A DNA stretch of 64,000 nucleotides from Scyliorhinus canicula (Eukaryota): assembly GCF_902713615.1 (NCBI RefSeq), contig NC_052157.1:130243425-130307424 (forward strand), read 5' to 3'. Positions 1-64,000 of the stretch are shown here, in pieces. Positions within the stretch are counted from its first letter, which is position 1. Each line of letters opens with the position of its first letter. The position numbers and the translations under genes are program-made. A model generated the notes under the pieces. That model saw only the letters and a list, made by a program, of their open reading frames with translations. It ran no database searches and was not told the DNA's origin.

Positions 1-12402: not shown

Positions 12403-12814
12403 CTGGAGTCTAGAAATTGGCAAGTGTATACCTCCACTGATCTCTCAGTCGCCTAGGCAAACTGTTTCTACAAATAGGGCGAATTCTCGAAATGCCTGCT
12501 AATCTCATTACTGGGAAAGTCACAGCTCATCGTGCCATTTGAATGCTGACTACTGCTGTCGCTCGGCAGATTTCTAGCTGTCGCTCGACAGATTGCATCC
12601 TATCATGTCATGTTAAATTTGTTTCAGTGCTGTTACTAGGCAGATTTATGGCAATATACATAAAGCAGTTGTCGGCGAGAGCACATGTATGACAGAACAA
12701 ACTTAGGGATACCTTATGCTGAGAGACATTCCAGGCCAAAAGAGGAGAACAATGAAGGACAAAGGGCAGGAAACAAATACTGTGGGGGACACCATGCACA
12801 GGGAAAGAACAAAG

Positions 12815-13410
12815 AAGAGGAGATTTAATGGAGATTCTTAAAATCATGAAGGGTTCAGATAAAGTAAATACAGAGAAAATGTTTCCAAAGCTGAAAAGGT
12901 CAAGAAACCAGAGGGCACAGATTTAAGGCGATTGGCAAATGGGCTAGAGGCAACATGAGGGAAAGCATTTTTCCGCAACAAATGGTTAGGATTTGGAATG
13001 CCCTGGGTGGCACGCTGGCGCAGTGGTTAGCTCTGCTGCCTCACGGCACCAAGAACCCGAGTTCGATCCCGGCCCCATGTGGAGTTTGCACATTCTCCTA
13101 GTGTCTGCTTGGGTCTCACCCCCACAGCCAAAAGAGGTGCAGGGTAGGTGTATTGGCCACGCTACATTGTCCCTTAATTGGGGAAAAACATTTTTTTTAA
13201 AAAAGGATTTGGAATGCCCTGCCTGACAGGGTGGAAGTACAGATTCAATAGCAGCTTACAGAAGGAAATTGGATAGACAATTGAAAGAGAACAAAAAAAG
13301 CCAGGGTTATGAGGACATGAGAGGTGGGGTGGAACTAACTGCATTGCTCTTCAAAAGAGCTGGCTCAGGCTCTGTGGACTGAATTGCTGGATTCTGTGCT
13401 GTCCTGGGGA
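12815..13410 (+). mobile_element. CR1 3' fragment with a nested poly(A) V-SINE (13005-13204)
   Basis: RGDLMEILKIM motif; the SINE is flanked by the 16-bp TSD ggatttggaatgccct. Confidence 0.8.
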
Positions 13411-13803
13411 GGGGCAGGAACGCACTGGAGAACCATTCAAATTCATTAATGTCTATCAGGCATCCTGTACTGCATCTCTGAACTGCCAGCTCTGTTTGCA
13501 GTTTGAAATGCACTTTAGCACTGTGTACTTAGTCTATAATTAACACATCAGTAATTCATGTGAATGTGTACAAGTATGATGGTTAAAAGACAGGTGTCAT
13601 AATTAGCAGCTGCCGTTTTGCTGAAAGGTTTCCAAAATTCAACTCGCTTTAAAGAAGGCCAGTCAGAAATTTATTTCCCATAAGATGTGCAGGTTAGGTG
13701 GATTGGCCATGATAAATTGCCCTTAGTGTCCAAAATTGGCCTCCTTCTGCACTGTAAATTCTATGAAAATTCTATAATTGTGGAACCGTAGTTTGTTTCT
13801 CCA

Positions 13804-13980
13804 GGGGCTGGTTTAGCTCACTGGGCTAAATCGCTGGCTTTTAAAGCAGACCAAGCAGGCCAGCAGCACGGTTTGATTCCCGTACCAGCCTCCCCGAACA
13901 GGCGCTGGAATGTGGTGACTAGGGGCTTTTCGCAATAACTTCATTGAAGCCTACTCGTGCAATAAGCGATTTTCATTTCA
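13804..13980 (+). mobile_element. Short tRNA-derived SINE (second family) with (TTTCA) tail
   Basis: Head ggggctggtttagctcactgggctaaa; tail ...aagcctactcgtgcaataagcgattttcatttca; related copies at 43597-43780 and 55193-55350. Confidence 0.8.
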
Positions 13981-14552
13981 GTATTTTTCTCCCTGCTGCT
14001 CCCCTTTACCTTCCCCCCCCCCCCCCCCAACCAAAACTTTCTTTCACTCCCTCCTTGACTCTCCCTTTGTCGGGTCAAGTTTCGCATTGGGTAATATTCA
14101 AATATGCAAGATTACCGGGTTATTTAAAATTTAAAATTCTCAAGTTCGTAAGTTCGTACAACTAGTTTCACAGATTGAAGCGATGATGTTTGTACTTGGA
14201 AAATCCGTGGATAAATCTACTGATGCATGCCGGAAGGTCCTGCAAATGAATGCCACAGGCTCACACTGCACAAATGGAGTTAATTGCTCATCCAGTCATG
14301 CCGGTTCAGAGCCCAGGCTTTCGAGACACAATGAGGTCTTGAAGTAAAAGGTTTCGTGGAGATGTTAAAAAGCTGATTATGTTAAACAATGAATTTTTTT
14401 TCGGTCTATTTGCGTTTTTTTGGGAAGAGATTATAGGGCCAGGAATTTCTACCCCGACAAAAGCTCACCGATGCTGCTCTGCCCATGAATATAGCCAAAG
14501 GAATTTCCTGGCCTTCATTTCAGTTATAGAGCAAACAATGTGACGAGCCAAA

Positions 14553-14885
14553 ATCATAGAATTTACAGTGCAGAAGGAGGCCATTCGGCCCATCGAGTCT
14601 GCACCGGCTCTTGGAAAGAGCACCCTATCAAAGGTCCACACCTTCACCCTATCCCCATAACCCAGTAATCCCACCAACACTAAGGGCAATTTTGGACACT
14701 AAGGGCAATTTATCATGGTCAGTCCACCTAACCTGTACATCTTTGGACTGTGGGAGGAAACCGGAGCACCCGGAGGAAACCCACGCAGACACGGGGAGGA
14801 TGTGCAGACAGTGACCCAAGCCGGAATAGAACCTGGGACCCTGGAGCTGTGAAGCAATTGTGCTATCCACAATGCTACCGTGCTT
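14553..14885 (-). mobile_element. HE1-type V-SINE
   Basis: Head, V-domain and CR1-type tail gatgggccgaatggcctccttctgcactgtaaattctatga. Confidence 0.9.
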
Positions 14886-15463
14886 TTCATGATTTAACTT
14901 CTATCGCTTCTGGTTTCCACTGGCTAGCCATTCTCAGTTAGCTGTTTTCCTGTAATTTCTTATTCATGCATTAGAAATTTCAGTTGAAGCAGTAAAACGT
15001 ACAATATCGAATCAACTGCCCATAGTGCAGCTAGCCTGTTTTCTTCCCATTGACTTGAATCCATTTTATTCCGCACCCAGAAATGGAAAGGTCTGCTCAT
15101 CGATTAATTGGCACATATTTCTCACTTTTTTAATTCTCCGTCTTTTCAGTTTCAATTTGTCGATTGTTTACTTTTGAGGGGTTTTTTTTCATTTGTTCAT
15201 GAGATATGGTTGTCTTTGGCAAGTCCAACATATCGAGTTAGGAGCATAAATAGGCTATTCGGCCCCTCGAGCCTGCTTCTGTTCTACCTTTTAATATGAT
15301 CATTCTGTTTGTGCTTTGACTTCCACAATCTCCTCTACCCCATTAACGTTTGATCCCCTTGCCTAACAAGAATTTATCCGTCTCTGCCTTAAAAATATTC
15401 AATGACCCACCTCCACCGCCTTCTAAAGCAGTGTTCCAAAGTCACACAGCCTTCTGAGGGAAG

Positions 15464-18400
15464 GGGACTTCCGGTGGTGGTATGTAGAGGGAAGACACAC
15501 AAGGTAGCTCCCACTAGGGAACCGTATTTTTAGCATTTTTTGCCCAGTTGCTGGGGCTATTTTAGCTCAAAATCTCACTTGAATGATGGTATGAGGTGCC
15601 CACGTGAAGGGAATACCCAGAAAGATCAGGGCAAAGAAAATGGAAGGAAGATATTGGTCAACAGAGCCAGAGGCTTCTCAGAACATTTTGGTGGAGTAAA
15701 TGGTGGCGGCTGAAGGAGAGGGGCACAGGGCCACATAAGAAGGAGTGATAGTGGAGCAGGCGACAAAGGATGCAATTGGGAGGATGCAGACGGGAAAGGT
15801 GGCCGGATGGGTTTCCAGTGGAATATTATAAAAAATTCAATGATAAGCTGGCACCCCTGATATTGGGGATGTTTAAAGAGGCGATAAGGAAGGGGTGTTG
15901 CCACAAACTTTGGGGCAGGCATCGATTTCACTGTTGCTTAAAAAAAAAGAGAAGGATCCGATGGAGTGTGGGTCATATAGGCCCATATCAGTTCTGAATG
16001 TGGACGCAAAAGCATTGGCGAAGGTACTGGAGGAGTGCCTCCCGAAGGTGATAGGTGAAGATCAGACGGGGTTCGTGAGAGGGAGGCAGCTCTTTTCAAA
16101 TGTTAGAACGGTATTGAACATTGTTATGGCACTGGCAGAGGGGAAGGATGGTTGTGGCATTGGACGCTGAGAAGGCATTTGACCGGGTAGAATGGGGGTA
16201 CTTGATGGCAGTTCTGGAGCGGTTTGGGATTGGACCAAGATTTGTGAACTGGGTAAAGCTTCTATATAAGGAGCCGAGGGCGAGTGGCCGCACAAACAAC
16301 ATCAGCTCGAGATACTTTTCTCTCCACCATGGGACTAGGCAGGGATGTCATATGCCCCCACTGCTGTTTCCACTCGCGATTGAGCCGTTGGCCATTGCAT
16401 TACGAAGTTCTGGAGCATGGAAAGGTATACTGCGGGGGGGGGATAGGCATAGGGTGTCCTTATATGCCGATGACTTGCTGTTATACGTGTCGGAACCGAG
16501 TGTGTCGACAAGGGGAATATTGGAGCTGCTTCAAGTGTTTGGGCCTTTCTCGGGGTACAAACTAAATCAAGACAAGAGTGAGTATTTTGTGGTGTCTCGG
16601 CCGGGGGTGGGGGCAGGGGTGGGGGGGCTGCCATTCCGCAGGGCAGTGACTCACTTTAGATACCTGGGGGTGCAGGTTGCCCGGGAGTGGGGAAGGCTTC
16701 GCAGGTACAACATTTCTAGTTTGGTGGGGAGAGTGAAAGCTGATCTGGCAAGGTGGGATGGTCTCCCTCTGTCACTGGCGGGTCGGGTACAGGCGGTTAA
16801 AATGAATGTGTTGCCGCAGTTTCTGTTTATTTTTCAATGACTGTCGATTTTCCTACCAAAGGCTTTTTTCAGAGAGATTGAGGGAAGGATTACCTCGTTC
16901 ACATGGGGAGGGAAGGTGGCCAGAGTGAGGAAGGTGCTGCTACAGAGGGGAAGGCAGGCAGGGTGTTTGGGTCTCCCGAACTTGATGTACTACTACTGGG
17001 TGGCGAATGTGGAGAAGGTGCGGAGCTGGGTCAGAGGGGTTGATTCCCAGTGGGTCAGAATGGAGGAGAGTTTGTGCAGAGGGTCGGGACTGAAAGCACT
17101 AGCAACAGCGTCGCTCCCGATGGCCCCGGGGAAATACTCAGGGAGTCCGGTTATAATAGTTACATTGAAAATCTGGAGGCAGTTTCGGGTTGGGGGCAGG
17201 GTCAAGGGAAATGCCGATTCGGGGGAACCACAGATTTGAGCCAGGGAGATCGGATGGAAATTTTCGGAAATGGGAGAAGGGGGTTAAGACACTAAAAGAT
17301 TTGTTCCTTAGGGGTTGGTTTGCAGGACTGAAGGAGCTGGAAGCGAAGTATGGGCTGGAGCAGGGCAAAATGTTTAGATACATGCAGGTTCGAGATTTTG
17401 CCAGAAAGGAGATAGAGAGCTTCCCGGTGGAGCCGGCCTCCACCAGGAGGTGCTGACGACAGGGGGACTGGAGAAGGGAGTAGTGTCGGCGGTTTACGGG
17501 GCTATTTTGGAAGAGGAGAAGGCACCACTGGAAGGGATCAAAGCAAAGTGGGAGGAAGAGTTGAGAGAGGATATGGAGGAGGGGTTCTGGTTTGAGGTGC
17601 TCCAGAGAGTGAACGCCTCCACCTCGTGTGCGAGGTTGGGGATGATACAGCTGAAGGTTGTATACAGAGCGCACCTCACGAGGGCGAGGATGATCCAGTT
17701 CTTTGAAGGGGTAGAAGATGTGTGTGAGGGTTGCCGGGGTGGGGGGGGGGGGGGGGGGGGGGCCTGCTAATCACATTCATTGTTTTGGTCCTATCTAAAG
17801 CTAGAGGATTATTGGAAGGAGGTTTTTAGGGTAATTTCTAATGTGGTGCACGTGAAACTGGACCCGGGCCCCCGGGAGACCATATTCGGGGTGTCGGACC
17901 AGCCAGGGTTGGAAACGGGTGCGGAGGCAGATGTTGTAGCCTTCGCCTCGTTGATCGCCCGAAGGCGGATCCTGATAGGTTGGAGAGCAACCTCTCCATC
18001 CTGTGCCCTGGCGTGGTGGAGAGACCTGTTGGAATTCTTGACTCTCGAGGAGGTTAAGTTTGAACTGAAGGGAAGGATGGAGGGTTTCTACAATTCATGG
18101 GCATTATGCACTTTCAAGAACTGGATAACATTGAACATTAGTTGGGGTGTGTGGTTGGGGGAGGGGGGGGCTGTGTGTGTTAATGGTGGTTATGGGTGAT
18201 CCCTAATTCCTATTTGTCATTTGTTTATGTGAACATGCGGGCTAATGTTTGGGGTTTGGTGGGAGGATGGGATCGTTGTTATTGATATGGGGATTGACAT
18301 ATTTGTTGCTGATTATTGTTTATTGTTGGTGGGTGTAAATTTGGGAGAAAATGTGAAAAAGGAGGAGAATAAAAATATTTTTTTAAAAAGGTGGCGGCTG

Positions 18401-19532
18401 CTCCTGGGTTAAAATCAGGGAGTGACGGAGCATTGGGTATCCTTACATGCAGATGATCTGCTTATTTATAATACAGACCCAGTTTCCTCTATGGATGAGA
18501 TAATGAAGCTGCTCTGGAGTTTTGGCTCCTTCTCCGGGTATAAAATTGAATTTGGACAAGAGCGAATACTTTCTGGTTAACCCACCAGGAAGGGGGCGCC
18601 TATCTGGGGATGTTGCCTTTTCATCTTGCCAGATCCAGCTTTCGCTATCTGGGAATATGGTTGGCCCATAATTGGGGCTCACGCCATAAAATTAAATTAT
18701 ACTCATCAAATCTGACTTGCAGAAGTGGGATAACGTTCCCCCTGTCCTCAGCAGGCAGGGTTCAGACTATTCAACTGAATGTCCTCCCAAGGTTTTAATT
18801 TATTTTTCTGTGTCTCCTCCCTTTTCTCCACAAACCCTTCTTTATCAGAGTTAATAAACTGCTGTCCTCTTTTATTTGAATGCCAAGACCCCAAGGATCT
18901 GTAGGGCCTTTTCACAGAGGGATAGACAGTCAGGGAGGTTGAGCTTTACCCAATTTGTTATTTTATTATTGAGAATATTGAAAAGGTGCTGAGGTGGCTT
19001 CGGGCTCAGAGTTCCGTATGGGGACAAATCGCGAGTTCTTGTAGGGCGTCTAAATTGGGTGCTTTAATAACTGCCTCGCTCGCTCCTGCAAGATTTTCTT
19101 CACATCCGGTTGTCATGTCCACTCCAAGTGGGTGGAAGCAGTTCAGATGGCATTTTAAATTTAGCTCCATATCATGGTTGGCCCCTATTTGCAGTAATCA
19201 TCTCTTTAGGCCAGGCTTTGACCCGACGTTTAGGCCTGGTTGGGTGACCCCATGGAGTTCCTAAATTTGGAGAAGGTTAAGTATACCATTAGGGAGTGGG
19301 TAGGAGGATTCTACTTGAGATGGCAGATATTCATTTCCTTTTTTGATGCGTTAATCACCGTCAGTTGTTAAGGGGGTTTAAGTTTAATGTTGGTGTTTAA
19401 GGTTTGATGTGTTCTGGATTGTCGATTGTGTTCTTTTTACATTGTAACTTGAAGCATCTGTTTTATATTGTATCATTGTTACTTTATCATTATTATTTTA
19501 TTGTAATGAAAATGTTTTCAAGAAAAATATAT
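15464..19532 (+). mobile_element. Older, internally deleted L1 (5' UTR 15464-15712; ORF2 3' part 18401-19532)
   Basis: 5' end gggacttccggtgg resembles the start of the L1 at 19824; 3' part has VSLHADDL, FRYLGI and AGRVQTIQLNVLPRF. Confidence 0.75.
15713..18389 (+). mobile_element. 5'-truncated L1 (RT, Cys-rich domain, 3' UTR)
   Basis: [29 protein letters not shown] motifs; TSD ggtggcggctg at 15702-15712 and 18390-18400. Confidence 0.95.
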
Positions 19533-19974
19533 ACAGAGAAAGAAAATTCTCCTCTATCCTAAAAGGATGACTCTTAATTTTAAAACAATGCCCCGCAGTT
19601 CTGGGCTCACCCACAAGAGGAAACATCCTTTCCACATCCACCTTGCCAAGGCCATCTCACTTGAGAAGGCAGCAGCAAGCTGTCTTTCTGAGGTGCTGCA
19701 TTCGTCTAGGTACATCCAGTGTTGCTAGTAAAGGAATGGCAATATATTTCCAAGTCAGAATGTGTGTCTTGGAGGGGAAGTTGCACGTGGAGGGGTTTCA
19801 ATATCCATTAACAAGGTCTGACAAGTTCCGTTGGCGGCTATGAAGGAGCAACTCACACATTTGGTGGCTCCCGCTCGGGTCGGACTTTTGGACCTTTTCA
19901 CCCGATTTTCTACCGGACTTGGACTGTAAAACTGATGACAGAGGCAACTGTGTACTGAATTCCCACATCGGTGA

Positions 19975-20818
19975 ATGGAGAGGACTAGAGGTGGTCGTAA
20001 AGGCAGAAACAGAAAGACACAGAAGGCTTGGGCTGAAGCTGCAGCGGGAGACAGCATGGCGAAGGACCGGACCTCTGGTTTGTCGACCCAGCAGTCAATG
20101 GAGCAGCTGATGCAAATTATTCAGGAAGGTTTCGCTAAGCAGAAACGGGACTGTTTGGACTCAATTGAGCGGCTGGAGCTTAGATTGGACGCCCAAGATC
20201 GGGCGATCCAGAAGTTAGAGAAGGCGCTGGCTGAGCAGGAGGAACATCAAACTGCGGTGGAGTTGGAGGTTGGGATGCTGAGAGACCAGCACAAGAAGCT
20301 CCTGGAGAAAGTGGAGGACCTGGAGAATAGGTCCCGCCGGCAGAGCCTGAGGATCGTCGGGCACCCGGAGGGGTCCGAAGGATTGGACGCTGGGGCATAC
20401 ATCGCAGACATGTTTGAGAAGCTGCTGGGGGATGGGACATTCTCCCGACCCTTGGAGATGGGCACGGCTTACAGAGCACTCGCGAGGAAGCCGCGAACAG
20501 GAGACCCCCCGAGGGCAATGGTGGTGAGATTCCACAGGTACTTGGATAAGGAGCGCATTCTACAGTGGGCCCAGCAGACACGGAGCTGTAAGTGGGACAA
20601 TGGTATCCTGGGGGTGTACCAGGACCCGAGTGTGGAGGTGGCCAGGAGAAGAGCGGGGTTCAACCAGATTAGGTCGATCCTTTTTAAGAAAAAAGGTAAA
20701 GTTCGGACTGTTGTATCCGGCCCGTATCTGGGTCACGCACGAGGAACAGCATTTTTATTTTGAGTCGCCTGAAGACGCGCTGGATTTCACGAAAATGTAA
20801 AGACTGGTGGTGGACTGA
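19975..20818 (+). pseudogene. L1 ORF1p (frameshifted near the C-terminus)
   Basis: 262-aa ORF with the L1 ORF1 motif LENRSRR; the C-terminus KFGLLYPARIWV continues in another frame after an A-run. Confidence 0.85.
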
Positions 20819-21397
20819 GAACTTTTGAACATTGCTGCAACGTTCATGCTTTTTATTTAGTTTTTCTGTTCTTTTAAAAAAAAATTCTCGTTTTTCATTT
20901 TGTGGAAGCTGTTTGTAATACTTTTTTCATTGATTTGGGAAAGTGGGAAAGCTGAGCGAGTTAAGGTTTTAATTTGCACTGTTGGGGGATGGAGGTGTGC
21001 TTGTTTAGATCTTGGTGTTTTACTGTCGGGCAATTGTGTGGGGATTGTTTGATGTATGAGCGGGGGGGGGGGAGGGGTGCTGGAGAGGGAACAATAGGTG
21101 GGAGACTACCCGGGGCCAGGGATGGGGGACACCAAAATAGCTGGACGGCCTGGCTCACGGAAGCGCAGTGGGGGGTGTGCATATGTTCGGTTTAGTAAAG
21201 GGGTTGGATTACAGTGTTGTTGCTGGCAGGGGGGAGGGGGGTAAATGCTCTGTTGCCGAGGGAGGGACTTGGGCTAAGGGACAGAGAGGAGGTTGGGGGC
21301 GGAGTCTGCCTGGGGGCGGGCCGATGAAGGCGCGGAGCATGGGCTGGGGGCGGGCCCAAAAAACAGGATGGCTGATCGGCGAAGGGGGGGAGGGGCA

Positions 21398-24300
21398 ATG
21401 AGCCCCCCAACTAGGCTGATCACCTGTAATGTTTGAGGGTTAATGGGCCGGTCAAGAGGGCACGTGTGATCGCACATCTTAGGGGACTGAAGGCGGACGT
21501 GGTAATGTTGCAGGCGACGCACTTTAGAGTAACTGACCAGATTAGTTTGAGGAAAGGCTGGGTCAGTCAGGTCTTTCACTCGGGACTGGATTCAAAGACT
21601 AGAAGGGTCGCGATCCTGATCAATAAGCAGGTGGTGTTTGAGGCAGGTGTAATAGTCTCGGATGTGGGAGGTCGGTATATTATGGTCAGTGGGAAATTGG
21701 AAGGGGTGCAGGTGGTATTAGTAAATGTGCATGTGCCAAATTGGGATGATGTGGAGTTTATAAAGAGGATGCTGGGGAAGATACCGGACCTGGACTAGCA
21801 CAGGTTGGTCATGGGAGGGGATTTCAACACAGTTATTGACCCTGGCTCGGACCGGTCAAGCTCAGAAATGGGCATGGTGCCAGCAATGGCAAAGGAACTA
21901 AAAGTGTTCATGGAGCAGATGGGGGGCTGGATCCATGGAGATTTGGGCAGCAGAGGGTGAAGGAGTTCTCCTTCTACTCTCATGTCCATAAAGTGTACTT
22001 CCGGATTGATTTCTTTATTTTGAGCAGGACCTTACTGGCAGGCATGGTGGACACGGGGTACTCGGCGATCACAATCTCAGACCATGCTCCACACTGGGTT
22101 GACCTGCAGGTTAGTAAAGACAGTAACCAGCGCCCGCACTGGAGGTTAGATGTGGGACTTTTGGCTGACGAAGGGGTGGGCGAGCGGCTGAGGAAATGTA
22201 TTCAGAATTATCTGCAGGTCAATGACACGGGAGAAATTTCAGCAGTAGTGGTCTGGGAAGCACGGAAGGCGATGGTCAGAGGGAAGTTTATCTTGATACG
22301 GGCCCATAGGGAGAAGGTGGACAGGGCAGAGACTGACCGACTGGTAAAGGAGATATTACAGATCGATAGGAGGTATGCGGAGACCCCAGAGGGAGGGCTT
22401 TTAAGGGAACGGCGGAGGCTACAGGCGGAGTTCACCTTCATAACCACAGGGAGGGCGGTGGAGCAGCTGAGAAAGGTGATGGGGGCGATCTATGAGTATG
22501 GAGAGAAGGCCAGCAGAATGCTTGCACAGCAGCTGAGGAAGAGGGAGGCAGCCAGGGAGATAGGGAAAGTAAATGACGGAGATGGGAACCTGGCTGGAGA
22601 TTCAGCAGGGGTGAATAAGGCACTTAGGGATTTCTACAGTAGGCTGTATTGGTCGGAACCCCCTAAGGGGGCGGAGGGGTTGAGGCACTTCTTGGAGGGG
22701 CTGAATTTCCCAAAGGTGGACGTGGAGCTGGTAGAAGGGCTGGGGGCCCCGGTCGGGTTGGAAGAGATAGTGGAGGGTCTGAAGGCCATGCAGTCGGGTA
22801 AAGCCCCGGGGCCGGACGGGTACCCAGTGGAGTTTTATAAAACGTTCTCTGGGATATTGGGGCCGGTGTTGATGAGGATGTTCAATGAGGCAAGGGAAAG
22901 AGGGGTGCTGCCCCCAACGATGTCACAGGCCATAATTTCGCTGATTCTGAAGCGGGACAAGAACCCAGAGCTGTGTGGGTCTGACAGGCCGATATCCCTG
23001 TTGAATGTGGATGCCAAATTACTGGCCAAAATTTTGTCTTCCAGGATTGAGGATTGTGTTCCGGGCATTATTGGGGAGGACCTGTTTGTTAAGGGTAGTG
23101 TTGCTCATTCTGGGTGAGTGTGCTTAACACTCAATTTGGCTCTGTTTTGTTACTTAGCTTTGGAGTCGCCAGGTATCGTTAAGATACCGCCACAAGTTTC
23201 AAGGTCAAGTTCAAAGCAATAAAACCATACAACAATTAGTAAGTTCAAACAAGACGTTTATTATATTACAGCAATCTACTAATCATGCATATAAAACTAT
23301 AAGACTAGGGTAATCCTACCACTAATAGGCCAAATACGTATCTGGACAAGGGGACTGCCGGATCAGGGAACAACGGCTTCTAGCTTTGTCCTGGGTCCGC
23401 AGACTTCCAGTAGTTATAGTTTAAAGGGGTCAGGAGTGTCTATTCCCATAGAGTGCGTTGTGACACTTACTTGTTGGCGGCTGCTGTCCAGACCTCTCCT
23501 GCACAAGGTTCTTGTGCTACAACGGTGTTCTGCTGGGAGGGCTGGCTGGTCCAAGAGAGGCTGGCAGAGAGAGCGAGCTGGGGTCGGGGTCTCTGCTTTA
23601 TACGCCACTCAGGGTCATACGCCCACCTGGGCGGACCCTCTATACTCTTGTAATCGATTGGGTCTCTTCCCAATCGATTGATTTGAATTCCCCAATAACG
23701 GGACAGTATCTCGATCACTGGGGCGGTTTTTGGGACTCATTGTTTTGGGCTTCTTTGGCGCCGAAAAGTCTGGCCTTCCATTCAATGTATCGGTTAGTGC
23801 TAACTTGTGTCTTTTGTGTCTGGGGATCGCCCAGTATTGACTCATTAATATGCTAACTGTTTCTTTTCACAGTGTTGTCTGGTTTCAGCAACAGCCAAAC
23901 TGGTTTCTGTAGCAGTCCAAATATACAAGCGCTCTGCAAGCTGCTTGCTTTTTACAACCTGTCCAATTTTCCCTGCATTCCTTGCAATCTTCCATTTTGT
24001 GTTTGGTCAGTGGTCACCCCAGGTGGCTACACTAGGCAGTTGTGGCCAATGTAAGAAGGCTGTTAAACGTGATCATGATGCCCCCGGAAGGTAGGGAGGT
24101 GGAGAATCGCAATGGATGCAGAAAAGGCTTTCGATCGGGTAGAATGGGATTATCTGTGGGAGGTGCTGGGACAGTTCGGATTTGGGTGGGACTTTATTGA
24201 CTGGGTCAGGTTGCTGTATCAAGCATACGGACGAATAGGACAACATCAGGCTACTTTAGACTGCACTGGGGGACGAGACAGGGATCCCCCCTCTCCCCAC

Positions 24301-26068
24301 TGTTGTTCGTGCTAGCTATAGAGCCGTTGGCAATTGCTCTGAGAGCCTCAAGGGACTGGTCCAGCGTGGGGGGGGGGGAGCACAGACTCTCGCTGTGTGC
24401 AGACGACCTGCTTCTGAATGTATCGGACACCCAATAGAGGGGATGGAAGAAATCATGAGGATTCTAGGGGAATTTGGCCGGTTTTCGGGGTATAAGATAA
24501 ATATGGGGAAAAGTGAGATGTTTGCGGTCCAGGCGAGGGGACGGGAGAGGCGATTGGGGGAGCTGCCGTTTAGATTAGTAGGGGGAAGCTTTAGGTACCT
24601 AGGCATTCAAGTGGCGCGGGAATGGAACCGGCTGCATAAATTAAATCTGGCCCGGCTGGTGGACCAAATGACGGACGATTTTTGGGGATGGAACTCGCTT
24701 CCGTTGTCATTGGCTGCGAGGGTGTAGATGGTGAAGATGACGGTCCTCCCGAGATTCCTGTTCGTGTTTCAATACCTTCCCATCTTTATTCCATGGTCCT
24801 TTTTTAAACCGGTCAACAAAGCGATCTCTGGCTTTGTTTGGGCGGGCAAGACCCTGCTGGTAAGGAAGGTAATGCTGGAACGGAGTCGGGGAGAGGACAG
24901 GCTGGCGTTGCCAAATTTTAGTAACTATTACTGGGTGGCGGATATAACCATGATCAGGAAGTGGGTAGTGGAGGAGGGGTCGGCATGGGAGCGTATGCAG
25001 GCAGCTTCAGGCAAGAGCACTGATCTGGGGACGTTGGTAACTGCGCCTCTGCCATTCCCCCCGGCACGGTACTCCACCAGCCCCGTGGTGGTGGCGGCCC
25101 TGAGAGTCTGAGGACAATGGAGAAGACAAGTTGTGGCGGAGGGAGCATCGGTCTGGTACCCAATCTGTAATAATCACTGGTTTGCCCCGGGAAGCATGGA
25201 TGGGGGGGTTCCGGATACGGCGGAGAGCAGGGATTGAGAGGATGGGGGATATGTTTATAGAGGGGAGCTTTCCAAGTATGAGGGCGCTGGAGGAGAAGTT
25301 TGGGTTGGCGAGGGGAAACAAATTCAGGTATCTGCAGGTGCGGGACTCCAACGTAAACAGGTGTCAACCTTCCCGCTCCTACCGCTAAGGGGGATTCAGG
25401 ACAGGATAGTTTCCAGAGGGTGGGTAGGAGAAGGGAGCGTCTCTGGCATTTACAAGGAACTAATGGGGTCAGAGGAGGCACAGACTGAGGAGCTGAAGCA
25501 CAAGTGGGAGGAGGAGCTGTGAGGAGAGATAGAGGATGGTCAATGGGCCGACGCGTTGAGTAGAGTCAACGCGTCCGCAACATGTGCCAGGCTCAGCCTG
25601 ATACAATTTAAGGTCGTTCACCAGGCTCACATGACAGTGGCCGGGAGGAGCAGATCCTTTGGGGTGGAGGACAGGTTCGCAAAATGGGCGTGAGGACCAG
25701 CGAACCATGTCCACGTGTTCTGGACATGTCTGAAGCTTAGGGGATTTTGGCAGGGGTTTGCAGATGTCATGCCCATGGTGTTTAAAACAAGGGTGGCACT
25801 GAGTCCAGAGGTGGTGATTTTCGGGGTGTCGGAAGACCCGGGAATCCAGGAGGAGAAAGAGACAGATGTTCGGGCCTTTGCTTCCCTGATAGCCCGGAGA
25901 CGGGTACTATTAGCTTGGAGGGACTCAAAGCCCCCGAAGTCAGAGACCTGGCTACCTGACATGGCTAGCTTTCTCTGTTTGGAGAAAATCAAGTTCGCCT
26001 TGAGAGGGTCACTGTTAGGGTTCACCCGGAGGTGGCAACTGTTTGTCGACTTCTTCGCGGAAAATTAA
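21398..26068 (+). pseudogene. L1 ORF2p (EN-RT), broken by stops, frameshifts and an LTR insertion
   Basis: ORF-track fragments 21433-21798, 21957-23117, 24112-24315, 24395-25111 and 25715-26068. Confidence 0.9.
23099..24031 (-). mobile_element. Solo LTR (ERV-like) inserted in L1 ORF2
   Basis: Minus-strand TGTAGCCACC...GAGCAACA termini; 4-bp near-TSD gtag/ctag; same termini as 36465-37448. Confidence 0.88.
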
Positions 26069-28489
26069 TCATCAGCAGAAGGGCGGGGAGGGGTTTAGTT
26101 TAGCTTAGAGTAGGGGGTTAATAAAGGTGGGACCTGTAAGGGAGGGAGACGGCTTTTGCACTATGTTTATAGTTTCATGTACATTGTTCATTTTGTTGTT
26201 GCTATAATACCAAAAATACCTCAATAAAATGTTTATTAAAAAAAAACCAAGGTCTGACAGATAGATGTGACTGTGCAATAGGTAAAATGTGATACCAAAA
26301 ACAAGATGTTGCAGAAAGTAAAGTAAATGGATGTAACAGAACTGAGCACTGAATCACAGCTTCAAATAAACAATCATGTTTGGCACACACTGGAAAATCT
26401 TATCAAGTGAACAGGAGTGAAAGGGAAATATCAGATTGCATCTTTTACCAATAAAATATTTTGAGATGGATAGATTCTGCAGCAGCAGCATGTGTTAGGA
26501 ATGACACCTGACCTAACAGCCAAAATATTCTTCTGGAAAATATGCATGTCACTCGAATGTGACCTGAATGTCAGTCCCAATCCCAATGCTACAAATGGCA
26601 CAGGAGAGAAAGGGTAGGGAGACAGGAAACAGCAGAGTAGGGATATTAAGGAATTCAGATATAAACTAATTGATGCTTACACCTGATTTGGTTCCTTATA
26701 ATACAATTGATTTAAGATCGGGATTCACGCATTTAACTAGTGCAACTTAAGCAGGCAATAAAACTCTTAATTACATTTCTAAATGCATCAATAAACTTTT
26801 CTAATGTAAATTGTTGAAGTGCTGTAGAGTGGGAATTGTGATGTGGAATATTCTCACTGGTCGCTTTGTGAGAGATTCCTTTGTCCACCGATACCCTAAA
26901 AAGAAAGGTCATAGAGCACATTAACATCTTTGTTCAATTTGACCCCTATGTTTTCTTTCTGAAACAACAGTCCACATAGAACCACGCTGAGAAAAGTGTA
27001 GGAGTGGGAGAGATGTTCATCATTTTTTTGTTTTTTTGTTTTGTCCTAAGTGTAACTGCTTTATTTTTGTAGCACAAATTTAAACAAAAGCAATATAGGC
27101 ATAATTATGGCTTTAGTTTTTAAATATGTCTCTCTGTACAGTAATGTTTCCAATGCATGTGGTTTTAATTGTAAAAATGCGGTTACTATATGCATCAGTG
27201 GATCTTTCTTCCTCCATGGTTAGGCCAATGTAAATTCAGGAGAAGCCTTAATGTGATTATTCCAATGGGTGTAATGTCAGCATGGGAACAATGCACAGAA
27301 AAACGCTTGTTCAAGATAGTCAACTGAACTTCTGAATTGGGGGGGGGCGCGGGTGGGGGTGGGGGAGAACTACATAAGCAAACTGTGCAGAAAAATGCCC
27401 ATTTGTTTTTGTTTTCATGCTCAGGATGTGGGCTCTGCAAGCAAGAATGGAAGTTATTGCTCATCCCCAGTTGACGTAGCAGTTTGATACGACTCAATGG
27501 CTTATTAATAGGCAACTTGAGGGTAGTTAAGAGAAAAACCACATTGGTGTGGCACTGGAGTTACACATAGGTCAGACTGGGTAAGGATTGTGAATTTCCC
27601 CCATAGGACATTAGTGAAACATTTAGGTTTGTAAGGCAAACTTTGACTGCATTTACCGCTAATTATTTTTAAACCAAAATAAATTCCACCAAATTCAAGT
27701 TGTGGTGGGGTTTGAACTCGCCGTCTCCAGATCGTTCCATCATTGGATTGCTTTATTTTCAATTTTATTTGCAGTAGTTTGGCCTTTCTTTAATCACTCA
27801 ATTTCTGAACTGATGAGTTCTTTGTAGCCATGTACTTATTATTCTTCTGTCCAAAAGAGCCGGCATGCAATCTGTATAACCTCTGCTCACTTTGGACACT
27901 AATGTTATGAATGCGCAATGGGAGCCTGAGGTAATCCACCCTTAAGTTTGGTTTTACTTTTTTCCATTCTCACATGAATAAATATCTGGCCTCTATTCAA
28001 TCCAATATTCAGAATTTTGTTAAGGTCAGGAACACACTGGAAATCACATCCTGTACATTGCACACAATACATTCATTATCGTTGCCATTAAACTGATTTT
28101 TGTTCCATTTGTTATATTAGGTTCATTGCTTTATGACCCGTTGTCAACATTTGATAGAATAAAACTATCTTATATAAAAAACAAAACATTCCTTGGGAGC
28201 AAACGGAAAGTTTCAAATTGCATAAGACCATTTCCAAACACCATAATCTGTCAATATGACTCAGTTGCTAACTTAGTCATGTTCTTCAAACAGTGAAATT
28301 GAACTGAAAACTTCAGCGAAAGGAAGCAACATTATACTTAACTGAGTAAGGGAGTCAACCATATGCAGTTGATGGACCTCTGGTTTAAATCCAACTTGTG
28401 TTATCCTGCTCTAAAAGTTCCCTTGTGAAAGCAGCATTCATTAAAGTGGAACTGAACTTTTGAGAGAAATCAGATAAATGTGGACACGG

Positions 28490-28672
28490 GGCAGGAGTCT
28501 CTGTCCTGCCAGCCTTGTTTCCTGTGTGGCGCACCCTCACTGGCAGCGGGATTCTCCATTCCTGCAACCAGCCAAGGAGGTTTCCCATTGTGGCAACCCC
28601 ACACCGTTGGGAAACCCGCGGACTTGGGTGTGCTGCCAGCAAAGGGGAGGAACCCGCCGACGGAGAATCTTG
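28490..28672. mobile_element. Short Harbinger-type MITE
   Basis: Homologous to 6580-6765 (ggcgggattctccatt, cccattgtggc, ggagaatc). Confidence 0.65.
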
Positions 28673-28704
28673 CAGATGATATGTTAGCTGATATGGAGAC
28701 AATG

Positions 28705-29000
28705 ATGATCTTTGTCAGTGTCACAAGTAGGCTTATATTAACACTGCAGTGAAGTTACTGTGAAAATCCCCCAGTCGCCACACTTCGGCGTCTGTTCTGG
28801 TACACGGAGGAAGAATTCAGAATGCCCAATTCACCTAACAAGCATGTCTTTCGGGACTTGTGGGAGGAAACCGGGACGCCCGGAGGAAACCCACGTAGGC
28901 ACGGGGAGAACGCACAGACAGTGACTCAAGTCGGGAGTTGAACCCTGGTCTCTGCCGCTGTGAAGCAACAGTGCTAACCATTGTGCTGCCGTGCCACCCC
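28705..29000 (-). mobile_element. V-SINE with the alternative tail shared with the second SINE family
   Basis: V-SINE head and core followed by ggggattttcacagtaacttcactgcagtgttaatataagcctacttgtgaca. Confidence 0.8.
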
Positions 29001-29044
29001 TACAAATACTTGAGTGGTATTTGGTATGATGAACGTTACCATAT

Positions 29045-29245
29045 TCCTGGAGGACAATAGGCTGCTTTCCCCTTTGAGAGAGAGAGAACTGACTGGTGGT
29101 GATTTAACCCGAGGGTCACAACACATGCGAGGGGCAAAGTTGAGAAGGCGGGGCCTTCATGAATAACCTCAGTCGGTACGGGAATTGAACTCGTGCCGTT
29201 GGCCTCATTCTGCATCGCAAATGAGCCGTCCAGCTAACTGACTCC
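29045..29245 (-). mobile_element. tRNA-derived SINE (third family)
   Basis: Homologous to the SINE split by the LTR at 40165-41190 (gaggttattcatgaagg, aaaggggaaagc). Confidence 0.7.
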
Positions 29246-29488
29246 CGTTTGGTATGATAATAGGGTGGCCTATACACATTTTGAACATTATAAAGTTGGA
29301 TGAGATTTGAAAACAGTATCAATGAAAGTTCTGCTGGCACCCTATATGGTGAAGCAGTGGATTAAGTTCCAAATGAATCCGTCTCAGAACTATGCTGCTT
29401 TTCAATTCGATTAATGGCCTGGATGTTGACACAAAGGAATTTCAAGTTTGTAAATCATGCCAAGATAAAGAGCGATGTCATCTTCTCC

Positions 29489-29820
29489 CATGGTGGTTAG
29501 CATAAATGCTTCACAGCTCCAGGGTCCCAGGTTCGATTCCCGGCTGGGTCACTGTCTGTGCGGAGTCTGCACGTCCTCCCCGTGTGTGCGTGGGTTTCCT
29601 CCGGGTGCTCCGGTTTCCTCCCACAGTCCAAAGATGTGCGGGTTAGGTGGATTGGCCATGCTAAATTGCCCGCAGTGTCCTAAAAAGTAAGGTTAAGGGG
29701 AGGGGGGTTGTTGGGTTACGGGTATAGGGTGGATACGTGGGTTTGAGTAGGGTGATCATTGCTCGGCACAACATCGAGGGCCTAAGGGCCTGTTCTGTGC
29801 TGCACTGTTCTATGTTCTAT
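29489..29820 (+). mobile_element. HE1-type V-SINE
   Basis: Near-identical to 76-422; tail ttctatgttctat. Confidence 0.9.
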
Positions 29821-29959
29821 CACCTCAGAACCCGGCTAAGGACCTATCTTACTGTATGGCATTTAGTCATGGGTAAGCCGATCCCTTGCCTTTAATTCTC
29901 ATCCTTACTTGCTCACGGATGTAAAATCAGTCAGTACACAGCCCCAGTGTCCTATTTGA

Positions 29960-30445
29960 GCGCAGGCTGAGTTTTTATATCATATCCATTGCCAGAACCA
30001 CATTTCTACATTCATACCATTCCTTGTTTAATGCTCTATTTTCATCACAGAAATTCTGCATCCATCCCCACACCGTCTTCCTATCTAAAATGTATTATTC
30101 CAAAGCTCTCCTTATAAGCCTCCTGACTTCCAAACTCTATAAATTCCAACTCCAGTCCAGGTCCAATCCTTCCTAAGTCACGCATCCATTGCCATGACGT
30201 GCGGGGCTCCCCTCCAATGCATTAATTTAAAATCATTGTTAACAGTTTTAGCATCTTCCATGCCTAACCCCATCATACTTCTCCAAATGAACATACCCCT
30301 CTAATGCTCTGCCTCAACCCACCCCGTCCCACCATCGGTAGCAGAAACAACCCCACTCTCGCAAATTTTCTCTGATCTAAAAACTTCCATGTCTTCATCT
30401 TTCTCTATAGTTTTGAATGCCTTCTTCAAACCAAGCCTTCAGTAG
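29960..30445 (+). mobile_element. Decayed L2-like LINE 3' fragment
   Basis: Degenerate ORF2 C-terminal signature (ctctataaattccaactcc, atttaaaatcattg, cttcttcaaaccaagccttc). Confidence 0.45.
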
Positions 30446-30471
30446 CTTCTCGCACCGGACACACAAAGAAA

Positions 30472-30615
30472 TGGGGCTGAATTCTCCACCGCTGGGATTC
30501 TCCATTTTGCCGGCAGTCCGGGGGTTTCCCAACGGCTCGGCCTGCCCCACAATGGGAAACTCCATTCCGCAGCCGGCGAAACGGAAAATCCCGATGGTGT
30601 GCCGCACCAGAAATC
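30472..30615. mobile_element. Short Harbinger-type MITE
   Basis: TIR gggctgaattctcc; interior homologous to 12234-12402. Confidence 0.65.
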
Positions 30616-30786
30616 CGTCCAAAGTCTCCATTCTTTGCTTTCTCAAGTGTCATGGGGCCTCTTCTCCATTAAATATTCTTGCTATGATTCAGAATTCTTT
30701 GGCTATCAATAACAAATACTTGGACATGCATGTGTTTTGCAGATGCTTGCTTTAGAGTCGTTATTCCCTCAGCCAGCCCATACAGG

Positions 30787-33700
30787 TGTGATGATATGCA
30801 GAAGGCAAGTTTGTTCATAATGTTATGCATGCCCTCCGACCACCAGGTGGTAGCGTAAACTCATGACTTGACCCTGTGGTCTGGGAGTAGGTCGTGCTGG
30901 AGGATAGGCATATTTTGCAGTAGTTTCACAATAGTTAATTAGTGTTAGTAGTTTATTATTTTATTTATCCTAGTTATCTTATCACGCCGTTCTTCGACAG
31001 TAAATCATTTAAACTAAACGTTCTGTAGTTCATCATTCACTTCGGCCAGACTACAGAACATGACAAGGTACCACGATTGATAATTTAGAAAGAACTAGAA
31101 GATTGTGTAAAAAATCCAAACCACTGAAGATAACTCTCAGGATAAGGAAGGAAACGTATCTTTGCTACTAACCTTGCAAGCTATGGGCATCTGGTGCTCA
31201 ACGTGCGGTAAAACTTCGAAGCCTGGGATCGAAGGCATCAAGGCACCTCAACAGCTCCGGATTACCGGTAATATAGACGAGAATTGGAGCATGTTTAAGC
31301 AGCAGTTTGAATTCTATGTTGCAACACTTGGTCTACAGGCACAGCCCGTTGAGAGGAGTATTGCGTTGCTGCTCACTGTAACAGGTCCCAAAGCAACTGA
31401 AATCTTCAATACTTTTGTATTTGAAAACGAGACTGACAGTATAAGCTTCCATGAAGTTCTTAAACAATTTGATCAGCACTGCTCCCCTAGAAAAAATGAA
31501 ACCTTCGATCGCTGTATATTCCGTACATGCACCCAGAGTGCAGGAGAGGTATTCGATAGCTTCCTCACTAACTTGCGATTGAAGGCGCAGTCGTGCAACT
31601 GCAGCACACTCCAGGCGTCGATGATACAGGATCAGATAGTTTTCAGAATCTCCAATGATAAAATGCGTGAGCGCCTTCTGCGGAAAACAGATCTGCAACT
31701 TGAAAATGGGATTCAAAAATGTTATGCTAGTGAGCTTGCTGCAAAGCATCTCAACAAGTTGAATCTCTGTAATCTTCACTCGAAGGCAGAAGAGGCGGCA
31801 TATACATTTAGTGTGGTGACGCAGCTGAATAAGAAACGTGCTTCCAGTGCGGGCAGCCATTTTGAGCAGCCAACTCGATCTTCCATTTTGTGTCTGCGAT
31901 GTGGCAAAGCGCATTTGCCATGGCAATGCCCTGCTTATGGTGAAACATGTGCCACCTGTAATTGCAGGAATCATTTTGCAACGCAATGTTATACAAGGAG
32001 AAGGCCCACAAATTGAAAGAGTGTGTCTTGGGCTCATTAATGGGCTGACAGAGTTCCATGATTATGTGTATGGGCTTCCAAACTTCATTGTGGAGACTGA
32101 CCACAAGCCACTGGTCACCATCATAAAAATAAATCTTAGTGCGATGTCGCCGAGACTCCAATGCATGTTCATGAAGTTGCAGCATTACGATTTTGAATTG
32201 GTGCATATGTCAGGTAAATATCTTATCGTTGCTACCGGCAATGAGGAACCACTCCAGCTGGATGGGGACGTATAGGTCCACGTACACATGGTGACAGAAT
32301 CTCTTCCAGTAAGTCAGAAGTAATTAAAGAGGAACTGCCAAGGACATTATCTTGCAGAAAGTATATCCATGAAGGATGGCCCAAAGGATCATGTTCGAGT
32401 TTCTATAACATTTGAGCAAAATTAAGTGACATGAATGGATTTTTGTTGCGGAATCAGCGGATTGTCATTCCACAGGCATGGCGGTCAATGATCCTCATCG
32501 AGTTGCATAAAGGGCACTTAGGGTTGGAAAAGTACAAGAGGAGGCTTGACCTGCGATCAACCAGGACATTGAGCTGATGGTGGAGAACTGTGAAACATGC
32601 CAAATATTTCAGCGTAGGCAGAGCAAGGAACCTATGCAGATGGGCGAGACAGTCACTACCCCATGGCAGAAGGTTGGCATGGATCTGTTCCATTTCAATG
32701 GAAAGGAGTACCTTCTGATCATAGACTATTTCTTGAACTGCCCGGAGATAGTGCAGTTGCCGAATTCTATGGCAAGACGTGTTATTAAGAACGTCAAATA
32801 CATTTTTGCGTGACTTTCCAAATGCGGTCATGAGCGATAATGGTTCTTGTTTCGATTGCTATGAATTGACACAATTTGCGCGGCAGTATAATTTCCAACA
32901 TGTTACTTCCAGCCCGCATTACCTCAGTCAAAAGGCAAGGCTGAAAAGGGAGTGCATATCGTCAAACAACTCCTAAAGAAAGCGCTCAACAGTCGCGATG
33001 ATACCTATCGTGCGCTCCTCAGCAATCGTTCTGAACCGCTAGCCAATGGTCTCTCACCTGCTCAAATGTCGATGAAGAGACAACTATGAAAAACTCTACC
33101 TCATTTTCCTCATAAGCCCATGAACCACAGGGTAACAAGACAATTGACTTCTCAGAAAAGGAGGCAGAAAAGACCTAAACTTCTGCAGCCAGAGGATACG
33201 GTGAGAGTAGACGACTCCAGAGGCACTGGATGGTCCAAACAGGCAAAGGTACTGCGACCAGCAGGTCCAAACTCATAGCCCATTATTACGGGTGAAGGTG
33301 TTGTGTAGAGAAGGAATAGAAGAGCTTTGCTCAAAGTGCGGCAACTGTTTGTGATGCAACCAACAGAAGAAGCATGCAAAAGTCCTAGAACATACAGAAC
33401 AAACACAGCAAGAGGATCATAGAATTTACAGTGCAGAAGGAGGCCATTCGGCCCATCGAGTCTGCACCGGCCCTTGGAAAGAGCATGATACGTCAATCGA
33501 TGAAGAACATCAAACTCTAGCAACAAACACTAAAGAGCATGAAGAACCTTTGCCAGTTCACCAGACAATGAGAAGGTCTACAAGAATAAGACGCAGAAAG
33601 ACTGAACTTGTAACACATTGCAAAAACAAAATTCTGTTTTTGCTCTCATATCATGATGAAATGTAAAAAGTAATTTAATACATGTAAATAATTTCACTTT

Positions 33701-34005
33701 TCCAAAGGAAAGGGGATGTGATAATATGCAAAAGGCAAGTTTGTACATAATGTTATGCATGACCTCCGACCACCAGGTGGCAGTGTAAACTCATAATGTA
33801 ACCCTGTGGTCTGGGAGTTGGGAGTAGGTCATGCTGGAGGATAGGTGTATTTTGCAGTAGTTCCACAATAGTTAATTAGTGTTGAGTTTATTATTTTATT
33901 TATCCCAGTTATCTTACCACGCAGTTGTTCTACAATAAATCATTTCAATTAAATGTTCTGCAGATGTGAACATCATTCACTTCGACCAGTTTACAGAACA
34001 TGACA
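30787..34005 (+). mobile_element. Ty3/Gypsy provirus with two LTRs; protease and RT deleted
   Basis: LTRs 30787-31065 and 33717-34005 (TG...CA); PPT aaaggaaagggga; near-TSD acagg/acggg. Gag ORF 31162-32016 has two CCHC knuckles, followed by an RNase H end (ETDHKPLV) and integrase pieces (PWQKVGMDLF, SDNG, TSSPHY). Confidence 0.93.
31162..32016 (+). CDS. Gypsy Gag (open ORF; annotated start is TTG, first ATG at 31183)
   Basis: ENWSMFKQQF, IQDQIV and CLRCGKAH...CPAYGETCATCNCRNHFATQC. Confidence 0.8.
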   Translation: MLLTLQAMGIWCSTCGKTSKPGIEGIKAPQQLRITGNIDENWSMFKQQFEFYVATLGLQAQPVERSIALLLTVTGPKATEIFNTFVFENETDSISFHEVLKQFDQHCSPRKNETFDRCIFRTCTQSAGEVFDSFLTNLRLKAQSCNCSTLQASMIQDQIVFRISNDKMRERLLRKTDLQLENGIQKCYASELAAKHLNKLNLCNLHSKAEEAAYTFSVVTQLNKKRASSAGSHFEQPTRSSILCLRCGKAHLPWQCPAYGETCATCNCRNHFATQCYTRRRPTN

Positions 34006-34897
34006 ACGGGGTTGGACAACCATAGGCAAATGAGAGGAGACTGAACTGCAGGAATAGGCAATTATTTTGCACAGACCTAAAACAGTGGGCATTACGGCAG
34101 AACAGATTATCTGATCATTGTGGCACAGCTCTTTTTAAGATCTTACTATGCACAAATTAGCTAAAATCTTTCCCACATTGCAACAGTAACTACACTTCAA
34201 TGAAAGTATATAAGTGCAAGCATTTCTTTTTCGGTTTTCTAATCTCAGAAATGTACAATGAACTCTAGTTGACCAATTATTGTATCTTATTCCTGCAGTT
34301 CAAAATATTGCAGATCAGTTCAATATTCTCCTTTAATAAAAATTAAACACTCAAATATACAAATAAATGCTCAATATTTCAGAGGAATTATGATCTTCTG
34401 AAACATCAGAATCTGAACTGGATTGATACCAATGAAAAGTTATTACTTTCAGAACCCAATTATCCCAGACTATACATCAATAGCCTACTAATAATCTTTT
34501 CATTTGTGAGTTATGAACATTGCTGGCAAGGCCAGCATTTATTGCCAATCCCAAATTGCGCTTCAGAAGGTGGTGATGAGTACCTCTTGAGCCAGTGTGG
34601 TTAAGTACAGTGTTCTTAGGGAGGGAGTACCAAGATTTTAATCCAGCAACAATGAATGAACAACAATAAATGTCCAAGCCATACTCAGTTGTCCCTTAGT
34701 GGCCAAAGGTTTAGGTGGGATTATGGGGATAGGCGGGAAGCTCTTCCGAAGGGTTGATGCAGACTCGATGGGTCGAATGGCCTCCTTCTGCACAATAGTG
34801 ATTCTATGATTCTGGTCCAGTTCAGTTTGTGATCAGTGTTAACCCCCAGGATGTTGATAGTGATCTTAATTGACCCAATAAATACCGGGTATTTATC

Positions 34898-35138
34898 CGG
34901 GTGCTCTGGGTGCTCCGGGTGCTCCGGTTTCCTCCCACAGTCCAAAGATGTGCGGGTTAGGTGGATTGGCCATGCTAAATTGCCCGTAGTGTCCTAAAAA
35001 GTAAGGTTAAGGGGGGTTTGTTGGGTTACGGGTATAGGGTGGATACGTGGGTTTGAGTAGGGTGATCATGGCTCGGCACAACATCGAGGGCCGAAGGGCC
35101 TGTTCTGTGCTGTACTGTTCTATGTTCTATGTTCTATG
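34898..35138 (+). mobile_element. 5'-truncated HE1 V-SINE
   Basis: V-domain with a triplicated gggtgctc and a (ttctatg)n tail. Confidence 0.88.
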
Positions 35139-36464
35139 ATTAAGACAAAACTTTCTAATTTTCTCCTTAACTGTGTTCAACTGACAGAGATTAATCCCAT
35201 TTTTTATTTCTGCTCTTTCTATGTTGTGCCCATCCAGTCAATACAGCAGACAGCTTGAGATTTAACCAACAAATTTAAAGCCCGTAGGCCAAGATGTTGT
35301 GGTCAATGTGAACAAGCAACACTGGCCATTCATTACATTTGCCCACAGACTGGGCACTGGAATGGATTGTGAATGGAAATCCAAAACAGCGCAGTGCCCT
35401 CGATGCAGGATCTGGAACCCATGTAAACAGGTTAACAAATCAGATTGATGAATCCTTAAGTCAAATCCTGTACAGAAAATACAATAAAGAAAGGGAAGGG
35501 AATTGGGATTAAGAGAGAGGTAAAAGATATGGAAAGAAAAAGTTTACAAGACCTAATTAACGTTTAAAAGTTTTAAAAGTCTGCAACAGTATTTACAACC
35601 TGAAGGAATGAGATTCCATGTTTGTCAAAGTCAATATCCAGTACCAAAGAGGTTATTTGTCAGCAATTAAGACTTACCACACTTAAAAATTTAGTTACAC
35701 TTGGATGGACATGCCTTAAATTGTTTCAGCATGTGCAGTGGACATGTAGTGGTAAGTATCACGATCTTTCCTGAATTCGAATGTCCAGTTTCCCAGAGAG
35801 CTGCTGATATCACGATTCTTGTGAAGGAGCTGGGCAGCAGATTCCGTATTTCCATTTTTTGCTGTGCATTTGTCGATACTGGGTGTTACCGTCTTTAATA
35901 ACAGTCACTCCTACTGCAAATCCGAACCAATGTAACTGATTTTAAATCTGCTGCAGGTTGGCCAACACTCTACCTTGTGGAGTAACAGCTCCTAACATTA
36001 CAACAGTGCTGTTGATTATGATGACTAAACCACAGAGACGGTCATAAGCAACTGTCCCAGGATGTCCAAAAGAACTGATCATAGGGCTTTGTCTATTTCC
36101 ATTCCTTATGGAGTTGTACAACCGCTCAAGTGAAGACCCATTGTAACTGGGCAACCAGGGATGCTTGATGCTGCGTCGAACGGGCACATTCATTTAAAGA
36201 GTCAAAAAGAAAATCATTTCATCTGTTCTGAAGCCATTTTAAGCCTCAGTTCCACTATTTGTTTTCCCTGGCACTATAAATTCTAATGCATCTTTTTGCC
36301 AATTGTTTCAACTTTTTTTTATCTGCAGTAACATTACTTCCGTTAGACGATAATACACAAATATCTGTGGTGCTCAGGAGAAGCAAATGGCTAACATCAA
36401 TGTATTCATCTGCTTAGGATCTACAAGAGGTGTCTGTGCCCAGTTCCCAATACCTGCACACCCA

Positions 36465-37448
36465 TGTAGCCACCTAAGATGGACACTGGGCTACAAAATG
36501 GAGAACTGCTAAGGCTGCAGGGAGAAAACAGTCTTAGCAAGGACAAGCAGTTTGCAGAAGACTAATTAGCCTTCTGCACGTACAGAAACCTGTTTGTGGC
36601 CAGGTGCAGAGTGTCAGCCAAAGGTGTAAATGGCAACAAGATCTACATAGTAATGAGGTGATCCAGATCCAGGCCCGCACAATAGAAACATTTAAGTATG
36701 AATGGATACTTTTGAGTAGACGCCCAGACAGAACGGCACCATAGTATCCAACACAAAGAACCATAGGTACCGCCCCACCCATCGAGAAGCGACCCTCAGA
36801 TTGGGGGGTTTGGAAGATATCGATTGGGAAAAGGCCCAATCAATACATGGCAGGTAAAGACCGCCCCAAAGGGGCACGGACTTTGGGGGACCTATAAAAG
36901 TAGACCCCGCACATGGTTCGGTCTGTTTGGCTCCGGCTCTCTGTTTTTGGCTCCGGCTCTCTGCTGTTTTCATCGCTTTGCTGATACATCGCATCCTGAC
37001 TCCAGTTCCATCACCAGCCGTTGAGCCATCAGCCATCGAACTGTAAGTGCCACTACGACGATCGCTACGGGATCCAGACTTTGCTAGACCCTGACAACTT
37101 TAAGTACCTGAGAGTTGCAGACCAAGAACGGGATGAAGGCCTTGCTCCCTGACCTTGCCTGTTCCTGTCTAGATAAGTATTTTAGTTGTTTAGTATTAGA
37201 AGTAAGTTAGTCTCTTTAGCGTATGCATGTGTATTTATTATATTTGTCATAATAAATATCAATCGTTTGGACTTACTAATCGGTGTACAGATTTATTACT
37301 TTGAACCTGACCTTGATATACTTGTGAGGTGTCTAAATACGGCACCTGGCGACTCCTGAGCATAATTACATACACAGAGCCATAGCAGTGTTAAGCACAC
37401 GGCCTTTAAACGGAGGCGTGTTAATACACTCCAGTAAAACGAGCAACA
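36465..37448 (+). mobile_element. Solo LTR (ERV-like)
   Basis: TGTAGCCACC...GAGCAACA; perfect 4-bp TSD ccca; TATA box tataaaag at 36893; AATAAA at 37251. Confidence 0.92.
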
Positions 37449-37537
37449 CCCACATCCTACTTTGATGGATGTTTCATTCAGGCACAAGCTTCAGTTCTGA
37501 AAGTAGACAGTCACAGCAGGTCCAACAGTACAGATAT

Positions 37538-37842
37538 GGCATCGTGGCACAGTGGTTAGCACTGCTGCCTCACAGTGCCTGGGGCCCAGGTTCAATTCCG
37601 ACCTCAGGTGACCATCTGTGTGGAGTTTGCATGTCCCCCCACCGTGTCTGCGTGGGTTTCCTCCGTGTGCTCCGGTTTCCTCCCACAGTCCAAAGATGTG
37701 CTGGTTAGGTGGATTGACCATGCTAAAATTTCTAAATTTGATGGGGTTACAGAGATAGGGCGGGGAAGTGGGCCTAGATTTGGGTGCTCTTCTAGAGACT
37801 CAGTGGGCTGAATGACCTCGTTCTGCACTTTGGGGATTCTAT
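37538..37842 (+). mobile_element. Diverged V-SINE
   Basis: tRNA head, V-domain, CR1-type tail. Confidence 0.85.
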
Positions 37843-40263
37843 GTGAAGCATTGCCTCTAATGCAAGTTCCCAATCACAGTGCATCATACTCGATTCGTTA
37901 CTGCATGAAAGAAGTCAAACAAAGGTCATCATCAACCAGAATAGCCTGATTGTTTGCCGCAATGCAGAGCTTTAAATTATTTGCTCATCTGTTGGTGTAC
38001 GCCTTACATCTGCTCTGGCCTGCAATTGAATCTGTGAATGATAATGCTGGGATGACTCGGCACAAGATGGGCTTTTTCACATTTTAAAAAAATTACCTGC
38101 AGTCAACAGTGACGAGGACTGCTGAAGAATCTTGAATAAGGCAGGCCCAATGACCGCCCCTCTAATCACCAGTAATTTCTCACTGGGATGCATTGACGGC
38201 GTATGATTTAGGGGTATTTCAGGGTCTGTTTTAGAACTGGGATGTCCGGGACACCTTAATGCTGGCCACACAAATTTAGCAGGTGCACCAATTCCCCCGA
38301 AAATTAGCCCCACTGTTAAATTGGCGCACTTTGCACAAATTCCCTGTCAAAATAATGGATGCGGCACAATCCCATTCATATACCACTGGCCTGCACAACT
38401 CAGTGTGGCTGACATTGTAAGGTAAATAAATCGTCATGAAATGGCATCACAGACACACGAATGAGCAAGCCATATTTTAAAGGAGTGTGAGCTTTTGATG
38501 AAAGGATTTCGAAAACTTTTGCAGGGTGTAATTGACTTTAGAAAAATCACCGGCAGCAATTGCACATTGAGCTTTCTAAGGAACAATAACCAAGGCAGTC
38601 AATCCAGCATTGGAACGTGAATTTCCAAATATCTGGCACTGTGAAGCAGAGCAAAGGTAACACACAATAAAGTTTGCACGAGAAGCTAGCTGCCCACCGT
38701 AGGAATAATGATCTACCAATAGAATAATGAACAGCACGGTCTGAGAGCAAAAACATGAAAAATAAGATTCAAACTGGAACATGCACAGAGGCCAAATTCA
38801 GTTCTGTCCAGTAAGAAACCAGTACTTCACCAAACAGGCAGATACTGACTAAGGGCGGCACCTATCAAGTTTAAACCGGGCCGTACTGGAGGTGACCGAA
38901 AAACGAAGTACGCAATGAAAGCCAGTTCATTCCCGCTTGCAGGCCCAGCTCCAGAATCTTTCAGTGACTCGGATTCACTTTTTTCCCTGGCAGCTCCTCA
39001 TGATTGTGTTTGTTCTTATAATGAAATAGATTGCTGTGGCAATAAATGCTTACGTTTTCCCATTCCATGGCCCGTGGATATAGGTGAAGTATTATCAGCT
39101 CAGAGCTTGAACCGATTGTATTGAATTAATTATGGGATGTGGGCGTCCCTGGCTGGGCCAGCATTTATTGTCCATCGCCCTTGACCGAATGACGTGCTAG
39201 GCCATTTCACAGATGTGGACCTGGAGTCACCTGGAGGCCAGACCAGGTAAGGATGGCAGATTCTCTTCCCTAAAGGACATTAATGAACCAGATAGGTTTT
39301 TACGATAATCGACAATGGGCAATGGTTTCCCAATCACCATTAGGCGCTTTAATTCCAGATTTTTACTGAGTTCAAATTTCACCAACTGCCATAGTGGGAT
39401 TCGAACCCGGATGCCCAGAGCATTGCCCACTACGCCACCCCCTCCACTAAATGGTCTGGGTTCCATGACGGTGCTGCTGTTGGTGTAAGCCCACACCCTT
39501 GAGTTAATTGGTAGCTTAACGTCCCCATCATAGCCCCCATACACCACTGGTATTTTGTTCTCCAGCTTTGGTCCCTCAGTCACTCCCATCATGCCACTGC
39601 CCAACCCTCCCCACCCCCCAACCCCATTTTGCAGCCCCTTCCACCAGCCACCAGAGATTTCCAGCTCCGACTGCTGACCAGCCTCAATTCCTGTCCTCCT
39701 CCCACCCACATCTCTTTGCAACTCCTGCAGTAGCCCCAAACCCTCCTCTCTCATGCTGCACAATTGTATTTTTCTGCAAATGAAAATGCATCAGGGCCGC
39801 ATGTTAAATTGAACTTTTATTCAATTACAGTCTCAAAATAAATGGATTACTTGTCTGGAGTATTTATATGTGCACAGATAGTGTTATGCCTGCCAGTCAA
39901 ATTATGTTTGCATCGTCGAGGGTACATGTGAAAGACAATAAAGATAGTTTCAAACAAGAACTTGAATACATCTTGTCCATTCACCTTTGCGGCATAAGTT
40001 AGCATTCATCCTCACACCCATTATACGTGCTGTTAATTTAACTCAGGTCCACCTTATTGGGAAATAACGTAGCCCATTTCTCTCCCACGATTAGCCCACA
40101 CCACCCAGGGCTATTGGGCCTGAGATACATGCCTAATTTACAGCCACATAGTAATTAAGCGGCCAATTCAGCTCAGTTGGCTGGACAGCTTGGTTCGTGA
40201 TGCAGAACGAGGCTAACAGCACAATTCAATTCCCGTACTGGCTGAGGTTATTCATGAAGGCCC

Positions 40264-41054
40264 TGTTGCCCTTTCTATGCCAGTTAAGTGTGTCTTAACT
40301 CGTATATGGTGGACAAATGATTATGAGACTCAGTTTACAAAACAGAACAATATTTATTCACACGCACACAATGGTTATGGTTATTCAATCACACACTCCC
40401 AATCATAGGTTACACTATACACCAATAGTTCCAAGATCTTAACTTAACTTGGTAGATACAGGCCTGTTATCTGTGATCACAGTCTTGTAGTCTTTGTTAG
40501 TTGGTTATCAATCTGGTTCTCTTCTGGCTCTGGTCTTCCTTCTGTTGGTAGCGTGGATGGTCTCCTTCGTCAGCCAGTGGAAGTCACCGTTGTTGGTTAC
40601 TGCTGCGCCAGAGAAAGAATGGATCTGTGCAGTAACTTATGCTGTTTGAATTTTGTGACTCTTTTGGTGGGCGGTCTCTGGGTCATTTGTCAATCAATTG
40701 ATCAGAGCTCAATCAGCCTGATTGATAAAATCCAATCAGGAGCTGCCACATCAATTTTGGGATGGGCAATCAGTGGCCATACTTGAAAGTGTTGGAAACA
40801 TGTAAGCCCTTCCAAATAAGGAAGTTAGGTGCCTCTGTGTCTGGTAAACAATTGTGATTAACAAGACAGCTCTAATGATCCTGTTGGTGGCCTGGAGATA
40901 GTCTTTTACTTATGTTATTCGCATCAAGCTGTGAATTTGTTTGAAGTCTGCAAAGCCTTTTTCTGTATTATTGGATCTGCTTGCAGCCTGCTTCTCCATA
41001 TACTTGACCAGTTTTCCCAGCATCCCCTGCTGGACACCATTTTAGGTGGCCACG
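40264..41054 (-). mobile_element. Solo LTR (related family) inserted in a SINE spanning 40165-41190
   Basis: Minus-strand (c)GTGGCCACC...GGGCAACA; TSD gccc at 40260-40263 and 41055-41058; the host SINE resumes collinearly. Confidence 0.8.
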
Positions 41055-41617
41055 GCCCTGTGTTCTCAACCTTGCCCCTCACCTGAGGTTTGGTGATCCT
41101 CAGGTTAAATCCCAAGGGTCAGCTCTCCCTGTCAAAGGGGAAAGCGGCCTATGGTCATCTGGGACTATAGTGACTTTACTTTTACTTTACAGCCACATAG
41201 TTTGGGAAATTATACGCATTAGGCGTCGCCTAATCGACAGCAGGATTTCGTCCAGCACAGCCACATTTCTGGGGAAGCCAATGTAAAATTGCTAAGTAGC
41301 TGGAGAGAGCCATAACTCAGCTGCCTGGCAATTCCCAGTGGAAAGTATCCATGGTGCCTATAGATCTAATCATGTTTTGCCTGGCATCACAAGCAATGGC
41401 AAATTGGAAACAGTCTGCTGATGACGGTTGCGGAGAGTGGATCATGGAACTGAGCGGTCCAGCTGCGGTTCGAGTTCAAGTCTGTGCCTGCCCCAGAGCA
41501 CACAGGTTTTTAAGGCTGGCTCCATGCTTGGTGAAAGCAAGTCTTGCTGGAGCACGCTGAGAGAGAAAGAAACTCAACATCAATGACCAAATTGCTGCAG
41601 CTTCAAGCGGAGAATTT

Positions 41618-43405
41618 CCCAGCTGTACAAAACTCTGGTGCGGCCTCATTTGGAGTATTGCGTGCAGTTCTGGTCGCCACATTATAGGAAGGATGTGGAA
41701 GCATTGGAAAGGATGCAGAGGAGATTTACCAGGATGTTGCCTGGTATGGAGAGAAGATCTTATTTGATGTGTTGGGCAGGTTGGTTCGATGTGGACTGCA
41801 CTCGATGCAGGGAAGTTAGAAACAGACGTCTAACACTGGAGAAGATCCAACACTGCTTTATTCAACTACAGAACTGCTATACATATTCAGCTGTGGGTCA
41901 ACATTATACTGATCTGACTGGTGACCTTGTAGTAGCCTGACCAGATTTACTAGCTACCGCATGGTGTTTGCACTTGCTAGCTCGTGGACTCTGACTGTCT
42001 CAGTAGCTGGGTCGCAAAAGATCGGGAAACCTAGTGCCCTCTGGCTGTATAGTGGTAGTGTCCTGTCTGGTGATTGGCTGTACTGTGTTGTATGCTTACT
42101 GGTCATCCTATGTATCAATCACTGCCTGTCTGCATTTCATTATACACATGAGTTAAATAAATACTGAGGTATGTATACGTATATATATGCCTGACTATAT
42201 ACAAACGGTGCTTGAACAAATGTATATACATGGGAAGCTGTCGATAGTGCAGATACATGGCAAATGAAGCCATATTTACAAAGGTTAAATCGATGAATTC
42301 AGTCACAAAATTTACAGAAGTTCACTCTGCAGATTCAGTCATTGTGGTGGGCGACAAATTCTTGTCGATCGCCGCAGAGGTGGATCTCTGCACGTGGATA
42401 AGTGGGATCACTGCCATCGCAGTGGTCGCGTGGGCTGGCAGGATTGCTGGCAGATCGGTGGAGCAGATCTGCAAAGGGCTGCGTAGTGGCCAAGTTTGCC
42501 ACACTGGAGACATCGGCGTCCTTTTGCCAGACGTTGCCACTTTAAGTGGGCGGAGCCACAATTCGGACACATCACGAGGCTGATGTCAGCGAGTTCCGTG
42601 CGCCATCACGCGCAGTGCGGTCGGTCGACGTACGCACCTGCGCAGTCGGGTTGTCGGTCTCGTCGTCCACTCGGTCGTGGCGCGCATGCGCAGGGATCCG
42701 GGAAAAGTGCATGAAACGGCCACTCTCCTCGATGCTCAGGCCCTGCATCTGTGCAATGGCCTGCACCCTTTGCGCCTCGTGGGAGGCTAGCTTTGCAGTT
42801 TCTGCCGCCCTGATGTGGGAGTAACGATTCTTGGCATGCTCATGGACAACGCACGTCTCGATAGCGACAGAGAGGGCCAACTGTTTGATTTTAAGGAGCT
42901 GCTGCCGCAGGGAGTCGGAGTGGACCCCGAAAACGATCTGATCCTGGATCATGGAATCAGCAGTTGAGTCATAGTTACATGACTGTGCTAGGATGCGAAG
43001 ATGGGTCATGAAGGAGTAAAAAGTTTCATCCTTACCCTGAAGCCTCTGCTGAAAGATGTACCGTTCAAAGCTCTCATTCACCTCAATGTCGCAGTGGCTG
43101 TCGAACTTCAGAAGGACTATTTTGAATTTTGTTTTGTCTTCGCCACAGTGGAGAGAAATAGCACGAACGTCCTGGCATCCAATGCTGCCTCGAGGTAGAT
43201 TCTTTACTCAGAGAGTAGTAGGGGCGTGGAATGCCCTGCCTACAACAGTAGTACACTCGCCAACATTAAGGACATTTATATGGTCATTGGATAAACATAT
43301 GGATGATAATGGAATAGTGTAGATGGGCTTTAGATTGGTTTCACAGGTCGGCGCAACATCGAGGGCCAAAGGGCCTGTACTGTGCTGTAATGTTCTAATG
43401 TCTAA
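41618..43405 (+). mobile_element. CR1 3' fragment (41618-41763 and 43192-43405) interrupted by a Gypsy remnant
   Basis: RPHLEYCVQFWSPHYRKD and FFTQRVVGAWNALP; CR1 tail. Confidence 0.85.
41765..43190 (-). mobile_element. Gypsy remnant (partial gag joined to the 3' region/LTR)
   Basis: ORF 42572-43081 NESFERYIFQQR...LAQSCNY...IQDQIVFG is homologous to the Gag at 31162; LTR-like end with AATAAA near 41860 on the minus strand. Confidence 0.8.
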
Positions 43406-43596
43406 TGTGTAATTTAATTACTGCGACTCGGCCTCAGAATGCTTTGTTCATGGAGGTCGACACAAAATCAAGTTCACAGATTTTAAGACTAGGACCCTGG
43501 TAGGCACAGCCATGCCTGCTATGTCTGCCCTGGGAGTGCATACCAGCCCCTCAGCTCAATTTTTGCATATCTCCACATCAGCCACGTAGAAGCATT

Positions 43597-43780
43597 TAAT
43601 AATAATAATAATCATCGCTTATTGTCACAATTAGGCTTCAATGAAGTTACTGTGAAAAGCCCCAAGTTGCCACATTCCGGTGCCTGTTCTGGGAGGCCGG
43701 TATGGGAACTGAATCCGCGCTGCTGGAATTATTCTGTGTTACAAGCCAGCTGTTTAGCCCACTGTGCTAAACCAGCCCCT
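43597..43780 (-). mobile_element. tRNA-derived SINE (second family), (TTA)n tail
   Basis: Homologous to 13804-13980. Confidence 0.8.
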
Positions 43781-44386
43781 TTTAGCTGAGGGGCCAGACA
43801 TTCCTAAAAGCCCATGGCCACTTGCGGAGACATACTGCAGAGTCTGCATATGCAGGAGCAAAACAACCCCCCACAAAACAACAGCATGAGCAGGCTGTGA
43901 AAGGCCCTGCTTACAATTTCAAAGGACTCAGATGAAGCAGACTGGCCTGATGTTTAATCCTCTGCCCATTCCCACGAAGAGCTGATCCACACAATTTTTC
44001 AACATCTTAAGATTGTTATAGTTACACAGTCATCCTACAAGTTTTACACAGATCACTAAGTTAGGTCTTTTGATTAAATTTAAACACTTTGTGGTATACA
44101 TTTGGGGTTGTTGCGTGGTCACTTTAAGAGTCTAGTCACATGATAGTTTGTGACATCATCAGCTGCTTCATAAGCTTTGCCTCAGTGTAGATGAAGCTCA
44201 TATAGAGTTAGCAGCTATTTAATAAACTGCCATTGTTATTTGCAGTCAACCTCTCGTGCTACAACTTAATATTATTTTGTCGTGAGAATGCAGAACATAA
44301 CACTTTGAATTCAATAAATGCTCCCAAATTGACAGAGATTTGTAACAGCACTCTGAAAATTTCACTGGATTAACAGGTTTCACGGT

Positions 44387-44581
44387 AGAACATATAGAAC
44401 ATAGAACTTACAGTGCAGAAGGAGGCCATTCGGCCCATCGAGTCTGCACCGACTCACTTAAGCCCTCACTTCCACCCTATCCCCGTAACCCAACAACCCC
44501 TCCTAACATTTTTTGGTCCCTAAGGGCAATTTAGCAAAGGCCAAACCGGGGCACCCGGAGGAAACCCACACAGACACGGGG
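44387..44581 (-). mobile_element. 5'-truncated V-SINE
   Basis: Partial V-domain and CR1-type tail. Confidence 0.8.
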
Positions 44582-45379
44582 ATGGCTCCGGCTCTTTCGC
44601 TGCTCCTCTTTTTGGCGCTCATGTTGAAGCATTCACGGCATTCCTGACTCCTGTGGAAAATGGACGTCCCGCCACACCAGAAGCTGATTGTCCTGTCGTG
44701 ATCAGTTGTGGTCTCTGATTGGTTTGTTTGAGTGTCAGTCAAAAACCAATGGAAAAGTAAACTTTTAAAACATCAAACCAAAATATGTTCTAAGGGGTCA
44801 AAAAACACTCCAGCGCCCTGGGTGCCCATTGGGCATGGAAATCCACGATGGTGACAGCAGATTCTGCAAGCTCCCTCTTCAGGGACATCCGGCTGCAAAT
44901 AAAGCCACAGTAGAGGAGCAGACAGCCAGGCTGGAGGACAGCCCCATCCCCCTCGATTGCCCACTGCCTGGACCTGTTTATGGCAGGTTTGACCTGACCC
45001 CTGCCCGCATTTGTAGGTGGATTAATACCCATCTCCTGTTTAACAATACGCTTGCCTTAAAAATACAATAGCCCTTCACAATCATTTAATAAGAGTGACT
45101 GCCATTGGACATGAACAATCTAATTAATAAGACACTGCCAACTGAGTGCTCATGTAAGTCCTCAGCCTGCTACAATGTTCCAGTGAAACCCAACACAAGC
45201 TTAATAAACAGCACCTTATGATGAGGCACTTTACTTCCTTCTGGACTCAACATTTGGCTCAACAATTTCAGGCTCTGTCCTCCATTTTGATACTTCTTTT
45301 TTTGCCATGCACCTGGCTGAATCTTGTTCAGAACTGTTCATTATTCTGCCATTCGCGATCACTCTGGACAAAATACTTT

Positions 45380-45504
45380 GGGCTGGATTCTTCCGCTCCG
45401 CCCACCGCAAGATCGGCACGGGTGAGACGCGGACAATGGAAAAGTCCATTGACCTCGGAAGAGATTCTCCAGTCTCCCGGCGGTGCGGCCGGAGAATCCC
45501 GCCC
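45380..45504. mobile_element. Short Harbinger-type MITE
   Basis: TIRs gggctggattcttcc / ggagaatcccgccc; 3-bp flanks ttt/ttt. Confidence 0.7.
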
Positions 45505-45634
45505 TTTGTTTCTTTACTGCAACAACCATTACCACACCCGTTGATTTTTATTCCCGAACATCGTTGTCATTTAGTTTCTCCCACCTTCTACCCTATCCCA
45601 GATCTCCACATTTGCCCTTTCTCCATCCCTTTTC

Positions 45635-45863
45635 TTTTTTTTTTATAAATTTAGAGTACCCAATTATTTTTTCCAATTAAGGGGCAATTTTAGCGTGGCC
45701 AATTCACCTAAGCTGCACATCTTTTGGGTTGTGGGGGCGAAACCCACGCAGACACGGGGAGAATGTGCAAACTCCACACGGACAGTGACCCAGGGCCGGG
45801 ATTTGAACCCGGGTCCTCAGCGCCGTAGGCAGCAATGCTAACCACTGTGCCACCGTGCTGCCC
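45635..45863 (-). mobile_element. V-SINE, poly(A)-tailed variant
   Basis: Long TSD ttctccatcccttttc on both sides. Confidence 0.9.
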
Positions 45864-45914
45864 TTCTCCATCCCTTTTCAATGACATACAACCCATCATA
45901 TTTCTGCCTTCCTT

Positions 45915-45956
45915 CAGTTCTGAAGGACAGTCATATTGGACTCGAAACGTCGACTC
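45915..45956 (+). ncRNA. Degenerate minimal hammerhead ribozyme in a Penelope-like terminal repeat remnant (about 45510-46050)
   Basis: agtt-CTGAAGG-a-c-agtc-atattg-gact-c-GAAA-CGTC-gact; followed by agatgctgccagacctg, typical of fish Penelope-type repeats. Confidence 0.55.
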
Positions 45957-46959
45957 TCTTTCTTTCTCCGCAGATGCTGCCAGACCTGTTCAGCATTTCC
46001 AGCACTCTCTGCTTTTATTTTGGATTTCCAGCATTTTCAGTATTCTGCTATTATTTTAGGATGGATACGTTCTGAAGGCAAATGATGAATAGAGAGAAGA
46101 CTATAGGAGAGAGGTGAAAGTTAATTTCGAGATGAGATGAGTTGACGCAGATAGTGACGCATTGACAAAGTGATGTCCAAGTTTGGAAGGTGGAAAATAG
46201 GAAGCAGGAAAGGCAAGATCAAGGAAAGAAAGGCCTAAGAGGAATCAGGAGGTGAAACATGGTGATAGAATTAATAGGTTCAGGCCCAGAGCAGGAGCCA
46301 AAATACACACACAAATATTCCTGGCAAAGATTTAAAGAGACATAATGTCTTCACAAACAAAGGACTTTCCCCTTGTATAAAATGCATGACAAATTATAGT
46401 CAGCACATTTAGTGACCTAATGTTACAGTGAAATGCTACAATATCCAATTGAACAGCTGTTAACCCATTGGTGCAAAACTTCACTGGATCAGCAAATTCA
46501 TCAAACAGTGAAGCTTCCCACAAAGCAAAACTCTCGAAAATCCACAGAGGTTGTTATTCCTGTTACTGTGAGTTTGGTGCTCCATGGCTTCAGTGGGTAA
46601 AGGTTCTGACATTTGGTTTGTGCTCATTCGCTGATGTTTTCCCGGGAACTCTGCAGTGAAAACTTGGCCTTTAAATCTTGACCAGGTGACGCCTCAGATG
46701 TGAGGCTGAAATGTGATCTGAAATGATCACGCCAAAGTGATCCTCAATCTCAAAAAACTAACAGACCATTGTGATCACTACGCAGTGTGTTGGCATTCTG
46801 CGGCGCGCACATTATTTGCGTATGAGTAATTCATGTGGAGAAAATGGAGGGAGAAGAGTTTTCTCCCACTCCCTTCATGAAATGCAGGCAAGTTCAATAA
46901 ATCGTTCATCAAAATGCGAGAAACAGCGGCAATGTGAACAGTTGTCAGCTACACCCGGT

Positions 46960-47200
46960 GGCGGTACTCATCTCTGAATCAGAGAATTGTCGGTTTAAGA
47001 CCTGCTCTCAAGGCTTGAGCACATACCTTGGCGATGTGCAGCACTGGGGGAGTGCTGCACATTCCGAGTGCCATCTTTCAGTTGAAACCTTAAACAAGAT
47101 TCCACCTCAGGTGAACCTGCAAACTCCAATGACACTATTTCAAAAAGGACAGGGTGAATCCCGCCCTGTCTTACCCAGCACTGAATCCTGAACCAACAAG
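46960..47200 (+). mobile_element. Ancient Deu-domain SINE (SacSINE1/AmnSINE1-like), degraded
   Basis: gagtgctgca...gtgccatctttcag...ctcaggtgaac...gacactatttc resembles the Deu-domain; a 3' piece of the same type lies at about 34105-34225. Confidence 0.55.
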
Positions 47201-50200
47201 ACATCCCGGCCCAGCATACGTAGGGGAATGGGGCCGGAGAGGGCATTTCCAACTATTCTATCTCAATTTCCTGTTCATCCATGTGGCACTAAAAACAGGG
47301 GTGTGTGCTCATCCACCATCAATAAAGTTGAAGTGGTAACTCGCATTGGTCTCCTCCTCGTCTGAGATGCTCTCCGAAAAGGGGCCCAGTTTCAGAGACA
47401 CAACGGGTAAGTGAGATTTTATCAACCTTTATCAGTTGATTAGGCACCCAACAATTTCCAAAAAGTCCAATAGCCACCAGATCATGGTACAAAACACTGT
47501 GGCACCATGTCTGGCCTGGGATGTATTGGTATCATGTTATTGGTCTGGGTTGATGAAATTGACTATTTCAAACAAGACGTTTAATCTTGCAGAGTGCTAC
47601 TTCTGTCTGACAGCTGGCAAAAAGGTGTGGAGAAAAACTGGTCTCGTCTCTTGCTCCTGTTCACAATTGTGTGGCTTCATTGAACTTTTATGGAAAGTAC
47701 TAAATCAAGTGTTTTGGCAGATTTAATAAGCCCTTCCTTTTTTATTACTATGGGCTGTAATCAAACATTGCTCAATAAATTCCGTGGTATCATCTTTTAT
47801 ATGGATATTCTTTATTTACTCGAATTTACTCTTTCTTTATGACCACACGATGTGTGTGACTTTGTCACCTTGATGGGTTTTCAGCACATCTCTTAAAAGA
47901 GTTACATGGCAAGGCATAAAGGAAGGTGAGCAATGTTCTGGTTAGTGCATGGGGTTGGAAGATTAGCTTCCAGTTAAACAGCACATTGAGATTGCAAAGA
48001 GTCAAATTCAGCCTTAGCCAAACAGCCAGTAAGGGTAACAATTAACAAGAGGATCGAGTTTGTCCTGAGGGCCGATCTTGAATCTAGACAGTGTTCACAA
48101 AGGACAAAAACGTCTGCAATTCTTTTTCTCTTCTTTTAATAAATCAAGGTGGAAACTATTAGGCCCCTGGAGATTTATCTTAAATTGATTATTTGTTCAC
48201 TTAGATTAAATACAATAAATTCATCCTCTTGCATCGCTGGTATTCTGGCAGCTTCCTCAATTATGCAAATGGATCTAAAACATTTATTTACCCAGAACCA
48301 TTTCCTTATCCACCTGCACTCACCTTTAAAAACCCCACATACTCATTTATCACCCTGTCTCTCAATTTGCTTTCAAAAATGTTGCTAACGTTTGCACGTT
48401 ATGTTATAGGACTGGATTATTGAGTCATAGAACTGAATTATCAAAGAGCTTTTGCGGTGCAGGAGAGACTTAAAGGTCACGACCCCGGATGTCACATTGG
48501 ATACTGATGGGATAGTTTTGAGTTTTCAAAATACCGGTGGAGGGGTTGGGATGGGGGGGGTGGAGGGGTTGTGATGGGGGGTGGAAGGGTGGGGGGGGAA
48601 CATGGTGACTACCAATTAACAGCGCGCTAGCTTCCTTAAGGAATTGTTAAGGAGCCTTTCCATTAATGAGTGACCTTTTCCTTTTCTCAGCGAGTCTGAA
48701 CAGAATTGGGCATGTTAGTGCGCAGCCAATCGGGTTCACCAAGGAGCCCAAGAAAATGTCTTCGGTTTTGTTCTCAACTCTAATCTGTGGAGCTAACTAC
48801 CTCCCGGCTGATTTCCACTCCTAACCTTCTCTTCCAGGACTACTTTCTACCTCGTTCCATCCTCCGTGGCCTTCTGAGGAGCTGTCCACTACAAGCGTGA
48901 AGACGATACTCTGGGCTGAATAATATGTGGCTCACACCCAGAGGGGTGGGGGGGGGGCGGCTTTATTCCGTCCCCACCATCAAACTGCATTATATAAAAC
49001 TGCAATCATGCAAATTCGTGCTAGAGGCTGGGTTTCTAACCCACAAGGCCAAATGTCATTTTGCAGTCACTTAATCTGTGCTGGAGGTTGTGGATCCCGG
49101 CGTCCAAAGCCTTTGCCATGACGAGGGAGCTCGCGACCACTCATTTAAAGGGTCACCTGACATCGGACATTGGCAGGTGAGTGAACAAACGTGTGCCTTC
49201 TCCATACATACAGTGAATTTATTTTGAGGGTATAATATCAGACTTGGTTTCAATCTTTTTTTGAAATGTACATGGTCCAAGTTGAACTGACCACAGATAT
49301 TGTACAATTTGAACATGAACGAGCTTTCATGATCTTAACATAGAGGAGCTGTCTAGTTCTGGCATGTTTTCCTCCCTAAATGGCCGAGGCAAAGGAATGA
49401 GGGGAAAGGCAGGAAAGGACAAGGACAGCCCAAAGGTTTGATGAGGAATCCCTCCATGCCCTGGCTGTGTGCACCAGGCGAGAACAATTAAAGCCAACAG
49501 GCGGTAAGAGGAGACCTTGCTTCGTGGGACGGGCAGCCCGGGGAGGTCACCAACCTGGTCATAGTGCCTCACGCCTTGACGCAATGTTAGAAGAGGCTGG
49601 GCGACCTGTTAAAGTTGTCCAGGCTGAGAAAGTCCTCAGTATGTGCATCCTTGTGCCAGCAAACTATAGGGAAGGATCGGGAATGCTGGAGCCTTGTGAA
49701 GATGTCTGAGGTCTAAGGTAGCATTTTACAGCAATGGCACTGTTCGTAGCGTCAATGCCTCAGTGGAGTTATCATGGTAGTTCCGTGGGTGGAGTAGGGT
49801 GGAATAGCCCGTACTGATGAAGGTGCACAGTGCCTTGACTGCCAAGCATTGTGATGATCAGGCATTTCTCTGTCCCCTTGGAGGCGGAATAACATCCATA
49901 ACATAACAGTGTTAGTCATTGCAATGTTACATCATGTTTCAGGAAAGATGTGCCCACAGTGTCAGGGAGTGAAGCATCCTGGAGGTGGAGGTCCAGGCCT
50001 AATGCTGGATGAGTAGGAGTTTCTCCTGCTCACCTCAGCAGAACCTGCGCAATCCATTGACCGAGCTGAGATTGGAGGCTCTGGTCAGCTTGCAAGTTGG
50101 GAAACAGATGGGGAGAGGGCAAGTGGAAGGGGGATTGATGTTTGCTATGCTTTCACAAATATAATAATTGTCACCTCAGTGCTTGAAGCCAGGGAAGCTT

Positions 50201-50284
50201 CCTCGTAGATACCATTTGATGTTGCTGCAAGTGTGATTTATTGGTTGAAATTCGTCATGTGAACATAGTAACACACAAGCACAC

Positions 50285-51530
50285 ACAATAGGAGCAGGAG
50301 TAGGCCACTCGGCCCCACTGCAACATTCAATAAGATTATGGCTGATTTTAATCTCCCACCTACCCCTGACACCTTTCGCTCCCTTTTTTTTTATCAGCAA
50401 TCTATCTATCTTTGCCTTAAAAATAATCAAAACCTCTGCTTCCACTGTCTTTTGAGGAAAGAAGTTTCAAAGACAAACCACCCTGAGAGAAACAAATTCT
50501 TCTCATCTCTGCCTTCAATGGACCACCCTTTATTTTTAAACAGCAACCCCAGTTCTAGATTCTACCACAAGAGGAAACATCCTCTCCGCATCCACCCTGT
50601 CAAAACACCTCAGAATCTTATCTGTTTCTATCAAGTCACCCCTCACCCTTCCAACCTCTAACAGATAGAAGCCTAGCCTGTCCAATCTTTCTGCAAAAGA
50701 CAACCCATGCATTCCTGGTATTAATCTAGTCAACATTCTCTGAACTGCTTCCAATGCATTGACATCCTTCCTTAAATTCGGAGACCAATACGGAACATAA
50801 TACACTAGGGGCAGTACGGTAGCATTGTGGAAAACAGCTAACTGAGAATGGCTAGCCAGTGGAAACCAGAAGCGATAGAAGTTAAATCATGAAAAGCACG
50901 GTAGCATTGTGGATAGCACAATTGCTTCACAGCTCCAGGGTCCCAGGTTCGATTCCGGCTTGGGTCACTGTCTGTGCGGAGTCTGCACATCCTCCCCGTG
51001 TCTGCGTGGGTTTCCTCCGGGTGCTCCGCTTTCCTCCCACAGTCCAAAGATGTGCAGATTAGGTGGATTGGCCATGATAAATTGCCCTTAGTGTCCAAAA
51101 TTGCCCTTAGCGTTGGGTGGGGTTACTGGGTTATGGGGATAGGGTGGAGGTGTTGATCTTGGGTAGGGTGCTCTTTCCAAGAGCCGGTGCGGACTCGATG
51201 GGCCGAATGGCCTCCTTCTGCACTGTAAATGTCTATCTATGTGGTCTCTTCAATTATCTGCACATTTGAAACATCACCTCCTACTTTTATATTCAACTCC
51301 CCTCGCAATAAACAACAGCGATCTATTAGCTTTCCTAATTACTTGCTGTACTGCATAACAGTCTTTCTCAATTAGTGCACGAGGACACTCCGATCCCTCT
51401 GAATCTTAGAGTTCTGCAATCTCTCATCGTTTACATAATATGCTTCTCTTCCTGCCAAAATGGACAATTTGCCCACAATATGCCCCATTTGGCAGAGCTT
51501 TGCCCACTCACTTAACTGACCTATGAATGT
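50285..51530 (-). mobile_element. CR1 fragment with an inserted V-SINE (50808-51240, + strand)
   Basis: YWSPNLRKDVNALEAVQR and RGDLIETDKIL motifs. Confidence 0.85.
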
Positions 51531-52329
51531 CTCAGCCGCACTGTGGATGGTCACCAAAGTCATCCATGGGCAAATGGTGTAGCAGACCTGGAGCTTCTCT
51601 CTTGTGCAGAAGCAAGTGAGGGGGCCGCACTATTCCAGAGCACTCGGAAACATTTGACGAAATCTCCACAATAGCCACCAAGCGAGTCGCAGGTGTAGAT
51701 TTAGTGTTTCTGTTCACTATATGGGTGGGATTTACTGACTACCCCGCTGTTGTCATTAGGATTTTGCGTTGACAGCACCCCTCGTGGCCAAGAAACCCAT
51801 ACGCCAGCGTGGGGCCGGTATTTCCCGCCTTCGTGAACAGCCGGTAAATCCCACCCTCTGTCTCATATTGATTATGTTAATAAACCTAATGTTTACAATG
51901 CCTCATGCAGAAATTCATTCAACATGTAATTTTCCTTGAACTTCTTTTGGCAGATAAACGTGAGTTTAATAATGGGAGGCGGGGCAGGATGCTCAAATGT
52001 CAAGGACTCGAAACGGTGAATGATAAGACGCTGCCACGAATCTCACGGTCCACACGACAAAATGTTGAGGCAAATGCAGTGCCTGCATTTCTGAGGTTTG
52101 GACTTCAGAACCAATTGGAAATTTTCCTTTATCTAGGCTTCCTTTGTATCACAGCCATTCTTGCAATCACATCCCGGGTGTCACACCTCTATATCAGGGT
52201 TCCCCCCACCTCATCTTCCCCTCATCCTCAGATCAATGACTGCAATTTGTCATCCCCTCTTCCTCAAGGGCATCCTCTCTCCGAATGGTGAGGTTATGCC
52301 AAGACCATGAGTGGCACTGATAATTTTTT

Positions 52330-52620
52330 TAACTCAATTCATGGGATGTAGGTTTCACTGGCTAGGCCAGCATTTATTGCCCATCTCTAATTGCCCTTGA
52401 GGAGCTGGCGGTGAACTGTCTTTTTGAATCACTGCAGTCCATGTGGTGTAGGTAGGCCCACAGTGCTGTCAGAGAACGAGTTCCAGAATTTTGATCCAGT
52501 GACATTGAAGGAACGGTGATATATTTCCAAGTCAGGTTGGTGAGTGGCTTGGAGGGGAACTTCCAGGCGGTGGTGTTCCCATGTGTCAGTTGCCCTTGTC
52601 CTTCTAGATGGTAGAGGTCG
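52330..52620 (-). mobile_element. 3' end of an L2/CR1-clade LINE
   Basis: Homologous to 4600-4850. Confidence 0.7.
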
Positions 52621-53084
52621 TCTGAGACGCCTTGGTGAGTGACAGAGGATAGTTCTTGCCCCGAATGCCGGCTCACCAGCTGATTCGCCGGGACTGCCCT
52701 TGCCAACCCCCCACTAACAAGGTCGAGCTGCACTTAAGCTGCACTTGCTCAGCCAACCCCAGCCAGCTCTCGACAATGGTGTCGAGGAGATCAACCCCAA
52801 GATTGGCTCCCCCAATGCATTCCCCCCACCCCCACCCTCACCCTCCCATGATGGCCCACCTCTGCAGAGGATCCCCCACGCTCTGCCGAGCACTGGAGTG
52901 GCATACCCAGCACACCCGGGCTCTTTACCTGTGAGCAAAGATGGCTACTCACCTCCTCAGCTCCCCACAGAAGCTCTTCTGAGAGGTTCACGTTTTTAAA
53001 AAGGAGTACTGATTGGTGCCAACGTGATCACTTGCTGGGGAGGTCGCTGAATGACTTGTGCCCTTAGTCTCAGAAATTGAGAAT

Positions 53085-54350
53085 TCCCCCCCATATGTTT
53101 GAGCCGGCAAGTTTGGACGTCAGGTTTAGGGGATGGGAGAAGGAGGAGCTGCAAGGGATAAGGGATTTTTTTTTGGAAGGACGATTTGCGAGCTTGGAGG
53201 AGCGGTCAGATAAATTTGGGCTTTCGCCGTTGAATGCGTTGAGGTATCTTCGCAACCTCGCAAAAAATGACCTTTCCAACATTCCCTGTGGTGCCGCCAT
53301 CCTCGTCGCTGGAGAGGGTTTTTTCGCTTGCAGGGATGGGGAAGGGGAGTACCTCAGAGATTTATGGAAGGATTATGGTGGAGGACGCAGTATCGATGGA
53401 ATGGATTAAGGTCAAATGGGAGGAGGATTTGGGGGTGGAATTGGAGGATGGGGTGTGGTGTGAGGCTCTGCAGAGGGTGAATGTTACATCTTTGTGTGCA
53501 AAATTAGGGTTAATACAGTTGAAGGTTGTGCATAGGGCTCATTTGACTACTTCGAGGATTAAAAGGTTGTTTGCGGGAGTGGAGGATTTAAAAAAATTAC
53601 TTTTTCTTAATTTTCTAATTAAGGGGTAATTTAGCATGGCCAATCCACCTACCCTGCACATCTTTGGGTTGTAGGGGTGAGACCGACGCAGACACGGGGA
53701 TAATGTGCAAACTCCGCACGGACAGTGACCCGGGTTTGGGATCGAACCCAGGTCCTCAGCGCCATGATGCAGCAGTGCTAACCACTGTGTTGCCATGCCA
53801 CCCTGGAGGGAGTGGAGGATAAGTATGAACCGTGTGGTCATGTCTGGTCATGTCTTAAGCGTGGGAGGTTCTGGGTCTCCTTCTTTAGCACCATGTTGGT
53901 GATTCTGCAAACTGAAGGGAAGCCCTTGGGGGCGATATTTGGGGTATGAGACCTGCCGGAACTGCAGACTGAGGCGGGGGCTGATGTTCTGGCCTTCGTC
54001 TCACTGATTGCGGATCATGATGGGGTGGAGGTCAGACACTCCACCCAGTCCCCCGGTAAGGCTGGTGGATCTTATGGGGTTTTTATACCTCGAGAAGGTC
54101 AAGTACACCGCAAGGAGGTAATTGTGGGGTGGCAGCCGTTTATTCTGTATTTTAAAGAGCTGGTCATCATTAGTTGTGAGGAAGGGGGGGGGGGGGGGGG
54201 CATGGGAGAGGAGGGAGTTGGGAGGGCTTTTTGTTTGTTGAGGGTTTTTTCGATTAGAGGAGATGTGGGGCGGTGAGGGAATAGTTTTGGACTGTTTAGT
54301 ATTGCTCTATTGCGATGTATAAAATTGAAAATGTTGAATAAATTTTTTTT
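53085..54350 (+). mobile_element. Diverged L1 3' fragment with a nested poly(A) V-SINE (53588-53803, - strand)
   Basis: LIQLKVVHRAHL motif; SINE TSD gggagtggaggat. Confidence 0.85.
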
Positions 54351-54771
54351 CTTGAATGGTTCAGCTAGAGACGATAAATCTGGTTAACAAGATTATAGTT
54401 TTAAAAAAACAGGAACCCCCGCTGTGAAACACACGCTCCACGTGTTTTATTGCTCTCACCATGTTTAATTTGAGAGGTTAGCAAGCTTAAATATTTCATT
54501 TAATTACATTTGAATAAGGTTGGGTGGGGTCTCAGTTTCGAGCCCTGCCTGCCAGCCACAATATCTAAATCAGATGTGATGACATCAGGAATGTGACCCG
54601 ATGCCAATGTGGGCAATAATATGTCGGCGCAGGGACTTAACAGTCCTATTTTCCGAAAGTTATATTCAATGCTTCATCTCCACAAGGTCTGTACGGTGGA
54701 GATTCCTACCAATACTGCCATAGACTGATGCATCTGCAACAGTTAGATTGGTGGGGATGAGGCCAAGTGTG

Positions 54772-55828
54772 TGTTTTAAGATCCTCGACCAGACCCCAAC
54801 ATTTGTTCAGCTACCAGACAAAAACTCCAAACATTTTTTTTATATCTGTAAATCTTTGAGGAAAAGATACTTCACCCCAGAGTGATGACGCTAAACAATA
54901 GGTATCTGTTCTCCTAAAGCCAAGTTTAATTTAAACACAAAATTATCCCCATTAACATCAAAGAAAATAGCTTTAAAAGTATCAGTTAAGCAGTTCATAT
55001 TAAAAAGGAAACACTTACATTTACTGTCTATACCTGCGACTAACTCCAATTAAGCAACACAATTAAGGTCAAATGCAATAAATAAAATTAACAAAACAGA
55101 TGTATTTGCTCAGTTGTATAGAGACATTTGGAGAGAGATACCCTTTCAGGAGCAGAAGCAGTACAACTCTGTTCGTCCTATCAGCATTTCACGAAATGAA
55201 ATGAAATGAAAATGAAATGAAATGAAAATGAAATGAAATGAAAATGAAATGAAATGAAAATCGCTTATTCTCTCGAGTAGGCTTCAATGAAGTTACTGTG
55301 AAAAGCCCCTAGTCGCCACATTCCGGCGCCTGTCTGGGGAGGCTGGTATGAGAATATGCTGTTCAACTTAAAATCATTCTGTCTTGTCAGACTTAAAACC
55401 GATGACGAACTACTAAACTACAGGCTCCTCCCATCACTTACATCATCTGCATCCCACTAAGATGTTACATGACCTGATTAGCTCGGACTAAATACAACCT
55501 CTCAAATTATCTACTCTCCAGGGAATCTCCAGCAATCATAAAAATGTTCCATTCTTCCATTAGCACTCTGTATGTAAATGATTAGAATCAATCATGACCT
55601 CCCCTTTTACAACTTCCTAATTACAGCTTTAATACTAATAAACTTTATTATTGTCACAAGTAGGCTTATATTAACACTGCAATGAAATTACTGTGAAAAT
55701 CTGGATACCTTAACCTAGGATCTTTAATAATATTACTGCAAAAAATATATAACTTAACCCAGATTTAATAACATTACTGCAACAGATATAAAATTTAATA
55801 TGTATATCAATTTCTTACATTCATCACA
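54772..55828 (-). mobile_element. Probable solo LTR with nested SINE fragments
   Basis: Minus-strand tgtgatgaatg...cttaaaaca termini; no clear TSD. Confidence 0.45.
55193..55261. repeat. (GAAAT)n microsatellite, expanded SINE tail
   Basis: Directly visible; continues into second-family SINE sequence. Confidence 0.9.
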
Positions 55829-55903
55829 TTTTTTCCTTCTTATTATTTCTCACCAATCTGGACATATCTCCTTTAGGACTTGGTTAATAATGGATGTGGG
55901 TGA

Positions 55904-56130
55904 GGGCAGCACAGTGGCACAGTGGATAGCACTACTGTCTCTCAGCACCGAGCTCCCAGGTTCGATCGCGGCTCTGAGTCACTGTCCGTGTGGAGCTTGC
56001 ACATTCTCCCCATGTTTGCATGGGTTCCACCCTCACAACCCAAAGATGTGCAGGGTAGGTGGATTGGCCACACTAAATTGTCCTTTAATTGGAAAAAAAA
56101 AATTGGACACTCTGAATGTACTTTAAAAAG
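55904..56130 (+). mobile_element. V-SINE, poly(A)-tailed variant
   Basis: Head, shortened core, A-rich tail; flanking repeat taatggatgtgg. Confidence 0.85.
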
Positions 56131-56150
56131 TAATGGATGTGGTCATCATT

Positions 56151-56744
56151 GGGGCGGGATGGGGACCTGGGGCTGAAATAGTGTTCGGCAATTCGGCCAG
56201 AGAATCCCCATTCACGACCGAATGGGGGGGCATCGCCGCTTTTGCGATGCTCCACTCCGTCCAAAGCGACATTGCCTGAGGCCTGCCTCCCAATACACCA
56301 CCCCCAACCGACCGAGTTCCCGATGGCGTTGGTTGTGTCTCATCCGTCGGGAACTCGGCGTGGTTGCTGCGGACTCAGTCCAGCGCCACAACAGTCGGGG
56401 GAGGGCAGATCCACCGGCAGGGAGGGCTTTGCCAGTGGCTGGGGCACTTTGAGGGTGGTCCGGGGCGCGCCAGGTAGCCAAAGGGGGTGCACTATCTCGC
56501 AGGCCGGGTCCACGAGCAGCCAGCGCCATGTTGCATGGTGCAGCCGCTGCAGGCCGCTGCTGTGCGCATGCGTGGCATGGACCCGGCAATTCTCCGGGCC
56601 AGGTGCTCGGCGCTGCCTTGATGCTAGCCCCCAGCCAAACGGAAAATCGGGGGCCGTTTTATGCCATTTTGGCTGTCATAAAACGCCACTGTTTCCACGC
56701 CGGCGAGGCCTCAAAATCGAGCCTCAAAACCGGAGGATCCAGCC
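56151..56744. mobile_element. GC-rich Harbinger-type MITE
   Basis: Ends ggggcgggat / ggaggatccagccc; interior related to 1586-2071 and 10385-10815. Confidence 0.6.
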
Positions 56745-56904
56745 CATCATTTGTTGCCCATCCCCAACTGCCCTTGAACTGACTGGCTTGCTAGGTGATT
56801 TCAGCGGGCAGTTAAGAGCCGATCACGTTACTGTTAACAGTTTCAGAAATACACCACTCAACCGTCTTTATGGAGATAAAGCATGCCCTTAATTTGGTGT
56901 ATCC

Positions 56905-57262
56905 AGGGAGGTGGTTGGCATAGTGATATTGTCACCGGACTAGTAATCCAGAGACCCAGGTAATGCTCTGGGGTTCCGAGTTCGAATCTCACAAGGGCAG
57001 ATGGTGAAATTTGAATTCAATAAAAATCTGGAATTAAAAGCCTAATGATGACCACAAAGCCATTGTCGATTGTCGTTAAAAACCCATCTGGTTCACTAAT
57101 GTCCTTCATGTGACACCAGACCCACACAGCGATGTGGTGGACTCTTAACTATCCCCCACTGAAATGGCCTAACAAGCCACTCAGTTCAAGGGCAATTAGG
57201 GATCAGCAACAAATGCTAGCCCAGCCAGCAATGCCCACATCCCAAGAATGAATGTTTAAAAA
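56905..57262 (+). mobile_element. tRNA-derived SINE with an L2/CR1-type tail
   Basis: Head with B-box-like gagttcgaatc; tail gggcaattagggat...gcccacatcccaagaatgaat shared with the LINE end at 4600-4850. Confidence 0.75.
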
Positions 57263-57477
57263 CTGCTCCCCGAGGACTCTGAGAATCATCCCACTGGGAT
57301 TGGATCCAATCACCATCTGTCACCGGGCAGAGTACAGCATTTTGGCCAATTCAAACTGAGTCCCACCCCTTCCGTCTCTCTGTTACTGAAAAGTCTGAGG
57401 TCTCCTGTTCAAACTAGCAGAGACAGCACAGTATTCTCGCCTGTTAACTTCTGAATTCCTCACTGCTGGTTGACTTA

Positions 57478-57803
57478 GACATAGAACATAGTGCGGGGGC
57501 GGGGGAGACCATTCGGCCCATCGAGTCTGCACCAACCCACTTAAGCCCTCACTTCAAACCCTATCCCCGTAACCCAATAACCCCTCCTAAACTTTTTGGT
57601 CACTAGGGCAATTTATCCTGGCCAATCCACCTAACCTGCACGTCTTTGGACTGTGGGAGGAAACCGGAGCACCCGGAGGAAACCCACGCACACACGGGGA
57701 GAACATGCAGACTCTGCACAGACAGTGACCCAGCAGGGAATCAAACCTGGGACCCTGGCGCTGTGAAGCCACAGTGTTAGCCACTTGTGCTACCGTGCTG
57801 CCC
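57478..57803 (-). mobile_element. HE1-type V-SINE
   Basis: Head, V-domain, CR1-type tail. Confidence 0.88.
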
Positions 57804-58125
57804 ATTAATCATCTGTGGATAAAAAATGATGGCAAAATAAAAGAAAGGGGAAGAGAATAAACAGGAAGGAGCCTTACAATAATTGACTTTAAATTACACC
57901 ATGTTGCCAAAATGGGATTTTAACACATTTCACTGATGCTGGGTCTCCAGCAAAATGGGTTTAACGATATTGTTATGCTTCCAACCCTGTGTGCTGGCAC
58001 TTTAAGGAGACCCTTTTTCTGCTGCAACATTTTATTCAAGTAACAGCTGCAGTAAACATTTTAACAATTAAGAGGAAAAGATAAGGTAATGGTGAAAATA
58101 AAGGTCATTGAAACACACCCGATTA

Positions 58126-58790
58126 CACCAACCCACCCTCGCAGCCGGACTGCACCAACCCACCCTCGCAGCCGGACTGCACCAACCGACCCTCGCAGCC
58201 GGACTGCACCAACCCACCCTCGCAGCCGGACTGCACCAACCCACCCTCGCAGCCGGACTGCACCAACCCACCCTCGCAGCCGGACTGCACCAACCCACCC
58301 TCGCAGCCGGACTGCACCAACCCACCCTCGCAGCCGGACTGCACCAACCCACCCTCGCAGCCGGACTGCACCAACCCACCCTCGCAGCCTGACTGCACCA
58401 ACCCACCCTCGCAGCCTGACTGCACCTACCCACCCTCGCAGCCTGACTGCACCAACCCACCCTCACAGCCGGACTGCACCAACCCACCCTCGCAGCCTGA
58501 CTGCACATACCCACCCTCGCAGCCTGACTGCACATACCCACCCTCGCAGCCTGACTGCACATACCCACCCTCGCAGCCTGACTGCACATACCCACCCTCG
58601 CAGCCTGACTGCACATACCCACCCTCGCAGCCTGACTGCACATACCCACCCTCGCAGCCTGACTGCACATACCCACCCTCGCAGCCTGACTGCACATACC
58701 CACCCTCGCAGCCTGACTGCACATACCCACCCTTGCAGCCGGAGTTCTCCAACTCACCCTCGCAGCCTGACTGCACCAGCCCACCCTCGC
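58126..58790. repeat. 27-bp minisatellite, about 24 copies
   Basis: Unit caccaacccaccctcgcagccggactg, with variant cacatacccaccctcgcagcctgactg. Confidence 0.97.
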
Positions 58791-59244
58791 GTTATCTGAT
58801 TGCCTTCACATCCCCTGATTGCACCAATCCATCCTCGCAGCCCTGTACTGCTCTTCTCACCTGGTCTGGCCTTCATGGGACATCAGATCCACAGCAACGT
58901 GCTAGACTCTTAACTGCACTAGAAATCTCATTGCTCCTCCAACCCACCCCATGCATCTTCTTACTCCTTTTGAATTACCCACCGTCACATAAAACATCCA
59001 GTAATGAGTTCCATTCTCACACTACACCCGAATAAAACCTGCCATTCGCATATTTTCTTGAGCCGCTGCCTGCTAATGAAATCATAGATTTTGCTTAAAC
59101 TTAAAAAAGTGAAACAATATCAGAGTCTGGCTTACTCAATAAAGGTTTTGTAACAATGAGAATATCTCTTACTAGCCAAGGGGCCCTCTAATATAATCAG
59201 TTACTTGACAAACAACTGCAGGAACCAGGTAGCTTGCACATTTC

Positions 59245-59250
59245 TTTATT
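59245..59250 (-). terminator. Candidate distal poly(A) signal
   Basis: Minus-strand AATAAA followed about 28 nt later by GU-rich gttgtttgtc, at the end of an AU-rich, UTR-like stretch. Confidence 0.4.
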
Positions 59251-59994
59251 GATTTAAAAAAAAGTCAGAAAATTAACTGGAAAAATATCTGGTTCGAAAA
59301 GTTTTAAAATATTTTTCATTTACATATCGATAGCGATAATCCAGTTCTCACTAATGTCGTGATACATCCATACTGTTAAAATTACAAACTTTTGCGAACC
59401 TTATTTACATGTTTGCATGAATTACATTTTGCAAATGTACAGAAATATTACAGGATTTCTTTACTGCTCACATATTTAAAAGAATAACAGTTCGCATTTG
59501 CCATATCTTGCCATTAACATACGACATCAAATGATACTGGCAGTAACATTTCCCCAAAACCAACCATTTTAACCTTGGTCAAACTTATGCAAACTATTCA
59601 ATGAAGCCTTTGTTTATTGCTCCTAACAGTGGGACATCTCTTTTGCTTTGTTGCCACTTCACTTAAGGTTGAATACACAAGTGTTCGAAAGCAGCTGATC
59701 ACAACTATGCTGCTCTTCACCAGTGTCATGTCTGCTGAAACTCTTGAAATGATTGAGGTTATGCCACTCTTTTGTACTCCCTCTTGCTCTCCTCCCCTCA
59801 AGGCTTCCGGCACAAGCCCAAATGATAGCACTGCAAGAGCCAGTGAAAAATATTTCCTTCCCCATCCAGCATGTTATCATTCACATTTATACAGGTATAG
59901 AGAATCATCAATGGCTCAGTGTTACAAAGGTTTTACAAATTAACACCTCTGTCCCATGTTTCTCAATCTGTGTAGCATGCAAGTCACTTTTTTG

Positions 59995-61547
59995 AGATAC
60001 CAAATGAGATACCAAATTACGCGTTAACAACCGCCGTAAACAACCAGCTGTTTTGCGGTTTCTAATCACGGTAATAAGCAGTTAACTAACGCGTAACACA
60101 TAACGGTCGAATACATTCTACCATTAGCCACTATGGAGAAAAGATCTGCCAAGAAATATACTGCCAAATTGAAGCTGCAAGTCATTGGCCGCAATTAGAA
60201 GATAACGTCTCAAAGTGGGTGTCTGAAAATCGGGAAAATGGTTATATTATAACTCGATCTAAAATTAGACTTTATGCTTTACGAGAAGCAAGAAAGATGG
60301 GCATTCGTGAGTTTACTGCAAGTCCTGGATGGTGTACGCGGTTCATGAAAAGACATGACTTTGTGTTAAGAAGAAAAACAAAAATTGCACAGAGACTCCC
60401 AAAAGAATAAGAAAAAGTGACTAGTTTTCAAACATTTGTAATCAAACATCGCAAAGCTAACAGCTATCAGTTATCGTACATTGGAAACATGGATGAAACA
60501 CCCGTGAATTTTGATATGCCATCAAACTCAACTGTTAATAAAGTCGGTGAGAAAAGTACTTTTATCAAAACTACAGGGCATGAAAAGACACATTTTACGG
60601 TTGTACTAACGTGTATGGCAGATGGGACGAAACTTCCTCCAATGGTTATCTTTAAACGGAAATTAATGCCCAAAGTAAAATTTCCAAATGGTATCGTTGT
60701 CTATGTCCATGAAAAAGGTTGGATGAACGATAATGGTTGCAAGATTTAGCTGAAGAGAGCTTGGGAATCAAGAGCAGGTGGTTTACGACGCCCAAAAAGT
60801 TTACTTGTGTGGGATATGTTTAGGTCACATCGCGTGGATTCTGTTGTGAAAGCTGTTCGCGAATCAAACACCGATATAGCAATCGTTCCAGCTGGCTTGA
60901 CTAGCGTCGTTCAGCCACTTGACGTATCCATTAATAAGCCATTTAAAGACAATATAAGAAAGAAATGGAATGACTGGATGATGGAAGGAGAGAAATCATT
61001 TACGAAGGGAGGGAATATGAAGGCTCCGGATTTGCCTCTACGGTGTTTGTGGGTAAAAGAAGCATGGGCTGAGATAGATGCAGATTTGATTGTTAAAGCA
61101 TTTTAAAAATGTGGAATAGCAAATGCTTTGGATGGAAGTGAAGATGATGCTATATTCGAAGATGCAGGAGAAGAGGATGAAAATATTGAAGACCTGGAAG
61201 ATGATCAGTATGACGACTGCCTCGATGAAGAAGAATTCCAAGCTTTATTTGATGATGACACTGATAGCAATGAAAGCGAATTTGACGGATATTAGTTAAC
61301 CTGCAAAAGTTTGTTTTAATAGTTTTTTTATTAAAGTTTGTTAATTAACCTACATATGTATTACTGTTTTATATTTCATTATGTCCATAATAATGTCCAT
61401 TTGACTTTCCGATACGGTCTGCTTAACAGCCTAATCTTGACCAGTACTTCACACCCGAAATTTTGTATCTCGCGTATCATGCGACCCCCCCAAATTCAGG
61501 TCAAAATTTAGGTCTTCAAAGGTCGCATGTTACGCGAGTATATACGG
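59995..61547 (+). mobile_element. pogo-superfamily (Passer/POGK-like, DD35D) DNA transposon; decayed transposase, left TIR missing
   Basis: CENP-B-type HTH (FTASPGWCTRFMKRH). Catalytic triad IGNMDETP / WDMFRSH / QPLDVSINKPFK with 35 residues between the last two Asp. Acidic tail SEFDGY*. Right TIR ggtcgcatgttacgcgagtatatacgg followed by TA. Confidence 0.9.
60133..61295 (+). pseudogene. pogo-type transposase pseudogene
   Basis: ATG at 60133; frameshifting deletion between LQVI and WPQLE; in-frame stops at 60408, 60747 and 61104; terminal stop at 61293-61295. Confidence 0.85.
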
Positions 61548-63291
61548 TACATATAAGTGAAAAGAGCTCCATGCTTACCCAAATTGCGTACACAGTGACG
61601 ATACAAATATATTACTAAACCATCATAACCACTGTGGCACCGAGGCTTTTTGTTCTCCAATTTTGTTTAAAATTCTGAGTTACTGAGTGTACGCTAATGA
61701 GACCAGCAACATACATTCAATGGAGAGCTAACCAGGTTGGCAATTTGCTTACACTGGGACAATATCCTTCTCCCGTCTGTTTTACGAGTCACTTGCTGCC
61801 ATCTGTTAGGTCTCTTGATTTACCATTCCCTGCAGATGGTTCTGGGACCCCCCCACCCAAGTCTCAGACTTCCACCAATGTAACTCTGTATCTAACTGCC
61901 ATGAGGGTATGTACAAGTATCTCAGGTCAGCTTGCTCAACTGTTCTCCCTTCCCTGCCTCGCAGAGTCGCCACAACCACAACCTTGCTCGGTCGGTGCCT
62001 CTCTCCGATGGCCTGTCTGAAATTTCACACTCAGCCCCAGGAAACACGAGTCTATAAAAAGGTCAGTTACAGCACGAGCATTGCCTGGCTCAACCCACTG
62101 GAATATTAATAAGCTCTGCCAAAGTAGAGCATCATTTGGTTTAATAAAAATTGATCTAGACTGTTGAAACAAGCACATGTAACTTCTGTAATCAAATAAA
62201 CTGAACAAAAAGAGAGAAAGAGCAAGCATTAGTTAACAATGGGAAATTAATATATTTAATATTCCATAACAAATGGTCATCTAGACTGAATATTTGATTC
62301 AATTTGTGCTGCTTTATGAAGGTGGTGAATATTCGATTTCAGAAAGATGCCAATATCTTTGAATTATCATGAATGACTGAACTAAAAATTAATTTTTAAG
62401 CACAAAGAAAATCTATTCGACCTATATCAGGTACTCACGAGGGATGGTACTAAATATTGAAAAATGTTTGAAGTATGTATTTAAAGAAACCAGGGCGCAA
62501 TCCTCAGAATACAAGGTTGACACCCAGGGGTCTGCAAGGTGGAGAGGGTACTTCCATCTGACGGGGGTGTCAATGTTTGTTTTAAAAATCCTCATCATCC
62601 CCCTGGCTTATTTGCTAGTTATTTTAAAATCTACACCTTCTGAATACCAATCAGTACGCCAGCAGAATGTTTCTATTCATCTGCTCTTATCAAAAGCACC
62701 CATAATTGTGAACACCTTTGTTAAATCTTCCCTTAACATTCTCTGCTCAGAGGAGGTCTATTCCAGCTTCTACATGACGGAGCTCCTAATACCTGGCATC
62801 ATTCTAGAAAATCTCCTCTGCACATACTGCAAAGCCTTGCGTATCAAAATAACTTCCTCAGTCCAATGGTCAAAAAATCACCATGCCCTCATTCTGCCAA
62901 GGGTGGGTGGGAATCTAATTAAAATCTACTGCCGCTAAAGATCACCCCCTCCCTCCCCCATTATCTTTGTTTACCGCTATGAAATGGTGTCTGTTGGATT
63001 GACCCACTGGACAAAACCTCTGAGATAAGAGATGGCTGGACAGCTGGTTGACGTTTCAGGAACCAAACATGGTCACTGGTTTTTTTTTTGGCAGGGTGTG
63101 GTTTATAAGTTCAAGCGCTTCATTTTCCTTCAATTTGCAATATTTTAATCTATTGTGATTATTACAGCGCTCTTCACTATTGTGTGGCATGTGTGAAAAA
63201 TTGACTTCTGTTGTGAAGGGCAATAGCTTGATTGAAGCAAAACATGTTCTGATGAGGTTTCCTCTTTAAACAATGTGATGACAGGACTGAC

Positions 63292-63297
63292 TTTATT
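63292..63297 (-). terminator. Candidate proximal poly(A) signal of the CA4-like gene
   Basis: AATAAA on the minus strand about 170 nt after the stop codon. Confidence 0.35.
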
Positions 63298-63465
63298 CCC
63301 TTTTCACTTCAAAAAGTTTCCCAAATGAGAACCAAAATGTCGGTCACTGTTAATCAGTACAGATTGCGATATTTATAATGATGGTGTTCCTCTTTTAAAT
63401 CCATTGGCCGGAAGAAGAAAATCCACTTTTCTTGTGACAAATGTTGTGATCTGCAGGTAGGTTGC

Positions 63466-63642
63466 TCAGTTGAATATAGACGTCCAGACTGCAAGCCCCA
63501 CTGATAACCCTACAGCACTGAAAAGTCTGACAGCTGAACCGGTCACATAGACTGCACGATCATTTAGGTTTTGGACAGGCCTGAAGTTTAATTTCATGTG
63601 CTTTGAATCGCTGAAGTAAAGATTTTCAGAAAATGCGTTGAG
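63466..63642 (-). CDS. ca4: Terminal coding exon of a GPI-anchored alpha-carbonic anhydrase (CA IV-like); upstream exons lie beyond the window
   Basis: Acceptor tttactttattttgtttcag precedes a phase-0 exon encoding LNAFSENLYFSDSKHMKLNFRPVQNLNDRAVYVT. This matches the alpha-CA C-terminal N(F/V)RPxQxLxxR motif and resembles human CA4 ILAFSQKLYY...DNVRPLQQLGQR. It is followed by a hydrophobic GPI-signal tail and a stop. A CA15-like paralogue is not excluded. Confidence 0.8.
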   Translation of the reverse strand, partial: LNAFSENLYFSDSKHMKLNFRPVQNLNDRAVYVTGSAVRLFSAVGLSVGLAVWTSIFN

Positions 63643-64000
63643 CTGAAACAAAATAAAGTAAATGTTAAGTTTTCAGACGGCAATAATTTTATCTGACATG
63701 CCAGTTCTGGGGAATATTTTCTTCATATCCGTTAAGAATGCTTCAAACAATTTATTGTTGCATGGTGTGACAAATGGAGGCTTTGAGGAATATTGGATTC
63801 CAAATATTGGACAAATAAAGGGTTAAAAGCCATGGGTTATGGTGTGCTTGACTGCAGTGGTCATGTTTTTTTTTAAAATCCTGTTTTGTAGTGACTGGGA
63901 GCTTTTAGGAGCCAGAAGAATGTGCTTTTCAATCTGGGCTAAAGTATTGTGGTTTAACTGGGGACGTCCATGGAGAGTTAATTTATCTTGCAGCTTGGGG

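Follow-up and report, generated by a model that had tools for sequence, protein, structure and literature searches.

Results

Two inverted copies of a tRNA-derived SINE lie 36 kb apart

The window analysed here, a stretch of 64,000 nucleotides, contains two closely related SINE copies in opposite orientation and 36 kb apart: SINE B, on the plus strand at 50808–51239, and SINE A, on the minus strand at 14556–14884. The two are 93% alike over 408 nt, whereas the rest of the copies in the window stay at or below 85%, and they belong to one SINE subfamily. Aligning B with nine other SINE copies in the window gave the plain 5′ end of the element as gggcagcacggt....

The element is tRNA-derived, with an A-box-like motif (TAGCATTGTGG) and a B box (GGTTCGATTCC); its middle is strongly conserved, and its tail ends in ...ctgcactgtaaat(tctatg). 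Scored against the generally known A-box and B-box consensuses, TAGCATTGTGG agrees with TRGCNNAGTGG at 10 of 11 positions, while GGTTCGATTCC is an exact B-box match. ARAGORN called no tRNA anywhere in the window, as expected for a decayed SINE head, and no Rfam family matched in 50600–51400. This SINE resembles HE1, a family within the V-SINE superfamily. Described from sharks and rays, HE1 has a tRNA-derived head and is partnered by the LINE HER1; V-SINEs and HE1 are recognised by a conserved central domain of ~80 nt and by a 3′ tail held in common with HER1 (PMC4824008, PMC3747384).

In SINE A the first ~4 nt of the head are missing, the B box is mutated (ttct) and 11 nt are deleted; with at least nine private substitutions, A is the older copy. 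A third copy of the subfamily lies at 13682–13775 on the plus strand, ~800 nt from A and inverted relative to it. In this copy the 5′ truncation falls near SINE position 240 and ~100 nt have been lost internally (...ccaaaatt now abutting ggcctcc...); the tail is identical to the tail of A (14554–14583) at 30 of 30 positions. Both A (14677–14711) and B (51079–51113) contain a 16-nt tandem duplication in which aaattgcccttagtgt occurs twice at a spacing of 19 nt. The older SINE copies of the window show no evident sign of this duplication, which is probably a marker of the subfamily.

SINE B contains an exact copy of the head and upstream flank of SINE A

Positions 50829–50950 of the plus strand are the exact reverse complement of 14829–14950, matching at 122 of 122 nt both by script and by direct reading. 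At A, the matching tract (14829–14950, minus strand), which we regard as the donor, consists of 64 nt of upstream flank and the first 56 nt of the SINE, together with a terminal GG. The first-pass annotation of this DNA had already described an inverted 122-nt copy with ~65 nt of non-SINE sequence, and our script reproduced it in full, placing the non-SINE part, of 64–65 nt, at 50831–50894/5.

Read along the plus strand, B opens with its own 5′ head (50808–50830), which alignment with the other SINE heads of the window equates with SINE positions 1–23. The last two bases of this head, the GG at 50829–50830, are also present in the flank of A (14949–14950) and form a microhomology at a non-homologous junction. 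A 64-nt non-SINE insert follows (50831–50894), an exact inverted copy of the A upstream flank at 14885–14948. The SINE head then restarts (agcacggtagc..., ~50895–50950) with a segment equal to 14829–14884 of A that includes both TAGCATTGTGG and GGTTCGATTCC, and past it B continues in register with the SINE to the tail. The alignment with the nine copies thus agrees with the anatomy proposed at the outset, namely a normal start at 50808, a switch at GG into foreign flank, a restart of the head and divergence thereafter. Position 50814, in the first head of B, is a private T; the restarted head and the other copies have C there. Because the direct repeats 50813–50836 and 50895–50918 are spaced 82 nt apart, B carries 82 nt beyond the plain SINE; these are 64 nt of A flank and 18 nt of duplicated head.

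The two borders of the tract differ in the homology available to them: one junction lies inside the SINE homology of A and B (at least 35 nt), the other shares only GG, a weak microhomology expected by chance in about 1 of 16 cases. On the left, identity stops past the common GG, before which B reads ...gcattgt and A reads ...aattaca. On the right, the first mismatch is position 50951, where B has G and A has T (at 14828), and ~20 nt past this border, 11 nt of B are absent from A. The right end of the copied tract lies somewhere between 50898 and 50950; the restarted head at 50895–50950 may be donor-derived, or its right part may be B's own. The T at 14828 and the 11-nt deletion are both private to A, and the right end could reach 51028 if both arose in A after the copying.

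A BLAST comparison against the window placed the non-SINE piece at two sites, A and B, the remaining matches being of 10–16 nt and attributable to chance. An exact match of 64 nt in non-repeat sequence is beyond chance. Exact-pattern scans returned no occurrence of the subfamily head in metagenome contigs, and none of the 64-nt core either there or in prokaryote genomes, all of them collections without this genome. The start coordinates of the two tracts, 14829 and 50829, are exactly 36,000 apart despite the inversion. A pasted or planted block, as this offset might suggest, was considered and ruled out: a pasted block of equal length would not give a SINE in register after the tract, and we therefore judge the offset to be a coincidence.

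SINE B is a single insertion in an older repeat

The left flank of B (50702–50807) is part of an older interspersed repeat. Together, the flanks 50702–50803 and 51240–51330 are colinear with 809–910 and 917–1008 in another copy of that repeat, with ~6 nt unaccounted for. Since the flanks are contiguous in the older repeat, B represents one simple full-length insertion to which the 82 extra nucleotides are internal. We also considered a nested arrangement, in which a unit of the 64 nt plus a SINE had entered an older SINE; the contiguous flanks, and the lack of any older-SINE remainder after B, ruled it out.

Over a longer stretch (50300–50807 and 51240–51740), the older repeat around B matches 486–1154 at ~65% identity. 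An open reading frame of 89 amino acids on the minus strand (50536–50805) ends at the insertion point of B. A Pfam scan of this frame gave nothing above threshold, and for this reason we do not call the flanking repeat a LINE. Protein look-ups with the 89-residue frame, with a 46-residue frame beside A and with the 42-residue reading of the tract gave no match in collections to which this genome does not belong.

Beyond the copied part (14951–15240, minus strand), the upstream flank of A is unrepeated in the window, showing short weak matches only, and it bears no sign of a junction except where identity with B ends. Just past that point lies a small AT-rich hairpin (14954–14979, minus strand; arms at ~14973–14979 and 14954–14960), with a 7-bp stem, a 12-nt loop and a few outer pairs. 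Its predicted folding energy is −6.4 kcal/mol (z −2.3), and 5 of 200 shuffled sequences fold as well. As a speculation, such a hairpin might have favoured release of the copying end.

The tract was transferred after both insertions had begun to decay

The 269 columns aligned outside the tract contain 14 substitutions between A and B (5.2%), and there are indels of 11 nt and 1 nt, all falling in the rest of SINE B (50951–51239, plus strand). Polarising the substitutions by the other copies, with positions 50991–51027 skipped, assigned 9 to A and 4 to B as private changes and left 1 open. Within the tract there are no differences in 122 nt, against 6.4 expected at the outside rate (Poisson P = 0.0017). 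Zero divergence in the tract set against 5.2% outside it indicates that the transfer took place after both insertions had begun to decay. The event had been called recent at first pass; it does postdate both insertions, but it is recent in a relative sense only: at the 95% level, a 122-nt tract free of differences still permits a combined divergence of up to ~2.5%, which is nearly half the distance between A and B.

The divergence between A and B is therefore uneven along the element, which argues against the even decay expected of subfamily copies. In another SINE pair, by eye, the 5′ part of the alignment is also somewhat less diverged than the 3′ part, which weakens this test of heterogeneity as far as the 56 SINE bases are concerned and leaves it as it stands for the 64 non-SINE bases of the tract.

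These figures bear on an alternative origin of the 64 nt as part of a multi-copy SINE variant, either as an internal insert or through a 5′-extended master. B would then be a full-length copy and A a 5′-truncated or plain one, and the loci would never have been in contact. Of the subfamily copies in the window, both that have a head also have the 64 nt, 5′-truncated subfamily copies such as that at 13682–13775 exist, and with three copies in 64 kb the subfamily looks abundant. Independent copies, however, should differ evenly along their length, and the ~6 differences that this predicts for the tract are absent. Furthermore, no other copy of the 64 nt, even a diverged one, is present in a window with more than ten SINE copies, and A would need to begin no more than 2 nt from the border of the insert. 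We consider a SINE variant an unlikely source of the shared sequence.

The borders support copying from A to B

The position at which identity ends also speaks to direction. A and B cease to match no more than 2 nt from the point where the foreign piece is joined to the head that is B's own. Copying from A to B needs no coincidence at this point, because the join is simply where copying ended. If instead the 64 nt were native to B or to a SINE variant, then the truncation of A, or a tract copied from B to A, would have to end on the join, a condition satisfied by ~3 of ~430 positions.

This requirement weighs on a transfer in the reverse direction, by which the 64 nt would have originated in B, perhaps through an insertion that made a 15–18-nt target duplication, and would later have been copied into A. 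The insert in B is indeed surrounded by an exact 15-nt direct repeat (50816–50830 and 50898–50912) that resembles a target-site duplication. The same bases are found in the same order in the donor, and because of this, and of the missing poly(A), we interpret the repeat as homology and not as a target-site duplication. The insert ends in ...catgaaaa followed by gc, all of which are also bases of the donor, with no poly(A) or LINE tail and no other terminal signature. A reverse transfer would, in addition, have had to stop in A within 2 nt of the left border of the insert, and the upstream flank of A is free of any further trace of a junction. We regard this direction as very improbable. LINE-mediated insertion of a retroposed fragment (a class 1 templated insertion) was likewise considered and set aside, there being neither poly(A) nor a true target-site duplication.

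The sequence borders thus support A as the donor and B as the recipient. On this point the first-pass annotation, to which A looked like the donor and its flank like unique DNA, is borne out as to direction, while the uniqueness of the flank applies within the window.

Sequencing-run word counts around the junction

We examined word counts in sequencing runs from two individuals of one species and from a probable sister species. Runs of the source individual contained 5–6 of the 12 sampled words (31-mers) of 50770–50900. Of the 101 possible words of this interval, 42 lie inside the shared tract, and 5–6 of 12 is about the number expected from locus A alone. Runs of the second individual (X4–X7 and X23–X25) contained none of the 12, although in X4–X7 the fraction of words present across the surrounding 3 kb (49300–52300) is ~0.36. 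The zero count in the second individual may reflect a polymorphism at B, in the A flank or at both, or thin coverage.

The junction between head and insert in B is accordingly known from the assembly alone, and this, together with the contrast in the second individual between 0 of 12 words at the junction and ~0.36 around it, is what an assembly or polishing artefact would have in its favour, with sequence of locus A wrongly built into SINE B. Words spanning the junction nevertheless require that some read contain them. To its right the insert continues in register with the SINE and to its left the head is intact, a pattern that looks biological rather than like the product of a collapse or mis-join; the window is free of N, and nothing else irregular lies near the insert. 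We therefore think it highly doubtful that the structure is an artefact.

A model of break repair in SINE B templated on SINE A

Taken together, the copy is probably best read as the outcome of a break in the head of B that was repaired by invasion of A through SINE homology and closed by rejoining at microhomology. A and B would have been independent old insertions of one tRNA-derived SINE subfamily, inverted and 36 kb apart. Later, a break in the head of B, or a detached replicating strand, would have arisen just after SINE position 23 and the A box. The body-side end of B would have paired with the most similar nearby SINE, copy A, and been extended on it through the head and then for 64 nt into the upstream flank before being released. 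The new end would then have been joined to the retained head of B at the two-base GG, giving an 82-nt templated insertion in B and an unchanged A.

Within this model we infer the break itself, the strand invasion, the use of DNA rather than RNA as the template and the enzymes of joining; the exactness of the copy, the positions of its borders, its direction and its date after both insertions are the observations on which it is built. Of the copies in the window, A is the closest to B in sequence even though one other sits just 6.6 kb away, and this fits a choice of donor by homology.

These data do not discriminate between MMBIR, joining by polymerase theta and homologous repair that finished in end joining. 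Polymerase theta could have made the final join, and a replicative template switch, or an RNA template in the form of a transcript through A, would give the same product. The first-pass annotation had proposed a SINE-guided template switch of MMBIR or polymerase-theta type. Guidance by the SINE is consistent with the homology on one side and the GG on the other, while the classic polymerase-theta pattern is not seen. Physical contact between the two loci, which had been taken as implied, follows only if the template was DNA and not a transcript of A.

An identical final structure would also be produced by template switching of reverse transcriptase at the time B inserted. The cDNA would have been started on an ordinary SINE RNA, switched within the SINE homology to a transcript running through A (head and 64 nt of flank) and then, at GG, moved to another SINE RNA, whose 5′ end completed it. 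With only 4 private substitutions in 269 positions (1.5%), B is little diverged, and the probability of finding none in 122 nt since its birth is as high as 0.16. Against this, the scheme calls for two template switches, for transcription reading through A, and for a landing in a SINE RNA that still yields the canonical 5′ end. Mutations of A since the birth of B would moreover add differences, and none are seen even though they are expected for A. Reverse-transcriptase switching thus seems to us an improbable origin of the insert, and repair of B templated on A remains our preferred reading.

Discussion

We have described a SINE whose head is interrupted by an exact copy of the head and flank of a related SINE. 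Most likely, the patch in B is the scar of DNA-break repair of a known kind and calls for no new mechanism. There is a small chance of something less familiar, either that the retrotransposition machinery laid the patch by multiple jumps, involving SINE RNAs and a host transcript containing SINE A, or that such repair regularly provides SINEs with foreign leaders. If this were true, a leader acquired by repair in a master copy could give rise to new SINE subfamilies with inserts in the head.

If confirmed, the locus would provide a clean natural example of such repair in the germline of a cartilaginous fish, and would show that dispersed SINEs act as donors in break repair over tens of kilobases, moving unique flank from one locus to another. 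B also illustrates how a SINE may gain an internal insert and a duplicated head without retrotransposition. The process is already known from reporter systems and human polymorphisms, and B adds an instance to it, not a principle.

Gene conversion between dispersed SINEs is known for primate Alu elements. The transfer described here resembles it in passing between non-allelic copies of one SINE family. Ordinary conversion stays within homology, however, whereas the tract in B leaves the SINE and takes in flank that is unique within the window.

Insertions made by polymerase theta are usually of a few to tens of nucleotides and are copied from near the break. In B, 82 nt have a source 36 kb off, and one junction lies in at least 35 nt of homology. 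B has in common with polymerase-theta insertions and MMBIR/FoSTeS template switches (for example PMC7165422, PMC8421209) the templated extra sequence and, at one of its two junctions, microhomology. MMBIR starts at microhomology (PMC8421209).

Class 2 templated sequence insertion polymorphisms are patches templated from distant loci at breaks (Onozawa and Aplan 2016, PMC5110952). As characterised there, they share with B a short patch from a distant locus at a presumed break, with neither poly(A) nor a true target duplication. That review presents the templated insertions as RNA-derived, and its abstract is silent on repeat homology as a guide to the donor (PMC5110952); in B, SINE homology accounts both for the donor and for one of the junctions.

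In PMC5104497 (2016), gene conversion is described that exhausts the available homology and finishes by rejoining to the second end through microhomology; the paper cites for it the term 'coupled homologous and nonhomologous repair'. As in those cases, one junction in B is homologous and the other a microhomology, and flank of the donor was copied while the donor itself was left unchanged. The cases in PMC5104497 come from reporter constructs in cultured mouse cells, with a sister chromatid or an engineered sequence as the donor. Here, in contrast, the event would belong to the germline of a shark, with a break that is deduced from its product, and the donor would be a dispersed inverted SINE, ~5% diverged and 36 kb away.
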